Below the pieces are notes generated by a model that made no database searches, was not told the DNA's origin, and worked only from the letters and a program-made list of their open reading frames with translations. Source: Gammaproteobacteria bacterium (GTDB taxonomy: Bacteria; Pseudomonadota; Gammaproteobacteria; Ga0077536). Taken from it: a stretch of 64,000 nucleotides of DNA. Positions within the stretch are counted from its first letter, which is position 1. Each line of letters begins with the position of its first letter. The stretch is from positions 4,289,161 to 4,353,160 of the forward strand of contig OZ244981.1 of NCBI GenBank assembly GCA_965223085.1, read 5' to 3'. Of the stretch, positions 1-64,000 are shown in pieces. Made by a program: the position numbers and the translations under genes.

Positions 1-9
1 GCCTAGGTA

Positions 10-1293
10 CTAGCTTTCCGGGCGGATCTTGGTGCGAAGTTCGCTGTAGAAATGACGCCCGGCAACCAACGTTTCGGGCTCAATGCGTTCTTCGAGCAAT
101 TCCAGGCGATGGCGGGCTTTGGGCAAACGTTGCTCGGCAGCAACTGACCACCACGCAAACGCGCGCACCAAATCCCGCTTTACGGCGCGACCGCTATAGT
201 AGCAAACGCCGAGGGAATATTGCGCGCGTGTGTGGCCCTTATAGGCCGCCTTTTCTAACCATTCCACGACTTCATCGCGCGGCAGCCCCGGGATGCGTCC
301 AAACAGGCCGCGGCGGCCCAGTTCGTACTGGGCGGCGGCATGCCCCATTTCCGCAGCGTGGCGTAACCAGGCCATAGCGCGTGGTCGATTTGCGTCGATA
401 CCCTCCCCCTTCTCATAAGCGAGCGCAATGCGGTAGGCGGCCTTTGGAAACCCGGCTTCGGCGGCTTTACGCAGCCAGTTGACGGCAGTCTCGGCACTAC
501 CGCCCTCGCCACGGCCTTGTTGATAAAAGCGGCCGAGTGCGTACTGCGCGGGGACAAATGCTTGGCGTGCCGCCGCCTCCAACCAGCGCTCGGCCCGGTT
601 TTCGTCGCGATAGCGTTTTGGCGCCGAAGCGTACAGCAAACCTAAGTTAAACTGCGCTTTCGCATAGCCGGTTTCCGCGGCTTTCATAATCCAATGCAAA
701 GCCGCCTCATAGTCGGTGGTAACACCCTCACCATTAGCATAGGCCAAGCCCAAATTGAGCTGCGCTTTGGGGTGATCCAGTTCCGCGGCATGCTCCCAAT
801 GCCTTACCGCGGCGAAGGGATCGCGAGTTACGCCGATACCGCGCGCATACATCTCGGCGAGATTGTAGTGTCCGACGGAATTTTCATTCGCGGCAGCGGC
901 GTAATACCAACTGAAAGCGCTTTCTAAGTCCTCCTCGGTACCTACTGCCGCCTGGTAGCACCAGCCTGCTGCAACCTGGGCGGGCGCGTAATTTTGCTCT
1001 GCTGCTGCGACGATGCGGCGAAAGCCGGCGTTTTCATCGCGATCGCAACCGACGCCGTCCAATAACATCAAGCCTAAACGATATTGCGCGCGCGCGTGTC
1101 CAGCGTCGGCAGCGCGTTCGTACCACGCAAACGCGCGCGACGCATCGACATCTAAATCGCTATGCCGCCGCAATCGTTCCGCCAAATCGAACTGCGCGTT
1201 TGCGTCACCCGACTCCGCCGCGCGGGTGAGCTTTTTGCCGGACATGCGGGTGGCCGAATTCAACGGCGTCACATTTTCACGATTAAGGTTCAC
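10..1293 (-). CDS. Sel1-repeat (TPR-like) protein
   Basis: 427-aa ORF with about 10 tandem ~36-aa Sel1 repeats. Repeated A-x-A-Q-[FY]-x-L-G-x-x-Y and GxGV motifs (AQYRLGLMLLDGVG, AQFNLGLLYASA, AQYELG...). Confidence 0.8.
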   Translation of the reverse strand: MNLNRENVTPLNSATRMSGKKLTRAAESGDANAQFDLAERLRRHSDLDVDASRAFAWYERAADAGHARAQYRLGLMLLDGVGCDRDENAGFRRIVAAAEQNYAPAQVAAGWCYQAAVGTEEDLESAFSWYYAAAANENSVGHYNLAEMYARGIGVTRDPFAAVRHWEHAAELDHPKAQLNLGLAYANGEGVTTDYEAALHWIMKAAETGYAKAQFNLGLLYASAPKRYRDENRAERWLEAAARQAFVPAQYALGRFYQQGRGEGGSAETAVNWLRKAAEAGFPKAAYRIALAYEKGEGIDANRPRAMAWLRHAAEMGHAAAQYELGRRGLFGRIPGLPRDEVVEWLEKAAYKGHTRAQYSLGVCYYSGRAVKRDLVRAFAWWSVAAEQRLPKARHRLELLEERIEPETLVAGRHFYSELRTKIRPES

Positions 1294-2159
1294 GCAGCAA
1301 TTCTATCAGACTGGAAGTATCCCAACGGTTGCAGCCACGCGCTTGCAGCTGCGCATAAAACTGGTCCACAAGACCGGTCACGGGGACGCGCGCACCACTG
1401 GCGCGCGCCGTGGACAGGCAGATACCGAGATCTTTGCGCATCAAATCCACCGCGAACCCAAAATCGAATTCGCGTCGCAACATCGTCTCACCACGGTTCT
1501 CGAGCTGCCACGACTGCGCCGCACCCCCAGAGATTGCGGTAATCACCCGCGCCATGTCGAGCCCATTCCGCACCCCAAAGTTAAGCCCTTCGGCTAATCC
1601 TTGCAATAGGCCGGCGATGGCAACCTGATTGACCATCTTCGCGAGCTGACCGCTACCTGAGCCCCCAAGGTGGGTAATGCAACGTCCGTAGCACCGCATT
1701 AGCGGCTCAGCGCGTTGAAATTCCGCGACGCCACCCCCCACACATGATCGTCAATATGCCCTGCTCAGCACCCGCTTGACCTCCTGAGACCGGTGCGTCG
1801 ATAAATTCGAGCTCACGCGCGCGTGCCGCTTCTGCCAGCTCCCGGGCTACGGCGGCGGAGGTTGTTGAATGATCGATGAATAGGCTGCCGGGCCGCATCG
1901 CCGCGAACGCCCCGCCAGGTGACAACGCGACCGCCCGCAGATCGTCATCGTCCCCGACGCAGCTGAAGACAAAATCAGCCGCGGCAGCCGCCTCCCCGGA
2001 AGAAACAACCGCGCGCCCCCGATGGCGCGCGCACCAGCGCTCAGTTTTTGCTGCACTGCGATTGAAAACCGTCAGGGCGTGGCCGGCGCGGGATAAATGC
2101 CCCGCAATGGGGGCGCCCATCACGCCCAGACCGATGAAAGCAACATTGGATTGCGGCAT
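1283..2159 (-). pseudogene. NAD-binding 3-hydroxyisobutyrate/2-hydroxy-3-oxopropionate dehydrogenase family (HIBADH/GarR-like), frameshifted
   Basis: The N-terminal half (ORF 1707..2231, Rossmann motif IAFIGLGVMGAPIAGHL, DAPVSGG) and the C-terminal half (ORF 1283..1741, GGSGSGQLAKMVNQ, KDLGI) are in different frames. The junction lies in a C6 run on the plus strand at 1734..1739. Removing one base restores IMCGGGVAEFQRAEPLM, which is colinear with family members. Confidence 0.75.
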
Positions 2160-2276
2160 AGGGGAGCTACCAACTATGCTCGGTGAATGTCGTTGTGGTG
2201 ACATCACAGGGTAACCGAAAGCGCCCCACAATTCTGGGAATAGTGCCGCACCCAGGCGCGCTACTCGCGGGCACGC

Positions 2277-2822
2277 TCAGCGACGAATGCCGAGCGCCCG
2301 TCCTATCATCTCTGGTCGTGCGAGGGCACCGTGCCGAGCCAGGATCACATCAAGCCGTTGTTGTGCAGCGGCGGGTAAATCGCTACTCCGACGCGTGGTG
2401 AAATCAACATGAATAAACAGCACCTCCGACTCGGCGGCGAGATAATCGTCATCGACATTGTAGAGTGCGCAGTACGTATGCACTAAGCGTGGCGAGAAAT
2501 CCAACAATATTGTTTCGACTGCTATGCGTTGGCCCTGGAAAAGTTCGCGTTTGAAATCGAGATTGGATCCCGTCATGAATAAAGTACCCGAGCCGGATTT
2601 CGTATAATCCCAGCCGATACCGACGTCGGCGAAAAATACTTCGCCACCGTCGTCGAAGGCGGTCATGTAATAGGCCACGTTCATATGGCCATTGGCGTCC
2701 AACCACGCCGGTTTGACCACCATTTCAGTGCGATAAGGTGCTGGCACTATGGCGCCCATCGTTGATCCTGCTGGCGTTGAAGTGGCAACGGTCTGCAGCT
2801 CATGCATTGCTGCGCGAGTCAT
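2277..2822 (-). CDS. hotdog-fold acyl-CoA thioesterase-like protein
   Basis: 181 aa with a DANGHMNVAYY motif typical of the 4HBT/YbgC thioesterase superfamily. The start codon is uncertain. Confidence 0.55.
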   Translation of the reverse strand: MTRAAMHELQTVATSTPAGSTMGAIVPAPYRTEMVVKPAWLDANGHMNVAYYMTAFDDGGEVFFADVGIGWDYTKSGSGTLFMTGSNLDFKRELFQGQRIAVETILLDFSPRLVHTYCALYNVDDDYLAAESEVLFIHVDFTTRRSSDLPAAAQQRLDVILARHGALARPEMIGRALGIRR

Positions 2823-2905
2823 TCTCGCGGCAGGTTGGTACGGCCATAGCGAACCTTGGGATCGGTATTAGCAAGACGATGGATCGTGTCCTTGGGTAGG
2901 TGGGC

Positions 2906-4288
2906 TCACATCGCGAAGACCTTGCCGGGATTGAGGATCCCACGCGGATCTAAGGCCTTTTTGAGCCGTCGCATTACATCGATTTCTACCGTCGAACGAC
3001 TGAGGGTGAGGTAATCACGCTTTTCGGTCCCGATACCATGCTCGGCCGAAACAGAACCACCGATCGGTGCCAGGGGTTCGAATACGCAACGATTGACAAG
3101 CGCGTGAGCATCTGGCCCACCCTCACCAACGGCGATGGCGAAGTGAATATTACCATCACCGACGTGTCCCAACGTAAAGCAATGGTGCTCCGGCCATTGC
3201 TGAGAAAGCCCAGCTTTAACTTTTGCGACGTACTCGTCCATATAACGAATGCCCAAACTGACATCGTATAGAAAGGCGGGGCCATAGCGGAAAAATTCGT
3301 CCACCGAATCACGAATACGCCACATTGCCCGGCGGTCCTTCTCAGAATGTGCGATCGCGGCATCGGCCAACAAACCCTTCTCAAGCGCACACCCCATGAT
3401 GTCTTCAAACGCGTCCTGCTCACCCTCATACCCGGCGGCTAGCGCTTCGAGCAAAAGATAATTCGGATACGCCAGCGGTACAGGTCGCTCGTTGTCTGCG
3501 GGCGGCGTCGTTACCAGCTCATAGTAGTCGCGCCACATCACTTCGAATGCGCACAAGGCGCCACCGAGCTCGCGATCGATGTAACGCAGAAAACGAGTTA
3601 ACTGCGCAAAACTCGCAAACGCCCCGAACGCGGTATGCTGACCGTGCGGGGCCTCGCGTAGACGGATCACCACCCGTGTCACAATACCGAGCGTGCCTTC
3701 GGTGCCGATAAATAGTTGCTTGAGATCATAACCCGCGTTGTTCTTCAACATCTTGTTGAGCGACGTGACGATCGTGCCATCAGCCAGCACGGCCTCGAGG
3801 CCCAATACATTCTCACGCGTCATGCCGAAACGGATTACTCGGTTGCCGCCGGCATTAGTTGCGACGTTACCGCCAATTTGACAAGAACCACGGGCGCCTA
3901 AGTCGACCGGAAACATCAGGCCGTGTTCTTCCGCAGCCTCTTGCAACGTCTGCAACGGCGCCCCAGCTTGCACGGTCATCGTCCGCCCAATGGGATCGAT
4001 ATCTTCGATGGCATGCATTCGTTCCAATGACAACACGACATCATCAGGTCCGCTAACGCTACCCTGCACCAGCCCCGTCAAACCGCCATGCGGAATGACC
4101 GTTTGCTGGTGTTCGTTGCAAAGTTTCAACACCGTCGCGACTTGCTCGGTAGTTGTCGGACACAAAATGCATTTCGCGATGATCGGCTCTTGATTCCAGA
4201 CGTGAACCTGGCGCGCCCTGACCTCTTCGCCGGTCAACATACCTCGCGCATCGAGAATATCTCGGAACGCGGCTAATAGATCAGTCAT
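2906..4288 (-). CDS. FAD-binding oxidoreductase (GlcD / D-2-hydroxyacid dehydrogenase-like FAD-linked oxidase)
   Basis: 460 aa with a PCMH-type FAD-binding N-terminus (HGGLTGLVQGS, GGNVATNAGG) and a FAD-oxidase C-terminal domain (SAEHGIG). Confidence 0.8.
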   Translation of the reverse strand: MTDLLAAFRDILDARGMLTGEEVRARQVHVWNQEPIIAKCILCPTTTEQVATVLKLCNEHQQTVIPHGGLTGLVQGSVSGPDDVVLSLERMHAIEDIDPIGRTMTVQAGAPLQTLQEAAEEHGLMFPVDLGARGSCQIGGNVATNAGGNRVIRFGMTRENVLGLEAVLADGTIVTSLNKMLKNNAGYDLKQLFIGTEGTLGIVTRVVIRLREAPHGQHTAFGAFASFAQLTRFLRYIDRELGGALCAFEVMWRDYYELVTTPPADNERPVPLAYPNYLLLEALAAGYEGEQDAFEDIMGCALEKGLLADAAIAHSEKDRRAMWRIRDSVDEFFRYGPAFLYDVSLGIRYMDEYVAKVKAGLSQQWPEHHCFTLGHVGDGNIHFAIAVGEGGPDAHALVNRCVFEPLAPIGGSVSAEHGIGTEKRDYLTLSRSTVEIDVMRRLKKALDPRGILNPGKVFAM

Positions 4289-4312
4289 TACATCTTCTCC
4301 AGGCGCTCACAT

Positions 4313-5599
4313 TCACGCTTGTGACTTCGCCAACGCTTGATCGAGATCCCACAAAATGTCGTCTAGTGTTTCCAATCCTACCGAGATTCGGATCAGATCG
4401 GGCGCAACCCCTGCGGCGAGTTGCTGTTCTGGGGACATTTGACGGTGCGTCGTAGACGCCGGGTGGATAACGAGCGTTTTTGCATCACCGACGTTCGCCA
4501 AGTGGCTCAAGAATTGCACGGCTTCTATGAATTTCACACCCGCCGCTTGGCCACCTGTGATCCCAAAAGACAAAATCGAACTCGCGCCTTTAGGAACGTA
4601 GCGCTGTGCCCGCGCGTAATATTTATCGCCCGGCAGAGACGGATAGCGCACCCACGCTACTAGCGGATGCTCATCGAGAAATTTCGCCACTGCCAAGGCA
4701 TTCTCGCAATGACGCTCCATGCGCAGCGGCAAAGTTTCTAGACCTTGAAGAAACAAAAAAGCATTAAACGGACTCAGCGAGGGTCCCAACGTGCGCAAAG
4801 TCTCGACCCGCGCTTTCATCGTAAAACCAAAATCGCCAAAAGTTTCGTAGAACTTAACCCCATGGTAGCCCGGCGAGGCTTCGACCATGCCGGGGAATTT
4901 GCCGTTGTCCCAGGGAAAGTGACCCGACTCGACGACCATACCACCGATCGATGTGCCATGCCCACCGATAAACTTTGTCGCCGAATGCACCACGATATCG
5001 GCGCCGAAGTCGAGCGGGCGACATAAGTAAGGGGTAGGAAATGTGTTGTCGATCACGAGCGGCACACCGGCATCGTGGGCTACCGCTGCTAGCGCCGTAA
5101 TATCGAGCACGTTAATCAGGGGATTGCCTAGCGTCTCGGCATAAATCGCTTTGCTGCGGGGGGTCACGGCGGCCGCAAAACCATCCATATCGTCGGGATC
5201 CACGAACGTCGTATCGATCCCTAAGCGTTTGAACGTCACATCAAATTGGGAATAAGTGCCGCCGTAGAGCGTATTCGCGGCGACCAGGTGATCGCCCGCC
5301 TCGAGCAGGGTCAGCAAAGCCACCATTTGCGCCGCCAAGCCAGAGCCAGCCGCAACGCCGGCGCGTCCATTCTCAAGCGCCGCCATGCGTTCTTCAAATA
5401 CCGCGGTGGTAGGGTTTGACAGGCGCGTGTAGATGTTGCCAAAAGTTTGCAGATTGAACAGACTCGCCGCGTGATCCGCACTGTCGAACACATAGGAGGC
5501 GGTTTGATAAATCGGTGCAACGCGGGCACCCGTCGCTGCGTCCGGGATCTGCCCAGCGTGCAGGCATAAAGTTTCAAAACCGTATTCGTGGTCTGCCAT
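4313..5599 (-). CDS. metY: O-acetylhomoserine aminocarboxypropyltransferase / sulfhydrylase (PLP-dependent Cys/Met metabolism family)
   Basis: 428 aa with a PLP-lysine motif HSATKFIGGHGTSIGG. The N-terminus MADHEYGFETLCLHAGQ is typical of MetY and the length matches. Confidence 0.85.
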   Translation of the reverse strand: MADHEYGFETLCLHAGQIPDAATGARVAPIYQTASYVFDSADHAASLFNLQTFGNIYTRLSNPTTAVFEERMAALENGRAGVAAGSGLAAQMVALLTLLEAGDHLVAANTLYGGTYSQFDVTFKRLGIDTTFVDPDDMDGFAAAVTPRSKAIYAETLGNPLINVLDITALAAVAHDAGVPLVIDNTFPTPYLCRPLDFGADIVVHSATKFIGGHGTSIGGMVVESGHFPWDNGKFPGMVEASPGYHGVKFYETFGDFGFTMKARVETLRTLGPSLSPFNAFLFLQGLETLPLRMERHCENALAVAKFLDEHPLVAWVRYPSLPGDKYYARAQRYVPKGASSILSFGITGGQAAGVKFIEAVQFLSHLANVGDAKTLVIHPASTTHRQMSPEQQLAAGVAPDLIRISVGLETLDDILWDLDQALAKSQA

Positions 5600-5681
5600 A
5601 CTAAACTCGATACCTCAAATAGCTAAACGTTGACAGGTTGCTAGCCCTCCTAGAACTGCGGCGATGCGACTGCGTAATAAC

Positions 5682-6176
5682 TCAATTGGCGACGTGCCGT
5701 GGACGCTTGGCAGAGATCACCCGAGTATTGACACCGACGAAATTCAATCCACCGAATAAGCGTGCGTGCTCGATCTTCACACAGCGATCCATCACGACGT
5801 CGAGTCCGGCGTCCCGTGCTCGACGCGCGGCCTCGAGGTTGATCACACCGAGCTGTAACCAGAGTACTTTTGCGCCTACGGCAATCGCATCATTCACTAG
5901 CGGTGGAATATCAGCAGGGGCGCGAAAACAATCCACCATGTCGATCGCTGCGGGAACCTCGCGCAAACTCGGATAACAGCGCTCGCCCAATACTTCCTCG
6001 TAAGCGGGGTTGACGGGAATTACTCGGTAACCATGTTCCTGCATGTATTTCGCCGCAAAGTGACTGGGTCGATGCCAATTGCGTGACAAACCGACGACAG
6101 CGATGTTACGGGACACAGATAAAATGTGTCGCAACAACGGAATGTCGGCTTCAAATTCTTGTGCGGGAACGGACAT
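5682..6176 (-). CDS. CoA-binding domain protein (YccU-like)
   Basis: 164 aa with NIAVVGLSRNWHRPSHFAAKYMQEHGYRVIPVNP, a succinyl-CoA-synthetase-like CoA-binding fold. Confidence 0.7.
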   Translation of the reverse strand: MSVPAQEFEADIPLLRHILSVSRNIAVVGLSRNWHRPSHFAAKYMQEHGYRVIPVNPAYEEVLGERCYPSLREVPAAIDMVDCFRAPADIPPLVNDAIAVGAKVLWLQLGVINLEAARRARDAGLDVVMDRCVKIEHARLFGGLNFVGVNTRVISAKRPRHVAN

Positions 6177-7356
6177 AGTCGCTGCAAATATCCTCTATCC
6201 TAGGCGTGCCGAGCAAAGCCATATCGCGGACGATTTCGCGGTGCAGCTGCGCCAGTGCGGCGGCAACACCGCGTTCTCCACCCGCACCCAGCGGATACAA
6301 ATAGGCTCGCCCTATCATGCAGGCCCGTGCCCCACGGGCAAGCGCCTTTATGACATCGGTGCCGCGCCGCACACCACCATCGAGGATCACCTCGGCACGG
6401 CCGTCGACCGCAGCGACGATTTCGGGCAGCACGGCGAGCGGTGACGGTACGTGGTCGAGCTGCCGTCCCCCGTGGGTAGAGACAATCACCGCGTGTGCAC
6501 CGATCTCCACGGCGCGTTTTGCGTCAGCCGCGGTGAGGATCCCCTTCACCGCAAACGGTCCACCCCATTCTTGCACCATCGCTGCGGCATCGTCCCATGT
6601 CACGCTGCAATCGAACTGTTTGCCAATATACTCGGCGAGGGTGACAACGTCTTTGTTGCGATCTGGTTCCACACGGTGCACGACGTTGGCTAGCACGAAA
6701 GGATCGGAGCTGAAGTTGCATAAGGACCAAAGCGGATGCAAAGCAAAATCAAGCCAGCTCTTGGTGGTAAATTTTGGTGGGATAGTCATGCCGGTGCGCA
6801 AGTCGCGCTCGCGGTTGCCGGGCAGCGGTAAATCGATAGTCAATACTAGCGCATGGTATTGCGCGGCCCGACAGCGTTCGATGAATTCGGTGACCAACCC
6901 CCGATCTTTGAACACATAAATCTGGAACCACTTCGGGCCGGCGCAAACCGCCGCGACGTCCTCGATAGAATAAGTACTCACAGTCGACAGCGAGTAGATC
7001 GTATTCGCCGCACTCGCCGCACGCGCGACGGCCAACTCGCCCGCATAGTGAAACAGCCGCGACATGCCGGTCGGCGCGAGCACCACGGGAAAATCGATGG
7101 CTTGGCCCATCACCGTAGTTCCCGCATCGACCGCGCTGACATCCACTAAGTATCGCGGGTATAATTCCAACTCGTCAAAATCACGCTCACTACGACGTAA
7201 AGTGACTTCGTCATCGGCCGCGCCGTCCAAATAATGAAACATCGGTGCGGGCAATCGTCGCTGCGCCGCACGACGAAAATCTGCACTATTGTGACAGCGA
7301 CGGGTGATGTAGTCTGAGACGAACTGATCCGCGCTTTGGATCCAGGACCAAGCCAT
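6151..7356 (-). CDS. FMN-dependent alpha-hydroxy-acid dehydrogenase (L-lactate dehydrogenase/glycolate oxidase family)
   Basis: 401 aa, a TIM-barrel FMN enzyme. Motifs FHYLDGAADDE, VKGILTAADAKRAVEIGAHAVIVSTHGGRQLD and ILDGGVRRGTDVIKALARGA. Confidence 0.85.
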   Translation of the reverse strand: MAWSWIQSADQFVSDYITRRCHNSADFRRAAQRRLPAPMFHYLDGAADDEVTLRRSERDFDELELYPRYLVDVSAVDAGTTVMGQAIDFPVVLAPTGMSRLFHYAGELAVARAASAANTIYSLSTVSTYSIEDVAAVCAGPKWFQIYVFKDRGLVTEFIERCRAAQYHALVLTIDLPLPGNRERDLRTGMTIPPKFTTKSWLDFALHPLWSLCNFSSDPFVLANVVHRVEPDRNKDVVTLAEYIGKQFDCSVTWDDAAAMVQEWGGPFAVKGILTAADAKRAVEIGAHAVIVSTHGGRQLDHVPSPLAVLPEIVAAVDGRAEVILDGGVRRGTDVIKALARGARACMIGRAYLYPLGAGGERGVAAALAQLHREIVRDMALLGTPRIEDICSDYVRSRTRI

Positions 7357-7437
7357 GTAAACGATAGTCGATGATTTTTTTTACGATAACAGATAAGCCG
7401 CCACGAAAGCGACTAGCGCAGAACTTGAGGCCGGCGG

Positions 7438-9228
7438 CTACATGGCGTCCGCTTCGAGCCCCATCACGACCTCACAGCCATCGATAATCGTCGTTTTCAA
7501 TGCCAACGTCTGCGGCATGACTTGACTGGCAAAAAACGCCGCGACGGCGAGTTTGTTCGGGTAGAAAGGATCGTCGTCGCCCGCGCTGATATGCTCGACG
7601 CACACGCGTGCGGCACGCGCAAACTGCCAGCCCCCCGCGGTGATCCCCCAGAGCTTGAGGTAATTGACCGCGGCCGCGGCACTATTGCGTGGATCTTGCT
7701 CATCGGCGGATAAAACCCACGCCAGGGCTTCTTCCACTTGGTCACAACTCTGTGCAAGCGCGCTGCGAAGGCGTGCTACGCGCCGATCGTCGACATCCTC
7801 TAACGCCGCACAATCTGCCCGCATAGCGTGCAATAACTCGCGCGCGGCGGTACCGCCATCGCGTTGGGTTTTACGCCCCACGAAATCATTAGCTTGAATC
7901 CCGGTAGTGCCTTCATAAATCGTCGTAATACGCGCATCACGAAAATACTGTGCGGCGCCGGTCTCTTCGATAAACCCCATGCCACCGTGAACTTGAACCC
8001 CCATCGATGTCATCGTTTGGCCCGTTTCTGTGCACCAAGCTTTAACGATCGGGGTGAGTAGATCCGCGCGACGCGCGTAGTAGGCGCGGAGGTCCGCATC
8101 CACTTCGTGCGCACTACGATCGAAAGCGGCTGCACAGACATACGCCACCGCCCGCATGGCCTCTGTTTGGGCGCGCATCATCATGAGCATGCGACGCACG
8201 TCAGGATGTTCGATGATAGCTACCGGGACGTCCGTGGTCACACCCGGCGGGCGTCCTTGGACCCGTTCGCGCGCGAAATTTAGCGCTTTCTGGTACGCCG
8301 CTTCGGCGAGCGCGAGACCCTCGAGCCCGACCGCGTGACGGGCAGCATTCATCATCGTAAACATATAAGCGAGGCCACGGTGTTGCTCACCGACGAGATA
8401 CCCGATTGCGCCGCCATGCTCGCCGTAGGTCATAACCGCCGTCGGGCTCCCGTGTATGCCCAGTTTATGTTCTATCGACGTACAACGCAGATCGTTGCGC
8501 TCACCCAGCGAGCCGTCGTCGTTTACCAAGAACTTGGGCACGATGAACAAAGAGATGCCGCGCGTGCCGGCAGGCGCATCGGGAGTACGTGCCAGGACGA
8601 GATGAATAATGTTGTCGGTGAGATCATGCTCCCCATAAGTGATAAAAATCTTTTGGCCACTGATGCGGTAGTGATCGCCCTCGGGCAACGCTTTTGTCCG
8701 CACCGTGCCGAGATCGGATCCCGCCTGCGGTTCGGTCAAATTCATCGTCCCGGTCCACTCACCGGACACCATGCGTTTGAGGTAATGCGCTTTTTGCGCG
8801 GCACTGCCGTGATGTTCAACGGCGTGTCCTGCACCGCGCGTCAACATCGGACCGATCGCAAAGGAAAGATTCGCGGCATTCCACATTTCTTCGACCGCCG
8901 CCGCGACGAGCTGCGGCAAACCCTGGCCGCCATGTTCAGGCGCGCATGCTAAACCGACCCAACCACCCTCAACGAATAGGCGATAGGCTTCTTGCCAACC
9001 AGGCGGGGTATGCACAACATCGTTCTCTAGACGACATGCATTTTGATCACCGACTACGTTTAGGGGCGCTAACACTTCCGCAGCAAACCGAGCTGCCTCG
9101 TTCAAGACGGCGTCGAGGAGATCCGCCTGGCAATCTTCGAAACCCGGCAAAATGTTGATGTCATCGAGGCTGCCCAGAACCTCGATGCCGAATTTCATAT
9201 CTCGTAACGGGGCGACATATTCGCTCAT
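7438..9228 (-). CDS. acyl-CoA dehydrogenase, long (~600 aa) AidB/FadE-like subfamily
   Basis: 596 aa with ACAD N, middle and C-terminal domains (FITYGEHD, HGGMGFIEETGAAQYFRDARI) and a C-terminal extension. Confidence 0.8.
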   Translation of the reverse strand: MSEYVAPLRDMKFGIEVLGSLDDINILPGFEDCQADLLDAVLNEAARFAAEVLAPLNVVGDQNACRLENDVVHTPPGWQEAYRLFVEGGWVGLACAPEHGGQGLPQLVAAAVEEMWNAANLSFAIGPMLTRGAGHAVEHHGSAAQKAHYLKRMVSGEWTGTMNLTEPQAGSDLGTVRTKALPEGDHYRISGQKIFITYGEHDLTDNIIHLVLARTPDAPAGTRGISLFIVPKFLVNDDGSLGERNDLRCTSIEHKLGIHGSPTAVMTYGEHGGAIGYLVGEQHRGLAYMFTMMNAARHAVGLEGLALAEAAYQKALNFARERVQGRPPGVTTDVPVAIIEHPDVRRMLMMMRAQTEAMRAVAYVCAAAFDRSAHEVDADLRAYYARRADLLTPIVKAWCTETGQTMTSMGVQVHGGMGFIEETGAAQYFRDARITTIYEGTTGIQANDFVGRKTQRDGGTAARELLHAMRADCAALEDVDDRRVARLRSALAQSCDQVEEALAWVLSADEQDPRNSAAAAVNYLKLWGITAGGWQFARAARVCVEHISAGDDDPFYPNKLAVAAFFASQVMPQTLALKTTIIDGCEVVMGLEADAM

Positions 9229-9456
9229 CGTGCACTACTCCAAATATCGCTTCTGACACCGTGCCGCAACGAGTACACCCGCATCGCCGCCACCTCGGGG
9301 TCGTCGACTAGAATATCAAACAGCGGCTAGTCTAGCGGCAGGGGGATAAACGGTCGCCAGCCTTGGCGTTCAGTCCAACTGCGCTGCGCTGCCTCGGACT
9401 TGCTGGCTGAAATAGTGTGTCGCGGACGGTTATTGGATCTAACAGATCAACTGACC

Positions 9457-11520
9457 CTAGGCGGGGCCGAGCGCGGCAAGCGCTCCCAGATCGATGGATC
9501 CCGCCGCAATGAGCTGCTCTTGCCGCGTCGCAATACCACGTTGCAAACGCGCGTAACTCGACAATGCCCACAGCGGAAAGTAGCGGCTATAGCCATGATA
9601 GCGTAGGTAAAAGACACGCGGGAAACCCGTGCCGGTGTATGCGGCCTCGTCCCATTCGCCAGCCTCGTTTTGGGTTCTAAGGAGGTAGTCCACACCACGT
9701 TTTACGGCGCGTGAGTCGCCTTCGCCGACGGCCATAAGGCCGAGCAAAGCCCACGCTGTTTGCGACGCAGTGCTTGCTCCAACCCCGGCGAGCCTCGGCT
9801 CATCGTAAGTATTGCAGCTCTCGCCCCACCCGCCGTCTTCATTTTGAACGCGTTTTAGCCAGGCGATCGCGCGCAGCACGTAGGGTTCAGCGAGGTCCTC
9901 GCCGAGCACGCCCAAAGCGGCTAGCACACTCCAAGTACCGTAAATATAATTTACGCCCCAGCGACCGTACCACGCACCGTTATCTCTTTGGTCGCGCCGC
10001 AGAAATTCGAGCGCGCGGCGGATCGGTGGAAAGCTGCGATCGTAGCCGAGCATCGCCAGCATCTCGATGCAGCGCGCGGTCAGATCTGCCGTACCGGGAT
10101 CAACCAACGCACCGTGATCGGCAAACGGGATATTGTTTAAATACTCGTAATTATTTCCGATATCGAACGCCCCCCAGCTGCCGTCTTTGTTTTGCATGCC
10201 AAGGATCCAGTTAACGGCCTGATTAATACGCTTAACTTTATGCTCCTGCTCGTGACCTCCGGCGCGCAACAAGGCCATCAATACCATGCCGGTATCGTCG
10301 ACATCGGGATATTTATCGTTCTCGTACTGGAACGCCCAACCGCCCGGCACGAGGCCCGGCGCTTGATCGCACCAGTCACCGGGGACAAATATTTGTTGAT
10401 CAAATAACCATTCGACCGCACGTCGCACCTCTGGATGGGTCATCGTCGCGCCCGATTCAGTCAAAGCATTCAAACACAAGCACGTATCCCACACCGGCCC
10501 GACGCAGGGTTGACAGTACGTTTCTTCCTCGTTTTCTAACACCAGATCCTCTATCGCAGCGAGCGTACGCCGCAAATCACTGTCGTGCGGTTTAGCGCCC
10601 AACAATTTCAACGCCATCGCGGTATTCGCAATCGCCGGGAAAATAGCGCCTATGCCACCTTTTCCTTGGGCGTGCGCGCGCATCCATTTTTCAGCGCGAC
10701 GCACCGCTTGCGCACGCATGAATCGCGGCATTATCGGGTCGATCGTTTTCAATATTCGGTCGATGAGCAGAAATGCATTGGCAATGGGTTTGCCTCGCTT
10801 GAAGTGATCGAGGTGCTTCAAGTGTTCGGGATCAGTGCAAAACAGTTCGCCTATGCCCCGTTCCGCTGGTATTTTGCGCACTGGTCGATGCGCAAAAATA
10901 ATTAACAGCGGAACAATCACGCAGCGGGACCAATAGGAAACCTTGCTCAGGTTAAAAAACCACCATTTAGGCAGAAACATGATTTCCAGCGGCATCGCTG
11001 GCACCGTGCGCCACGGCAGTTGGCCAAAAATGGCTAAGGTGATGCGCGTAAAAACATTAACGCTTTCCGCGCCACCGTTCTCTAACACCCATTGCCGCGC
11101 CCGTGTCATATGCGGCGCTTGCGGATCGTCGCCCGCGAGTTTTAGCGCAAAATAGGTCTTTACGGTGGCACTCATGTCGCCCGCTCCACCGCAATACAGC
11201 GCCCAACTGCCGTTATCTTGTTGCCGCGCACGAAGATAGTTTGCGATCCGAGCCTCGCGTTCGGCATCGACAGTTCCCATAAAGTAGTGCAGAAATAGAT
11301 ATTCAGCAGGGATGGTCGTATCCGCCTCTAAATCAAAACGCCAGTGTCCATCCTCTGCTTGGCGCGACAGCAATGCTTGCGTGGCGCGTGCTAGTGCGGT
11401 TTCAACGGGGTTGCTGACCGGCTCGAGATAGTGAATGGTCGGCTGGCGAAGTACATCAATGTCGAGTTCTTCACCTGCGCCGACAGATGTCTGCGCGACA
11501 ATTTGATTTCGTTCGTTCAT
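9457..11520 (-). CDS. shc: squalene-hopene cyclase
   Basis: 687 aa with multiple QW repeats (QxxxGxW), the catalytic DVDDTGM (DxDD) motif and GGWGES near the C-terminus. Confidence 0.9.
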   Translation of the reverse strand: MNERNQIVAQTSVGAGEELDIDVLRQPTIHYLEPVSNPVETALARATQALLSRQAEDGHWRFDLEADTTIPAEYLFLHYFMGTVDAEREARIANYLRARQQDNGSWALYCGGAGDMSATVKTYFALKLAGDDPQAPHMTRARQWVLENGGAESVNVFTRITLAIFGQLPWRTVPAMPLEIMFLPKWWFFNLSKVSYWSRCVIVPLLIIFAHRPVRKIPAERGIGELFCTDPEHLKHLDHFKRGKPIANAFLLIDRILKTIDPIMPRFMRAQAVRRAEKWMRAHAQGKGGIGAIFPAIANTAMALKLLGAKPHDSDLRRTLAAIEDLVLENEEETYCQPCVGPVWDTCLCLNALTESGATMTHPEVRRAVEWLFDQQIFVPGDWCDQAPGLVPGGWAFQYENDKYPDVDDTGMVLMALLRAGGHEQEHKVKRINQAVNWILGMQNKDGSWGAFDIGNNYEYLNNIPFADHGALVDPGTADLTARCIEMLAMLGYDRSFPPIRRALEFLRRDQRDNGAWYGRWGVNYIYGTWSVLAALGVLGEDLAEPYVLRAIAWLKRVQNEDGGWGESCNTYDEPRLAGVGASTASQTAWALLGLMAVGEGDSRAVKRGVDYLLRTQNEAGEWDEAAYTGTGFPRVFYLRYHGYSRYFPLWALSSYARLQRGIATRQEQLIAAGSIDLGALAALGPA

Positions 11521-12183
11521 TCTTCTGCGTGTACTCTCAAACTTCTTGTTTAAGTGCTGCTCGGTTCGCGCGCTATCGCGTTCTACGCACGCCCGTCGCC
11601 TACGAGTTATAAGAACCGGTTATGTGCCAATAATTCCGCGGTAAACGAACCCGGCCCCCCGATATCCGAGTTCTGCGCGCCGTCGATCGCCCCCACGTCC
11701 ACCCTTGCTATCATGGCGGCAGGCACGCTGGAAACGCAGTATACCGGTAGCGAGTTCTGCATCGGTAACGGCGCCGGGCGGAAGACAACTTTGATTCAAG
11801 CGCTCACTAATCAAGTTGACAAAACGCAACAACATTCTATGCGAGAGCACCAGAAATGCAAGCGACCAGGCCAATCTTACGACAGATAAATCTTGGTTGT
11901 TGGATAATCACAACACTCTGTGGCTCTCGACGGCTGGCGATTGCCGCTGTTTACGACCGCAGCCTCGCTTGCTATCCGCGCCCGTCACCCCCATCGCCCG
12001 GTCATCGCACCAGGTGCGCACAGCGTTTGTGGCCGTAGTTTTGAGGTAACGCGCATTTTTTTATTACCTAACGGTAATGTAGCCGTGATCCAAATGGGAT
12101 CGCACTGGTTCACTATCGCGACCCTAACGCAATATCCGCGCTAAGCTCGCCACGTTTTCAGCGCGAACGCGTTATCATGGCGC

Positions 12184-13440
12184 GTGTTGAAAAATTCGCG
12201 TCCGAATTCGGACCAAGTAGCACGCGCCCGCACACCAAACGCTAGCGACGAGCCACGCCGCGTCGGTCTTGCAGTCACGGCCATGACAGCGGTGCAGACG
12301 ATCGTTACGGTGGCATCGCTGGTTGTGTCAATCGCCGCACCGGAGATCGCGCGCGACCTCGGTATTAGTGCCGAGTGGATCGGTATCTATGCATCCTTGA
12401 CCTTCATTGGTGCCATGCTGGGCGCACTCATGGCCGGTGGCTTTGTCCTCCGCTTTGGTGCGGTACGCTTCACGCAAATATTGACTGTGATCTGCGCGCT
12501 AGGCTTGCTTTTCTGCTTGGGCCCGCATTGGTTATTTCTGGCCGCTTCAGGTCTCGTCTGCGGCCTCGGTTACGGTCCCGCAACACCTGCAAGTAGTCAC
12601 GTTCTAACGCGACACACACCCGCGCATGCGTTGTCATTCGTGTTGTCCATCAAGCAGACCGGGGTGCCGCTCGGCGGCTTGCTGGCGGGTCTCGTCATAC
12701 CCCTGCTGATACTGCATTTCGGCTGGCGTGGATCGCTGTATGTGGTAGTCGCCATTCTCATCGTCACCGCGATCGCCTTGCAAAGCTGCCGGTCTACGTT
12801 CGATATCGACCCTCGTGCCGATACGCCACTAATTCGCGGTAATGTGCGCGCACCACTGCAACTCGTGCTCGGTCGCTCGGCGCTGCGGCGTCTGGCCCTC
12901 GCCGCGTTCTTTTTTTCAGCCACCCAGCAAAGCTACATCTATTATTTAGTGACTTATCTCGAAACGGATCTCGGGTGGACAAATCAACACGCCGGGATGG
13001 CCCTCTCCGCGCTCGGCGCGGGCGCAGTAATCGGGCGTATTTTGTGGGGCATTGTAGCGGATCGGCTCGTCGGGCGGAGCCACAGCATTCTCGCATTTCT
13101 CGCGCTCTGCAGCGCTATCGCGAGTACCGTTACCGCGTACTTTGGCACGCGTTGGCCGCTGTGGGCGATTTTCTCGATCTGCGCGCTGTTCGGTGCAACT
13201 GGCGCGGGCTGGAACGGTGTTTATCTTGCAGAGATCAGCCGCAGGGTCGGCCCACAGGAAGTCTCCTACGCGACGGGAGGCGGCCTTTCCCTGGCTTATC
13301 TCGGCGTCGTCATCATGCCGCCGGTATTTGCTTTATTGTTGACCGTAAACGGCGATTACACCCTACCCTACCTGAGTCTCGCCGTGGCGATGTACGCCGT
13401 GTTCGCACTCCTGCTACGCGCATCATCGACGCCTCCCTAG
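12184..13440 (+). CDS. MFS transporter
   Basis: 418 aa with 12 predicted TM helices and an MFS-like loop between TM2 and TM3. The true start is probably an internal Met near 12280. Confidence 0.7.
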   Translation: MLKNSRPNSDQVARARTPNASDEPRRVGLAVTAMTAVQTIVTVASLVVSIAAPEIARDLGISAEWIGIYASLTFIGAMLGALMAGGFVLRFGAVRFTQILTVICALGLLFCLGPHWLFLAASGLVCGLGYGPATPASSHVLTRHTPAHALSFVLSIKQTGVPLGGLLAGLVIPLLILHFGWRGSLYVVVAILIVTAIALQSCRSTFDIDPRADTPLIRGNVRAPLQLVLGRSALRRLALAAFFFSATQQSYIYYLVTYLETDLGWTNQHAGMALSALGAGAVIGRILWGIVADRLVGRSHSILAFLALCSAIASTVTAYFGTRWPLWAIFSICALFGATGAGWNGVYLAEISRRVGPQEVSYATGGGLSLAYLGVVIMPPVFALLLTVNGDYTLPYLSLAVAMYAVFALLLRASSTPP

Positions 13441-13568
13441 GGTATCCCGAGGCAACGCACCGGCAGCTGATTTACTCACCACTAGTAGTAACGATACTAG
13501 CTCGCCAATCTCGACGACCCGAAGTAAGTACGGGTAGCCGATGCCTCATCATCGTAGGCAACGGCATC

Positions 13569-13655
13569 GTTGGTGCCCGGAGCCGGAGTCGAACCGGCAC
13601 GGAGTTACCTCCGAGGGATTTTAAGTCCCTTGCGTCTACCAATTCCGCCACCCGG
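13569..13655 (-). tRNA. tRNA-Leu (anticodon UAA)
   Basis: The reverse complement reads GCCCGGGTGGCGGAATTGGTAGACGCAAGGGACTTAAAATCCC...GGTTCGACTCCGGCTCCGGGCACCA. It has a long variable arm, a TAA anticodon and CCA encoded. Confidence 0.9.
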
Positions 13656-13682
13656 GCATCGGGGACGACGTTTGCCATCATA

Positions 13683-13756
13683 AAATAAAATTTGGAGGCT
13701 GGGGTCGGAATCGAACCGGCGTAGACGGCTTTGCAGGCCGCTGCATAACCACTCTG
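13683..13756 (-). tRNA. tRNA-Cys (anticodon GCA)
   Basis: The reverse complement reads GGCTGGGTGGCAGAGTGGTTATGCAGCGGCCTGCAAAGCCGTCTACGCCGGTTCGATTCCGACCCCAGCCTCCA. Anticodon loop CTGCAAA. Confidence 0.9.
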
Positions 13757-13862
13757 CCACCCAGCCTTGCGCCACCACATCCGATGACGGTTATCTAATC
13801 GCTGCACAGCGATCCAGGCACTAAATAAAAACCCCGAGTTGCTCGGGGCCGCAGTGCTGATT

Positions 13863-13938
<76 letters not shown>

Positions 13939-14030
13939 TGCGCTATCGCAAGCTAGTCATTCTAGTCGGGCCTTGCAAGCTGTCAAGGACGGGCCCCAGC
14001 AAGACAAAAAAGCAAACGCGAATATTGCTT

Positions 14031-14582
14031 CTAGTCGCTCGTTAATTCCGGCCATGCAGCGCGTAAATAGGAACCCATCGACCACAGGGTCAGGGCGGTG
14101 GCGACGTAAAGGCACAACATGCCGAAGCTGTGCAAAGAAATTCCGGTGCCAGCTTGCGCCAATATCAACAAAACGATGGCGGTCATTTGACAAGCCGTTT
14201 TCGCTTTTCCAATCCATGACACAGCGACGTGGTTCCGCATGCCGAGCTCAGCCATCCATTCACGCAGCGCTGAGATCGCGATTTCACGACCAACAATAAC
14301 GGCCACCGGAAGGGCCATGATCACCGTCGGTTCGCGTTGCAAAAGCACGATCAAAACAACCGCAACCATTATCTTATCTGCGACGGGATCGAGAAACGCG
14401 CCCAATTTCGAGACCTGCCCTAGACGTCGCGCGAGATATCCGTCTAACCAATCAGTCACCGCGGCGGCGACAAACACCAGCGCTGCAAGGTAGGTGGTCA
14501 ACGGCGCGGGCAAATAAAACAAAGCCACGAAAATGGGAATCAGCGCCAGCCGCAATAGCGTCAATGTATTTGGAATATTCAC
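14031..14582 (-). CDS. pgsA: CDP-diacylglycerol--glycerol-3-phosphate 3-phosphatidyltransferase
   Basis: 183 aa with the N-terminus MNIPNTLTLLRLALIPIF and CDP-alcohol phosphatidyltransferase motifs (DxxDGxxAR...G...D). It sits in the conserved position between uvrC and the tRNA-Gly. Confidence 0.9.
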   Translation of the reverse strand: MNIPNTLTLLRLALIPIFVALFYLPAPLTTYLAALVFVAAAVTDWLDGYLARRLGQVSKLGAFLDPVADKIMVAVVLIVLLQREPTVIMALPVAVIVGREIAISALREWMAELGMRNHVAVSWIGKAKTACQMTAIVLLILAQAGTGISLHSFGMLCLYVATALTLWSMGSYLRAAWPELTSD

Positions 14583-14587
14583 CTGAT

Positions 14588-16456
14588 TTAATGCAATGCC
14601 TCGAAAATATGTTGCGCAAGTTGTTGGCTAATTCCCGGCACCCGTCGAATATCATCGACGCTGGCGCTGCTAAGGCCCCGCAAACCACCGAAATGCTGCA
14701 ACAAACGTTGGCGTCGTTTCGCACCCACGCCGGGTATTTGTTGTAGCGGTGAGTTGCTTCGCGATCGCGCCCGCGAGCGCCGATGCGCTTCGATTGCGAA
14801 ACGATGGGCTTCATCACGAATATGCTGAATCAAATGCAGGGCGATGGCGTCTTTGCGCAGGATTCGCTCTTCACTACCGTCGTGCATGATTAAGCGTTCC
14901 ATGCCAGGTTTGCGACTACTGCCTTTGGCCACACCCACGACTTGCAAGTCATCAATTTGCAGCGCTTGCAAGACTTCTAGCGCTTGCCTCACCTGCCCCT
15001 TGCCACCATCGATAAGCAATACCTCCGGCATCAGCGCCTCTTCTCGTTGCAAACGCGAGTAGCGCCGCGTGAGCGCCTGGGCCATCGCTGCGTAGTCGTC
15101 GCCGGGGGTAATTCCCTCGATGTTGAAGCGGCGATACTCGGATTTCATCGGGCCCTCGGGACCGAACACCACACAAGCGGCGACAGGTGCTTCGCCACGC
15201 GTATGACTAATATCGAAACACTCGATACGCTGCGGCAATTCAGCCAAGTCCAAGACGTCTCGCAAAGCCTCCATACGACGCCGATGATCCGCATCCATTG
15301 AGACGCGCTGAGATAAAGCCAGATCGGCATTACTCATCGCCATCTCTAACCATTTAGCGCGCGCACCCCTCACGGTGTGCCGCAAACGCACCGCGCTGCC
15401 GCGGCGTTCACTGAGTGCGGTCGTAATCAAGCCCGCGTCGTCGATCGCTTCGGAGAGCAGAATGTCGGGCGGTATGTCGCGATCTACGTCGGACGCTAGA
15501 TAAAATTGCCCGACGAATGCACCAAGCAACTCGCCGTCCGTAGCGTCGCGCGTATGGGCCGGGAAAAAGCTCTTATTGCCCAGATTTCGACCGCCGCGAA
15601 CAAAAAACACTTGCACGCAACCGTGACCGTCACGAGCTCTCGCCACCACGATATCGAAATCCCCAGCCGCGTTGTCGCCGGCTTCGTTACTCACGTGTTG
15701 CTCGGCTTGAACCCGCTGTAGTTTCGCGATTTGGTCCCGCAAGCGTGCAGCGCGTTCGTAATCGAGTGCCTCCGCAGCCCGCTCCATCTTCGCGATCAAA
15801 ACATCAATCACGTCCTGGCTACGCCCATTTAAAAAGAGCGTTGCATGATCGATATCGGCAGCGTACTCCGCCACGGACGTCGAACCAACGCAAGGCGCGG
15901 TGCAACGCTTGATTTGATATTGCAAACATGGTCGGCTGCGATTGCTAAAATAACTGTCCTCGCATTGCCGTATCATGAATAATTTTTGCAACAAATTAAT
16001 CGTTGCACGCACAGCACCGGCGCTCGGATAGGGGCCGAAATAGCGCCCGGGTTCGCGGCGCGAACCACGGTAAAAACTGATTCGGGGAAAATCGTGGTCA
16101 ATTTCGATGCGAATGTAGGGATAACTCTTGTCGTCCCTCAGTACGATGTTGTAACGCGGCCGCAGTTCTTTAATTAAATTGCTTTCTAGCAACAAAGCCT
16201 CGTTTTCGTTCCGCGTCGTAAGCACTTCGAAGCTGGTTACCTGACTTACCATGGCGCGCACTTTCGGCGTATGGGAGTCGAAGCGGGAGAAATAACTCGC
16301 CACACGTTTTTTGAGATCACGGGCTTTACCCACGTAGATAACTGCGCCGCGAGCATCGATCATGCGATAGATGCCGGGCAAATTCGGCAACCGACCACAA
16401 CGTGCCCTTAAGTTTTCCACCAACCCCGCCGGTCGGGTGCGCGTGGTCTCGCTCAT
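14588..16456 (-). CDS. uvrC: excinuclease ABC subunit C
   Basis: GIY-YIG N-terminus (PGIYRMIDARGAVIYVGKARDLKKRVASYF), a UvrBC-interaction region and a C-terminal RNaseH-like and HhH region (GVGAKRRQRLLQHFG). The ORF reads upstream to 16636, but the homologous start MSETT is at 16456 and overlaps the udg stop by 4 bp. Confidence 0.9.
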   Translation of the reverse strand: MSETTRTRPAGLVENLRARCGRLPNLPGIYRMIDARGAVIYVGKARDLKKRVASYFSRFDSHTPKVRAMVSQVTSFEVLTTRNENEALLLESNLIKELRPRYNIVLRDDKSYPYIRIEIDHDFPRISFYRGSRREPGRYFGPYPSAGAVRATINLLQKLFMIRQCEDSYFSNRSRPCLQYQIKRCTAPCVGSTSVAEYAADIDHATLFLNGRSQDVIDVLIAKMERAAEALDYERAARLRDQIAKLQRVQAEQHVSNEAGDNAAGDFDIVVARARDGHGCVQVFFVRGGRNLGNKSFFPAHTRDATDGELLGAFVGQFYLASDVDRDIPPDILLSEAIDDAGLITTALSERRGSAVRLRHTVRGARAKWLEMAMSNADLALSQRVSMDADHRRRMEALRDVLDLAELPQRIECFDISHTRGEAPVAACVVFGPEGPMKSEYRRFNIEGITPGDDYAAMAQALTRRYSRLQREEALMPEVLLIDGGKGQVRQALEVLQALQIDDLQVVGVAKGSSRKPGMERLIMHDGSEERILRKDAIALHLIQHIRDEAHRFAIEAHRRSRARSRSNSPLQQIPGVGAKRRQRLLQHFGGLRGLSSASVDDIRRVPGISQQLAQHIFEALH

Positions 16457-17094
16457 GTCGTTGAAACATCGCGAGCCGACGCTAAGACGGCGGTGAACAT
16501 CGACGCTGTTAGACGCCGAGTTTGGGTGTTGTAGCGCGAACAATGATAAGAATCGAATAACACCATTGAGGACGATAGGTCGTGGTGTGCGCCATGTTTG
16601 AACGGATACGCGCGCAGCGGTAAATCTAGTGCGCACAAGACAGCCTCATGCGCGATTCGGCCTAAGGCAACAACCGCACGGGGCGGTCGCTTGGCGGTCA
16701 ATTCGGTCACTAAATAACGGTTACAGATGCGGACTTCCGCGGCAAGCGGCTTATTTTGGGGGGGCAGACACTTCACTGCGTTGGTGATGCGACAATCGTG
16801 CAATTGCAATCCATCATCGATCGAGACAGCCTGCGCTTGATTGCTCATACCGAGCGCATACAGCGTCTCGTACAATAAGATCCCCGCGTGGTCGCCCGTG
16901 AAAGGGCGACCTGTAGCATTGGCACCGTGCATTCCCGGTGCGAGCCCAACGATCAACAGACGGGCCGCGGCGGCGCCGAACGGTGCAACCGGGCGCGCGT
17001 GATAATCTGGATATTGCACGCGCACGGCCGCGAGATGCGCGGCGAGGCGCGGACAAGCGGTGCAATTGCGATCGTACGCTAGAACCACAACCAA
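16453..17094 (-). CDS. uracil-DNA glycosylase, family 4
   Basis: 213 aa with two N-terminal Cys (CTACPRL, an Fe-S ligand pattern) and a GLAPGMHGANATGRPFTGD active-site block typical of family-4 UDGs. Confidence 0.8.
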   Translation of the reverse strand: MVVVLAYDRNCTACPRLAAHLAAVRVQYPDYHARPVAPFGAAAARLLIVGLAPGMHGANATGRPFTGDHAGILLYETLYALGMSNQAQAVSIDDGLQLHDCRITNAVKCLPPQNKPLAAEVRICNRYLVTELTAKRPPRAVVALGRIAHEAVLCALDLPLRAYPFKHGAHHDLSSSMVLFDSYHCSRYNTQTRRLTASMFTAVLASARDVSTT

Positions 17095-17237
17095 GGTCTC
17101 GGGCGCGCTACCATCAGGTTCGATAATTTACGCATTGCCCGCGACCCCCGGCAGCACAAAATATCGGAACCGTGACGGTCGAAACAATCTTACGCTTGCA
17201 CATCGCTCGCGCCCCGGGCAACGAAGCAGCCGTTTAG

Positions 17238-19703
17238 TCAAGCCGCATCGCTAACGGGGTGGTCCTGCGACACGCGTCCCCATAACTCCGTGGTTTCAAA
17301 GTCATCAACATCGATCGCACGCCGCACAGCTACTTGCGTTTGTCGCAACATCTCTGCTTCGGCGGCATCAAGCACGCCCGCGGACTCGGCGGTAGCGATA
17401 ACGTCATCGCCATAGCCATGAAGACGTGCCTCTTTGATTGCGGTGCGCAGCTTGCTGGCGGCCGCCGCGCTGTTCTCAACCAAGCGTACCGCATGCTCTA
17501 AGCAGCCAACGGGGTCTTCGGCGCGCTCGTTAAAATACATTCCGCGTGCTAGCGCAGCTCTAAATTCCACCGACCCCACCAACAGCTCGGCGACCCGAGC
17601 ATTGAGGCGGTCAGAAACTGGTTTCGTGCGTCGCCCCCAGGGAAATACGATACGGCGCAGCAGCCAAGAAATAGACCGCGACGGCAGATTCAATAAGATC
17701 TCGTGAAAACGCGCCTGGATCGCGAACAAGCCAGCGTGAAAAACATACTCAACCACCGGCAGATCACGCTCTGGCCGACCATCGTCTTCAAAACGTTTCA
17801 AGGTCGCGCTCAGTAAATAAAGTTCGCCGAGAATATCGGCAAAGCGTCCAGATAAGCTTTCTTTGCGTTTCAGGGCACCGCCTAGTTGGGCTAAAGCGAC
17901 ATCTGCGAGGAGCGCGAAGGAAGCGCTGGCCCGTTCTAGTTGCGCGTACCAATAGTTGACTTCGCCAACCGATGGATCGCTACCTATCCAGCCGCTGGTT
18001 AAATTTGCAAACAAAGCACGTGCCGCGTTGCGCGCCGTCCATCCAATGTGCCCCATTAAAGCGTGGTCGAAGGCCTCGATACCACGCGCCTCGTTATCTT
18101 CTTCGACTGCAGCTATTTCTTTGAGTAACCAGGGATGGCAACGTATCGCACCCTGCCCGAATATGATGAGCGAACGCGTCAGAATATTTGCGCCTTCTAC
18201 CGTAATTGCCACGGGGGCAGCGCGGTATGCGCCAAGCAAATAGTTTGCTGGCCCATCACACACAGCCCGCCCACCGTGAATGTCCATCGCATCCTTCAGA
18301 GACGCGCGCATGCGCTCCGTCGACTGGTACTTCAAGATGGCTGAAATTACCGCCGGTTCCTCGCCGCGATCAAGGGCACCGGCCGTGATCTCGCGCGCCG
18401 CATCAACCGCGTAAGTGTTGGCTGCGATCCGCGCCAACGCTTCTTGCACCCCCTCAAATTTACCGATTGGAATGCCAAATTGGCTACGCACCCGCGCATA
18501 AGCACCGGCGGTGCGAGCGCATAGTTTAAGGGCCGCGGTGCTGGACGCCGGTAGAGAAATTGAACGCCCCGCGGCGAGACAATTCATCAACATTCGCCAG
18601 CCATCGCCGCATCGCGCTTGCCCGCCAATAACCCATTCGATGGGAATGAACACGTCGCGTCCCGCGTTCGGTCCGTTTTGAATAGCTTGGCCACCGGGCA
18701 AGTGGCGCCGTCCGATTTCAACACCTGGATGGTCGCTGGGTAACAGTGCGAGCGTAATGCCAACATCAGGCTCGCCACCGAGTAAGCCGTCGGGATCATA
18801 GAGATGAAAAGCGAGTCCCAGCAACGTCGCCACCGGCCCCAAGGTGATATAGCGTTTCTCCCATGTGACAGAGATCCCTAGGACTTCTTGCCCCTCGCGC
18901 TCACGCTTGCAGACGATGCCAAAATCGGGGATAGCAGCGGCATCCGAACCCGCGAGCGGATTCGTTAAGGCAAAGCACGGCACTTCCTGGCCACGAGCGA
19001 GGCGCGGTAAGTAATAACCCCGTTGTTCTTCGGTGCCATATCTGAGCAATAGCTCCGCCGGCCCGAGAGAATTTGGCACCATTACATTGACCGCCGCCGT
19101 GCTGCAACGAGAGGCGAGTTTCGTTACAATGCAGGAATGTGCCCACGCGGAGAAGCCCAGGCCACCATATTCTTTCGGGATGATGATGCCGAGAAACCCT
19201 TCTTCTTTGAGGAACTGCCACGCCGTTGCAGGAATATCACCCAGTTCATGGTGAACCTCCCATTCCGTCACCATCTCGCACAATGTTTCGACGGGCCCGT
19301 CGAGAAAGGCCTGCTCGTGCTTACTCAAAGTCGCCTTGGGCAGTGCTAAGAGGCGCTGCCAGTTAGGCACGCCCGAGAACAGTTCCGCGTCAAACCAGAC
19401 GGTGCCGGCGTCAAGGGCGTCGCGCTCCGTCGGCGAAATCGTCGGCATTTCGCGTTTAAACAGTCGCAACGCCGGTTCAATCAAAAAACGCCGGCGCAGG
19501 CCTTGAAAATTTAAGGCCGACAATACCGCCCAGGTGATCCAGGCGGCGATCATCAAACTGCTCGCCCAACTGCCGCTGGCGAACTGGCCAACGAGGAGCA
19601 AGCCAACAGCAGCCAGCACCGTGGCGATGAGCCGTGGCGTGCCAAAGTACGCGAGCGTTCCCGCGAGCGTGATCAGCGCGATAAAAACGAACAAAAAATT
19701 CAT
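17238..19703 (-). CDS. fadE: acyl-CoA dehydrogenase FadE
   Basis: 821 aa with an N-terminal membrane segment followed by ACAD domains. Length and architecture match E. coli FadE (814 aa). Confidence 0.85.
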   Translation of the reverse strand: MNFLFVFIALITLAGTLAYFGTPRLIATVLAAVGLLLVGQFASGSWASSLMIAAWITWAVLSALNFQGLRRRFLIEPALRLFKREMPTISPTERDALDAGTVWFDAELFSGVPNWQRLLALPKATLSKHEQAFLDGPVETLCEMVTEWEVHHELGDIPATAWQFLKEEGFLGIIIPKEYGGLGFSAWAHSCIVTKLASRCSTAAVNVMVPNSLGPAELLLRYGTEEQRGYYLPRLARGQEVPCFALTNPLAGSDAAAIPDFGIVCKREREGQEVLGISVTWEKRYITLGPVATLLGLAFHLYDPDGLLGGEPDVGITLALLPSDHPGVEIGRRHLPGGQAIQNGPNAGRDVFIPIEWVIGGQARCGDGWRMLMNCLAAGRSISLPASSTAALKLCARTAGAYARVRSQFGIPIGKFEGVQEALARIAANTYAVDAAREITAGALDRGEEPAVISAILKYQSTERMRASLKDAMDIHGGRAVCDGPANYLLGAYRAAPVAITVEGANILTRSLIIFGQGAIRCHPWLLKEIAAVEEDNEARGIEAFDHALMGHIGWTARNAARALFANLTSGWIGSDPSVGEVNYWYAQLERASASFALLADVALAQLGGALKRKESLSGRFADILGELYLLSATLKRFEDDGRPERDLPVVEYVFHAGLFAIQARFHEILLNLPSRSISWLLRRIVFPWGRRTKPVSDRLNARVAELLVGSVEFRAALARGMYFNERAEDPVGCLEHAVRLVENSAAAASKLRTAIKEARLHGYGDDVIATAESAGVLDAAEAEMLRQTQVAVRRAIDVDDFETTELWGRVSQDHPVSDAA

Positions 19704-20156
19704 GCAGATGACCCCCTAATGTCGATATTCCACGTGCTTCACAGACCTGCCTCAGTCGCCATCGAACGACGCTATTTTGGCATCCATTAGCGCATTTTCA
19801 ACACACGGCAATATCCAGGCTAGACTGCGGCACCGCGCGCGCTATGTACGGCAAGTTTGGAAGGAGATTACAGAAGAAGAGGCTCGCGCCGGGGGATCTG
19901 GCTATTGGGGGAATGCGGGAGCCAGAGTTAGGAGGAACCGGCGCGAGCCTTAAAACGTACGCTATAGTATCGAGGATCGGAAAGCTGTGAAACTGTTCAC
20001 GTCTTGTCGGTTGTGCTGGTTTTCTACGATTTCTAATCTGAAACTTTAACTATAATCGTCAAGTTTTTGATCTGGAAAACTAATACCAAGCACTACGTGA
20101 TAAAGAACAGGTTCGGACGAAAGATCATCCGCAGAAAATGCAAACAGCGTCAAGAT

Positions 20157-21170
20157 CTAAAGCGGGCCACCACAATGCGGGCAACGCGCCGTGGCGCCAC
20201 CGCGCGTCCGTGCTTCGGACATGATAATGGTTTCAGCGAGGTCCTCGCCGAGCCCGAGCGCTATGCGGTCTTCCTCCAGCTGCTGGCGTTCCGCGACACT
20301 GAGCACGCCGTCTTCCCATGCTTGGTCGGCACGTTTCCGATAGTTAAAGGAACGTAGATGCAAGCGTTCCGAAAAAGAAGACGCCAATAAGCCGGCCGGA
20401 AGGGCGACGATACCAACGCTCACCACGGTGATCATCGCACCGAAAACTTTGCCGCCCACTGTTACCGGTGTCACGTCGCCGTAACCCACCGTCGTCAGCG
20501 TTGCAAATGCCCACCACATCGAAGCTGGGATACTCCCGAATGCTTCTGGTTGCACCTCTCTTTCGAACAGATGCATCCCGCTTGCAGCAATTAACATGAT
20601 CACAACCAACAGCGCAAAAACGACCCCGAAATTGCGAGCATTCTCTTTGAGCACCGTCAGCAGTAAGGTCGCGGAACGCGAGTAGCGCGTAAGCTTAAAT
20701 ACCCGGATTAGGCGCAGCGCACGTAGGATGCGCATATCCACACCCGCGAGCAAACCGGCGCTCGATAAATAAAACGGCAACACCGCCGCCAAGTCCACCA
20801 GGGCCATCGGCGAAGCTATGAATCGCAGTCTTGGGTAGCGACTAGGATGGGGGTTGCCGCGATCATGCTCGCTGCAGGTCCACAAGCGCGCCAAGTATTC
20901 GAGCGTGAACACTATCACTGAGAATACTTCAAAACCCCACAGCCAATCGCCGTAGGTCGACGATACACGTTCCATCGACCCCACCACGACGGCGAGCACG
21001 TTCGCGATGATCAGGCTTATCAAAGCGATATCTACAATGCGACTGAGAACATCACCGTCGCTGGAAGGTTCAAGAATTCGATAGACGCGGGAGCGCAGCG
21101 GTAGGTCCCTGACCCCTTCCGGTGACGTGGTTTCGCGGTTCCAATTAAGTGCTTGTTTTCTCGCCACCAT
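20157..21170 (-). CDS. voltage-gated potassium channel (6TM, Kv-like)
   Basis: 337 aa with an S4 helix carrying periodic basic residues (RILRALRLIRVFKLTRYSR) and the K+ selectivity filter TTVGYGD. The C-terminal cytoplasmic tail ends in CPHCGGPL. Confidence 0.85.
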   Translation of the reverse strand: MVARKQALNWNRETTSPEGVRDLPLRSRVYRILEPSSDGDVLSRIVDIALISLIIANVLAVVVGSMERVSSTYGDWLWGFEVFSVIVFTLEYLARLWTCSEHDRGNPHPSRYPRLRFIASPMALVDLAAVLPFYLSSAGLLAGVDMRILRALRLIRVFKLTRYSRSATLLLTVLKENARNFGVVFALLVVIMLIAASGMHLFEREVQPEAFGSIPASMWWAFATLTTVGYGDVTPVTVGGKVFGAMITVVSVGIVALPAGLLASSFSERLHLRSFNYRKRADQAWEDGVLSVAERQQLEEDRIALGLGEDLAETIIMSEARTRGGATARCPHCGGPL

Positions 21171-21521
21171 CGAAAGCGCCTCGACTCATAACCGATCTCA
21201 CTAGTTAACAGTTGCACTGCGGGATCTTCCAATTGTCGGCACAGAAGGTTCAACGCTTAAGATATGCACCCCGAGATGTATTGGCGTGCTAGATGCAAAT
21301 AAGACGTTTTGAGGAAGCTTGGCTGCAAGTAGCCGTACAATGCGCGCGGGGAGATAGCAGCTAGATAGGCGCGCTGCGAGCGTGCCCGCGATGCCGCAAA
21401 ACGGCGTCCGCAGTCGTTCTTCCGCCGGCGCACACCGATGCGGGGCGCGCTAATTTACGCCGCGCCGTGAAAAATCACAGCGACGTTCTCAACTCACCGC
21501 GCCCCGCATCGAGCAGGGGCA

Positions 21522-22715
21522 CTAAGCGCGAGGCACAGCGCGGCGTTTGAGTTGCTGTGAAACCAAGCCCCCGAGCGCGAGCGATAGCAATGCCAGGGTG
21601 CCCGGCTCCGGGATCTTCGCAGCCACGATCGCCTCACTGAGAAGCAAATGGGTGCGGCTGCTAGGGTGGAGTCCGTCCCAAAACATGAAATCATTCGGGT
21701 CTAGCCCCGCCGCAGAACACAAGTCCGTGAATCAGGCATCGAGACATGGACCAACGCCACCCGGAAAACCCGCCCCGACGGGGTCGGCCAAGACCCTCGC
21801 GCCGAGATCACCGAGCAAAGCATAGGTGTCGAGCAACATGATATCGATGCCGAGCGTAGCGCGTAACTCGGCGATCGTGAGTTCGAGTGCGTTGTTATAC
21901 GCTGCGGCGCCATCAGACAACTCCGGCGCACGTCCGCTGAAAAAACCAAACGGCGTTAAACCGATGTCGGGAATATTCGGCACTAAAAACTCGGTGGCAC
22001 CAAAACCGGCTAGCGTCTCGATAGCTTCGCGTACTTTGGTAACCGCCGCTCCCGCAAGCTGTGGTGCGGTGCTGCCTTGTTCGTCGGCGAAGACCAGATC
22101 ATTCGCGCCCGCCCACACGACGTGCCAGGCCGTTGCCGAGGCACTGCCGCCGCTCAATAAACTATATAACTCAACTTGCTGCTGAAGGCCGGGAAACCCG
22201 GGGGCACCTAGGAAACGATCGTTCGTGTTGAAGGAATCACCGCCGCCACCGACACCCGGCGGGAATGGATAGGAATTCGCATACGCCCCACCGACTGCAA
22301 AATTATCGAATCCTCCGGTCAACGCCCCGCTCAGAAACGCGTTATTCACCGGGCCGGCGCCATAGCGCTGAGCGAGATGATCGACCCACACCGGCCCATT
22401 GGAAAAACGCTCTGCGTACGGGGGACTAGGCGGAATTCTTGGTGTATCGGGCGGCAAACCGAGGCTGTCAAACAGCGCGTCGCTAATGCCAAACATATTG
22501 CCTGTATCGGATAGGCTATCACCGAAAATGACCACTTCAAGCGGTGATCCGAGGCCGCCGATGGGAACGAGAAGGATGAGAAGGATCAACCCGCTGTGAA
22601 ATATCTTCGCAATCATAATGTGCTCCTCCGAATGCGTGAAGCAAGTTTGTTCTATTGTCGGATAATGCAAGGCACGAACAGTGCCAAGGGCTAATTCAAG
22701 TGAAAATTCCAGCAA
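21522..22715 (-). pseudogene. GDSL/SGNH lipase with C-terminal PEP-CTERM sorting signal, interrupted by in-frame TGA
   Basis: Signal peptide, then block I VVIFGDSLSDTGN. After an in-frame TGA at 21732..21734, the same frame continues with block V FWDGLHPSS and a PEP-CTERM tail IPEPGTLALLSLALGGLVSQQLKRR. Reading the minus strand by hand confirmed the frame is continuous (..GPCLDA*FTDLCSAAGLDPNDFMFWDGLHP..). Confidence 0.7.
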
Positions 22716-22803
22716 TTAACATTATCTCAATGCAGCGCCATGCGGAATATGTAAAGTTTTTTGACAGCACTTCGCAGCCAATCGATGTGCTTTTATCGCG
22801 TCG

Positions 22804-22903
22804 CGACGGGTGATGGCGGAGAGAGAGGGATTCGAACCCTCGAAGGGCGTCAACCCTTGCCGGTTTTCAAGACCGGTGCATTCAACCGCTCTGCCACCTC
22901 TCC
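22804..22903 (-). tRNA. tRNA-Ser (anticodon UGA)
   Basis: The reverse complement reads GGAGAGGTGGCAGAGCGGTTGAATGCACCGGTCTTGAAAACCGG...GGGTTCGAATCCCTCTCTCTCCGCCA. It is 90 nt with a long variable arm. Confidence 0.9.
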
Positions 22904-23283
22904 GCTGTTGTTAGCCGCCACTTGCACGCACTACTAGCGTTGCAATGATTCCAATGCGCTCGATCACTAGCACCTGGCCGGCACTGCGAGACGCTAAAGT
23001 GTTCGCCAGGCTCGTTTGGCGGCAACACTCACCGCACCGATTACCATTCACCCCTCGAAACATAATGCGAGAATAACTGCTAAACGGCTAGCTCAACTGT
23101 GCCCGGTCGGCGACTCGAGCGCTCCCGCACGACCTCAGAATTAAGTAAACTGTGTGCGTATTAGTTCGTCTCGTTAGCGGTAATCAGCATACCGATTGTA
23201 AGGATCAGACGCCAACAATGGGCGGGGAGTTGCGTGATAATAGTAACTAGCGATGACCGCGCCGATTATCTCGGCTTACGGGC

Positions 23284-24903
23284 TTGGTTCGCACCGAAAT
23301 GCCTAGCTACGCGAAAATGACCGAACACCCAGCGCCACTCAAACGTGTTACCCACCCCTCACCGTTGCGCGACGAAACGGTCGCGATCATCGGGGGCTGC
23401 ATCATGGTGGTGGCCGCGATCGCGATCTACTTCGGCGAATTTCCGCGCGGACAGATGCTCATGTGGGGACTCGCGATGTTCGTTCTCTACGCATTGCAAG
23501 TTGCACTCAGCGTCGCGAGACACCGCCGTCCGCATATCGCAAGCGAGGGCGATACGCCACCGACGCTCGCGATCACCGCTATCGTACTAGTGAGTGCCGC
23601 CTGGGGACTAGGCATCGTTGCAGTCTTTCTAAAGCTCGGATTCGACGCGTCCGTGGCAGCACTACTGATCGGCTATGTTATCGTCATTTTTACCGTCTGC
23701 TGCTACCCCGCGTCGACGCTGGCAACCCTGGTGGGGAGTTGTCTCGTACTCGGCCCAGCGGCGCTTTTTTATCTCTTGAAAAGCCCCCTGCCGCCGCTAC
23801 CAATAGGTTTATTGGTCGTCGCGAGCATGCTCGCCGTGCTACTCAGCACCGACAAGCGGCGCCACATCCCGCAGACCTTGGCGATCTTGCAAGGTGAAAG
23901 TGAACAGATGACGAAACTATTGCACGAACGCAACGCTGAAATTGAGCACCATCGCGCTACCGCCAATGCCAACCAAGCAAAACTCGAAGAAATCGAACAC
24001 ACCTTGCAACACACCGTTGCCGAACTCGGGCTAGCAAAAGGAAAGGCGCAAGCAGTCTCGGCAACGCTCGAGCAAGTCTCACCTTATTGCCCCGTGACTG
24101 ATCTTTGCAATCGTCGCCACTTTGACCAGCGGCTAGATGCTGAATGGCGACGCACGGAACGTGAAAGACTACCACTCACGGTCCTTATCGTGGGCTTCGG
24201 TGATTTCGCGGAATTTGTGCGGGCGCGTGGCAGGCAGGCGAGCGATACCGTCCTCAAACGGTTCGCTGAGATGACGCAAACACTTGTTCGCCGCCCTCAC
24301 GACCTTGCCGCGCGCTACGACGATGCCCGCTTCGCATTACTTTTGCCCGGTTGCGACATCGCACACGGCAACGAAACCGCGGAGACATTGCGTGCCCTGG
24401 TCGAGCGGGCCGATATTTCCCACCCCGGCAAACATGGTCAGGAACGCCTCAGCGCACATATCGGCGTGGCGACCGTGCTCCCGCGGCGCAACGGCAACGT
24501 CGAGGCCCTGCGCGCGCAGGTAACATCTGCTTGCGAAGAAGCGCGCGAGACCGGCGGAAACAAAGTCGTCCGCTATCAGCCGTTGCAAAAATTTCGCGTG
24601 CAACACTGGGAGCGGGCCCACGATGGCCCCTTAAGCGAACAAAGCATGCTGCAAAAATTGCTCGAGTGGGACTATGACACCCGCCACGCGACCTTGGCCG
24701 CGGGCGAGACCGTCGCGCATGCACCCCATGAACTCGAGACCGTGTTCGCGCTTCTCACCGGGCAGCTGGAACTCGACGTCGATGGCCACACGAAAACCGT
24801 CAGCGGCGGCGATATCGTGTATGTCCCCCGCGGTGCCGGCGCAATCTTGCGCGTGCTCGGTGACGTGCCGGTTACAAAAATCACCGCGCATCGAGGCACC
24901 TAA
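23284..24903 (+). CDS. membrane protein with degenerate GGDEF domain and C-terminal cupin domain
   Basis: 539 aa with an N-terminal ~200-aa 6-TM region, a coiled coil, and a GGDEF-fold domain (NRRHFDQRLDAEWRR...LTVLIVGFGDFAEF...ARYDDARFALLLPGCD). The signature GG[DE]EF is replaced by YDDARF and the metal-binding Asp residues are lost. A cupin_2-like beta-barrel follows (HELETVFALLTGQLELDVDGHTKTVSGGDIVYVPRGAGA). Confidence 0.7.
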   Translation: MVRTEMPSYAKMTEHPAPLKRVTHPSPLRDETVAIIGGCIMVVAAIAIYFGEFPRGQMLMWGLAMFVLYALQVALSVARHRRPHIASEGDTPPTLAITAIVLVSAAWGLGIVAVFLKLGFDASVAALLIGYVIVIFTVCCYPASTLATLVGSCLVLGPAALFYLLKSPLPPLPIGLLVVASMLAVLLSTDKRRHIPQTLAILQGESEQMTKLLHERNAEIEHHRATANANQAKLEEIEHTLQHTVAELGLAKGKAQAVSATLEQVSPYCPVTDLCNRRHFDQRLDAEWRRTERERLPLTVLIVGFGDFAEFVRARGRQASDTVLKRFAEMTQTLVRRPHDLAARYDDARFALLLPGCDIAHGNETAETLRALVERADISHPGKHGQERLSAHIGVATVLPRRNGNVEALRAQVTSACEEARETGGNKVVRYQPLQKFRVQHWERAHDGPLSEQSMLQKLLEWDYDTRHATLAAGETVAHAPHELETVFALLTGQLELDVDGHTKTVSGGDIVYVPRGAGAILRVLGDVPVTKITAHRGT

Positions 24904-24978
24904 GGTGCCCGCACTACGGCGTCGCGCGAAGCGCCTGATAATCATAATTAGTTAACGCGACGCCAGCGAGGAGAATGT

Positions 24979-25656
24979 ATGTTTCGAACGCGCTTATTTG
25001 TCCTGTTCAATCTCGTCTTCCCACCATGTGTAGGCGCAGCCGGTGTCACCCTCGATAGCGAGCCGAAGCAATGGAGTTATGCCATTGGCTTACAGATCGG
25101 GCAATCGCTGGTTCGTCAGGGGGTGGAGATCGACCTGGATGCTTTTAGCCTCGCGGTCCGCGATGCAATAAACGGCGAAAAACCGCGTTTAACCGCCTCT
25201 GACATGCAACGCATCTTGTCCCAAGGCGAAGCACGCATCAACGCGAATTATAAGGAGCGCGCACAGCAAAACCTTAAAATTGGAAGGGAATTTCTGCGTG
25301 AGAACAAAAGCGCCGACGGCGTCGTGACCTTATCCAGTGGCCTGCAATACAAAGCGTTGCGCAAAGGTGCGGGAGCCCAACCACAACCCCACGATGCGGT
25401 CGTCGTGCACTATACCGGCACACTGGTCGACGGACGGGAATTCGATAGCTCCAAACGTCGCGGTGAAGCTGTTACTTTATCGCTGAACAAGGTGATAAAA
25501 GCATGGCAAGAGGCCATTCCGCTCATGCGAGTCGGCGCAAAATGGATGATTTACGCACCCGCCGAACTCGGCTATGGCGCCAAAGGCGCGGGTTCGATTA
25601 TCGGGCCAAACGAAGCACTGATTTTTGAAATCGAATTGCTCGACATCGCTAAATAA
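24979..25656 (+). CDS. fkpA: FKBP-type peptidyl-prolyl cis-trans isomerase (FkpA/Mip-like)
   Basis: 225 aa with a signal peptide, an N-terminal dimerisation helix and an FKBP domain (VVVHYTGTLVDGREFDSS...YAPAELGYG). Confidence 0.85.
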   Translation: MFRTRLFVLFNLVFPPCVGAAGVTLDSEPKQWSYAIGLQIGQSLVRQGVEIDLDAFSLAVRDAINGEKPRLTASDMQRILSQGEARINANYKERAQQNLKIGREFLRENKSADGVVTLSSGLQYKALRKGAGAQPQPHDAVVVHYTGTLVDGREFDSSKRRGEAVTLSLNKVIKAWQEAIPLMRVGAKWMIYAPAELGYGAKGAGSIIGPNEALIFEIELLDIAK

Positions 25657-25817
25657 AGTGTGGTCACGTTGCCGCCGATATCATCTAACGGATCATTGCT
25701 AACTATACGCTAGCGTATAGCGCCGCGCCGCGGCACGGGAATTACGATAACGATAGATTCCAGCGACACCAGCGATAACGGGGTCCGGAATTCGGGCAAA
25801 CACATAGGGAAACAATC

Positions 25818-26111
25818 GTGGTAACAGCGACACAAGTCATAGAAGTTGAACAAAAACCAGGTACCGATCCCTGGATTTTTAACGTAACGATCGCGGATTC
25901 CGCCGGCCAAACCGCTCATCGCGTCACGCTCACCGAGGCGTCATACCAAAAGCTCACCCAAGGGAAAATCTCGCCCGCTGAGTGTGTTGAGTCGGCGTTT
26001 AAGTTTTTGCTCGAACGCGAGACGAAATCGGACATTCTTAAGAGCTTCGACGTCAACGTGATTAACATGTACTTCCCCAGTTTTGAACGTGAGTTCGGCA
26101 ACTATATCTAG
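25818..26111 (+). CDS. hypothetical protein (97 aa)
   Basis: Intact ORF with lower GC than its neighbours and no recognisable motif. Preceded by an 18-bp perfect palindrome. Confidence 0.4.
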   Translation: MVTATQVIEVEQKPGTDPWIFNVTIADSAGQTAHRVTLTEASYQKLTQGKISPAECVESAFKFLLERETKSDILKSFDVNVINMYFPSFEREFGNYI

Positions 26112-26114
26112 ACC

Positions 26115-27344
26115 CTAGTCTTCGACGAGGGTTTCCGGGGCGTGATCGGCGAGCCTCTGCAGTAGCGTCAAGCCGATCACGTCGCGCCGCCAACCATGAA
26201 ACAACGGTAAATCACGTTGGCCCGCGACCGCCGCTTGCAGCGATTTACGTGAGGCAAGAACGCTCGGTGCAAGCAGGTGTTCCAAGGCCGTTTCTTGCAC
26301 GACTGTCAGGAGTTCTTTGACCAATTGGCGACCACGATGGGTAAGCCGCGGGAGCGGTTTAGGCCGCTTTTCTAAGCCACTCGGCGCTTGCTGGAGTAAC
26401 GCGACCAACTCGCTACCATGATGCCTTAGCAACGCGGGCCGAACATCGGGGATCGCGGCTAGCGCGACTGGATCACGGGGGTGGGCGCAAGCGATTGCGC
26501 GCAGCGTTTTATCTCGCAATACCCAGGCTCGCGGTCGATTGCGGCGGCGCGCCTCCCGTTCACGCCATGCGGCGAGTCGTACGGCGCACGCGAAGTCTGC
26601 GGGGGCAAGCCCGGTAATGCCTTTGACCCGCAACCACGCATCTTCCACGGGCGCATCGATTTCGATATCCCGCACCGCCCGGCTATCTTCGCTAAACCAA
26701 GCGAGCTTGCCACTCACCGACAGCTCCTCAACGAGCACGTCGCGCAGCGCTTGCAAAAACCACACGTCCAGAGCGGCGTAACGCACCGCTGCCGGCGCCA
26801 GTGGGCGACGTTGCCAGTCCGCGCGCGTAAGCGATTTGTCCAATACCACGCCGAAACGATCCGCGACGATGCGGGCGTAGGAGATCTGTTCCGGCAAGCC
26901 CAAAAATGCGGCGGCCCGCTGGGTATCAAAAATAGGTAAAAGTGACGCATCGAGCGCCAGCTTAATGACTTCGATATCTTGTTGCCCCGCGTGCACAATC
27001 TTCTCAACAGTGGGGTCCACCAATACAGCCGCGAGCGCCGATAGATCGTTTAGCGCTAGCGCGTCAACGCAGTACACGCAACCCCGGCCACGGACTTGTA
27101 GCAAACAAAGCTGCGGATAGAAGGTGTCGACCCGCATAAACTCGGTGTCAAGCGACACGTGCTGCTGTTGAGACAGATCGTCAACGACCGCGCTTAGGCC
27201 CGCGACGTCGTCGATCAAACGATATTTCACGTTTCCGGGTGCACCAACCGGCGTGCTTGAATCGTGGTGCAAAACCTTGCCCCGTTCCCAGATTGACGAT
27301 ATTTGACGCTTGATAGTGTAGCGATCCGCCGTAACCCCTGTCAT
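26115..27344 (-). CDS. rnd: ribonuclease D
   Basis: DEDDy 3'-5' exonuclease block (LDTEFMRVDTFYPQLCLLQV) followed by an HRDC region. The N-terminal start is uncertain and the ORF may begin ~30 codons later. Confidence 0.8.
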   Translation of the reverse strand: MTGVTADRYTIKRQISSIWERGKVLHHDSSTPVGAPGNVKYRLIDDVAGLSAVVDDLSQQQHVSLDTEFMRVDTFYPQLCLLQVRGRGCVYCVDALALNDLSALAAVLVDPTVEKIVHAGQQDIEVIKLALDASLLPIFDTQRAAAFLGLPEQISYARIVADRFGVVLDKSLTRADWQRRPLAPAAVRYAALDVWFLQALRDVLVEELSVSGKLAWFSEDSRAVRDIEIDAPVEDAWLRVKGITGLAPADFACAVRLAAWREREARRRNRPRAWVLRDKTLRAIACAHPRDPVALAAIPDVRPALLRHHGSELVALLQQAPSGLEKRPKPLPRLTHRGRQLVKELLTVVQETALEHLLAPSVLASRKSLQAAVAGQRDLPLFHGWRRDVIGLTLLQRLADHAPETLVED

Positions 27345-27448
27345 AAGAAGCGAACGCTAAGCCTTTAGGCTACACTAGCGGGCGTCGGCAAGGCGAATTG
27401 GCCATCGACAACAACGCTACGGCGATAAGACATAGCACCACGGGTAAA

Positions 27449-29650
27449 TTTATGAGGAAATGGGTCGCAAACCTGTTTTATATCTGGCTCGGCACAGCGG
27501 CCGCGTTACACGCGTTCGCTGTAGCGCCGCTGGTCGCGCTCGACGATATCGATCCTCAGCCTGAACACCGGCGTGCGACACGGCTGATTACCCATTTTTT
27601 GGCCAACTACCATTACAAGAAAGCGCCGCTCAACGACGAACTCTCGCAAGCCGTACTCGCGCGTTACCTCGAAGCGCTCGACCCAACTAAGAGCTACTTC
27701 TTGCAAACTGATATTGATGAATTTCAAGGTCACGCACGACGCCTGGACGACTACCTTCGCACCTCCGATCTAGACGCCGTATTCGATATCTTTGTACGTT
27801 TTCGACAACGCTTGGAAACGCAGGTTGCGTATGCCTTAGCACAATTGGATCAGCAACACGATTTTTCGCGCGAGGAAGAGTTCGTGTTCGACCGCAGCGA
27901 TGCAGACTGGCCTATAACTCGCGCGGACATAAATGAATTGTGGCGCAAACGCGTAAAAAACGACATCTTGACCTTGCGTTTAGCCGGCAAAAAACCCGAC
28001 GCTATTAGAGACACCTTGACGAAACGCTATCGGGGCTTATTACGGCGCACGGCGCAGCTCAACAATGAGGATATTTTTCAAATATTCATCAATGCGTATA
28101 CGACCGCGATCGATCCGCACACGGCGTACTTCTCGCCACGCACCTCGGAGAATTTCAAAATCCGCATGAGCCTTTCCTTGGAAGGGATCGGCGCGGTATT
28201 GCAAAGCGAAAACGAGTTTACCGTGGTACGCGAAATCGTACCCGGTGGTCCGGCCGACCTGAGTCAGAAGCTGCACGCCGAGGACCGTATCGTGGGCATA
28301 GGCCAAGGGAAACAAGGTGAATTAGTCGATGTCATTGGCTGGCGACTCGACGACGTCGTGGACCTAATCCGTGGGCCTAAAGATTCGATCGTGCAACTGC
28401 AGATCTTGCCAAAAAATGTCGGCTTGGATGGCCCGACCGAAACGATAAAACTAACCCGCAACACGATCCAACTCGAAGAACAAGCGGCGCAAAAATCGAT
28501 CCTAGAACTCGACGTTGGACACGGTGAAGAACTCAAGCTGGGTGTTATCGAAATCCCGACGTTTTATATGGACTTCGAAGCCCGTATGGCGGGCGAAGAA
28601 AATTATCGTTCTACGACGCGCGACGTGCGTAAATTGATCGGTGAATTGAATCAGCAAAACGTTGCCGGCTTGCTGATCGATTTACGGAGCAACGGCGGCG
28701 GCTCGCTGGCAGAGGCCACCGAACTCACTGGCTTATTCATCGATACCGGCCCGGTTGTGCAAGTACGCAACTCGCAAGGTCGTGTGCAACTCGAGCGAGA
28801 TACCGACGAGGGCCTGGCTTACACTGGCCCCCTGGTTGTGCTCGTCGACCGTAACAGCGCCTCGGCGTCAGAAATTTTTGCCGGCGCGATCCAGGATTAT
28901 CGCCGCGGCGTCATCGTTGGTGAGGCAACATTTGGCAAAGGGACGGTGCAAAATCTGGTCGACCTCAATCGCTTCGACGAAGAATCGGCGGGTAAACTCG
29001 GCCAGCTGAAAGCGACCATTGCTCAGTTCTTTCGTGTTCAGGGCGGTAGCACGCAACACCGAGGCGTGATCCCAGATATTAATTTTCCCACTGGCTTGAG
29101 CGCCGATGACGCCGGTGAGCGCGCGCTCGACAATGCCTTGCCATGGGCGGAGATCCCGGCGGCCCGCTTCACGCCGGCGGCGACACCACTCGTTGATTTG
29201 ATGGCCTTGCGTCGGTCACATGAGCGACGCGTGGCCAACGACGATGCTTTTCAAGCCTTGCTCGCCCAAGAACGGGCGGTTCAAGTGGCGCGCGATAAAA
29301 AGGCGCTGTCTTTAGTTGAATCTGAACGTAAAAAGGAATATGAAAAAAAACGGCACGATCAACGCGTACTGGAAAACCGTATTCGCACCGCTTATGGGCT
29401 CGAACCGCTGCCGGAAGATGCGGAAGCGGATGAGGATGTCGAGGACGACGACATCGCCTCAGAATTCGAACAAGAGAACGACAAAGAGTATGACGTGATA
29501 CTTAAAGAAGCTGGACATGTACTCGCCGACATGATCCTCTCCAACCGCCCCACCAAACGCGTCGCAGAACAGGATACTAGCAAAGGCAAAGAGTTTGCCG
29601 CCGCACACACCCCTAGCACAACAGCGGCGTCTCGCAACACTAACCCCTAG
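27449..29650 (+). CDS. prc: carboxy-terminal processing (tail-specific) protease, S41 family
   Basis: Signal peptide, then a PDZ domain and an S41 catalytic domain (LVVLVDRNSASASEIFAG...TFGKGTVQ). ~730 aa with an acidic C-terminal tail. The ORF is open from 27398 but the Met before the signal peptide is at 27449. Confidence 0.85.
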   Translation, partial: FMRKWVANLFYIWLGTAAALHAFAVAPLVALDDIDPQPEHRRATRLITHFLANYHYKKAPLNDELSQAVLARYLEALDPTKSYFLQTDIDEFQGHARRLDDYLRTSDLDAVFDIFVRFRQRLETQVAYALAQLDQQHDFSREEEFVFDRSDADWPITRADINELWRKRVKNDILTLRLAGKKPDAIRDTLTKRYRGLLRRTAQLNNEDIFQIFINAYTTAIDPHTAYFSPRTSENFKIRMSLSLEGIGAVLQSENEFTVVREIVPGGPADLSQKLHAEDRIVGIGQGKQGELVDVIGWRLDDVVDLIRGPKDSIVQLQILPKNVGLDGPTETIKLTRNTIQLEEQAAQKSILELDVGHGEELKLGVIEIPTFYMDFEARMAGEENYRSTTRDVRKLIGELNQQNVAGLLIDLRSNGGGSLAEATELTGLFIDTGPVVQVRNSQGRVQLERDTDEGLAYTGPLVVLVDRNSASASEIFAGAIQDYRRGVIVGEATFGKGTVQNLVDLNRFDEESAGKLGQLKATIAQFFRVQGGSTQHRGVIPDINFPTGLSADDAGERALDNALPWAEIPAARFTPAATPLVDLMALRRSHERRVANDDAFQALLAQERAVQVARDKKALSLVESERKKEYEKKRHDQRVLENRIRTAYGLEPLPEDAEADEDVEDDDIASEFEQENDKEYDVILKEAGHVLADMILSNRPTKRVAEQDTSKGKEFAAAHTPSTTAASRNTNP

Positions 29651-30109
29651 ACAACAACGCGGGTTAACCTGCCCTCCTCGCTGTGGTGCTGCGTTGACGA
29701 TGTTGATGTACCACCATCGAAAATCAAATAATCCTACTACATCAACCAAATGACACCAGGGCCGCAGTAGTGAACCGCTGCGATGCTGCTTAGATACGGT
29801 GTGCATCATCGCCAGCAGACGACACGACCGTTCTCAATTTATCGGCACCGGCGCCGTGAGCGCCTGGTGCAGTATCCGGGCTAGCCTGGATATTGCACGG
29901 GGACCGCGGATCATGACGCAGGGTAGTTTCATTTGAGCGACGAGCTGGAATCCAACGCATAGTCGCGCGTACCACCGCCGCACACGGCAAGCATAGGCGA
30001 TGACGCGCGCGTGAGATTGTTAAGGCTTTTTTGACACGAATGGTATGATATGAAACCACCCGTGTCGCAATACATCAGGCGGCGACGCGCACCCGATACT
30101 GGAGATTTC

Positions 30110-31207
30110 ATGATCCTTCGATTTCTGTTGATGTTGCTGTTCTTGGCCGCGTTGTTCGGCGGCATTGCCACATTGAAGATGAACCAAATCAAGGCATTGC
30201 AAACAAAGTTCGAAGTTCCACCGGCACCCTCCATGGTTGAGACAAGCACGGTCAAAGAAGATACTTGGGTACGCACGCTCAAAACCGTTGGCGCCATTAG
30301 CGCAGTGCAAGCAGTCGAGGTGGCGAGCGAAGTCAGCGGTTTAGTCACAGCAATTAAGTTTCGATCCGGCGAGACCGTGACACCGCGGCAGGTTTTGGTC
30401 GAGTTAGACGCCAGTGTCGATGTAGCCGAACTCAATGGTCTTATCGCCGAGCGCCGCCTCGCCGAAGTTCAATTCGAACGCATGGCGCGCCTGCTCAAAG
30501 ACCGCACCGTATCGCAGTCTCAGTACGACGAGGCGGCCGCGCGGCGCGAAGAAATTGTGGCCGCGGTGAGGGCAAAAAAAGCGCAGATCGCCAAGAAAAC
30601 CATTCGCGCGCCTTTCGCCGGCACACTCGGGCTACGCCGCGTCGATATTGGCGACTTCGTGCAACCCGGCACGGCGATGGTGACACTGCAAATGTTAAAA
30701 CCGATTTATGTAGACTACGCGGTGCCCGAGCGCTATTTACGTGCCATCGCAGTGGGTCAAGAAGTAACGCTCTCGGTGCAAGCCTATCCAGGCGACGTTT
30801 TCCAGGGTCGGGTCAAGGCGCTCGAGCCCAACATCGATCCAAATACTCGCAACGTGCGTGTACGCGCTGAACTTGCTAATGGTGACGAACGCCTCCGCCC
30901 CGGCATGTTCGCCGAGGTCTCCACCATCGGCGAGCAACACGACCGCGTCATTACCGTGCCTGAAATTGCGGTGAATTACACGCCTTACGGTAGTTCGGTA
31001 TTCGTTGTCGAAGGCACGGCGGAATCGCTCACCGCAACGCGCCGTCAAATCGAAACGGCCGGAGTACGAGACGGTCGCGTAGCAGTCACTAAAGGCTTAG
31101 ACGTTGATGATCTTGTCGTTACTGCAGGACACAATAAACTTCGTAACGGCATGCCGGTACGCTTGAAGAGCGGCGCCGAGCCTAGTTTAACCGGACCCAT
31201 AGAGTAA
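30110..31207 (+). CDS. efflux RND transporter periplasmic adaptor subunit (HlyD/MFP family)
   Basis: N-terminal TM anchor, alpha-hairpin/coiled coil, lipoyl and beta-barrel domains. Stop overlaps the start of the RND permease (ATGA at 31207). The ORF is open from 30050. Confidence 0.85.
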   Translation: MILRFLLMLLFLAALFGGIATLKMNQIKALQTKFEVPPAPSMVETSTVKEDTWVRTLKTVGAISAVQAVEVASEVSGLVTAIKFRSGETVTPRQVLVELDASVDVAELNGLIAERRLAEVQFERMARLLKDRTVSQSQYDEAAARREEIVAAVRAKKAQIAKKTIRAPFAGTLGLRRVDIGDFVQPGTAMVTLQMLKPIYVDYAVPERYLRAIAVGQEVTLSVQAYPGDVFQGRVKALEPNIDPNTRNVRVRAELANGDERLRPGMFAEVSTIGEQHDRVITVPEIAVNYTPYGSSVFVVEGTAESLTATRRQIETAGVRDGRVAVTKGLDVDDLVVTAGHNKLRNGMPVRLKSGAEPSLTGPIE

Positions 31208-34200
31208 TGACCTTTACCGATATCTTTGTGCGGCGGCCGGTCCTCGCAAGCGTGATTAGCTTAATGATCCTAGTGCTCGGCACACGCGCGGTAGTCTCAC
31301 TGGACTTACGACAATTTCCGAAGCTCGAAAACACGGTGGTTACCGTGAGCACGACCTACCCGGGTGCTAGCGCCGAGCTCATCAAAGGCTTCATTACCAC
31401 ACCCCTGCAGCAAGCAATAGCTGAAGCCGACGGTATCGATTACATGTCCTCTAGCAGTAAGCAAGGGGTGTCCTCAATCGACGTGACGATGAAACTCAAT
31501 TACGACGCCCACAGCGCTGTGTCAGAAATTCAGTCAAAGGTCGCGAGCCAGCGTAACGTATTGCCCGACGCTGCAGATGACCCTGTTATTCAATCGAAAA
31601 CGGGTGAATCGACTGCGTTGATGTACATCGCTTTCTATAGCGATACGATGACGTCACAACAAATTACTGACTACTTGCTACGCGTCGTACGCCCTCAGCT
31701 GCAAGCAATACCCGGGGTTGCGAGAGCGCAGATCTTCGGCAATCGTTTCTACGCCATGCGCGTGTGGTTGGACCCACGAAAAATGACCGGTTTGGGCGTG
31801 ACGGCGAGCGATGTTCGCAGCGCCTTGCAGGCAAATAACTACCTCGTCGGTGCCGGCTCGACGAAAAACAATCTGGTCACCGTCGATCTTAGCACCACGA
31901 CGGATATCAATCGGGTCGAAGATTTTCGCGATCTAGTGGTGCGCGCCGCCGACGGCATCGTCGTTCGCGTTGGTGATGTTGCCGAACTCGAGATGGGTGC
32001 CGCGAACTACGATTCAAACGCTTGGTATAAAACCAACACTGCGAGTTACATCGGCATCGAGCCGACGCCGGGTGCTAATCCCTTGACGGTTGCCCGAGCC
32101 GTGCGCGATCTAATGCCCGAACTTCGACAACAAATGCCGGATCCGCTGAAGGTTCACGTCCCTTATGACGCGAGTGAATTTATCGAACAATCGATCCAGG
32201 AAGTTTTCACGACCCTCGCTGAGGCCGTAGCAATCGTGCTGGTAGTCATTTTTCTTTCCCTGGGATCGATTCGGGCCGCCATCGTGCCGGCTGTGGCGGT
32301 GCCACTTTCGATCATCGGCGCGGCATTTTTGATGCTGTTGATGGAATTTTCGCTAAACACCCTGACCTTACTCGCCATGGTGCTAGCTATTGGGCTCGTG
32401 GTCGACGACGCCATCGTCGTTGTCGAAAACGTTCACCGCCACATGATCGAGGGCAAATCTGCTTTCGAAGCCGCTTTAGTCGGCGCCCGTGAGCTCCGCT
32501 TACCGATCATCGCGATGACAACGACTTTAATCGCCGTTTACGCACCGATCGGCTTCATGAGTGGTTTGGTCGGCTCACTGTTTACCGAATTTGCTTACGC
32601 CTTATCCGCTGCCGTACTTATTTCCGGTATCGTCGCGCTAACGTTGTCACCGATGTTATCCTCGAAAGTACTTCGCGAAGGCGCACCGGGTTGGTTTGAA
32701 CGTCAGGCAGAAAGCTTCTTTAACGCCATCGCAAACGCCTATCGCTACTTGTTGCATCATGCCTTGTCGTATATCCCGGTCACGATATTTTTCGGGTTTG
32801 CCATCTTGCTAAGCAACGTACCCATGTTTCTATTTAGCCAACAAGAGCTTGCGCCGAACGAAGACCAAGCGATCTTGTTTGTCCATGGCCGTGGACCTGA
32901 AGCCGCGAACTTAAATTATACGGAGACTTATGCGCGCGAAATCTTTGAGGCATACGAAACCGTTCCCGAATATAGTGAGAGTTTTTTTATTCTCGGTTTT
33001 GGAAACTCGCCGAACACGGTGTTTAGCGGCTTCAAGTTAACCCCGTCACTACAACGCAGCCGCTCACAATCGGAAATCCAACCGGAGTTACAGCAAAAAC
33101 TCAACGACGTTACGGGCTTTCAAACTGCGGTTTTTCCGCGCCCGAGCCTACCCGGATCATCGCGCGGTCTACCGCTGCAATTCGTCGTCTTGACTCCAGA
33201 GAACTACGCCGATCTGGATGCCGCGAGCGATGAACTGCTGGAGCAGGCGCTGGCGACAGGGCAGTTCATGTTTCTGCAGAAAAGTGTCGAATTTGCCCGT
33301 CCAAAAACGACCGTTGTCATCGATCGCGATCGTGCCGGCGTGCTCGGCGTGAAAATGGAAGACATCGGTCGCGAGCTTGCGACCTTATTGGGCGAGGGTC
33401 ACGCCAACTGGTTTAACCTGCAGGGCCGTAGTTACAAAGTTATTCCGCAAGCAAGCCTAGAATTCCGCGGTAACAAGCAGATGATCGAATCTTTCTACGT
33501 ACGCACCTCGAGCGGGAGACTCATGCCACTGTCGACGCTCGTGTCGTTCAAAGAAAGCGTCGAACCGAGTCAACTCACTCAATTCCAACAGCTCAATTCA
33601 CTTACGCTGCAAGGCTTAGCAACGCCCGGGGTGTCGATGGGTGGGGCGATCGAGACTTTAGAAAAGACGGCACGCGACGTGCTGCCACCGGGATACACTT
33701 GGGACTTCGCCGGTGTCTCACGCCAGTATGCGCAACAAGGTAACGTCCTATTGATAACGTTTTTTGTAGCCTTATTAGTTATCTACCTCGTACTCGCGGC
33801 GCAGTTTGAAAGCTGGCGCGACCCGCTCGTGATCATGATGTCGGTACCGATGTCGATTGCCGGGGCACTCGTGTTTGTCACTTTAGGGTTCGCGTCCATC
33901 AATATCTATACCCAGATAGGTCTTATAACTTTGATCGGATTGATCGCAAAAAATGGGATTTTAATCGTCGAATTTGCCAATCAACTGCAAATCGTCGCGG
34001 GCTTAAGCAAACGCGAAGCTATCGAACGCGGTGCGATGACACGCCTGCGTCCGATTATAATGACAACCGTCTCGATGATGGTTGCGATGGTACCCTTACT
34101 GCTCGCCACCGGTCCCGGCGCTGTAAGCCGCTCACATATTGGTCTCGTTATCATTGCCGGACTCGGGATCGGAACAGTATTTACGTTATTTGTGGTTCCT

Positions 34201-34296
34201 GCGTTCTACATGCTGCTAGCACGGGACCATAAAGCGCAACACGATGCCGAAGTCAAACGCGAGCAAGATTTGGGGCTCGCAGTGCAGGAGAGGTAA
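31207..34296 (+). CDS. efflux RND transporter permease (HAE1/AcrB family)
   Basis: 1029 aa with 12 TM helices and two large periplasmic loops, an AcrB-like N-terminus (FTDIFVRRPVLASVISLMILVLG) and a conserved TM4 region (GLVVDDAIVVVENV). Confidence 0.9.
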   Translation: MTFTDIFVRRPVLASVISLMILVLGTRAVVSLDLRQFPKLENTVVTVSTTYPGASAELIKGFITTPLQQAIAEADGIDYMSSSSKQGVSSIDVTMKLNYDAHSAVSEIQSKVASQRNVLPDAADDPVIQSKTGESTALMYIAFYSDTMTSQQITDYLLRVVRPQLQAIPGVARAQIFGNRFYAMRVWLDPRKMTGLGVTASDVRSALQANNYLVGAGSTKNNLVTVDLSTTTDINRVEDFRDLVVRAADGIVVRVGDVAELEMGAANYDSNAWYKTNTASYIGIEPTPGANPLTVARAVRDLMPELRQQMPDPLKVHVPYDASEFIEQSIQEVFTTLAEAVAIVLVVIFLSLGSIRAAIVPAVAVPLSIIGAAFLMLLMEFSLNTLTLLAMVLAIGLVVDDAIVVVENVHRHMIEGKSAFEAALVGARELRLPIIAMTTTLIAVYAPIGFMSGLVGSLFTEFAYALSAAVLISGIVALTLSPMLSSKVLREGAPGWFERQAESFFNAIANAYRYLLHHALSYIPVTIFFGFAILLSNVPMFLFSQQELAPNEDQAILFVHGRGPEAANLNYTETYAREIFEAYETVPEYSESFFILGFGNSPNTVFSGFKLTPSLQRSRSQSEIQPELQQKLNDVTGFQTAVFPRPSLPGSSRGLPLQFVVLTPENYADLDAASDELLEQALATGQFMFLQKSVEFARPKTTVVIDRDRAGVLGVKMEDIGRELATLLGEGHANWFNLQGRSYKVIPQASLEFRGNKQMIESFYVRTSSGRLMPLSTLVSFKESVEPSQLTQFQQLNSLTLQGLATPGVSMGGAIETLEKTARDVLPPGYTWDFAGVSRQYAQQGNVLLITFFVALLVIYLVLAAQFESWRDPLVIMMSVPMSIAGALVFVTLGFASINIYTQIGLITLIGLIAKNGILIVEFANQLQIVAGLSKREAIERGAMTRLRPIIMTTVSMMVAMVPLLLATGPGAVSRSHIGLVIIAGLGIGTVFTLFVVPAFYMLLARDHKAQHDAEVKREQDLGLAVQER

Positions 34297-35078
34297 TGTC
34301 CATGACGCAGGATCTTTTTGACTTGAGCGGGAAAGTCGCCTTGATCACCGGTGGCAGTCGTGGCCTCGGGCGAGAAATGGCGCTCGCGTTCGCAGAACAC
34401 GGCGCCGATGTAGCGATCGCAAGCCGCAAGATCGACCGATGTGAAGCGACCGCGAAAGAAATCGAAGCACGCGGCCAACGGGGGTTTGCGCACGCCTGCC
34501 ATGTCGGCAAGTGGGCCGACCTAGATCGCCTCGCTGCCGCCGTATACGCTCACTTCGGTCGCATCGATGTGCTGGTGAACAATGCCGGTTTATCACCGCT
34601 CTACGACTCCCTAGAGCAACTCAGCGAGGAGCTATTCGATAACGTCGTCGCGATCAACCTCAAGGGTCCGTTGCGCCTCAGCGCCCTCATCGGTCCGCGC
34701 ATGGCTGCGGGAGACGGCGGCAGTATTATCAATGTATCGAGCACCGCCGCGGTGACACCGAGTCCGAAATCGGAACCTTACGCCGCTGCCAAAGCCGGAT
34801 TGAACGAACTAACGCGCACGCTCGCCTACACCTACGCGCCGAAGGTACGCGTCAACTGCATTATGCCCGGGCCTTTCTTAACCGATATTTCTAAAGCCTG
34901 GGACCTGGAAAAATTTCAGCAACGCGCCGCAACACACATCCCACTACAGCGCGGCGGCGAACCCCAAGAAATCGTCGGCGCAGCATTGTATCTCGCCAGT
35001 AGCGCGTCGAGTTACACGACCGGTTCGATCATCGCTGTCGACGGCGGCTGCCAAGGCAATCCAGGACTGGTTGAATAG
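34296..35078 (+). CDS. SDR family oxidoreductase
   Basis: 260 aa with the TGGSRGLG cofactor motif, NNAG and a YxxxK catalytic region. Translationally coupled to the RND permease. Confidence 0.85.
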   Translation: MSMTQDLFDLSGKVALITGGSRGLGREMALAFAEHGADVAIASRKIDRCEATAKEIEARGQRGFAHACHVGKWADLDRLAAAVYAHFGRIDVLVNNAGLSPLYDSLEQLSEELFDNVVAINLKGPLRLSALIGPRMAAGDGGSIINVSSTAAVTPSPKSEPYAAAKAGLNELTRTLAYTYAPKVRVNCIMPGPFLTDISKAWDLEKFQQRAATHIPLQRGGEPQEIVGAALYLASSASSYTTGSIIAVDGGCQGNPGLVE

Positions 35079-35241
35079 CAAACTTTGTCTAAGTCCGACA
35101 GACCGCAAGTTGAGGATTTTACCCGGGGAGCGGGGATGCCGGTGCGCGCAGGTTCGTCTGGCGACCGCGCCGGAAACCGAATCATAACCGTAACGACGCT
35201 GAGGCTAAGGCGCGATGCCGAGTAAACGACCGCGACAGAAT

Positions 35242-36069
35242 TCATGACTTGGTTGGCTTACGGGCAAAAAAACGCGCGCAATAATCCTGAGGCTCATTGG
35301 TCTCATAGGCCGCCCGGAAGGCCGCGACGCCCGCCTCGATCGCCGTGCCGAGAGAGACTTCTTCCCAGTAGTTGATCAAGCGTTTTTGTGTCGTGATCGC
35401 GTAGGGTCCGCCGGCGAGAATATCGTCAACGATCTGCGCGACGACGTGCTCTAGTTCCGTGGCGCTTGCCAACTGCTCGATCAACCCGATGCGGTGTGCT
35501 TCGGTTGCCTCGATTACATGGCCGCGTAGCAGCAATTCTCGCGTCTTGCCCCATCCGATCAGTTGCGGCAACAGCGCCGCCTCGACGACCGAGGGCACAC
35601 CGACGCGCACTTCGGGCATCCCGAATGAGGCGCCAGCGGCGGCGATGCGAATATCGCAGGCCGCCGCGATCTCCAGCCCTGCGCCGAGACAGTAACCCTC
35701 GATGGCCGCGAGCGCCGGTGCCGAGCAACGACGTAGCGCCTCGCATACGCCATGAACCGCACGAATAAAGGATTCGGCCGTGACGCGATCCAGTACCGCC
35801 AATTCTCGCAAATCCGCACCACCGATCCACCCCCGGGCGCTGGGAAGTGCGGATCTCAGCACAATGGCGCGCACCGCTTCGTCATCCGCTAGCTCGTGCA
35901 GTACCTCACCCAAGGCTAACATCGTCTCGCGACCGAGCAAATTGAGCTCCGTGCGTCCACGAATACCGAGGATCACGACATCACCGTTGTCACGGTGTTC
36001 ACGTTGTAGCGTAGGTTCCATCCTCGGTCCCAACAGTAGCCCCTTAGCAGCCCTGTACCACCGTCGCAC
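35242..36069 (-). CDS. enoyl-CoA hydratase/isomerase (crotonase) family protein
   Basis: 275 aa with a crotonase fold (AAIEGYCLGAGLEIAAACDIRIAA, FGMPEVRVGV). Confidence 0.8.
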   Translation of the reverse strand: MRRWYRAAKGLLLGPRMEPTLQREHRDNGDVVILGIRGRTELNLLGRETMLALGEVLHELADDEAVRAIVLRSALPSARGWIGGADLRELAVLDRVTAESFIRAVHGVCEALRRCSAPALAAIEGYCLGAGLEIAAACDIRIAAAGASFGMPEVRVGVPSVVEAALLPQLIGWGKTRELLLRGHVIEATEAHRIGLIEQLASATELEHVVAQIVDDILAGGPYAITTQKRLINYWEEVSLGTAIEAGVAAFRAAYETNEPQDYCARFFARKPTKS

Positions 36070-36418
36070 GTGGTGGAGATACCGTCACGCGCACACCTCT
36101 ATCGGGGCGATCGGCGGCGCGTAGACAGACCAAAGCTTGGTCAGCGCTAATCCAACGTGCACCAATATTTTTGGTCGTAAAAGGAACACCATCATTTGCT
36201 AACGTCGTGGTCGACAAGCGCTGTGCCTGCGCCGCATCTTGAGGTTCTAGATAGACAACAACTTTGTGTGGTGAAAGTGGAAATGCTGGGGCGATGACGG
36301 TGACGAGCAAAGTGTGTTTTTTGTCTGGAGAGCGTAGACGCGTGAACACTTCTTCGCGTGATGCCTCGGAACATGCGAACAATAAAAGGAGCAATCCAAC
36401 AACGCTGCTTGCTCTCAT
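36044..36418 (-). CDS. hypothetical lipoprotein
   Basis: 124 aa with signal peptide plus lipobox (LLLLFAC|S). No recognised domain. Confidence 0.5.
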   Translation of the reverse strand: MRASSVVGLLLLLFACSEASREEVFTRLRSPDKKHTLLVTVIAPAFPLSPHKVVVYLEPQDAAQAQRLSTTTLANDGVPFTTKNIGARWISADQALVCLRAADRPDRGVRVTVSPPRATVVQGC

Positions 36419-36502
36419 GCAGGACGACCTAGTGGGTTATTTCCGCGGCGTGACGACGGTTAAGTCGCAGACTGTCACCGCGGTGAAATTTCAAGTATCT
36501 GC

Positions 36503-37513
36503 TCATTCCAGCAATTCTGCTAACGCAGCATCAATAAAATCCTGATCCGCAGCCATGACCCCGAAACCGGCCGCGTGCCCCCACAACGATGGCATAGCAC
36601 GCAATTCAGCGTTTGGCATCAATGCGACTTCTTGTTCGTTGTCGGCAACGCGAAAATAGAGATCCGTGGTACTCGGTATAACGATTGCGCGCGCCTCAAT
36701 CGCACCTAGCGCGGCCGCCAAATTCCCATTGTAGACCGGATTCGCGCTGATATCGCCGGCAAGCCACGTCGCCGCCATGGCAAGCAAATCATTCGCGTCG
36801 TTTTGCAAAAAATAGGTTTGGGTAAAACGCACCACGTCTTCGCGACTCCGCAACCCCAATTCCGTGTATCGCTTTTCGCGCATAAAATCCTGTGAGAACA
36901 GCCACGCAGCGTAGATCTTTGCGAACGCCAACAAGCCGCGCAGCGGTGGTGATTCATACCATCCATCCTGGAACGTCGCATCCAGCCGCAGCGCCGTGCA
37001 AGCGCTGTCCACAAAGAGATAATTGTGTTCCGAGGTTCGGGCAGAGCCGCAAATCGGAGCGATAGCAATGACTTTTTTGGGACTGAGTGCACCCCACTGA
37101 AATGCCTGTTGCGCGCCCATCGAAAATCCCGCCACCAAACGCAATTGCTGCGCACCTAATTCTTCAAATAGCAATTTTTGCTGGCACACTACGTTATCGT
37201 AGAGAGTAAACAACGGAAATGCGCCGCGGCCATGAGGTGCCAAGGTATTGCTCGGCGAGCTCGACAAGCCATTACCAAACATATTAGGTATCACGATAAA
37301 ATACCGCCTCGGATCGATAGGGCGATCAGGGCCAAGAAAATACTCTGTCTCGCCGTGCCTTCCACCGTAGAACGTCGGTATGACAACGACATTGTCGCGT
37401 GCCGCGTTGAGCTCGCCAAAAGTCTTATACGCGAGCCGCACGTCTAAGGTTACACCAGATTGCGTGGTGAACCCGGGAATTGCGTAAGTTTTGTAGTCGT
37501 TCACGGGTTGCAA
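36503..37513 (-). CDS. alpha/beta hydrolase (homoserine O-acetyltransferase MetX-like family)
   Basis: 336 aa with a nucleophile elbow GFSMGAQQAF and an N-terminal architecture similar to MetX-family acyltransferases. Confidence 0.6.
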   Translation of the reverse strand: MQPVNDYKTYAIPGFTTQSGVTLDVRLAYKTFGELNAARDNVVVIPTFYGGRHGETEYFLGPDRPIDPRRYFIVIPNMFGNGLSSSPSNTLAPHGRGAFPLFTLYDNVVCQQKLLFEELGAQQLRLVAGFSMGAQQAFQWGALSPKKVIAIAPICGSARTSEHNYLFVDSACTALRLDATFQDGWYESPPLRGLLAFAKIYAAWLFSQDFMREKRYTELGLRSREDVVRFTQTYFLQNDANDLLAMAATWLAGDISANPVYNGNLAAALGAIEARAIVIPSTTDLYFRVADNEQEVALMPNAELRAMPSLWGHAAGFGVMAADQDFIDAALAELLE

Positions 37514-37592
37514 TCAGGTTCAGTACGTGCTCAAAGTCCACATGGGATTAATTGTGCTCAGCAAACAAAATAATGCGTGAGGCATCATCGCG

Positions 37593-39215
37593 ATGACCAC
37601 CCTGCGACAGTGGTTTAACGATAACATTCTCGAGCTCGGTCGCGAAATACGGTTGTCGTTTCTACCACCGTTAATGGTTTACCTCGCGGCGGGTATTCAG
37701 GGCTTAACCGGAATAGTCGGAACTTTTTTCATTAAAGATTACCTCGGCTTATCCGCCGCATTCCTTGCAGCTCTAGGTTTCTGGGCTGGGATCCCGTGGG
37801 CGCTGAAGATGCCACTAGGTCATCTCGTCGACCTGCTGTGGCGCTATAAAGCGTTTTTTGTTTTTCTCGGTGCCGCCTTGGTCACGACGGGTCTGCTGAT
37901 TATGATCGGTTTGATCTCTGATCCCGTCGCGATGCGCCGCGTGTTGCCAGCTGAGCATTGGTTTGTCATCGCCGCACTGCTCTCACCGGTTGGTTACATG
38001 ATGCAAGACACCGTCGCCGACGCGATGACCGTCGAGGCAGTTCCACGTGTCGATGATAGCGGCCAGCCAGTCCCTGCCGCACAGCGGCGTTTAATGAACA
38101 CGACCATGCAAACCTTAGGTCGCGTCGCTATTGTCGGCGGAGGCGTTCTCGTCTCACTCGTCAACGTCTATATGTTTCGAAATGTTGAAACGCTCGCAGA
38201 AGCGGAACGCACCGCAATATATGCCGACGTCTACCGCCTCGCTTTGATCATTCCCGTGATTTCCGTGCTGGGAGTCATCCTCGCTTGGCGGCTAAAACGA
38301 CGCCGGATCTCGACTTTGCGAGCGCATGGCAAATCCCCAGCAGAAATTGCCGCGTTGTTGGACATTCACAGCGAAACGCCACAGCCGAACTGGTGGATAC
38401 TCGTTGGTAGTGCGATTTTTGTCGCGCTCACGCTTTTTATCGGCTTAGGCAAATTCACTTACGGCCAGGAACTGATCTTTTTGGGTTCCATGACGGTCGT
38501 CGGCGTCTTAATGTGGAAGTTGTTGCAAGAACTCGATGAGGCTGCACGTCGTACCTTGCTCGGCACGGCGATCATTATTTTTGCGTTTCGGGCACTACCG
38601 GGTCCTGGTGCTGGTTCTAGCTGGTGGATGATCGACGAATTGGGGTTCGACCAAGCATTTCTCGCCAAGCTCGCTTTGATCGCAAGCTGTTTGACGTTAG
38701 TTGGACTATTCGCCTTTCGCCGCTTGATGGCACAAGCATCGATCGCCTACATCGTTGCCTTGCTAACGATCATAGGATTTCTATTGGGCTTACCGATCAT
38801 AGGCATGTATTTCGGCCTCCATGAGTGGACCGCTGAGCTCACCGGTGGCCTCGTCGATGCTCGCTTCATCGCCTTAGTAGATACCGCATTGGAATCGCCG
38901 CTAGGACAAATATCCATGGTGCCGATGTTGGCCTGGATCGCCAACTCTGCGCCGCCACACCTGAAAGCGACTTTTTTCGCGGTCATGGCGTCGTTTACCA
39001 ACCTCGCCCTCTCAGCCGCGCAACTCGGTACAAAGTATCTCAATCTCCTGTTCACTGTGACCCGAGAAGTTCGTCACCCCGTCACCCAAGCCGTTACCCA
39101 AGCGGCCGACTACAGCGAGCTAGGGGCATTGCTGATCGTCGTGAGCGTGCTGGCCCTCGCCCTACCGCTATTCACCATTGCCGCAACCCGGGCGCTTGGT
39201 CTGCGGAGCGCCTAG
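37593..39215 (+). CDS. MFS-type polytopic transporter (BT1/folate-biopterin or PucC-like)
   Basis: 540 aa with ~12-14 TM helices and the N-terminal pattern GIQGLTGIVGTFFIKDYLGLS, reminiscent of the BT1 family. Confidence 0.55.
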   Translation: MTTLRQWFNDNILELGREIRLSFLPPLMVYLAAGIQGLTGIVGTFFIKDYLGLSAAFLAALGFWAGIPWALKMPLGHLVDLLWRYKAFFVFLGAALVTTGLLIMIGLISDPVAMRRVLPAEHWFVIAALLSPVGYMMQDTVADAMTVEAVPRVDDSGQPVPAAQRRLMNTTMQTLGRVAIVGGGVLVSLVNVYMFRNVETLAEAERTAIYADVYRLALIIPVISVLGVILAWRLKRRRISTLRAHGKSPAEIAALLDIHSETPQPNWWILVGSAIFVALTLFIGLGKFTYGQELIFLGSMTVVGVLMWKLLQELDEAARRTLLGTAIIIFAFRALPGPGAGSSWWMIDELGFDQAFLAKLALIASCLTLVGLFAFRRLMAQASIAYIVALLTIIGFLLGLPIIGMYFGLHEWTAELTGGLVDARFIALVDTALESPLGQISMVPMLAWIANSAPPHLKATFFAVMASFTNLALSAAQLGTKYLNLLFTVTREVRHPVTQAVTQAADYSELGALLIVVSVLALALPLFTIAATRALGLRSA

Positions 39216-39684
39216 CCCGGATATTGCACGAGAGGCTTGCGACGCGGTGTTTAGAAAAAAAACCGCCAGATGACCCACAGCGGGAAACCGAGCACCGCAA
39301 CGCTCGTCACCAGCAGCAACGCGAGATTTGTCGGGTCGACACCGTCGCGATTGAGCGCGCGCCAGTGTCGATCGCACCACGCCCCTTCTTGACCCGTGAT
39401 GGGATGAGGGCGCCGGTGCCCCGGCCGACCACATAAGGCACAGCGGCCACAATAGCCTACGGGCAACGGCGCGGCATCGTTTCGGTGGCGCGGCCGTTTT
39501 CCCGCACCACAGGCACAATCAGCGGTTTTCGCTCTCTTGCTCATAACCGCATTGTCAGTGACGGCGCATCCTGGCAGCAAGTGCGGCGTAGTCCTAGCGG
39601 CGCGGCCGTCGACCATGCAACAGAAATCGACGATTCATTAACCCCGCAACGGCCCTCCCTGCGTTCGTATGGATATCGCCCTGT

Positions 39685-40539
39685 TTGCCGGAGTTCATGA
39701 TGCGCCGTTTGCTTCTCACCGACCCTCGCTACTACCAGATGGTCACGTTATCCGCCGTTATGTTGTTTGGGCTTGCCCGCTGCGACTTGCAACTTCAAGG
39801 GCTGGTTTGTGGGGCGATCCTGTGCAGCGTCTTGGTGAGCGAGCGCTTAGCGGCCAACTTGGTTTCACAGCGGCAATTCGAGTGGCGGAGTGCACTGATC
39901 ACGGGCTTGTCTTTGTGTTTGCTATTGCGCACTTCTGTACCGTGGCTCGCGGCCAGCACCGGTGCGCTCGCTATCGCCAGCAAATATTTATTGCGTGGAC
40001 CCCGGGGGCATTTGTTTAACCCTTCTGCCTTAGCACTCGTCGCGGCGACTTCGATATTCGACCAAGCGTGGATCAGCCCTGGGCAGTGGGGACACAGCTA
40101 CAATCTTTGTTTACTCGCTTGTGGTTGTGGCCTCATCGTCGTCTCACGTGCTGCGCGCCTCGACGTCTCGTTGGCCTTGCTGCTGAGCTACGCCGCCTTA
40201 GTGGCCGCCCGCGCCTACTATCTAGACGATCCACTCGCGCTAGTCGGCCACCAACTTAGCAATGGTTCGCTACTGATTTTTGCGTTTTTCATGATTTCAG
40301 ATCCGCGCACGACGCCCGCTACGCGTGCCGGCCGCATTAGCTTTGCAATGGTAGTTGCGATCCTCGCTTATTGGTGGGAATTCGTCCGCTACGAGCCGAA
40401 CGGCCTGATCTTCGCCTTAGTCTGGTGTGCCCCGCTGATCCCGGCCTTAGACCGTCTTTTCCCCGCGCGGGACACGGCTCGACCCTGTCGCGATCCCGCG
40501 GCAACGTCCGCCGCAGTCACACCGCTAGCCCGCTTTTAA
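39685..40539 (+). CDS. hypothetical polytopic membrane protein (8 TM; three G-H-x-x-N motifs, CGCG motif)
   Basis: 284 aa, highly hydrophobic, with GHLFNPS, GHSYNL, GHQLSNG and LLACGCGL. Weak and unverified resemblance to NqrB/RnfD-type or sortase-like membrane proteins. Tightly linked (25 bp) to the downstream secreted protein. Confidence 0.5.
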   Translation: MPEFMMRRLLLTDPRYYQMVTLSAVMLFGLARCDLQLQGLVCGAILCSVLVSERLAANLVSQRQFEWRSALITGLSLCLLLRTSVPWLAASTGALAIASKYLLRGPRGHLFNPSALALVAATSIFDQAWISPGQWGHSYNLCLLACGCGLIVVSRAARLDVSLALLLSYAALVAARAYYLDDPLALVGHQLSNGSLLIFAFFMISDPRTTPATRAGRISFAMVVAILAYWWEFVRYEPNGLIFALVWCAPLIPALDRLFPARDTARPCRDPAATSAAVTPLARF

Positions 40540-40563
40540 TTAACAAGCAAGAGGAGTTATTAC

Positions 40564-41889
40564 ATGTCGAAAACCACTGCCAATCGTATTTTGCTACTCA
40601 TCAGTCTCACGTTTACGGGTCAATGCGTCGCATTTTGTGGCTTCTATGTCGCCCGTGCCGATGCGGAGCTCTACAACCAAGCCTCGCAAGTCGTTCTCGT
40701 GCGCGACCAAAATAAAACCGTGATCACGATGAAAAACGACTTTCGAGGCGACACCAACGAGTTCGCACTTATCGTTCCGGTGCCGACGATGATCGAACGT
40801 GAACAAATTAACGTCGCTGATCCCGCGCTGCTCGATCGTCTCGACGCCTATACAGCGCCGCGCTTAGTGGAATATTTCGACGCCGACCCTTGCCGAACAC
40901 TGTATCGCCTGGAAGCGCCTATGGCAAATGCAGTCAGCGAGATGTCAGCAAAGTCGAGTACCCCGCGTGCGCGTTCTCTCGGGGTGACCGTCGAAGCGCG
41001 CTACGCCGTGGGTGAGTACGATATTCTCATCTTATCCGCGACCCAAAGCGCAGGACTCATGCGATGGTTAGACGAGAACAACTACGAAATCCCCACTGAC
41101 GCCGGTAAAGTGATCGCCGGCTACCTCAAGCAAGGTATGCGATTTTTCGTCGCCAGAGTTAACTTGGAGACCCAAGCGAAGCTCGGCTACTCGTTTCTCC
41201 GTCCGTTGCAAATCGCCTACGACAGTCCCCGCTTCATGTTGCCGATACGGCTCGGCATGGTGAACGCCAACGGCCCCCAAGACCTCTACGTCTATACCTT
41301 GACCCGTACCGGCCGTGTTGAGACACGTAATTATCCCACCGCACGTATTCCCAGCGGTGAGACATTGCCGGTTTCGGTGCAAGCAAAATTTGCTGATTTC
41401 TATCGCGCAATGTTTACCCGCACGCATGAGCAACATCGCGCCCGCGCGAGCATTCTCGAATACGCTTGGGACATGGCGTGGTGTGATCCCTGCGCTGCAG
41501 ATCCCCTAAGCGCACAAGAACTGCGCGCCTTAGGGGTCTTTTGGCTAGACGCAAACGCGGCTACCAACCAGGGTGTGAACACATTTGTCACCCGCCTGCA
41601 CATCCGCTACGACCAGCAACATTTTCCCGAAGATCTCATGTTCATTGAAACGGGTGATCGCGAAAATTTTCAAGGTCGCTATGTGATCCGCCATCCGTGG
41701 ACAGGCGCTAGCCGCTGTCCGGCGGCGACGAAATACTTCACCGTAACACTGCCGCAGCAACGACGTGCGGCCGCGATACAGTTGGCGAACCTCACCGGTT
41801 GGCCCGCGCCAACAGCGAATATTTCCACAGGTGAAGCGCGCGCACCGTGGTGGCGGTTCTTGTGGAAAAATTCGCGCAGCACACCGTAA
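40564..41889 (+). CDS. hypothetical secreted protein (DUF2330-like)
   Basis: 441 aa with a signal peptide, a conserved-looking N-terminus after cleavage (FCGFYVARADAELYNQ) and multiple Cys pairs. Confidence 0.5.
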   Translation: MSKTTANRILLLISLTFTGQCVAFCGFYVARADAELYNQASQVVLVRDQNKTVITMKNDFRGDTNEFALIVPVPTMIEREQINVADPALLDRLDAYTAPRLVEYFDADPCRTLYRLEAPMANAVSEMSAKSSTPRARSLGVTVEARYAVGEYDILILSATQSAGLMRWLDENNYEIPTDAGKVIAGYLKQGMRFFVARVNLETQAKLGYSFLRPLQIAYDSPRFMLPIRLGMVNANGPQDLYVYTLTRTGRVETRNYPTARIPSGETLPVSVQAKFADFYRAMFTRTHEQHRARASILEYAWDMAWCDPCAADPLSAQELRALGVFWLDANAATNQGVNTFVTRLHIRYDQQHFPEDLMFIETGDRENFQGRYVIRHPWTGASRCPAATKYFTVTLPQQRRAAAIQLANLTGWPAPTANISTGEARAPWWRFLWKNSRSTP

Positions 41890-42243
41890 CAACGCTCATA
41901 TGTTGCGTCGCGCCACACGCACAGCGGCGGACATGATATTTAGGTCCAGACCTGCCGAGACACGTCAGTTTGTGCCGCTGGTGGGTCAACCGACGACGCC
42001 GAGCGCAGACTTGACACTTAATTTGAAACGCTGCACGGCGTCAGCAGCGCCCCCACCGCAGTGCGCGTTGTGACTTCCGCCGACTTCACGAGGATCTAAT
42101 TGTGACGGTGTTCGCACATTGCCGCGGGCTGTTACCGAAATAGATCATTTGGCATGTCGATTGCAACTATGGTGACATCTGAAACACCGAGTGATTGTGA
42201 CCTTAGCAACGCAGTACAGACTTCTCCCTCCCTCCGCGAAACT

Positions 42244-42888
42244 TTAAGCGCCCGTTATCGGGCGCTCTTTCTTTGTTGGCGGCGCCTCGCATACGACACC
42301 GGTACCACCAAGCCCGCAATAACCGCCCGGGTTTTTCGCCAAATATTGTTGATGGTAGTCCTCGGCGTAGTAAAACCGCGAGGCGCTCTCGATTTCTGTC
42401 GTGATCGCATCATAACCAGCACCATTCAAAGCGCGTTCATAAGCTACTTTGCTGTGCCGCGCCGTATCACGCTGCGCATCCCCGGTAACATAGATCGCTG
42501 ACCGATATTGCGTGCCTACATCATTGCCTTGGCGCATTCCTTGGGTTGGATTGTGGGATTCCCAAAAAATTTTCAATAAAAATGCATAGGCAATCTGACG
42601 CGGATCAAAGACCACCTGGACGACTTCGGCATGTCCGGTCAAACCCGAGCAAACCTCTTCATAGGTGGGGTGCGGTGTCGCCCCCCCGGCGTAACCCACC
42701 GCGGTCGAATAGACCCCCGGCAGTTCCCAAAACTTTTTTTCTGCACCCCAGAAGCAACCCATTCCGAACCACGCCAGTTGCGTATGCGACGGGAACGGCG
42801 GTAGTAGCGGCGTGCCTAATACATGGTGCTCGGCACTCACGGGCATCGGCGTAGCGCGCCCGGCAAGCACTTCCGTGGCGCTCGGCAT
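42244..42888 (-). CDS. msrA: peptide-methionine (S)-S-oxide reductase
   Basis: Active site GMGCFWGAE. The N-terminus [14 protein letters not shown] aligns with E. coli MsrA (GRNTPMPVATLHAV). The ORF is open to 42936. Confidence 0.9.
42247..42280 (+). terminator. Rho-independent terminator-like hairpin (possibly bidirectional)
   Basis: AGCGCCCG-TTAT-CGGGCGCT (8-bp GC-rich stem) followed by CTTTCTTTGTT on the plus strand. It sits immediately after the msrA stop codon on the minus strand. Confidence 0.5.
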
Positions 42889-43206
42889 GACGGGCGTTCT
42901 CGGTTGTAAATGCATGCTTAATTCCTCCCACAACAAACTTCTAACGAGCGCCTACTTGATCGCTGGGCGGTAATACTTGGCGCTCCATGTAAAGACCATT
43001 TTTACGCTACAATTTTAGCCGGACTGAGCGCTGCGTGCGGCGACCGCAGTGCTCCGTTGAAGGATACTAGCGTGCTGCCGGACATGAACAGAAACCCGAG
43101 CGCTGTACGTCGGAGATCGGCGACGAAACAAACTTAAGCACCGGACGATAAATTTTGCATGTTCCGCGTATTACAAGGCGCAAAAACCGTGCTGCCTACA
43201 AAAACG

Positions 43207-44286
43207 ATGCTCTCAAAAATTCCAGATAACCGTTCGACTAGATGGAAGTCGTTCGGCCGTCTCGTGCTCTGTTGCTGCCTCGTCGGTGTTGCGCACGCGC
43301 TACCGGCGGATGATTCGAAGTCGCCGTCTGAAACCTCCACGTTCACGTTTATGTTTGAAAACGATCTGTTCGGAGATAGAGATGAACAGTATACCAATGG
43401 GATTCAAATAGGGTGGTTGTCACCGGATTTGAAGCATTACGCGGAGGCGAGGCGACTTCCACGCTGGTTTCTACCCATCGTCGCAGCGATGCCGTTTATC
43501 AATACCCCAGGAAACCAACATAACGTGGGATTTAGCCTCGGGCAAAAAATCTATACACCACGTGACATCCAGTCTTTCTCCCTCATCCGGGAAGACCGCC
43601 CGTATGCGGGTTGGTTATACGCGGGACTCGCGTTCGTGAGCAAGAGCGCTGAACGTCTAGACACAATCGAAATCCAAGCGGGGGTTGTCGGTCCTTACGC
43701 GCAAGGTGAAGAAACGCAAAATTTTGTTCATAGCATTCGCGATCTCCTGACCGCGAAAGGGTGGGACAATCAGCTAGAGAACGAGCCCGGCTTCGCACTC
43801 ATATATGAACATAAGCGTCGCCCGTGGCGTAGTACGAACCCTAGCGGGTGGGGCTACGATGTCATCGTTCACGCCGGCGGTGCGGCAGGCAATGTGTTCA
43901 CCTACCTCAACGCGGGCGCTGAAGTCCGTGTCGGCTGGAACTTGCCGGGCGATTACGGCACCTCTGTTATTCGCCCAGGTGGTGACACGAACGCACCAAC
44001 CACAGTCGACGACCCGCGCTTAACCTCCAAGCATGATTTCGGCGTGCACATCTTCTCTGCACTCACGGGTCGCTACATGATCCGTGATATTTTTCTCGAT
44101 GGCAACACTTTTTCGAATAGCCACGATGTGGACAAACAGTCGCTCGTCGGAGACCTCATCGTCGGTGCCAGCTTTACCTACCGCCGAATCAAACTATCCT
44201 ATGCGCAGGTATTTCGCACCCGCGAGTTTGAGGGTCAAGCAGATAAGCACAATTTCGGCTCAGTAAGTATCTCTATTACTTTCTAG
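43207..44286 (+). CDS. outer-membrane beta-barrel protein, lipid A 3-O-deacylase LpxR-like family (DUF2219)
   Basis: Signal peptide, then the family-typical FENDLFGDRDEQYTNGIQIGW motif and a C-terminal aromatic residue (..SISITF). Confidence 0.65.
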   Translation: MLSKIPDNRSTRWKSFGRLVLCCCLVGVAHALPADDSKSPSETSTFTFMFENDLFGDRDEQYTNGIQIGWLSPDLKHYAEARRLPRWFLPIVAAMPFINTPGNQHNVGFSLGQKIYTPRDIQSFSLIREDRPYAGWLYAGLAFVSKSAERLDTIEIQAGVVGPYAQGEETQNFVHSIRDLLTAKGWDNQLENEPGFALIYEHKRRPWRSTNPSGWGYDVIVHAGGAAGNVFTYLNAGAEVRVGWNLPGDYGTSVIRPGGDTNAPTTVDDPRLTSKHDFGVHIFSALTGRYMIRDIFLDGNTFSNSHDVDKQSLVGDLIVGASFTYRRIKLSYAQVFRTREFEGQADKHNFGSVSISITF

Positions 44287-44601
44287 CAATAAGAAGTGTA
44301 TTCAAGTATTTCAAAGTCGACTACGATAGCAATAACTAATTACAGGCCTAAGTCCGTGGCGGAAAGAATTGAAGTCTATTGCGATTCCTATGGCGTTTGG
44401 TACGTTGGTACGCGTCAACGATTGATCAGCGCGGGCATCGCGACGGCTAATATGTTCCCCGATCAGCACGAATCATGGCGGGGCAATGGCCTCTGCCGAG
44501 GACCAGAGGAGCCCTTGTGGTCGGTGCAAAAAGCGGGGCCACACCGTTATAAAGTCATGTGGGGTTTATGTGTAGAGGCGCAAACAGATTAAGGGACAAA
44601 C

Positions 44602-45849
44602 TTGTTCTCCCCCCTCGCCCTGCGCATAGCGACAAGATATCTGCGTTCAAAACGACGTAACCGCTTCGGTTCTTTTATCACGATCGCTTCCGTATTTGGC
44701 ATCGCCTTAGGTGTCGCGGTCTTGACGATCGTGCTCTCAGTAATGAACGGTTTTGAGGTCGAAGTCTCTCGGCACGTTCTCGGCATGACGGCCCACACAA
44801 CAGTCTATCAACTCGGTGAGCCGCTTGATAATTGGGAATCCGTGGGCGCCACTGTGCGTGCTCAACGACACGTGATCGCAGCCGCACCTTTTGCACGTGC
44901 GAGTGGCATGCTCAGTCACCGCAATGCGGTGCGAAGCGTGATGGTATACGGCATCGATCCCCGCTACGAAACCCAGGTTTCCGACATCTCGAACTATCTT
45001 GGCAGCGCTTCCATATCATCCCTCAGCGCTGCATCGAACGATATTTTTCTGGGCCAAGCGCTCGCACGCGATCTCGGCGTCAGGGTGGGAGATCCCGTCA
45101 CGTTAGCTTTACCAAATTGGGATCGTGACAACGGTCTGCGACTACCAATTTACGCACGCTTTCGCGTCGCCGGAACTTTTCACAGCGGCATGCACGAATT
45201 CGACGCCAACCTTGCACTCACCTCCCTCACGCGAGCACAAGCCTTGCTGCAACTCGGCACAAAAGCAAGCGGTTTGCGCGTTAAACTAGACGATCCACAA
45301 CTCGCCCCCGTAGTGTCAGCTCAGATCGCGGAGCAGCTCGGCACACCCTATGGTTTAGTTAATTGGACACAATACCATCGCAATTTTTTCTACGCCCTAA
45401 AGTCGCAGAAACGCATTATGTTCGTCATTCTGTCGCTAATTATCGCCATTGCCGCATTTAACATCGTTGCTTCGATGATCATGCTAATAAAAGAAAAACG
45501 CCGCGACATCGCCATTTTGCGTACGTTTGGGTACACGCCCCGTGCCGTGTTGGCTATATTCTTGACCCAAGGGGTGATCATCGGTGCGATCGGTGCGGCG
45601 CTAGGCATCATCCTGGGCTACATCGGCGTACTAGAAGCACCGTCGATCGTCGCCGTAATCGAACAATGGTTTGACATAAAATTTATCAAGCCGGATGTCT
45701 ACTACATCGATTACCTACCAGCTGAAATCCGAATCGCGGACGTGGCGCTGGTGGCGCTGGCCGCTTTTTGCCTGTGCGTGCTCGCGACCTTCTATCCCGC
45801 CTGGTCGGCTAGCCGCATTCAACCTGCCGAAGCGTTACGCTATGAGTAG
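44602..45849 (+). CDS. lipoprotein-releasing ABC transporter permease LolC/LolE family (FtsX-like)
   Basis: 415 aa. The N-terminus (LALRIATRYLRSKRRNRFGSFITIASVFGIALGVAVLTIVLSVMNGFE) closely parallels E. coli LolC/LolE. It has a periplasmic MacB-like domain plus 3 C-terminal TMs. No ATPase gene follows. Confidence 0.8.
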   Translation: MFSPLALRIATRYLRSKRRNRFGSFITIASVFGIALGVAVLTIVLSVMNGFEVEVSRHVLGMTAHTTVYQLGEPLDNWESVGATVRAQRHVIAAAPFARASGMLSHRNAVRSVMVYGIDPRYETQVSDISNYLGSASISSLSAASNDIFLGQALARDLGVRVGDPVTLALPNWDRDNGLRLPIYARFRVAGTFHSGMHEFDANLALTSLTRAQALLQLGTKASGLRVKLDDPQLAPVVSAQIAEQLGTPYGLVNWTQYHRNFFYALKSQKRIMFVILSLIIAIAAFNIVASMIMLIKEKRRDIAILRTFGYTPRAVLAIFLTQGVIIGAIGAALGIILGYIGVLEAPSIVAVIEQWFDIKFIKPDVYYIDYLPAEIRIADVALVALAAFCLCVLATFYPAWSASRIQPAEALRYE

Positions 45850-45928
45850 CATCACCCGCGGCGAGACTACAGCCCCAATAAAATTGTGCCACCTAAACCT
45901 AGAATCCTCAGTTGGACGGCATTCAAGC

Positions 45929-46921
45929 TCAAAATATGAGGTAAGCATAAAATACCGGTGACCAATCGCTGCGGCGGGCGATCACGAAATTCGCGAGCAT
46001 CGATAGCAAGTGTGCAGATATGTCGTAGGCTTGCTGATAAATAACCGGATACGTATCCGGTACTTGCTCGAGGGTTGCGGGACTCAAGCGGACGAGTTCG
46101 GCGCGATGATCGGCGTCGCTCAACCGCGCTAATACCGAATCGTAGGTGGACGCGAGCTCGGAAAAATAGTCCGGATCATAACGGTTTATTACATCCGCGA
46201 CACGTTCTAGGGGCGAGAGCGTTAGGCGCTCCATAATACGTTGTTTGTGGCTCTCATTGGTACCGTCGTATTCGGCCAGCAAAAACACCAAACCCGCGAT
46301 CGTGATCGCGCGTGACGAACGGAGTTTTAATTGGCGCAAATACCAGCCGTCGCTGGGCGACTTGTCAAACTTAAATTGTTGCCACGCGGCGTAGCTGTGC
46401 AAGTAGCGCATGAGATCGTTGAGCAAATAGGCCCACTGGCCCGAGCCTGTGGTGCGATCCAAAAACCGTGCCCCATACCATTCGAGCAGCTCTTGTTGCA
46501 GCGTGTAAAACGCGCTGCTGCCATAGACGCCGCGCACGTCCAATAAGATCTGGATGCGCTTGCCAAATACCGCCGGTGGTTCACGTAACGAACCTCGAGC
46601 ACGCACGTCGAGTAGGCGTTCACGAGAAATCGGGTGACGATAAATTCCATCCGGTTTTGGAGCTTGCAGTCCGAGTTCTGCGATCAGGTCGAAAAAACGC
46701 GCTACCGCTTTTCGTGTCTCATGCGAGTCTTCGTTGACGCTGGTGTCGACGATGAGAACACTATCGACATCTGAAACCGCGGTCGCCTCATGCCGGCCTA
46801 AAGATCCGCCAACCCCGATCGCAACAAAGGGCGAGAAGTCGTTTTTGTCTTGTTCCAAGCGTTCACGTAATTCCCCCAGAAACGCTTGCGAATAATCGCT
46901 TGCATGCGCTAAAGCCTCCAC
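45929..46921 (-). CDS. nucleotidyltransferase-domain protein (DUF294/GlnD-like NTase family)
   Basis: 330 aa with a Pol-beta-type NTase signature GVGGSLGRHEATAVSDVDSVLIVD at the N-terminus and a DUF294_C-like helical domain. Confidence 0.6.
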   Translation of the reverse strand: MEALAHASDYSQAFLGELRERLEQDKNDFSPFVAIGVGGSLGRHEATAVSDVDSVLIVDTSVNEDSHETRKAVARFFDLIAELGLQAPKPDGIYRHPISRERLLDVRARGSLREPPAVFGKRIQILLDVRGVYGSSAFYTLQQELLEWYGARFLDRTTGSGQWAYLLNDLMRYLHSYAAWQQFKFDKSPSDGWYLRQLKLRSSRAITIAGLVFLLAEYDGTNESHKQRIMERLTLSPLERVADVINRYDPDYFSELASTYDSVLARLSDADHRAELVRLSPATLEQVPDTYPVIYQQAYDISAHLLSMLANFVIARRSDWSPVFYAYLIF

Positions 46922-47037
46922 ACCCTAGTCTCCTAATAGTGGATGATCAGTGTATGTTCTCGACCAGCTAAGATCTTTAGAACAACGCGTTTAAACTACG
47001 TTAACATGGGTCATCGTGATTTTGGGGGGCCGTTTTA

Positions 47038-47484
47038 ATGGCGATCGTGATCTATGCCATGTTGGCCTTGCTGGGCGGCGTGGCCATTACCGTGCAAGTA
47101 GGCGCGAACGTTCATCTCGACAAAGCCGCTAATAGCGCAGTGTTTTCCGCGGCGACGAGCTTTGTCGTCGGCGCGCTGGTGTTGTGTGCACTGTTCGTCG
47201 CACTGCGCCACCCGTGGCCCAGTGCATCGATGTTGAAAAGCGCCCCTACATGGGCCTGGGCGGCCGGTTGTTTCGGGGCAAGCTACGTGCTGATCGCGAC
47301 GCTCGCAGCACCCGTACTCGGCGGCGCCACTCTCTTAGCCCTCGTGGTCGCCGGTCAGATCGGCATGGCCTTAGTTGCGGATCACTATGGTTTGCTGGGT
47401 TTCCCCGTACGTGCGCTTAACCCGTGGCGGGTTCTCGGCGCCGGCTTACTCATCGCCGGCGTCATCGTCATTCAACGCCACTAG
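47038..47484 (+). CDS. DMT-superfamily membrane protein (DUF606/YdcZ family)
   Basis: 148 aa with 4-5 TMs and the typical N-terminus MAIVIYAMLALLGGVAITVQVGANVHL. Confidence 0.65.
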   Translation: MAIVIYAMLALLGGVAITVQVGANVHLDKAANSAVFSAATSFVVGALVLCALFVALRHPWPSASMLKSAPTWAWAAGCFGASYVLIATLAAPVLGGATLLALVVAGQIGMALVADHYGLLGFPVRALNPWRVLGAGLLIAGVIVIQRH

Positions 47485-47639
47485 CGGTCTGTCGGACCTA
47501 ATCCAAATGGTGTCGCACCGGCTCGCTACCGCGGCCCTCACCCGAGATCCGAGCTAGCGCCGGTCACAATTTCACTGTCGAAATCCTTTGATTTGCCGCT
47601 AGTAATAGGGTTGCGGCCTTTCGTTGTATCACAAAATCT

Positions 47640-47672
47640 CTATTTGTGCGGCGCACAAATAGTGACTATAAT
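47640..47672 (+). promoter_or_regulatory. 23-bp palindromic operator overlapping putative -10 element of SDR-TauE-DUF1232 operon
   Basis: CTATTTGTGC-GGC-GCACAAATAG (10-bp perfect arms) at 47640..47662, followed by TATAAT at 47667..47672, ~45 bp upstream of the ATG at 47716. Confidence 0.5.
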
Positions 47673-47715
47673 TACCACTCTTTAGAACCGAGCTACCCAA
47701 TTATGAGGTTGGTGC

Positions 47716-48534
47716 ATGCAGATCAAAGATAAAGTTGCCGTAATCACCGGCGCGGCCAGCGGTATCGGCGCGGCAGTTGCACGCGAACTCGTTAAAAACG
47801 AAATCGGTGGCATCGCGTTGGTCGACGTTGCCGAGCGCGTATACGAGTTCACTGCCGAGATTAACCGCGCCGCGGGGCGTGAAATCTGCACCGGGTTTCA
47901 GGGCGACACTACCGATCCAAGTTTTCGCCAACGCGTCTTTGCCGACGCCCGTAACACGTATGGCACTGTCAACATCTGCGTTCCCGCTGCCGGGATCACC
48001 CGCGATGCTCTCGCTGTGCGTGTCAACAAAGAAAAAGGTAAAGCGACCGTCTACCCGCTCGAAAACTTCCGCCAGGTTGTCGAAGTCAATCTCATCGCAC
48101 CGGTGTATTGGGCTTTAGAATTGGTCGCGGAAATGGCCGAAATCCGCCACGCACAGGGACTCGGTCGCTGGCACCATGACGAAGGCGTGCAAGGCGTGGT
48201 AATTTTTATTGGCTCGGTCTCCTCGCAAGGAAATAAGGGACAGATCGCCTATGCAAGTACAAAAGTCGGTCTCGAAGGCGCGGCCTCGACCTTGCAAATA
48301 GAGGCGATGTATCACGGCGTGCGGTGCGCGGTCATTCATCCCGGTTTTACAGATACGCCAATGGTACGTTCATTGGGCAACGACTATATCGAAAATCAAG
48401 TTCTACCCGCGACGCAGATCGGCCGTTTGATTCGCCCCGAAGAGATCGCCGACGCGATCTGTTTTTTGATCCGAAACTCGGCCGTCAGCGGCCAACTATG
48501 GGCCGATGCGGGCTGGCACCCAATGCCCAGTTAG
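47716..48534 (+). CDS. SDR family oxidoreductase
   Basis: 272 aa with VAVITGAASGIGAAVA, NNAG-like and YASTK catalytic motifs. Confidence 0.85.
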   Translation: MQIKDKVAVITGAASGIGAAVARELVKNEIGGIALVDVAERVYEFTAEINRAAGREICTGFQGDTTDPSFRQRVFADARNTYGTVNICVPAAGITRDALAVRVNKEKGKATVYPLENFRQVVEVNLIAPVYWALELVAEMAEIRHAQGLGRWHHDEGVQGVVIFIGSVSSQGNKGQIAYASTKVGLEGAASTLQIEAMYHGVRCAVIHPGFTDTPMVRSLGNDYIENQVLPATQIGRLIRPEEIADAICFLIRNSAVSGQLWADAGWHPMPS

Positions 48535-48608
48535 TAGCCACACCACGACGTCCTCACGGGTCGTCGTTCGAACAGTCCCCGTCCATCTGCGCCGGTATTT
48601 AAACTCAT

Positions 48609-49373
48609 ATGGATGCTTTGACACTGTATGAATACGTTATTCTGAGCTGTGCGGGGGCGGGCGCAGGATTCATCAATGTAATCGCAGGGGGCGGCTCGCT
48701 ACTCACTATACCCACGATGGTTTTCATGGATATTCCTGGGCCCATCGCCAACGGTACCAATCGCATCGCGGTTGTAGCCCAAGCAGCGGCCGCCATGCTC
48801 ACATTTATTCATCGCGGTATATCTGATCTGAAACTTAGCCTGACTTTGTCCTTGAGTCTCATTCCCGGGGCTATGATCGGCGCGTGGTTCGGAATGAAAC
48901 TCGAGGGCGCATGGTTCAATCGCTTGCTCGCCGCGGTGATGATCGGGGTCCTTCTCGTCACGCAACTAAAATCACCAAACCGTCGCGTGAACACGGCCTG
49001 TGCAGATGACGCGCTCGCGCGGCCGCTTCTGACCCACGTCCTCATGGGAGTAGTAGGATTTTGGGGCGGTTTAATTCATATCGGGATCGGTTTATTGATC
49101 ATGCCAGTCCTTTATCACGTCGGGAAACTCGATCTCGTGCGCGTCAATATGCACAAGATGGCCATCGTGCTGCCATTTTCACTCATCGCGATGGTGATCT
49201 TCGCGCATGGGGCCGGGATCCTGTGGGCCGCTGGTGCAGCGCTCGCACTAGGCAATGCGTGTGGAGGTTGGCTAGGCGCGCACGTCACCGTCACCCGCGG
49301 CGAAACCTTTCTAAAACTGGCTTTTGACGCCATCGTGATCGCTTTCGTTTTCCATTTATTGTTTTTGCGGTGA
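48609..49373 (+). CDS. sulfite exporter TauE/SafE family membrane protein
   Basis: 254 aa with 7-8 TMs and N-terminal GAGAGFINVIAGGGSLLTIP, typical of TauE/SafE. Confidence 0.8.
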   Translation: MDALTLYEYVILSCAGAGAGFINVIAGGGSLLTIPTMVFMDIPGPIANGTNRIAVVAQAAAAMLTFIHRGISDLKLSLTLSLSLIPGAMIGAWFGMKLEGAWFNRLLAAVMIGVLLVTQLKSPNRRVNTACADDALARPLLTHVLMGVVGFWGGLIHIGIGLLIMPVLYHVGKLDLVRVNMHKMAIVLPFSLIAMVIFAHGAGILWAAGAALALGNACGGWLGAHVTVTRGETFLKLAFDAIVIAFVFHLLFLR

Positions 49374-49642
49374 AAACGCCGCGACAGCTCGCACACTTCG
49401 TGGCGAGCGCACGCGCTCACTGGGGCTTCGCGCGCGCGTTGCTCGGGGACGCGGATACGCCGCGCATGGCACGATGGTGCATCGGCGCGGCGTTAGCCTA
49501 CCTCGCCATGCCGTTCGATCTGATCCCCGACGTCATTCCGATACTAGGTCACTTGGATGATCTGCTGATCTGTGGAACCCTGTTCACCCTCGCCTACCTG
49601 TTGATCCCTAACGCGGTAATAGAAAAACACCGAAAGACTTGA
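49370..49642 (+). CDS. DUF1232 (YkvA-like) membrane protein
   Basis: 90 aa. MPFDLIPDVIPILGHLDDLLI is the DUF1232 signature. Overlaps the tauE stop by 4 bp. Confidence 0.7.
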   Translation: MKTPRQLAHFVASARAHWGFARALLGDADTPRMARWCIGAALAYLAMPFDLIPDVIPILGHLDDLLICGTLFTLAYLLIPNAVIEKHRKT

Positions 49643-49902
49643 ATGGCGGCGAACGACAGCCTTGCTGCGTGCTGCTCGTGCACATGAATAAGTTATATAT
49701 AAAACAATTACTTATATTAGGTTCTGGGGGATTGCTCACAGCTTCTCTGATCACCTATAACATTAATAAAAACCTGTATTCGATTGTTAAACATAATTTT
49801 TTTTAAGAAACTGCTTGCATGTTACTTCGTAGTTCGCTAAAAATATGTCCTATAAGATCTTAATCATATGAAGGTTTTCTAGAGGTCCCGAGGAAACAAC
49901 CG

Positions 49903-50406
49903 ATGCCTATGAATCGTTATCACGATGAAATGCACGCCTCGATGCTAATGCCCAATTTAGTCCCACATACGGCGGAAGCTAATTTCACTTTAATCAAAAA
50001 CGAATTCATTCCGCACCCCCGCGACTTTCCTTTCACTATTCGACGCTTACCGCGCTGGCCGCAGTTATTTCGGCGTCAGCGCGCACCGAGCGCCGACGTT
50101 GGCTTGCGGTTTCGACATGACGCATACCTGCCAACTGGTACGCGTATAGAGGTGACGATCCCTTTGCGCGGCGCGCTGCAAAAGTTCAACGGCACTGTCG
50201 TTTTGGTTCGGGAAATCTGGCGCGGCTATGAACTCGGCCTGTGGTTGGACGACGTCGAAACCGGTGTGCGCGCGCGACTCGTCGAGCAAATTTGCCACCT
50301 CGAGGCGACCCTGGACCGCCAACGTCGCAAGCCTAATCAACGGCAAGCGGCGCCCTCCCGACGACCGCCACTATCGTCACACTTTACGCCGCGACCCGTT
50401 CACTGA
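49903..50406 (+). CDS. hypothetical protein, possible non-canonical PilZ-like beta-barrel domain
   Basis: 167 aa with an RRQRAP (RxxxR-like) motif followed by a beta-rich region (GTRIEVTIPL...GTVVLVREIWRGYELGLWL). It lacks a clear DxSxGG motif. Preceded by a 250-bp AT-rich islet. Confidence 0.35.
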   Translation: MPMNRYHDEMHASMLMPNLVPHTAEANFTLIKNEFIPHPRDFPFTIRRLPRWPQLFRRQRAPSADVGLRFRHDAYLPTGTRIEVTIPLRGALQKFNGTVVLVREIWRGYELGLWLDDVETGVRARLVEQICHLEATLDRQRRKPNQRQAAPSRRPPLSSHFTPRPVH

Positions 50407-50538
50407 AACTTGGCAACCTCAGCTTGCGCTAGCGTGCGCGCATGTTTGGTATCGAGCGTGGCGGCGATGCGTCTGACACTAAGTGCGAGTGTAATCCAGC
50501 GCCATATCTCCTAGGATCACGATTGATTCGCTGTTGGA

Positions 50539-51585
50539 TTGATGCCTGCCATGTTCTACGACTATGCAATTGAGTACGGTTTTTTTGTCGCCAAATGGCT
50601 CACCGTACTAATTTCCCTCGCTTTGGTATTACTACTAATTGTGGCCTTGAGTCTACGTGCTCGCACACAGACATCCGAGCGCCTGGAGATTACTCATCTC
50701 AACGATAAATATAAATCTATGGAGCTCTCTTTACAGGGGCAACTATTGCCGGCGAAGGCGTTCAAGCAGCGGCTCAAAGAACATAAAAAATCACAAAAAG
50801 AACGTGCAAAATCAGCGCCGGAGGCGACCCCGAGGAAACGCGTATTTGTATGTCGTTTCAAAGGCGATATCAGGGCATCGGGCGTCAAGCGCTTGCGCGA
50901 GGAAATCACCGCAGCGCTGTCGGTCGCACGCCCGGAGGATGAAGTCGTCGCATTGCTTGAAAGCGCCGGTGGCACGATACACGACTACGGTTTGGCCGCT
51001 TCGCAACTCGCGCGGGTGCGTGAACATAGCATCCCGCTTACAATCTGCATCGATGTCGTTGCCGCCAGCGGTGGCTACATGATGGCTTGTGTGGCCGATC
51101 GCATTTTGGCCGCGCCATTTGCAATTGTCGGTTCTATCGGTGTGATAGGCCAACTACCGAATTTTCATCGCTTGTTGAAAAAACACGACATCGATTTCGA
51201 ACAGATTACCGCAGGTCGTTACAAGCGCACGCTTACGATTTTCGGCGAAAACACGGACGCAGATCGAGAAAAATTTGAGAAAGATTTAATTGCCGCGCAC
51301 GATTTATTTAAGAACTTCGTGCGTAAATACCGACCATCATTGGACATCGAATCGGTCGCAACCGGTGAACACTGGTTTGGCACCGAAGCGCTCGAGAAAA
51401 ACCTAATCGATGAAGTTCAAACCAGCGACGAATATTTGACAACTTCAGCACGCAACGCGGATATTTATGAACTGAAGTACATCGACAAGAAATCGTGGTT
51501 AGAACGCACGTTGTCACATACCGCGGAAACCAACAATATCGAACACCGGGAACTGCTCAAACATTTCGCACCTCCTCGGCAATGA
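50539..51585 (+). CDS. sohB: S49-family periplasmic protease SohB
   Basis: 348 aa with an N-terminal TM, a lysine-rich linker and an S49 (ClpP-like) domain (AASGGYMMACVADRILA). Length and architecture match E. coli SohB. Confidence 0.8.
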   Translation: MMPAMFYDYAIEYGFFVAKWLTVLISLALVLLLIVALSLRARTQTSERLEITHLNDKYKSMELSLQGQLLPAKAFKQRLKEHKKSQKERAKSAPEATPRKRVFVCRFKGDIRASGVKRLREEITAALSVARPEDEVVALLESAGGTIHDYGLAASQLARVREHSIPLTICIDVVAASGGYMMACVADRILAAPFAIVGSIGVIGQLPNFHRLLKKHDIDFEQITAGRYKRTLTIFGENTDADREKFEKDLIAAHDLFKNFVRKYRPSLDIESVATGEHWFGTEALEKNLIDEVQTSDEYLTTSARNADIYELKYIDKKSWLERTLSHTAETNNIEHRELLKHFAPPRQ

Positions 51586-52798
51586 TCATCAAACCCTGGT
51601 TTAGTCGTGGACCCGCTTGGGCGTAGCTTAAACGTAGACACTCGTTTAGATGCGGCCACGGTGCTTGCAAGCCGGGACCAAAATAAGGGCCGGGGATCAC
51701 GAGCACCCCGCGGGCTTTGAGGCGCTCGTAGAGTTCTAGCGTCGTGATCGGCAAGCCCGGGAACCATAACCACAAGAAAATCGCGCCACCGGGCTGGTGA
51801 ACGCGAAAATCCAAATCATGAAATGCCTCATGACAGGATCGTAACGCGCGCTGCGCGAGATCCTCATAATACGGTCGCACTACGTCTCGGGCTAGCGTCA
51901 AAACCTCCCCGTTGGCTAACAGGTGCGTGGCAACGGCCGCGCCTACGGAACAGTTTGCTAAGGTCAGGCCGGCATTTAAGGTAACCAATACGTCGATCAA
52001 GGCTTCTGATGCGATCACGATCCCGGTGCGCAAACCAGGCAAACCGAGTTTCGATAGGCTCATGCACAGGACAACACCCTCATCCCAAAACATCGTCGCG
52101 GGCTCAAAGAGAATGTTTGGAAACGGCAAGCCGTAGGCGCCATCGATAATTAACGGAATGTCGGCCTCGCATGCGAGGCGGCGTAAGTTTGCAAGTTCAG
52201 TGTCGCTGATGACGTTGCCAGTCGGGTTGGTCGGACGGCTGACGCAGATCGCTGCGGTATTCTCATCGATCGTCAGCGCATCGAAGTCGACGTGATATTT
52301 GAATGTCCGTGCATCCAGTAGCTCGATGCGAGCAGCTTGTGAGCGCAGGATGCTAGATGACATCCCAAGATCGTTGTAACCGATATATTCTGGTGATGCC
52401 GGCATTAGAATGTGACGCGCGAGCCCTTGAGGATCGTCGCCCGCGAGCGCGTTGAACAGCATGAAAAAGCTCGCTTGGCTGCCCGTCGTGGTCATAATAT
52501 GCTTGGCGCTCAAGGACCAACCGTAGTGGCCGTTGAGCAAATCCGCCAACGCCTCTAGAAACGGAAGATGTCCGCGCGGATCGGCATAGCACGAGGCCAA
52601 AGCACCGAGCTCCCCAGTGTCCGCAAGTTTTTTGAGGATATTGTCAAAGCGTTGCATCATCGTGGGGATGACGCTGGGATTGCCGCCGCCGAGATTGATC
52701 ACCTCGACGCCGGAGTTCAGGACCAGGCCGAGATCGTCCATCAATGAGCGTGTGCCGGTGCCGTCGGCCAAGCGTTGCCCAAATTTCGATAGTCGCAT
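51557..52798 (-). CDS. avtA: valine--pyruvate aminotransferase
   Basis: 413 aa, colinear with E. coli AvtA: LSKFG..., APEYIGY, FKYHVDF, CVSRPTNPTGNVI, SLSKLGLPG, PGGAIFLWLWF. Convergent with sohB, overlapping by 29 bp. Confidence 0.85.
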   Translation of the reverse strand: MRLSKFGQRLADGTGTRSLMDDLGLVLNSGVEVINLGGGNPSVIPTMMQRFDNILKKLADTGELGALASCYADPRGHLPFLEALADLLNGHYGWSLSAKHIMTTTGSQASFFMLFNALAGDDPQGLARHILMPASPEYIGYNDLGMSSSILRSQAARIELLDARTFKYHVDFDALTIDENTAAICVSRPTNPTGNVISDTELANLRRLACEADIPLIIDGAYGLPFPNILFEPATMFWDEGVVLCMSLSKLGLPGLRTGIVIASEALIDVLVTLNAGLTLANCSVGAAVATHLLANGEVLTLARDVVRPYYEDLAQRALRSCHEAFHDLDFRVHQPGGAIFLWLWFPGLPITTLELYERLKARGVLVIPGPYFGPGLQAPWPHLNECLRLSYAQAGPRLNQGLMIIAEEVRNV

Positions 52799-53527
52799 AA
52801 TCTGATTTCAGTGATTAACGGCACATTGTCGGATAGCCTGATGAGCAAACCAAGCGTTGTTACGGCTTACGACCTGTTCCCAGCTCGCGGCGGAACGCGG
52901 CATTTTCCAGCTCTTTCACACTCTTTCAGATCTTTCAGGCCGCTTTCAGGGTCGGACCAACCTAGGTCTTTGAATTCGCATCGCGATGGCACGGCCTTGT
53001 CGGGCTCACTGACGCTTAGAATCCGCGTTGCGCGCGCATGCTACGCGCTTACCCGGCGTATCACGTCAACCCAAATATTGGCACGACAGCACCGCACGCC
53101 TACGCTAGTTCCGAGCCTCACCTACATTCGCAGGAGCAGGACAAGGCGATAGGCGCGAGCAGACCGCATGACCGCACTCGGAACGAATAGCGATCGATGC
53201 CACGCGAAGTCGCTATCCCGCTTGTCCCGGCGCAGTGTGCCTTGCGCTCGGGTGAAGTAAGCGACGCGGGAGCTGGATGGTGGCGGCATCTCCAAAGTGA
53301 TCCCCAGGGTCTTTACATCGCGAAATTGGTATCTCAACTGCAATCTAAGGTCTTAAATCGCTGTGATTCACCACATTTACTACCTCAATTCAGTCGCTTA
53401 GATTGGTCCGACCCTGAGCACCGGCCCAAAATCGGCCATCTTACCGACTTACTGGGAAACCCGACGGGGATTAATCCTTACGGCACCTTTACGGGCGTTT
53501 GGGTGAAAATAAGCTCTACAATGACGC

Positions 53528-53881
53528 ATGAGACGCATGAATATAATTCGCAATCTTTACCATACACTCGGGCCACTACGCTGCATTTTGGCCGTCGTCG
53601 TTAGCGTCATTGCCGCCATGGGTCCATTTACCGACGGCCAAGTTATCGTGCACGGGTGGCGCCTGTTTACCAGCGTCGTGATACCGTCGCTAATGATGAT
53701 CGCGCTGTTCGTGCTGCTACTCGACATTACCATGTCACGGGTTTTCATGATCGACGCAGAGGCGTCCCATCAACGCCGTCTCCGCCATGCCATATATCTC
53801 GAAACGAGTTTGCTCGTCGTGCTTATCGCCGCGTGGTCTCCGTTCATCTTTAAAGTCTTGGATCTGTGGCCGTTCGACTGA
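53528..53881 (+). CDS. hypothetical small membrane protein (3 TM)
   Basis: 117 aa with three hydrophobic helices and no known motif. Confidence 0.4.
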   Translation: MRRMNIIRNLYHTLGPLRCILAVVVSVIAAMGPFTDGQVIVHGWRLFTSVVIPSLMMIALFVLLLDITMSRVFMIDAEASHQRRLRHAIYLETSLLVVLIAAWSPFIFKVLDLWPFD

Positions 53882-54027
53882 CTTCAAACAATTAGCGCAG
53901 ACGCAACGCGCAATCCCCAGCGTTGGCTGAATTATCGTGCGCGGGCAACTATCGCGCTTGCATTAATGGCCGTTTGTGCTAGCTTTGTATTTATTAAAAT
54001 TATTGTTTAATAAAACCTATTAACTTT

Positions 54028-54879
54028 TTGATAAATATGAAATATAAAGCCCGTAAAAATATCGATAGCGAGATCATATTGCACGTAGATCTCGGCGGGC
54101 GGGCACTTCGATTCGAGTCCCCAGAAAGCTTCGCATTCGCCCTCTCAGCGGAGGCGACTGTAGCGAGCAGTGATATTGCAGCGATGTTCTCAACATCGAT
54201 TCGACAGTTGTGCACCGAGCTGCGGCGACTGCGTGCGCTCCGTACGCGGCTGTGGGGGACCGGCAACAAGCCACCGAGCGCAACCGAACTGTTGCATATA
54301 CAGCGCAACAGCAATGGTCTAGGTAGTGCTTGGGACAAAACGGTGTGGCGGCAAGTGTTTAGCACCTTGGCTCGCTTGACCGCTACCGAGTCGCCCTATT
54401 ACGACGTAGCAGTGAACCACTACCAGCGCTTCTTATGCGCTTGGGAGGCCGCCCTGCATTCAAGCCTCGCGCGACGTGAAATTCCCGAGAAACTTCATGC
54501 GCGGCTCGAGACCAGCGATATCGAAACCTGGGCAGAATCATTAACACCGACTTGGCAACGTTTGCGGCCACGGCAAATCCTGAGTTTGCCGCGCGCACAA
54601 GAATTCATCACCCCCATTCGACTGGCCGATCAAGCTTTCGTACTCGCCTACTACGGTGCATGGCGCTGGATCGAACCGCACGGGCGATACCATAAACTTC
54701 GGCGCGGACGCCACATTCTCGGCCGCGATGCTAGTGACGGGATAAAACTATCGGCGCGTTACCGACGCGTGTCGCGGCGTCACCTGCTTGTCGAGGTAAC
54801 GCCGACCGGTATCATCAGTTTGCGCGACTTATCGCGCCACGGCACATCAGTGCCGAAATCACTCGCTGTACATTTGTAG
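54028..54879 (+). CDS. FHA-domain protein with uncharacterised N-terminal domain
   Basis: 283 aa. The C-terminal ~90 aa form an FHA fold signature (HILGRDASDGIKL...VSRRHLLVEV...ISLRDLSRHGTSV). The N-terminal ~190 aa are helical and unassigned. Preceded by an AT-rich stretch (53940..54030). Confidence 0.6.
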   Translation: MINMKYKARKNIDSEIILHVDLGGRALRFESPESFAFALSAEATVASSDIAAMFSTSIRQLCTELRRLRALRTRLWGTGNKPPSATELLHIQRNSNGLGSAWDKTVWRQVFSTLARLTATESPYYDVAVNHYQRFLCAWEAALHSSLARREIPEKLHARLETSDIETWAESLTPTWQRLRPRQILSLPRAQEFITPIRLADQAFVLAYYGAWRWIEPHGRYHKLRRGRHILGRDASDGIKLSARYRRVSRRHLLVEVTPTGIISLRDLSRHGTSVPKSLAVHL

Positions 54880-55410
54880 CACAATCGACAGATCCCCGCG
54901 ACCCGATCCTAGCCACGCAAGCGAGGATGTGTCCCGGAGGTCGTAGCGGCGTTCACCCAATGCGGGAAACTGAGAGACTCTTTATCATCGGTACACCAAA
55001 TAAGCTGTAGCTTGCTCGAAGCGGTCAACTGAGAATTCTAGGTTTAAGCACGGTCGCCTATGTATACGACCACGATGTTATCCTGACGTGCAGATAATGG
55101 TGATATGGGGCCTGGTAATGAACCGCAGGCAAAAAATAATCTTGCTCGACATCGTGGTTATCGTCGTTGCCGGCCTATTTTTTTGGCTCGTGGCACCGGA
55201 TCTGATAAGCGGCGCCGTCGACACGACGTTCGCCAGATAAGCGGCGCGAAATAGCTACCGCTACCACTCCGGCGGACTGAGGCGCAAGCTACTGCCCAGC
55301 TGGGCTTGTGCGTCATGCTCAGCGTAGCGACGGTTACGATTCGGGTTCCAGCACGGCGCCCAGACGATCTGCCCGTCACCAGCTGCCGCGGTCCTCGTGA
55401 AATATCTGGG

Positions 55411-58400
55411 CTAGCGATAGGCCCTAGCAAAACGCGAGCGCATAGCGCGTCGCGTCGTGCCGCGACCGATAAGCCTTGTACGCACACGTAGCCCGAGGTC
55501 CGTTGGCACCGGTTGCGCGAAATCGACCTCGCCATTAATAAGTGTCGCAATCAACTCGCCATCGACATAGGCGATTTGATTGCGCGGCGTGGCGGGGACT
55601 CGCGCTCCGGGAACCAATAGACCTTCGAGGTTTAAGGGATCGCACGCGCTGATAACGACGATGTCCTGATCACGCTCGCGCCGTCTTACCCGACGTAACG
55701 GCTCGAGTGCTTCGGGCGTGGCAAATTGCTCCCCCGATACGCCAGCAATAAATCGACCGCCACGGATCGCGCCGCTCGCTTCTAAACGTCGCAATGCCCA
55801 TAAGATTTCGCGCCATGAGGATAAATACGCCTCGCGTGCCAGCAAAGTTTTACACACGACTCCGTAGCGGCCGAGCAATCGACGGGCGATCGCTTCCGCA
55901 TCGCGTTCAGCATCGCCAACAGAACTGTCAGCCGGCAAGCCGCGTTGACGCGTGATAATCCCGTTCAAGAGCTCCCAACGTCCAGCATTTTCGATCACGT
56001 TAGCGGCTGTTGCCGGCGAACGCCGTCGGCCGGGCGCGTGGCGACGCTCACGCGTCGGCTTTATCAAAGCTCGGAGCCCAATAAAACTGTCGGCGGTGAC
56101 TAAACCCAGCCCGACTAACTCCGCAAGCGCCGCCTCACCGAGCGCGCGCGGAATATCTAAGGCGCTGATCAAATCATCGAAAAAAGCGGCACCATTACTG
56201 TGCAAATAAACATGCACGCGCCCCGCGACACCCTGTGGTTCGCCGTCATTATCCCAGGCGCGTGGCGTTCGCCATAAACCGATTTCATTGCGCGGTAAGA
56301 TCGCTATCGGGGTCGTGCCGATCGGCGCATGAGCACGTGTGCGCCGTGCCGATGGTAGCGATAATCGCGCCCATAACATGCGTCCCGTCGCGATCAATTG
56401 ATCAAGATGAGCAGGTGCAAAGTCCCGCACGCGACCGGGTAGCACATAACTTTCCCACGCGCTCGCTGCGATTTCGTAACCAGCCAATTGCACTAAGGCT
56501 GCATGGGTGGCTTCGACACCCACGCCACGATTAGCACCCGTGAGGCCGTGCCAGTCATGCAAAAAGCGCACAAAATCGACTCCCGAGACCGGTTCAATTT
56601 CGGCCCGTAGGCGCTTCAACGTGTAACGATGAATGCGCGCGAGCAAACCTCGGTCGCACCATTCCATGACCGTGGTCCCCGCGGTGAAGCGACCGCGGAG
56701 ACAAACACCGGCGGTCTCGAGCGCCACCAAGGCTTGTTCGAGAGCCGCAACCGGTAACGCCAACAGGGTCGCGAGCGCGCTCGCCGATACCGGGCCCAGT
56801 ACTTCTAAGTAACCCCGCACGAGCGCGTTAACGGCCGCCTCCGGCGGCGACTCGTGAGACGCCGACCACAGCCCACCGAGTTCCTCGTGACGTTCGGTCG
56901 CGAGCCAGAACCCGGCTCTTTCAGCTGGGTGGGCAATAAACTGCACGCGCCCTTGGGCACGCAAGGCGCCATACCATTCTTGTCCGTAGGCGGCATTTGC
57001 CGCCAGGGACGACGGCGAAATATCGGCCCGTTGCAATACGCTTGCGCCACGCGCACCGGCCGGCACCGCGCCTAAAATCAGCAAAGCGTCATGCAATTCG
57101 TCTGCCGAACGTGGTACGGGTGCAGTTTCTTCACGCACGCGCTCGATCGCGGCGGGATCCAAAGTCCCGAGGTCACTTGCTGTTGTCGGGTCGAGCCAAC
57201 GACGGGCTTGCACGGCGTGAGTGCGACGCTCTTCTAACGGCGCATCATCGAGAAACGCATAAGGATTAGCGTTCAAGACCGCCTGTGCGAACGGCGACGG
57301 TGCGGTTAAATCACGCGCATAGAGCGTTTTTTCACCCGCCGCGATCGCCCGTAATAAGTGCCGCAGTCCGTTAAGGTCCATCGCTTCATATAAGCAGTCG
57401 TTGATGGTTTGGCTCACTAAAGGATGATCGGGAATCTCGCGCTGGCCACGAATATTTTCGAGGCACGCGAGTTGATCCGGAAATACCACGCCCGCGAGGT
57501 CGTCTGCTTGCGTACGCAACAAGCGAGGCACGACTTTCTTGCCCGCACGAAAACGTTGAATCGCCAGCGCACAAGTTGCAACCCAACGCCACCGGATCGC
57601 GAACATCGGTGCATCGAGAAGCGCTTGCGTCAATACATCCTCAACCGTTTCCGGAGACAGAAAACGCCACACATCCTCCAAGGGAAAACTATGCACCGCG
57701 CCCAGGGATATCACGATCGCGTCCTCAACCGCGGCCGCTTGCAATTCGAAGTTAAAAGTACGGCAAAATCGTTTGCGCAACGCGAGCCCCCAGGCCCGAT
57801 TTAGGCGTGCGCCGAAGGGGCTGTGAATCACAAGCTGCATGCCACCAGACTCGTCGAAAAAACGCTCCATCACGAGAGTATCTTGCGTCGGGATTGTTCC
57901 CAAGGCACGCATACCACTCATAAAATAGTCGTAGATTTGTGCGGCAACTTCGCCACTACAAGTGGTCGCGCGCATCAGCCACGATACGATCGCCGCGCGC
58001 GGTGCATCTTGGGTCTCGGTACGGGTGACGAATTCGGATCGCAGGCGCGCAACCGCTTGCGATAATTCCATACTGCGCGCGGGCGCTTCTCCCAACCAAA
58101 AAGGCATGTTTGGTGTTTCACCGTTTGCATCGGCGACGCGCACTGCGCTCGCTTCGACCCGCAACACTCGCCAAGTCGTATTGCCCAACTGAAATACACT
58201 ACCCGGTAAACTTTCGATCGCGAAATCCTCATTTACCGTACCGACAAAGAGATTGCCCGGTTCTGCAATAACATCGTAATCAGCCGTGTCCGGGATCGCA
58301 CCGCCACAAGTCATCGCGGTCAGACGGGCGCCACGACGACCTCGTAGTACGTGATTTACCGCATCGTGGTGCACATACGCGGCGCGCCGCCCTTGCGCAA

Positions 58401-59778
58401 AGCTATAACCACGCGCCAACATCGTGACGACCGCATCGAAGTCTTTACGCGCCAGGTCGCGGTAACAATAAGCGCGCCGAAAACACGCGAAGAGCGCGTC
58501 GCTTGACCATTCTTGCGCCGCGACTTCGGCGACAATTTGCTGAGCCAATACATCAAGGTCCGCGTCCGCAATTTCAATGGCATCTAGCTCACCGCGTTGC
58601 GCCATGGCCAGCAACGCCGCACACTCGACCAGTTCATCGCGCGTTTGGGGAAACAAATGCCCCGCTGCGACCGCACCGACAGCGTGGCCCGAACGGCCAA
58701 CGCGCTGCAAAAACGTCGCCAGCGTACGGGTCGAACCCAATTGGCACACGAGATCGACCTCGCCGATGTCGATACCTAACTCCAGCGAGGCGGTCGCGAC
58801 CAATGCTTTTAGCGTGCCGCTTTTAAGGCGTTGCTCCGCGTCTAAGCGTCGTTCCTTCGACATGCTGCCGTGGTGCGAAGTAACAACGTCCTCGCCCAGA
58901 CGTTCGCTCAAGGCGCGCGCGACGCGCTCCGCCATGCGCCGGGTGTTGACAAAAACCAAGGTCGTGCGGTGTGCGGCGATGAGCGTCGCCATACGCGTGT
59001 AGATTTCCTGCGCGGATTCCGTCGGTAATACCGCTTCTAGCGGCGCGCTGGGTAGTTCGATCGCCAAACGCTGTGCGCGTCGGTGACCTTCATCGACAAT
59101 GGCACAATCTGCCACCGAGCCGGCGCCACCAAGCAGAAACGCCGCGATTTTATCGATCGGGCGCTGGGTCGCCGACAAGCCGATTCGAATGGGCTCCTGC
59201 AGCGTCAAGGCCGCTAATCGTTCTAAGGACAACGACAAATGCGCGCCCCGTTTAGAGCCCGCGAGGGCGTGTATTTCGTCGACAATCACAGTGCGCACGC
59301 GGTGTAACATTTCGCGGCCGCTGGCGCTGGTTAGAAGAATGTATAAAGATTCTGGGGTGGTCACTAAAATATGCGGTGGGCGGCGACGCATTAGCGCCCG
59401 CGCGCGCGCCGAGGTATCACCCGAACGGACCGCGACGCGGATCGCATGCGCCGGTGCGCCACGTGCGCTGAGGCACGCCTCGATGCCCGTCAAGGGTGTT
59501 TGCAGATTTTTCTCGATGTCGTTTCCGAGGGCCTTTAACGGTGAGACATACAAAACCTGTACGCCATCCGCGAGTGGCGCGGCGCCACTTTGGGCGACCA
59601 GATCATCGATAGCCGCAAGAAATGCTGCCAAAGTTTTGCCCGCGCCGGTGGGTGCTGCGACCAAGGTGTGGTGACCCCCTCGCAGCGCCTCCCAGGCCCG
59701 TACCTGGCAGGGCGTCGGCGCGGCAAAGCTGGCGTTAAACCAGGCTTGTACCGCGGGTTGAAATGCGCCTGTATTCAT
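55411..59778 (-). CDS. lhr: ATP-dependent DNA helicase Lhr (large helicase-related protein)
   Basis: 1455 aa with superfamily-2 helicase motifs (AAPTGAGKT, DEIH in VIVDEIHALAG, QLGSTRTLATFLQRVGRSGH), an Lhr-core WH/domain-4 region and a long C-terminal Lhr-CTD. Confidence 0.85.
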   Translation of the reverse strand: MNTGAFQPAVQAWFNASFAAPTPCQVRAWEALRGGHHTLVAAPTGAGKTLAAFLAAIDDLVAQSGAAPLADGVQVLYVSPLKALGNDIEKNLQTPLTGIEACLSARGAPAHAIRVAVRSGDTSARARALMRRRPPHILVTTPESLYILLTSASGREMLHRVRTVIVDEIHALAGSKRGAHLSLSLERLAALTLQEPIRIGLSATQRPIDKIAAFLLGGAGSVADCAIVDEGHRRAQRLAIELPSAPLEAVLPTESAQEIYTRMATLIAAHRTTLVFVNTRRMAERVARALSERLGEDVVTSHHGSMSKERRLDAEQRLKSGTLKALVATASLELGIDIGEVDLVCQLGSTRTLATFLQRVGRSGHAVGAVAAGHLFPQTRDELVECAALLAMAQRGELDAIEIADADLDVLAQQIVAEVAAQEWSSDALFACFRRAYCYRDLARKDFDAVVTMLARGYSFAQGRRAAYVHHDAVNHVLRGRRGARLTAMTCGGAIPDTADYDVIAEPGNLFVGTVNEDFAIESLPGSVFQLGNTTWRVLRVEASAVRVADANGETPNMPFWLGEAPARSMELSQAVARLRSEFVTRTETQDAPRAAIVSWLMRATTCSGEVAAQIYDYFMSGMRALGTIPTQDTLVMERFFDESGGMQLVIHSPFGARLNRAWGLALRKRFCRTFNFELQAAAVEDAIVISLGAVHSFPLEDVWRFLSPETVEDVLTQALLDAPMFAIRWRWVATCALAIQRFRAGKKVVPRLLRTQADDLAGVVFPDQLACLENIRGQREIPDHPLVSQTINDCLYEAMDLNGLRHLLRAIAAGEKTLYARDLTAPSPFAQAVLNANPYAFLDDAPLEERRTHAVQARRWLDPTTASDLGTLDPAAIERVREETAPVPRSADELHDALLILGAVPAGARGASVLQRADISPSSLAANAAYGQEWYGALRAQGRVQFIAHPAERAGFWLATERHEELGGLWSASHESPPEAAVNALVRGYLEVLGPVSASALATLLALPVAALEQALVALETAGVCLRGRFTAGTTVMEWCDRGLLARIHRYTLKRLRAEIEPVSGVDFVRFLHDWHGLTGANRGVGVEATHAALVQLAGYEIAASAWESYVLPGRVRDFAPAHLDQLIATGRMLWARLSLPSARRTRAHAPIGTTPIAILPRNEIGLWRTPRAWDNDGEPQGVAGRVHVYLHSNGAAFFDDLISALDIPRALGEAALAELVGLGLVTADSFIGLRALIKPTRERRHAPGRRRSPATAANVIENAGRWELLNGIITRQRGLPADSSVGDAERDAEAIARRLLGRYGVVCKTLLAREAYLSSWREILWALRRLEASGAIRGGRFIAGVSGEQFATPEALEPLRRVRRRERDQDIVVISACDPLNLEGLLVPGARVPATPRNQIAYVDGELIATLINGEVDFAQPVPTDLGLRVRTRLIGRGTTRRAMRSRFARAYR

Positions 59779-59933
59779 TTGCTTTCTTAGCGCTTAGGTG
59801 GGGCGACGATAACGCCGCAGATCACACCAGACACGCGAGCGTTGCCACCCACGCCGAGCAATGCTCCTCCATACCGGCTGCCACCACCTATAGTTAAAAT
59901 ATCGAGCCCTAAACCGTCATCATACACACGCCT

Positions 59934-60410
59934 ATGAACCTTACTACTAGTGACCGTTACGAAGCGATCCCTATCGGCCATGTGGAGACCGACGTCCCGG
60001 ACGCCGATATCGCGCGGCAGCGCCGCACCCTGCGCGCGCATATCGTCATCGCACCACCGTATGTTCCTGCGCTGCTTGGCATCGAAGATTACTCGCACCT
60101 CGTGGTAGTTTTTTGGATGCATCGCCGCAGCGGTGAACCACAGCTCGTCAGTCACCCGCGAGGCGATCAAACACTGCCGCCCACCGGTGCGTTCGCCGGC
60201 CGCGGGCGCAACCATCCCAATCCCATCGGTCTCGCGGTGGTGGAACTAATCGGGCTTAGCGAAGGTCGCTTAGAGGTCTTGCGACTCGACGCATATCACG
60301 GCACACCAGTGATCGACATCAAACCCTATGATCTCTACGACGTCGTGGCGGCGCCGCGCGTACCGGGATGGCTGCATGCCCGTGCGACGCGTGGCAATTC
60401 ACCCGCTTAA
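59934..60410 (+). CDS. TsaA/TrmO-like S-adenosylmethionine-dependent methyltransferase domain protein (UPF0066)
   Basis: 158 aa. YEAIPIGHVET...YSHLVVVFWMHR...HRPNPIGLAVVELI matches the TsaA-like beta-barrel fold. It is shorter than full TrmO. Confidence 0.65.
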   Translation: MNLTTSDRYEAIPIGHVETDVPDADIARQRRTLRAHIVIAPPYVPALLGIEDYSHLVVVFWMHRRSGEPQLVSHPRGDQTLPPTGAFAGRGRNHPNPIGLAVVELIGLSEGRLEVLRLDAYHGTPVIDIKPYDLYDVVAAPRVPGWLHARATRGNSPA

Positions 60411-60484
60411 GGGGTGCTGGCACTGTCACGGCTCCTACGGTAAAGTTGTATTTTTGAAACACATAAGACAGTTTTGTTGCAAAA

Positions 60485-61033
60485 ATGAAACGTTTTAAGC
60501 GGCTCTGCCTCGCCGTTGTGGCTGCAGGCATGACGGGATCCGAAGCGGCCGACGTCACCCCCGGCGCCACCGACGGTGCCACCTATGGCAATTGGACGGT
60601 TAAGTGCGAACAAGCCGACGACGCGCCGGATAGCTGTTTTATCTTTCAAAATCTGGTTTTGCGCGAAGGTGGTCAGCGTGTGCTGCAACTCGCGGTAGGC
60701 TACGTGCCGGCCGCCGTTGAGCCGATTGCGTTGCTTAGCCTACCGCTCGGCATTTCGCTGCCGCCCGGGGTCAGCATTAGCATCGACGATGGCGAGGCGA
60801 CCCGTTTCGCGATCGAACGTTGCGAACCCAACGGCTGCCGCGCCGGCCTCAAATTGAAAGCCCCGCTAGTCGCCGAAATTAGCGCCGGTGAGCGCATATT
60901 AATCAAGTTTTTCGATGCGCAGCGCGAAGCGATAGAAGTGCCGTTGTCCTTACAGGGGTTCGCTACCGGCCTCGCCGCGGTTCGCACGACGTCCGACGAC
61001 AGCACCGCGGCTCAAGGTAGCGCCGCACCATAG
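60485..61033 (+). CDS. IalB (invasion-associated locus B)-like periplasmic protein
   Basis: 182 aa with a signal peptide, an N-terminal W-x-V-x-C-E motif (YGNWTVKCEQ) and a second Cys pair (CEPNGC), the IalB-family pattern. Tentative. Confidence 0.5.
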   Translation: MKRFKRLCLAVVAAGMTGSEAADVTPGATDGATYGNWTVKCEQADDAPDSCFIFQNLVLREGGQRVLQLAVGYVPAAVEPIALLSLPLGISLPPGVSISIDDGEATRFAIERCEPNGCRAGLKLKAPLVAEISAGERILIKFFDAQREAIEVPLSLQGFATGLAAVRTTSDDSTAAQGSAAP

Positions 61034-61527
61034 ACGTGATCGCCGATCGCGATCTCCAATTGCGCCGCATCGCTAGCATTGATTTCCACAACGTAGCGAA
61101 CCGGTACGGATGATGATAGGACGGCAGTGGATTCGGGTGCCGCCCGCGCCACAATACTTCGCACGATGCCGCCGCTATCGACGAACAACATAGCTAAAGC
61201 GACATACGTGTTTTTCATCCACATCGAGACGATTTGCTCGTGTTCAAAATCAAACACCATGCCCTGCATGGAGGGTAAATGCTTACGAAACATCAAACCG
61301 CGCGCGCGGCTCGCCGCGTCGCGTGCATAAACCACATTGAAATTTAGCCGTACGCCATCGCGACGCACGATCGTTAGAGTGTTGTCCGTTGCCGTCGCTG
61401 CACCGAGCCCGATGATAAACAGCCCGCACACTAGCGCCGCGACACCAGTCACGATGGTGACACAATATCCTTTTCGGGCGCGTTCCATTCCGTGATTATA
61501 TGTCCACACAGTAGCGACAACAGGCAA
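61012..61527 (-). CDS. DUF192 domain protein
   Basis: 171 aa with an N-terminal TM/signal and a DUF192-like core (MWMKNTYVALAMLFVDSGGIV). The start is probably an internal Met. Tentative. Confidence 0.45.
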   Translation of the reverse strand: MPVVATVWTYNHGMERARKGYCVTIVTGVAALVCGLFIIGLGAATATDNTLTIVRRDGVRLNFNVVYARDAASRARGLMFRKHLPSMQGMVFDFEHEQIVSMWMKNTYVALAMLFVDSGGIVRSIVARAAPESTAVLSSSVPVRYVVEINASDAAQLEIAIGDHVYGAALP

Positions 61528-62315
61528 TAGGTGGCGAAGAAATACAAGCCGATACCGACCTTGGCGGTCAAGCCGTCACCTTGCCCGCCGGCAAAGAATG
61601 CGATCAATACCGCTACCACGAACACGTCTGCCATAGACCATTTGCCGATATGCCGTACCCAGGTTCTCGCCCTCGCTTTGCCACGTCCAGCGCGTGATTG
61701 CAGCAACACCGCCGCCAGCAATAACTTTACGGTAGGGATCGCGACGCTGCAGATAGCGACTATCGCCGCAACGAACCACTGGTGGGCACGTAGCAAGGCC
61801 ACTATCGTCGACAGCACACTTTTGCTGTCGTGTTCTAGAACAATGGCACCGAGTAAGGGTATGTCCACGTCGGCTTGGTAGGTGATAATCGGTGCCGCTA
61901 ATCCTGCCATCAGACACAGCCCACACAAGCCTAACAGGTCTGGGAGTAGGCGGCGCAGGCGTTCGCGCGGCGTCTGCATGGGTGCCGGGCAACAGGCCCA
62001 TAATGCAATGACGAAAAGCGCGCTTGCAGCTGCGAAAACGAGGCTTATGTGTCGAGCCTGAGACTCTTTTCGATGCACCGTAGCCACTATGCCGTTAAGC
62101 TCTGCGCGTGCGCGCGAACCGCCCTTATAGACCGAAAACGATAGCTTTTCGACAAAGTCCTTCCACGCCAGCTCGGCAGTGCCCTGCAAATTCAACGCGT
62201 CATATGCGTAGCTGTTGACCTCCGCCGCGTCCCGCGTCAGCGACACGATGCAAACGACAGCAGCGCATGCCAAAGGGTAGAACGCGACTCGAATTAGGGC
62301 CTGCACGGGCGTCAC
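61449..62315 (-). CDS. hypothetical polytopic membrane protein (CC and CGLC motifs)
   Basis: 288 aa with 6-7 TMs, cysteine motifs ALWACCPAP and GLCGLC, and a WSMADVFVV segment. Family not assigned. Confidence 0.45.
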   Translation of the reverse strand: MTPVQALIRVAFYPLACAAVVCIVSLTRDAAEVNSYAYDALNLQGTAELAWKDFVEKLSFSVYKGGSRARAELNGIVATVHRKESQARHISLVFAAASALFVIALWACCPAPMQTPRERLRRLLPDLLGLCGLCLMAGLAAPIITYQADVDIPLLGAIVLEHDSKSVLSTIVALLRAHQWFVAAIVAICSVAIPTVKLLLAAVLLQSRAGRGKARARTWVRHIGKWSMADVFVVAVLIAFFAGGQGDGLTAKVGIGLYFFATYCLLSLLCGHIITEWNAPEKDIVSPS

Positions 62316-62589
62316 TCGCGCCGCTGCCGAACAAACACCTTGCGCCCACCATGGCGGTAGGCGCGCTGTCCAGAGGAGCTACCGTAGCAACGGGCAACGC
62401 CACGTGCAGGCGAGCGCATGCGCGCGCTGCAGGTGACGCTTGAAAACGCCTCGCCCGGCGTTGCTGGTTGCTCATTTAGACTCACCACAACATCTTCCTG
62501 CGCACTGATTGCGCCGTTTTCAGGCACAAGCGTGCCGCGGCTGGCACATCAACAGGACGCTGCACCGATGTCGTTTCCTCGGCGCGCGT

Positions 62590-64000
62590 CTAGCCGGTGC
62601 GCGTTATCCTGCCGCAATATTGGCCGTCGACGGTTAAGAAGTCTGCCAAGGCGTCATGGTGCAGGGGTTTAGAAAATAAAAACCCCTGGGCTGAAGGACA
62701 GTGCATTTCACGTAAGCGATCGGCCTGCTCTGGGGTTTCCACGCCCTCAGCGATGACGTCCATACCCAACGTCGCACCTAGGGTAATAATCGCCGCGACG
62801 ATCGCGCCGCTGTCGTCCTTATCTCCCATGGTGGAAACAAAGGAACGATCGATTTTTAAAGAGTCATAGCGGAACCGTTGCAAATAACTTAGCGATGAAT
62901 AGCCAGTGCCGAAATCGTCGACGTGCAATTCAATGCCTAGATCGCGCAAATCCGTCAACGTGCTCATAACCAAGTCACCATGATCCATTACTACGCGCTC
63001 AGTTATTTCTAGCTTTACGGAACTCGGTTCGACGTTCGCATCTTCGAGCAAAGCAACCATGCGTTTTCCCATGTCGTCGGTGAGAAATAGTTTCCCAGGC
63101 ACATTGATGCTCATAGTTAACGACGGCGAAACGGGAAAGAGTTTCTGTAATTTCGCTAATTGATAGCACGCACGTTCTAAAACCCACCATCCGATCGGCA
63201 CCGCCAAGCTCGTTTCCTCTACGATGCCGATGAATTCCTCCGGCATAACCACCCCACGACTCGGATGAATCCAGCGTAGCAAAGCTTCGAAGCCGGAGAC
63301 TTGCCCAGACTCTATTGCGATGATCGGTTGGTAGAACAACTCAAATTCGCTTTTCTCTAGCGCACGCCGCAGATCGGTCTCCATACGATGCTGAAACATC
63401 GCTTGATCGTGCATATAAGTATCGAACACCGCGTAACCTGCGTGGCCCGAACTCTTGGCGCGATACATCGCGATATCCGCGTCACGCAACATTTCCTCTG
63501 GGGTTCGATAGTTTTCAGAACTAAGCGCGATACCAATGCTTGCCGAAGTGAATACCGCATGAGAATCAACTTCGATCTCGTGCGCTAAGGCCGCATGCAA
63601 ACGCTCGACGACGTAGACGGCATCGGAAGGCCCGCCGATGTCGTTTAACACGATCGCGAACTCGTCGCCGCCCAGCCTCGCGAGCGTGTCGCCAGGACGC
63701 AAACAGCTGTGAAGGCGAGTGGCGATTTGTGCCAATAACTCATCCCCAACCGCGTGTCCGAGGCTATCGTTGACGTGCTTGAATCGGTCTAGATCAAAAA
63801 ACAAGACCGCAAATAAACGCGATGGATCCCGTCGATAGCGACGTAACGCTAAGTCGAGCCGATCCAAGAATAATATACGGTTCGGCAAACCGGTCAAAGC
63901 ATCGTGCATTGCTTCATGCATCAATCGTGCTTCGGTTTGCTTGCGTCGAGTGATGTCGGTCATAGAACCGGCCATCCGCAAGACTTGACCGTTCTCGTCC
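62590..64000 (-). CDS. PAS-GGDEF-EAL signalling protein (diguanylate cyclase/phosphodiesterase), 5'-truncated by window edge
   Basis: Active-looking GGDEF (RLGGDEFAIVL) and EAL (EALLRW, DDFGTGYSSLSYL) domains. The reading frame stays open from 63981 to the window end (DENGQVLRMAGSMTDITRRKQTE, a PAS-domain C-terminus), so the N-terminus lies outside the window. Confidence 0.85.
   Translation of the reverse strand, partial: DENGQVLRMAGSMTDITRRKQTEARLMHEAMHDALTGLPNRILFLDRLDLALRRYRRDPSRLFAVLFFDLDRFKHVNDSLGHAVGDELLAQIATRLHSCLRPGDTLARLGGDEFAIVLNDIGGPSDAVYVVERLHAALAHEIEVDSHAVFTSASIGIALSSENYRTPEEMLRDADIAMYRAKSSGHAGYAVFDTYMHDQAMFQHRMETDLRRALEKSEFELFYQPIIAIESGQVSGFEALLRWIHPSRGVVMPEEFIGIVEETSLAVPIGWWVLERACYQLAKLQKLFPVSPSLTMSINVPGKLFLTDDMGKRMVALLEDANVEPSSVKLEITERVVMDHGDLVMSTLTDLRDLGIELHVDDFGTGYSSLSYLQRFRYDSLKIDRSFVSTMGDKDDSGAIVAAIITLGATLGMDVIAEGVETPEQADRLREMHCPSAQGFLFSKPLHHDALADFLTVDGQYCGRITRTG

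Follow-up and report, generated by a model that had tools for sequence, protein, structure and literature searches.

Within the window (i.e., the whole 64,000-nt stretch of gammaproteobacterial DNA analysed here), an uninterrupted ORF encodes a protein of 528 to 539 aa, depending on the start codon (Table 1), which agrees with the 539-aa protein reported in a preliminary description of the region. From N- to C-terminus the protein consists of six transmembrane (TM) helices, a coiled-coil helix of about 75 residues, a GGDEF domain and a cupin. Its neighbours in the window are a tRNA-Ser gene and genes for a GDSL lipase, an FKBP prolyl isomerase, RNase D and Prc. The gene is native and intact, with flat GC content, a full-length ORF and syntenic orthologues. 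Specifically, the GC fraction stays between 0.53 and 0.60 across 18–31 kb and the downstream synteny is ancestral, which rules out a genomic island inserted at the tRNA. The gene had also been placed directly downstream of tRNA-Ser(UGA); in fact the tRNA lies on the opposite strand, in divergent orientation. A search of the gap between them against Rfam returned the tRNA alone, whether the gathering threshold or E<=1 was applied, thereby ruling out an upstream regulatory RNA (e.g., a c-di-GMP riboswitch).

Table 1 Features of the locus, with residues numbered (here and throughout) according to the 539-aa version of the protein.
Feature	Residues (aa)	Position in window	Strand	Remarks
tRNA-Ser(tga)		22814..22903	-	divergent, 380 nt upstream; a neighbour, not part of the unit
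Whole ORF	1-539	23284..24903	+	539 aa from TTG 23284; uninterrupted 1.6 kb
Alternative, more likely start		ATG 23299	+	534 aa; NCBI-called product (P0001)
Alternative, more likely start		ATG 23317	+	528 aa; orthologue alignments begin there
Six-helix TM domain	33-187	23380..23844	+	AlphaFold2 model, TM segments
Long helix continuous with TM6	188-266	23845..24081	+	coiled-coil/signalling helix
GGDEF-fold domain, predicted catalytically degenerate	270-427	24091..24564	+	Pfam, NCBIfam, Foldseek
EWRRTER	287-293	24142..24162	+	carries the WspR R198 equivalent (secondary I-site Arg)
Degenerate Mg/GTP-binding stretch VGFGDFAEFVRARGRQASD	303-321	24190..24246	+	WspR alignment
RPHD, predicted primary I-site RxxD	337-340	24292..24303	+	WspR alignment, family alignment
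DDARF in place of GG[DE]EF	346-350	24319..24333	+	predicted dead active-site hairpin
Linker strand and helix YQPLQKFRVQHWERAHDGPLSEQSMLQKLLEW	431-462	24574..24669	+	N-terminal extension of cupin module
Cupin beta-barrel	463-539	24670..24900	+	Pfam, profile search, C-terminal model
FkpA-like periplasmic FKBP prolyl isomerase		24979..25656	+	75 nt downstream; syntenic in most family loci
GGDEF-EAL gene		62590..63981	-	cut by window end; 38 kb away

Both the six N-terminal TM helices and the coiled-coil linker proposed earlier were recovered. The TM segments span aa 33-51, 59-77, 97-115, 122-140, 146-164 and 169-187, and a full-length AlphaFold2 model of the monomer (pTM 0.47) gives the same six helices, the last being continuous with a helix that reaches approximately aa 265. 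Given that Lys and Arg residues are found on the N-terminal tail, in the loop between helices 2 and 3 and after TM6, the domain is assigned an N-in/C-in topology, and its periplasmic loops measure just 4-7 aa. Within the protein, conservation is lowest in this domain (27% within the family and 17% for the window copy), and no Pfam family covered it in 12 orthologues or in the active-type relative P0170. Along the helix that follows, 73% of the heptad a/d positions are hydrophobic in one register vs. at most 45% in the others, supporting a coiled coil that presumably forms a parallel dimer. Pfam coiled-coil matches over this helix are spurious.

The middle domain has a GGDEF fold, as had been suggested. 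It matches PF00990 over profile positions 5-161 of 161 (99.1 bits vs. a cut-off of 23.8; E=2.9e-28) and the NCBIfam model TIGR00254 (68.6 bits vs. 37.4); its nearest solved structure by sequence is WspR (E~1e-21), and Foldseek aligned the AlphaFold2 model with the isolated WspR GGDEF domain at a TM-score of 0.9-0.92 and an rmsd of 1.5-1.6 Å. The catalytic site within this fold has been lost. The RYGGEEF of WspR reads RYDDARF in the window protein, confirming the replacement first described, and VGFGDFAEFVRARGRQASD aligns with the 19-residue Mg/GTP-binding stretch of WspR with D209 changed to G, D211 to G, K214 to A, N217 to V and H222 to R. The Mg2+-binding Asp (PleD D327 / WspR D209) and the DxD motif are thus absent, both positions being Gly (VGFGD), and this region is altered as the preliminary description had it. 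The guanine/phosphate contacts N335, K332 and R446 of PleD are replaced by V, A and G, respectively (for R446, ARETGGN vs. AKNNGRN in WspR). The equivalent of PleD D344 is the sole tested catalytic or GTP-binding residue still present, so the earlier label of a catalytically dead domain appears justified, and this residue-by-residue comparison with WspR and PleD would rule out an active or non-canonical cyclase. The orthologues are named ‘diguanylate cyclase’ in NCBI, a name that, judging by these residues, is most likely wrong for this family.

Conservation was counted across 74 family sequences. The A-site pentapeptide is hypervariable, with 55 versions among them; GGEEF is intact in only 3/74, the N217-equivalent Asn is found in 3/74 and the K214-equivalent Lys in 4/74. 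The second Asp of the DxD motif is kept in 72/74 and is Gly in the window copy alone. By contrast, the residues of the inhibitory site (I-site) have stayed constant while the A-site decayed. In WspR this site comprises R242 and D245 (PMC7288161). An RxxD motif lies five residues before the A-site with the same spacing as in WspR (window RPHDLAARYDDARF vs. WspR RSSDLAARYGGEEF), and its Arg and its Asp are each present in 74/74 sequences, as is an Arg at the position of WspR R198 / PleD R313. The latter belongs to an EWRRxxR motif whose Glu, Trp and two Arg are likewise invariant (74/74). The whole protein has nine invariant positions, and six of them fall within these two motifs. The equivalent of PleD R390 is not conserved, meaning that the I-site is WspR-like only. 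By alignment, then, the GGDEF domain retains a complete predicted WspR-type c-di-GMP inhibitory site, which strengthens the original suggestion of a receptor or effector.

The C-terminus is a cupin, also as first proposed. PF07883 is matched with 32.4 bits (cut-off 27.2), Cupin_2 is matched by 11 of the 12 orthologues, and a profile of the C-terminal module matches many cupins in the PDB, down to E=1e-10. NCBIfam returned only sub-threshold, generic cupin matches for the module and no named family. A C-terminal-only model reached a pLDDT of 88 and a pTM of 0.80 (in this and the full-length model, most of the GGDEF domain and of the cupin barrel has a pLDDT of 80-90), and all 50 Foldseek matches listed for it were cupins, the best being the metal-free CENP-C cupin dimerisation domain. 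No segment of the protein is better conserved than the preceding linker (aa 431-462), at 61.5% within the family. We compared the barrel with the metal-cupin consensus G(X)5HXH(X)3-4E(X)6G ... G(X)5PXG(X)2H(X)3N. At the columns of the metal ligands His, His, Glu/Asp and His the window copy has A, H, an E displaced by one position (-1) and A, and His occupies the three His columns in only 11/74, 6/74 and 2/74 family sequences; the acidic residue of motif 1 is retained in the window copy and in 68/74 sequences. The full ligand set is found in canonical relatives (P0168, the repeats of P0244 and a stand-alone cupin in L030), and alignment with these rules out a metal-binding cupin of that type. 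Metal binding, which had been put forward for this domain, is therefore unlikely, given that the three-His set is missing from this protein and from almost every other family member. An RxxxR motif of the PilZ/CuxR kind is also absent before the barrel, where a loosely conserved [KR]xx[RH]W is all that occurs, and no match to an RxxxR..DxSxxG regular expression occurs inside this ORF. The metal-less cupin probably serves to dimerise the protein or to bind a partner, and not as a site of catalysis or metal binding.

The fusion of GGDEF and cupin is conserved in relatives, where full-length members of the family form about 48 clusters (at 50% identity) from uncultured Gammaproteobacteria; the architecture, previously called unusual, is uncommon but not unique. 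No GGDEF-cupin fusion was described in the titles, abstracts and spot-checked portions of the literature naming both domains. Active-type relatives, homologous to the family across the TM domain, the coiled coil and the GGDEF domain, exist in two forms. Five lack the cupin (P0170, P0171, P0177, P0180 and P0186) and have the same TM domain with canonical DIDxFKxxND, RxxD and GGEEF motifs. Three 6TM-GGEEF-cupin proteins (P0164, P0168 and P0176) keep DxDxFKxxND and GGEEF; P0168 also has RxxD, and its cupin keeps HxH..H, that of P0176 HxH only, and that of P0164 is without the first and third His. These fusions and the family have a common C-terminal module (xHW..DG.L...KL..GY followed by the barrel). 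The active relatives score 170-177 bits against the GGDEF Pfam model vs. 99 bits for the window protein, and both forms are predicted to be real cyclases. Judged from these sequences, the family descends from active 6TM-GGEEF and 6TM-GGEEF-cupin(HxH..H) relatives, which represent the ancestral state. It thus offers a clean natural experiment, in which predicted active ancestors gave way to A-site decay under a constant I-site, and the combination of a decayed A-site with three I-site residues at 74/74 is a sequence-only signature that could separate receptors from enzymes. This matters given that the label ‘diguanylate cyclase’ is routinely attached to degenerate GGDEF proteins, which inflates cyclase counts and hides receptors.

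Several known systems resemble parts of this protein. WspR of Pseudomonas aeruginosa (PA3702; PDB 3BRE/3I5A-C) likewise has EWRRxxR and an RxxD that precedes the A-site by five residues, but it is a soluble enzyme of REC-GGDEF architecture with GGEEF, whereas the window protein is membrane-anchored, lacks a receiver domain and ends in a cupin, and its A-site is dead. PopA, PssE of Listeria, CdgA of Bdellovibrio and SgmT have lost the A-site and use RxxD for c-di-GMP sensing; their partner domains differ (REC, none or a histidine kinase), and none of them is known to have a cupin or such a 6TM domain. A parallel in principle is PelD of P. aeruginosa, which has a TM anchor and a catalytically dead GGDEF domain that binds c-di-GMP at RxxD (PMC7288161). 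The window protein is similarly a membrane-anchored, degenerate GGDEF protein with an intact RxxD, for which binding is predicted from the alignment. In PelD, however, a GAF domain separates the TM region from GGDEF, and its gene belongs to the pel operon, whereas here a coiled coil and a C-terminal cupin are found and no polysaccharide genes lie nearby. As Pfam found no GAF match in the window protein or the 12 orthologues and the pel context is missing, membership in the PelD family was rejected.

The small single-domain cupins TM1459, XC5357/TcmJ-like and TM1287 and the CENP-C/Mif2 cupin dimerisation domain have the same barrel fold as the window cupin. The Foldseek matches to the small cupins and CENP-C have E-values of 5e-7 to 1e-5 and TM-scores of 0.55-0.6, and sequence identity to cupin structures is 11-28% among the matches listed. 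The CENP-C cupin, like that of the window protein, has no metal site, unlike TM1459-type cupins, which bind Mn/Fe through His3Glu. In the AraC regulator CuxR of Sinorhizobium meliloti, the cupin domain itself binds c-di-GMP (PMC10519070). The window protein differs from CuxR in having no AraC DNA-binding domain and no RxxxR before the barrel, and we treat the resemblance as a lead, not as evidence. LapD of Pseudomonas fluorescens dimerises in the inner membrane, contains a dead GGDEF domain and couples cytoplasmic c-di-GMP to protease control; it binds the messenger through a degenerate EAL domain and has a HAMP domain and a large periplasmic output domain. Its similarity to the window protein in NCBIfam is weak and limited to the GGDEF domain. 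An inside-out receptor of the LapD type was rejected, as no HAMP or EAL was detected (Pfam and NCBIfam, full-length, E<=1) and the periplasmic loops are too short to match that architecture, at 4-7 aa.

With moderate confidence, we infer from its sequence that the protein is a dimeric inner-membrane pseudo-enzyme that would act as a c-di-GMP receptor through its I-site and use its pseudo-cupin for dimerisation or partner binding. The completeness of the I-site (RxxD and the R198-equivalent Arg) is what makes a c-di-GMP receptor the most likely function. In such a protein, the six-helix anchor and the parallel coiled coil would hold together two cytoplasmic GGDEF domains no longer able to make c-di-GMP; (c-di-GMP)2 bound at the I-sites would cross-link or re-orient them, and the rearrangement would be passed on to the C-terminal cupin module. 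Alternatively, the protein may be a scaffold or anchor that binds no nucleotide, with the conserved Arg and Asp serving protein contacts or folding in a membrane complex independent of c-di-GMP. We consider this unlikely. The highest conservation does lie in the linker and helix before the cupin and not in the GGDEF domain, and synteny with envelope proteins (rhomboid, FkpA, Prc) is conserved in many loci, but the 74/74-invariant residues are the c-di-GMP contacts of WspR at identical spacing, and a random structural constraint would not single these out while catalytic residues decay. Less probable again is a small-molecule sensor, in which the input to the cupin would be an organic, non-metal ligand and the dead GGDEF domain would act only as a spacer or in dimerisation. 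Small-ligand binding is common among cupins, the acidic motif-1 residue is widespread, and the HxH..H cupin of active relatives could plausibly be a sensory input to their cyclase. However, the near-invariant cupin residues are almost all Gly or Pro (plus one Trp, Lys and Asp), so no conserved pocket signature is evident, and the invariant I-site would be left unexplained.

Within the family, the window copy has diverged most: at equal Prc divergence, pairs that include it are 38.5% identical vs. 48.1% for other pairs. It has changed several near-invariant residues (D301G, G334H, F417E and G458D) and could therefore be drifting. That this fastest-evolving copy is turning into a functionless pseudogene nevertheless strikes us as quite improbable. 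Its unique Gly in the DxD motif and the loss, at this locus, of the DUF2944/rhomboid context found upstream of many relatives would fit such decay, but its reading frame is unbroken, the I-site, EWRR, NRR, GD and P-x-G motifs are kept and both cytoplasmic domains are modelled confidently. An even more marginal candidate is a non-canonical active cyclase, or a sensor of GTP through the degenerate A-site in the manner of PdeA/CC3396. Some non-canonical motifs, such as AGDEF, are reported to be active (PMC3974145), and the PleD-D344 equivalent is present here; against this, both Gly and both Glu of the A-site, both DxD Asp and the GTP-contacting Lys and Asn are replaced, and the A-site pentapeptide varies widely across the family. 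If the favoured c-di-GMP binding is true, the protein, a single membrane protein that combines a dead cyclase and a metal-less cupin as pseudo-domains, would represent a new receptor architecture.

The surroundings of the gene say little about a dedicated signalling circuit. The preliminary description had pointed to a PAS-GGDEF-EAL enzyme and a PilZ-like protein as members of a local c-di-GMP network. The GGDEF-EAL gene exists and is the only other one in the window, but no PAS domain is visible within the window. A Pfam scan of 39 of the larger window ORFs detected no PilZ domain, and the sole match of the RxxxR..DxSxxG expression in a real ORF of the window is an FHA protein (54028..54879). 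With no PilZ protein found and the GGDEF-EAL gene so distant, the case for such a network is weak. Closer by, neither a sigma-70 consensus promoter nor a terminator-like site was found between the gene and the FkpA-like FKBP gene, and their co-transcription is possible. A universal operon partner was ruled out by the differing contexts of distant family members (a PutP-like symporter, a patatin with a GldG-like ABC transporter, ChaC), and for the same reason common ancestry within one clade is the best explanation of the FKBP/RNase D/Prc synteny.

A more speculative extension, to which we give a low probability, is a c-di-GMP-gated membrane adaptor whose pseudo-cupin and conserved linker would capture or release a partner, or a pseudo-cupin that completes the c-di-GMP site as in CuxR. 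Candidate partners could be the intramembrane rhomboid protease and, in one clade, a canonical stand-alone cupin whose gene lies directly upstream. If c-di-GMP binding is true, a link from the messenger to envelope or intramembrane proteolysis becomes possible. An adaptor acting with rhomboid, if real, would carry the LapD-like logic of a messenger controlling a protease into the membrane and tie it to envelope protein quality control (FkpA, Prc). The carriers are uncultured Gammaproteobacteria of freshwater and groundwater, a large group in which rhomboid is the only neighbour common to two clades with otherwise different contexts.

The window gene is an uninterrupted reading frame of 539 codons counted from a TTG, and its product (the window protein) is 100% identical to P0001, the 534-aa protein called by NCBI/ENA from the ATG at 23299. 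Given that orthologue alignments begin at the following ATG (23317), the start codon is fixed only to within 11 codons, with no effect on the other results. We found six hydropathy peaks (aa 33-51, 59-77, 97-115, 122-140, 146-164 and 169-187), and the same six helices are present in a full-length AlphaFold2 model (monomer; input of 12 orthologues; mean pLDDT 75.6, pTM 0.47), in which TM6 continues unbroken into a helix ending at around residue 265. In one heptad register 73% of the a/d positions of this helix are hydrophobic, compared with at most 45% in the others, meaning that it forms a coiled coil. The six transmembrane helices and coiled-coil linker of a preliminary description, made from the sequence alone, were thus recovered. 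Since Lys and Arg residues lie in the N-tail, in loop 2-3 and immediately past TM6, and the remaining three loops are 4-7 residues long, the protein is predicted to be N-in/C-in with practically no periplasmic domain.

The middle domain has a GGDEF fold: it matches Pfam GGDEF (aa 270-427, E=2.9e-28) and exceeds the TIGR00254 cut-off, its closest relative and nearest solved protein is WspR (E~1e-21), and superposing the model on the GGDEF domain of WspR in isolation gives a TM-score of 0.91-0.92 and an rmsd of 1.5-1.6 Å. In HMMER alignments with WspR, IVGFGDFAEFVRARGRQASD replaces a 20-residue stretch, RSSDLAARYGGEEF becomes RPHDLAARYDDARF and AKNNGRN becomes ARETGGN. Specifically, both Asp residues of the metal-binding DxD, the GTP-contacting Lys and Asn (equivalents of PleD K332 and N335), the first four residues of GGEEF (two Gly, two Glu) and the residue matching PleD R446 are all substituted, leaving the equivalent of PleD D344 as the sole survivor among these catalytic and GTP-site residues. 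The preliminary description was therefore right about the fold, the altered GG[DE]EF hairpin and Mg-binding region and the loss of catalysis; judging by these residues, the protein cannot act as a diguanylate cyclase via any known mechanism. What it missed was the inhibitory c-di-GMP site (I-site), which is complete: the primary RxxD is present as RPHD, spaced exactly as in WspR, and the secondary Arg helix (E192-W-R-R-S-L-R198 in WspR) is kept as EWRRTER.

We then considered the family of proteins sharing the C-terminal module. Uncultured Gammaproteobacteria or Chromatiales were the source of all 12 full-length orthologues (29-35% identity) returned by a word-indexed search, and the few of these with a name are labelled "diguanylate cyclase". 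Sampling one genome from each GTDB species yielded 31 more loci, and in an exhaustive profile search about 48 clusters (full-length, 50% identity) bear the same module, so the GGDEF-cupin fusion is conserved in relatives. Six loci (L007, L009, L011, L021, L022 and L025) come from MAG records titled Klebsiella pneumoniae, Klebsiella sp., Enterobacteriaceae or Hydrogenophaga intermedia; their synteny is the same as in "Gammaproteobacteria bacterium" bins, and these labels are very probably wrong. In an alignment of 74 family sequences anchored on WspR (those from loci being our own translations, with start codons picked by length), the R198 equivalent and both the Arg and the Asp of RxxD were found in 74/74 sequences. 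By contrast, GGEEF was intact in 3/74 (with 55 different pentapeptides in total), the N335 equivalent was Asn in 3/74 and the K332 equivalent Lys in 4/74. Only nine positions were invariant across the whole protein, six of them within the two I-site motifs. The case for continued c-di-GMP binding by this domain rests chiefly on the contrast between a freely drifting catalytic site and strict purifying selection at precisely those residues that contact c-di-GMP; the remaining support is the precedent of PelD and other degenerate GGDEF proteins, which sense c-di-GMP via RxxD (PMC7288161). On this comparative evidence, we consider it rather probable that the window protein is a c-di-GMP-binding receptor.

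The C-terminus is a cupin, as first proposed. Cupin_2 scored 32.4 bits in the window protein (Pfam threshold 27.2) and matched 11 of the 12 orthologues, and a profile of the last 110 residues matched dozens of PDB cupins, including YxaG quercetinase (1e-10), EutQ, gentisate dioxygenase and TM1112. Every one of the 50 Foldseek matches listed for a confident model of the last 116 residues alone (pLDDT 88, pTM 0.80) is a cupin; the CENP-C cupin dimerisation domain, which is metal-free, and small Mn/Fe cupins (TM1459, for instance) rank first. The module, typified by an N-terminal extension (xHW..DG.L....KL...GY), also occurs in P0168 (a GGEEF-cupin relative), in P0244 and in a 103-aa stand-alone protein adjoining the family gene in one clade, all of which have HxH....[DE] and a third His. 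P0244 (443 aa, metagenomic) is itself an unusual poly-cupin of four tandem modules, each with HxH..H intact. In the window protein the metal-ligand columns read A, H, -, A; family-wide, the His counts are just 11/74, 6/74 and 2/74, and only the acidic residue persists (68/74). Near-invariant barrel residues are nearly all Gly or Pro, the exceptions being a single Trp, Lys and Asp. Given this loss of ligands, the metal binding envisaged earlier is unlikely, as is a catalytic or metal-sensing role, and dimerisation or interaction would be the simplest reading. Mean pairwise identity (approximate and alignment-dependent) was highest in the pre-barrel linker and helix (61.5%), followed by GGDEF (58%), coiled coil (54%), barrel (46%) and the 6TM domain (27%).

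Profile searches also recovered apparently active relatives. Five proteins of about 430 aa (P0170, P0171, P0177, P0180 and P0186) lack a cupin but have the homologous 6TM region and coiled coil, followed by a GGDEF domain that is canonical throughout (DIDYFKxYND, RxxD, GGEEF), and three (P0164, P0168 and P0176) combine canonical GGEEF with a C-terminal cupin. Pfam GGDEF scores were 170-177 bits for P0168, P0170 and P0176 versus 99 bits for the window protein, and from these sequences the window family is a derived, doubly degenerate branch within a lineage of real membrane cyclases. The P0168 and P0176 genes, the two GGEEF-cupin genes looked up, lie directly downstream of mutually homologous multi-pass membrane-protein genes (2..1051 on contig L040 and 1..324 on L041). 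By eye, these look like PutP-type sodium/solute symporters, and the arrangement could be a functional pairing in the active branch.

The window copy is an outlier within its family. Compared at matched genomic divergence (Prc identity 64-69%), pairs including it are 38.5% identical versus 48.1% for other pairs (approximate, alignment-dependent values); it alone has Gly at the second Asp of DxD (Asp in 72/74), and further near-invariant residues are replaced (D301G, G334H, F417E and G458D in P0001 numbering). This could mean that the copy is decaying, to which we assign a small probability, as the reading frame is intact and the I-site, EWRR helix and cupin turns are all retained.

If the window protein is a receptor, it would form a parallel dimer in which, by analogy with product inhibition in WspR and PleD, intercalated (c-di-GMP)2 is held by RxxD of one protomer and the R198 equivalent of the other. 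Binding would move the GGDEF-cupin units relative to each other, and the cupin and conserved linker may pass this change on to a putative partner. Established here are the membrane anchor, the coiled coil, the dead GGDEF domain with its complete I-site, the metal-less cupin and the descent from active enzymes. The predicted use of a degenerate GGDEF domain as I-site receptor resembles PelD, PopA and PssE; however, the window protein belongs to none of these families, lacks GAF and REC domains and lies outside a polysaccharide operon. In literature mentioning both GGDEF and cupin (mainly titles and abstracts), we found no description of such a fusion, and the only c-di-GMP/cupin link in the literature retrieved was CuxR (PMC10519070), whose PilZ-like motif is absent here. 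The result is unsurprising in principle; it corrects a "diguanylate cyclase" annotation and should interest c-di-GMP specialists.

Features of the window discussed in the text
Feature	Position	Strand
Squalene-hopene cyclase	9457..11520	-
ORF adjacent to GDSL lipase, other frame	21522..21722	-
GDSL lipase ORF	21732..22715	-
tRNA-Ser(tga)	22814..22903	-
Window gene (6TM, coiled coil, GGDEF, cupin)	23284..24903	+
FkpA-like FKBP isomerase	75 nt downstream of window gene	+
97-aa ORF	25818..26111	+
LpxR lipid-A deacylase	43159..44286	+
FHA protein, 283 aa	54028..54879	+
Lhr-type helicase, 1455 aa	55411..59778	-
GGDEF-EAL	62590..63981	-

The gene had been placed directly downstream of tRNA-Ser, which is transcriptionally inaccurate since the two genes are divergent, with 380 nt between them; Rfam detected nothing else in that gap. 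Also upstream on the opposite strand are a GDSL lipase and a voltage-gated-type K+ channel. The lipase ORF ends prematurely; GDSL block V (DGLHPS), which it lacks, is encoded in the adjacent ORF along with a tail resembling PEP-CTERM (PEPGTLALLSLALGGLV..KRR). The pattern suggests either a frameshift in the gene or a sequencing error near 21722-21732. No terminator-like site was found between the window gene and FKBP, beyond which lie the 97-aa ORF, RNase D (minus strand) and the tail-specific protease Prc. The 97-aa ORF has no match in Pfam or NCBIfam; since at least seven related MAG loci (L007, L010, L012, L013, L015, L017 and L031) have an ORF 61-74% identical to it in the corresponding place, it is a genuine small protein, conserved but unnamed.

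Of 33 family loci, about 27 share the order gene-FKBP-(orf97)-RNase D-Prc, with AsnC-DUF2944-(rhomboid) on the upstream side. Around the window gene, GC content stays level. Flanks are entirely different in a second clade (L028, L030 and L032-L035), yet a rhomboid protease gene and then a stand-alone canonical cupin precede the family gene, and their tight spacing suggests an operon; in L030 this cupin (7989..8300) has the HTH...H and HW..DGPL...GY of the fused domain. More distant members have unrelated contexts, so most synteny reflects inheritance within a clade. The adjacency to rhomboid and stand-alone cupin, both absent from the window, is the only association surviving rearrangement and offers no more than a lead.

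The sole other c-di-GMP gene found in the window is the GGDEF-EAL enzyme reported earlier (GGDEF 164 bits, EAL 227 bits), which runs off the right end, its N-terminal sensor part, with any PAS domain, lying beyond. The PilZ-like protein also reported was not recovered among 39 scanned ORFs; its source may be the FHA protein, with a C-terminal FHA domain, no Pfam PilZ call and an RxxxR...DxSxxG string mimicking PilZ motifs. Finally, the squalene-hopene cyclase, LpxR and Lhr-type helicase genes, though ordinary, help to characterise the host as a hopanoid-making gammaproteobacterium.

Follow-up and report, generated by a model that had tools for sequence, protein, structure and literature searches.

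In the Nqr complex, ions are proposed to pass through the RnfD/NqrB membrane core, whose fold appears similar to those of Amt and urea channels. Enediyne E5 (UnbU) is a stand-alone RnfD-like membrane protein that is encoded beside the secreted protein E4/UnbV. DsbB–DsbA and VKOR–thioredoxin are examples in which an inner-membrane protein has an exported partner with Cys residues or a CxxC motif, and in some cases the two are fused. Closest to the locus considered here are Nqr/Rnf-like complexes of two subunits, in which an RnfD-like subunit lacks the flavinylation Thr and its flavin site is the proposed docking place of an extracytosolic partner (Meheust et al., 2021, PMC8238504; PMC11334425).

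We compared these systems with a pair of genes, A and B, found in a gammaproteobacterial window (the whole 64,000-nucleotide stretch of DNA that was analysed; positions are counted from its first letter). An earlier sequence-only reading of the window had described the two genes as a linked, co-directional pair, and the ORF list agrees: both lie on the plus strand and 24 nt separate 39685..40539 from 40564..41889. The features of the locus are as follows.

39685..40539, plus strand: gene A, RnfD/NqrB-superfamily polytopic inner-membrane protein, 284 aa from TTG 39685; PF03116
39691..39694, plus strand: GGAG, likely ribosome-binding site for ATG 39700, read from the sequence
40552..40556, plus strand: AGGAG ribosome-binding site, 7 nt 5' of the gene B ATG, read from the sequence
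40564..41889, plus strand: gene B, exported DUF2330 protein, 441 aa; PF10092
42247..42266, plus strand: GC-rich hairpin followed by a T-run, possible bidirectional terminator between gene B and convergent msrA

The true start of gene A is probably ATG 39700, which gives a protein of 279 aa; the public record P0001 starts the gene at this position (M6). The neighbours of the pair in the window include BT1, MsrA, LpxR and a LolC/E-like protein, among others. A terminator hairpin had been placed after the pair, and the hairpin and T-run are indeed present; however, the hairpin starts 358 nt past the gene B stop and lies inside the final codons of msrA, an ORF that converges on the pair (42244..42936, minus strand; MsrA, PF01625), and because of this distance and its position inside the msrA 3' end, its tie to the pair is loose and uncertain. 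A search of Rfam around the pair found no riboswitch or other RNA element, the sole match being suhB/mmgR, which at 23.9 bits stays under its cut-off of 41, and neither A nor B matched the PADLOC models of anti-phage defence.

The RnfD/NqrB membrane core without its FMN loop

We found that A matches PF03116 in Pfam (74.2 bits against a cut-off of 27.7, E 1.6e-20) and that a profile of the A family matches the solved RnfD chains 8ahx_D, 9eri_D and 7zc6_D (E 2.6e-17). These matches overturn the earlier view of A as an unclassified protein with no convincing fit to the NqrB/RnfD family. A and the RnfD/RsxD/NqrB proteins have a homologous polytopic core with matching N- and C-terminal halves, and they share the H-x-F-N-P and F-F-x-x-[ST]-D-P-x-[ST] motifs. 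In contrast to RnfD/RsxD/NqrB, A is approximately 75 residues shorter, has lost the loop with the flavinylated Thr and lies below the equivalog cut-offs of NCBIfam: it scores 51.3 against 207 for rnfD (TIGR01946), 43 against 415 for RsxD, and 16.7 against 414 and 11.8 against 350 for NqrB. The cytosolic NAD-binding domain (PF00175) is absent from the 279–284 aa of A, whose only Pfam match is PF03116.

To locate the missing segment, we used the same alignments. When the A profile is aligned to the RnfD structures, RnfD residues 135–210 are skipped, and when A is compared with E. coli RsxD, the segment from about residue 147 to 220 is absent from A; the GISQATPLD of RsxD falls in this segment (SQATPL at residue 184). 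The spacing from FNP to PGQWG is 17–23 aa in 115/120 A homologs, as compared to 95 aa in E. coli RsxD. The [ST]GA[ST] flavinylation motif was found in none of 120 A homologs and none of 120 B homologs, and the D..[ST]GA[ST] motif was likewise found in 0/120. Thus, these comparisons of sequences show that the A subfamily has the RnfD/NqrB membrane fold minus a periplasmic loop of about 75 residues that carries the covalent-FMN Thr. Three segments of A mark what was kept and where the loop was lost.

40009..40023, plus strand: A residues 109–113, H-L-F-N-P, the invariant H-x-F-N-P that is common to RnfD (RsxD FNP at residue 121)
40069..40092, plus strand: A residues 129–136, W-I-S-P-G-Q-W-G, invariant and family-specific, bridging the site of the lost FMN loop
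40285..40317, plus strand: A residues 201–211, F-F-M-I-S-D-P-R-T-T-P, conserved and common to RnfD/NqrB (RsxD FFILTDPVTAS)

Written for the whole family, the invariant motif at the site of loop loss is W-x-S-P-G-Q-W-G. Invariant polar residues of A, described as buried, are R82, K100, H109, R158, D160, R176, D206, R214 and R217. The sequence-only reading had instead singled out three GHxxN motifs and a CGCG motif. The strings GHLFNPS, GHSYNL, GHQLSNG and CGCG are all present in A, but they are not features of the family: within the GH-type strings only H109-x-FNP and H189/G194 are conserved in the family alignment, and GHSYNL and CGCG are variable. Weak exosortase and CPBP-protease features had also been seen in A, and neither Pfam nor NCBIfam gave a match to such families.

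Conservation of the A–B pair

In the genome loci that were found via A, a DUF2330 gene lies directly downstream of A in 78/80, across at least nine phyla. In the metagenome loci that were found via B, A lies directly upstream of B in 69/69 assessable cases. Divergent members of the B family, with 33–44% identity, are likewise paired with A. The pair was found in Acidobacteriota, Verrucomicrobiota, Nitrospirota, Myxococcota and Alpha- and Gammaproteobacteria, and also in Spirochaetes, Rokubacteria, Binatia and Eisenbacteria; Algimonas arctica KCTC 32513 (L015) is one cultured organism that has it. The commonest gap between A and B is –4 nt (an overlap) and read-through A–B fusions make up 10/136 loci, the gaps being reliable only for this –4 mode and the read-through class, since B starts were chosen crudely. 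Full-length fusions are present in 10 of the 150 best cluster representatives, and also in P0169 and P0211. The order in the fusions is A, then a signal or TM segment, then B, and they have arisen repeatedly. None of the other gene families beside the pair was found in more than 13/80 loci, and what synteny there is appears lineage-specific.

The A–B pair therefore co-occurs across genomes, which is what the proposed neighbourhood check had asked, and the idea of an undescribed, conserved envelope module holds up on the adjacency counts, the recurrent fusions and the papers of the library we searched, which make no mention of DUF2330. Conservation of A and B together across at least nine phyla points to a widespread, unstudied machine of the cell envelope.

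The same counts bear on whether A could be a canonical Rnf/Nqr subunit or an enediyne E5 protein, with B as a chance neighbour. The PF03116 match of A is in line with such an identity, as are the names that its homologs carry, 'RnfABCDGE type electron transport complex subunit D', 'NqrB' and 'enediyne biosynthesis protein E5', the last of which (E5, UnbU) is given to close A homologs by JGI/KEGG. However, the scores of A lie far under the NCBIfam cut-offs and the FMN loop is absent; genes for further subunits of Rnf (A, B, C, G, E) and of Nqr (A, C, D, E, F) were found neither in the window neighbourhood nor across the 80 loci; and the pairing statistics exclude chance adjacency. Genes for ApbE and FMN_bind proteins are also not conserved near the pair in the 80 loci, and in this respect too A differs from RnfD/RsxD/NqrB, which are encoded with other Rnf/Nqr subunits or ApbE. 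With regard to E5, the 'E5'-named homologs P0030 and P0081 are ordinary A plus DUF2330 pairs with no polyketide synthase nearby, and PKS genes, as expected of an enediyne cassette (PKSE, E10, E3, E4), were not found in the window neighbourhood either. The name E5 on A homologs is probably annotation transfer. Scores, loop absence, neighbourhood and pairing counts refute both canonical identities, and we leave this reading next to no probability.

The pairing is not uniform in its details. In other DUF2330 subfamilies, a TM anchor replaces the C-terminal helix that B has (see below), and these relatives, bearing their own C-terminal TM anchor, still retain the A partner; because they do, A is more than a mere anchor. 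In three loci (L029, L044, L045), two tandem B genes stand behind one A. In one locus (L001), the pair adjoins alpha-2-macroglobulin and PBP1C. Near the DUF2330 relatives P0361, P0369 and P0389, there was no RnfD-like gene within the few kb examined, so B may be able to carry out its chemistry independently of A.

The exported DUF2330 protein and its predicted fold

B matches DUF2330 (PF10092) in Pfam with 273.3 bits against a cut-off of 24.7, over residues 22–360. The family has more than 8000 homologs, which form 7194 clusters at 50% identity, and B proteins from different phyla share about 60% identity in their core. Five segments of B are considered here.

40564..40632, plus strand: B residues 1–23, Sec-type signal peptide ending A-x-A (here C-V-A), the lone N-terminal hydrophobic segment
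40633..40662, plus strand: B residues 24–33, F-C-G-F-Y-V-A-R-A-D, mature N-terminus with Cys second after the predicted cleavage site
40894..40980, plus strand: B residues 111–139, hypervariable, low-complexity, disordered loop directly 3' of the invariant D-x-D-P-C110
41482..41493, plus strand: B residues 307–310, C-D-P-C (CxxC), within W-C-D-P-C-A-A-D-P-L, invariant in close homologs
41845..41874, plus strand: B residues 428–437, A-P-W-W-R-F-L-W-K-N, amphipathic Trp-rich C-terminal helix

The sequence-only reading of B fared well, in that its DUF2330 likeness and signal peptide are supported by the Pfam match and by a hydrophobic segment followed by A-x-A, and its conserved mature N-terminus and cysteines recur in the homolog alignments. 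Across the B family, A-x-A precedes the conserved N-terminal motif. The FCGFYVARAD N-terminus is invariant in 35 close homologs, and [F/M]-C-G is retained in about 80% of 66 diverse members, the N-terminal Cys being missing in about 12/66. C110 and C385 are the two invariant cysteines of B. The CxxC cysteines occur together, with both present in 50/66 diverse members and both missing in 16/66. The loop at residues 111–139 has an entropy of 3.2–3.7, as compared to about 1.5 in its flanks, and varies in length from 15 to 36 aa. At the C-terminus, all close homologs retain W429, W430 and W434, and the helix spans residues 429–437 in the predicted model. The domain fusions of long DUF2330 relatives were limited to sorting tails and a TonB-C-like insert. 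Lipoprotein anchoring of B was considered and rejected because A-x-A-F-C is no lipobox.

The position of [F/M]-C-G right behind the signal peptide would suit a recognition site, and it is here that a sortase-, exosortase- or CPBP-like A could cleave, modify or anchor B, for example at the N-terminal Cys. Tandem B genes behind one A would fit an enzyme with several substrates, and some distant DUF2330 relatives that have no A partner nearby (e.g. P0386) end in a MYXO-CTERM signal, which is the extent of the likeness to exosortase/PEP-CTERM and myxosortase/MYXO-CTERM systems. In contrast to the substrates of those systems, B has neither a PEP-CTERM nor a TM tail at its C-terminus and no lipobox, and A matches PF03116 alone, with no match to an exosortase, CPBP, rhomboid or Lgt-type family. 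No RnfD/NqrB protein is known to act as a transferase or protease, and a fusion of enzyme and substrate in at least 10 lineages would be odd. A PEP-CTERM protein in the window had been taken as a sign of sortase-like sorting, and a tail of this type does exist at 21522–21722 (minus strand); however, it lies 18 kb away in an interrupted GDSL-lipase gene and is irrelevant to the pair. The suggestion that B is processed or anchored by such sorting finds no support in these observations or in the retention of A by TM-anchored relatives, and we consider a processing role for A very unlikely.

We then asked what the predicted structure of B resembles. The AlphaFold model that we used was built from a diverse alignment of 66 sequences and has a pLDDT of 85; it supersedes an earlier, poor model from 35 close homologs (pLDDT 63). 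In this model, residues 115–143 have pLDDT below 50. By two methods, the caspase inhibitor p35 of baculoviruses is the best and sole significant structural match to the model, and it is the only Foldseek match at E ≤ 1e-3 (probability 1.00), with TM-scores of only 0.27 and 0.38. On the basis of this model, B is tentatively predicted to have a fold like that of p35. A sequence relationship between the two was tested in three ways and rejected: hhalign gave a probability of 0.1–0.2% for B against p35, the B profile found nothing among PDB sequences at E ≤ 10, and B did not match PF02331, the P35 family. An Ntn-hydrolase or class-II amidotransferase reading of B, prompted by its 'x-C-G-Φ-Φ' N-terminus, was dropped because there is no Ntn fold among the structural matches. 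Known solute-binding proteins also showed no resemblance to B among these matches.

Function of p35 relies on its N-terminal Cys2 and a cleavable exposed loop (PMC7863939), and a positional likeness between B and p35 (PF02331; PDB 1p35, 1i4e) is that each has a prominent Cys as the second residue of the mature chain, as predicted for B, and a flexible loop that is, or in B would be, exposed. In contrast to p35, which it exceeds in length by 140 residues, B is a periplasmic export and has a membrane protein as its paired partner. The likeness raises the question of whether B could be a membrane-tethered periplasmic protease trap, in which a protease would cut the hypervariable loop, the N-terminal Cys or C110 would capture or stabilise the acyl-enzyme, and A would merely hold B at the inner membrane or sense the cleavage event. 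The Foldseek match, the Cys at mature position 2, the disordered hypervariable loop beside invariant C110, the probable surface exposure of MYXO-CTERM-tailed relatives and the locus with alpha-2-macroglobulin and PBP1C beside the pair are consistent with such a trap. However, sequence similarity to p35 is undetectable and the TM-scores are low, the alpha-2-macroglobulin neighbour is a single case, and a core this well conserved between phyla would be uncommon in an arms-race inhibitor. Ligation in the manner of p35, by native chemical ligation, is impossible in B because Phe precedes the Cys, and the need for an RnfD-fold partner is unexplained where B has its own TM anchor. We consider the trap distinctly unlikely.

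The p35 fold has been known solely from insect viruses, and DUF2330 proteins are the first bacterial candidates for structural kinship with it. A bolder and still rather improbable form of the idea is that DUF2330 proteins are the first cellular relatives with the p35 fold, acting at the bacterial inner membrane as covalent, Cys-dependent traps or reactive-loop proteins. A flavin-less subunit derived from the RnfD/NqrB core of respiratory ion pumps would hold them and might also energise them or read them out. If true, at least nine phyla would possess a new kind of machine for surveillance of the envelope.

A candidate two-subunit complex of the inner membrane and periplasm

The near-strict adjacency and the recurrent fusions suggest that A and B probably form one obligate complex of the inner membrane and periplasm, a proposal drawn from comparison of sequences. 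B would be retained on the periplasmic surface of the inner membrane, docked on A at the former FMN site, and A would serve B as a membrane conduit. The two-subunit Nqr/Rnf-like complexes offer a parallel for this arrangement, as their extracytosolic partner would extend into the flavin pocket of the RnfD-like subunit, which is devoid of a flavinylation site. Like them, A and B combine an RnfD-like subunit that has no flavinylation site of its own with an extracytosolic, putatively membrane-attached partner. In contrast to A and B, those complexes have a PF00175 NAD-binding domain fused C-terminally to the membrane subunit and an NqrC/RnfG-type FMN_bind partner with an ApbE association, where the partner here is a DUF2330 protein with no flavinylation motif.

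A may conduct ions or, via a non-covalent cofactor, reducing equivalents that enter or leave the quinone pool. B may perform thiol-based chemistry through its N-terminal Cys and CxxC, and the pair would resemble DsbB–DsbA or VKOR–thioredoxin in function. The resemblance would be a functional analogy only, in that neither component is homologous to its counterpart and A, unlike those membrane proteins, has no conserved Cys pairs. A thiol/redox relay is a tentative and somewhat doubtful mechanism for A and B, and for the complex and the relay taken jointly, as a compromise, our confidence falls a little short of even.

Several observations on the pair do not sit easily with redox chemistry. Neither A nor B has a recognisable cofactor motif, A has no NAD-binding domain, and there is no conserved apbE, FMN_bind, Rnf or Nqr neighbour. 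The CxxC and the N-terminal Cys are each missing from some of the 66 diverse B members, in the proportions given above, and a p35-like fold is not a known redox fold. The DUF2330 relatives that have no RnfD-like gene nearby also do not fit an explanation that requires both proteins.

Transport is the other use to which an RnfD/NqrB core could be put, with A as a channel or transporter that moves an ion or small molecule across the inner membrane and B as a periplasmic subunit that gates it, acts as its receptor or processes its substrate. A retains H-x-F-N-P and S-D-P-x-T-x-P, a pair of half-helix motifs, as well as many invariant buried polar residues, while the cofactor loop is gone, and strict pairing with fusions would suit a channel that has a dedicated periplasmic subunit. 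However, B is unlike known solute-binding proteins, neither neighbourhood nor riboswitch hints at a substrate, and some B relatives have no A nearby. We regard a channel as a possibility on the unlikely side.

The pair shows a reuse of the RnfD/NqrB membrane core outside respiratory complexes, with no flavin and with a new periplasmic partner. The module is widespread, with thousands of sequence clusters, yet it goes unmentioned in the papers of the searched library. In metagenomes, the public names 'RnfD', 'NqrB' and 'enediyne biosynthesis protein E5' on such proteins mislead metabolic reconstruction.

Linkage of the RnfD-like and DUF2330 genes

The pair consists of gene A, which encodes a polytopic membrane protein of the RnfD/NqrB superfamily, and gene B, which encodes a DUF2330 protein:

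39685..40539, + strand, open reading frame of A, 284 aa
40564..41889, + strand, open reading frame of B, 441 aa
42247-42266, hairpin 358 nt after the B stop codon, within the last codons of the convergent msrA open reading frame (42244..42936)

The two reading frames are separated by 24 nt and AGGAG lies 7 nt upstream of B. Because A starts at the ATG at 39700 in a 100% identical public record (P0001, from a 4.74-Mb contig) and GGAG is found ahead of this ATG at 39691, A is probably 279 aa long. The hairpin that the sequence-only reading had described as following the pair is present; however, it sits well past the B stop and inside the 3′ end of msrA. Promoter and terminator scans did not return more sites than shuffled sequence, and we found no regulatory RNA at the pair with Rfam. 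There is a sub-threshold suhB/mmgR sRNA match at 42193-42281 (+; 23.9 bits as compared to a cut-off of 41, E 0.06) that spans the B-msrA hairpin and is probably driven by a terminator-like stem.

Among 80 genomic loci collected by searching through A, a DUF2330 gene is directly downstream on the same strand in 78; of the other two, L004 lies at a contig end and L012 has its DUF2330 gene 6 kb off. These loci come from Acidobacteriota, Maricaulales/Hyphomonadaceae, Woeseiaceae, Methylococcaceae, Verrucomicrobiota, Nitrospira, Myxococcota, Spirochaetales, Rokubacteria, Binatia and Eisenbacteria. When we searched through B, A was directly upstream in 69 of 80 metagenomic loci, and the remaining 11 extend for under 300 nt on that side, too little for an assessment. 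Most commonly the two genes overlap by 4 nt, and A reads through into B in 10 of 136 loci. Of the best 150 cluster representatives, 10 are full-length fusions with A first, then the signal/TM segment and then B; P0169 and P0211 are built in the same way. B-family members at 33-44% identity still have A upstream, two of them with their own C-terminal TM anchor; A is absent within the few kb available for three other B relatives. A third family accompanies the pair at 13 of the 80 loci at most, and the families that recur reflect lineage synteny. The earlier proposal of an undescribed conserved envelope module is supported, and it is well supported that A and B form one inner-membrane machine with B on the periplasmic side. 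This topology agrees with the gene order in the fusions: the basic tail at the C-terminus of A would be cytoplasmic, the signal/TM segment would follow and B would be outside.

Two tandem DUF2330 genes follow a single RnfD-like gene at three loci (L029 8815-11511, L044 8822-11503 and L045 8808-11515), and one protein (P0241, 963 aa) has two DUF2330 domains in one chain.

The RnfD-like subunit and its lost flavin loop

A matches PF03116 (NQR2_RnfD_RnfE) at 74.2 bits (cut-off 27.7), and a 20-member family profile of A matches solved RnfD chains (8ahx_D, E 2.6e-17; also 9eri_D and 7zc6_D). These matches contradict the claim that A does not fit NqrB/RnfD, a misclassification in an observation that was otherwise largely right. 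A is far below all NCBIfam cut-offs for genuine RnfD, RsxD or NqrB. In the profile alignment, A passes from position 121 to 127 where RnfD passes from residue 135 to 210, and alignment with E. coli RsxD (NC_000913.3) places GISQATPLD, the covalent FMN site, among the ~75 residues absent from A. The spacing from F-N-P to P-G-Q-W-G is 17-23 residues in 115 of 120 A homologs as compared to 95 in RsxD, and none of the 120 has an [ST]GA[ST] motif. The exact place of the lost FMN loop is occupied by an invariant W-x-S-P-G-Q-W-G, which, judging from RnfD topology, may lie on the periplasmic face; this motif is one of the family signatures, with D-P-R-x-x-Q, L-S-L-x-L-L-x-R-T, H-x-F-N-P and F-x-F-x-M-x-S-D-P-x-T-x-P. 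The motif strings pointed out previously are all present in A, although GHSYNL and CGCG are not conserved in the family.

The source names RnfD, NqrB and enediyne E5 on A homologs are annotation transfers. 'Enediyne biosynthesis protein E5' is the JGI name for P0030, P0039, P0043, P0064, P0081, P0111, P0114 and P0115 (L168-L170); neither of the two E5-named homologs that we checked has a polyketide synthase nearby and DUF2330 adjoins both. This naming looks like systematic mis-annotation through KEGG-orthology transfer. A canonical Rnf/Nqr or enediyne E5 role for A is refuted by the sub-cut-off NCBIfam scores and the missing polyketide synthase.

PF03116 appears in the searched literature only in flavinylated systems, DUF2330 (PF10092) is not mentioned there, and the pair matches no PADLOC model. 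We rate A as derived from the Rnf/Nqr membrane subunit and here joined to a new partner.

The DUF2330 partner and possible mechanisms

B matches PF10092 at 273 bits. One hydrophobic segment at its N-terminus ends in A-x-A, and an invariant F-C-G-F-x-V-A-x-A-D comes next; its C-terminus is a Trp-rich amphipathic helix. Close homologs are ~60% identical across phyla, and an exhaustive search at E <= 1e-3 returned 7194 clusters at 50% identity, of which 1205 reach E <= 1e-30. C110 and C385 never vary across a diverse alignment of 66 sequences, in which C307/C310 (C-D-P-C) are present or absent together (present in 50 of 66) and ~80% of members have the N-terminal [F/M]-C-G; D-P-C110 is followed there by a hypervariable loop of 15-36 residues, rich in A/R/S/P. 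A first model, for which 35 close homologs were aligned, was weak (pLDDT 63); the model from the diverse alignment reached pLDDT 84.9 and pTM 0.82, with low confidence only at 115-143 and the termini.

The best structural match to this model, with low TM-scores, is p35, a baculovirus protein whose inhibition of caspases depends on an exposed loop that is cleaved and on an N-terminal Cys2 (PMC7863939); sequence methods did not detect any relationship. In B, too, the second residue of the mature chain is a Cys and there is a variable, disordered loop, a parallel that is suggestive. DUF2330 proteins as bacterial p35-fold, membrane-held covalent traps would be the more novel reading; that B is such a p35-like protease trap seems to us quite unlikely.

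The nearest published analogue of A and B is a two-subunit Nqr/Rnf-like complex, in which an RnfD-like subunit without a flavinylation site takes the prosthetic group of its extracytosolic partner (PMC11334425; PMC8238504). On the strength of this analogue we tentatively favour a thiol-based periplasmic activity for B with A serving as the membrane conduit; B would dock on A at the former FMN site. Our confidence in this mechanism is low. Cofactor motifs, an NAD domain, an FMN_bind partner and ApbE are all absent, and some B relatives occur without A. That A is instead a channel with B as its periplasmic subunit is unlikely.

The sortase-type processing suggested previously is not supported, and A as a processing enzyme with B as its substrate is very improbable. 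One B relative, P0386, passes the MYXO-CTERM threshold. P0386, P0372, P0369 and P0389 (L171, L172), all long DUF2330 relatives that lack an RnfD-like gene nearby, have a terminal tail of Cys, TM and an Arg-rich stretch; P0372 also contains an AgmX/PglI (TonB-C-like) insert, a type of domain found in the myxobacterial gliding proteins GltG and GltJ.

Other genes near the pair

The PEP-CTERM protein of the earlier reading is a GDSL-type lipase at 21522-22715 (-), which looks like an interrupted gene, pseudogene or sequencing error: the lipase reading frame (21732..22715, -), with VIFGDSLSDTGN, runs into a stop or frame change, and a 66-aa piece (21522..21722, -) carries the DxxH block and the PEP-CTERM tail (IPEP-TM-KRR). 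In the 480-nt 'intergenic' stretch upstream of A there is a 121-aa minus-strand ORF (39251-39616) that contains several CxC and CxxC pairs, ends in a hydrophobic segment (…LALLLVTSVAVLGFPLWVIWRFFF) and has no Pfam or NCBIfam match; it may encode a small zinc-ribbon membrane protein or be spurious.

Downstream, a gene with a strong match to LpxR, an outer-membrane lipid A 3'-O-deacylase (43159-44286, +; PF09982, 361 bits), and then one for a LolC/E-like permease (44602-45849) lie near the pair; these envelope genes are not conserved with the pair. In one MAG (L001, 1-10243), genes for alpha-2-macroglobulin (1841 aa) and a PBP1C-type protein, a known periplasmic protease-trap pair, directly precede A, whose reading frame continues into the first third of a DUF2330 gene with a frame shift; this neighbourhood was seen once and is not conserved at other loci. 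Probable local synteny, which hints that the window derives from a related gammaproteobacterium, is seen with L170, a methylotroph-like contig that carries H4MPT, PQQ and Moco genes: its BT1/MFS gene (1-433) lies ~7.5 kb ahead of the pair, and in the window a BT1/folate-biopterin-type MFS transporter gene (37593-39215, +) immediately precedes the pair.
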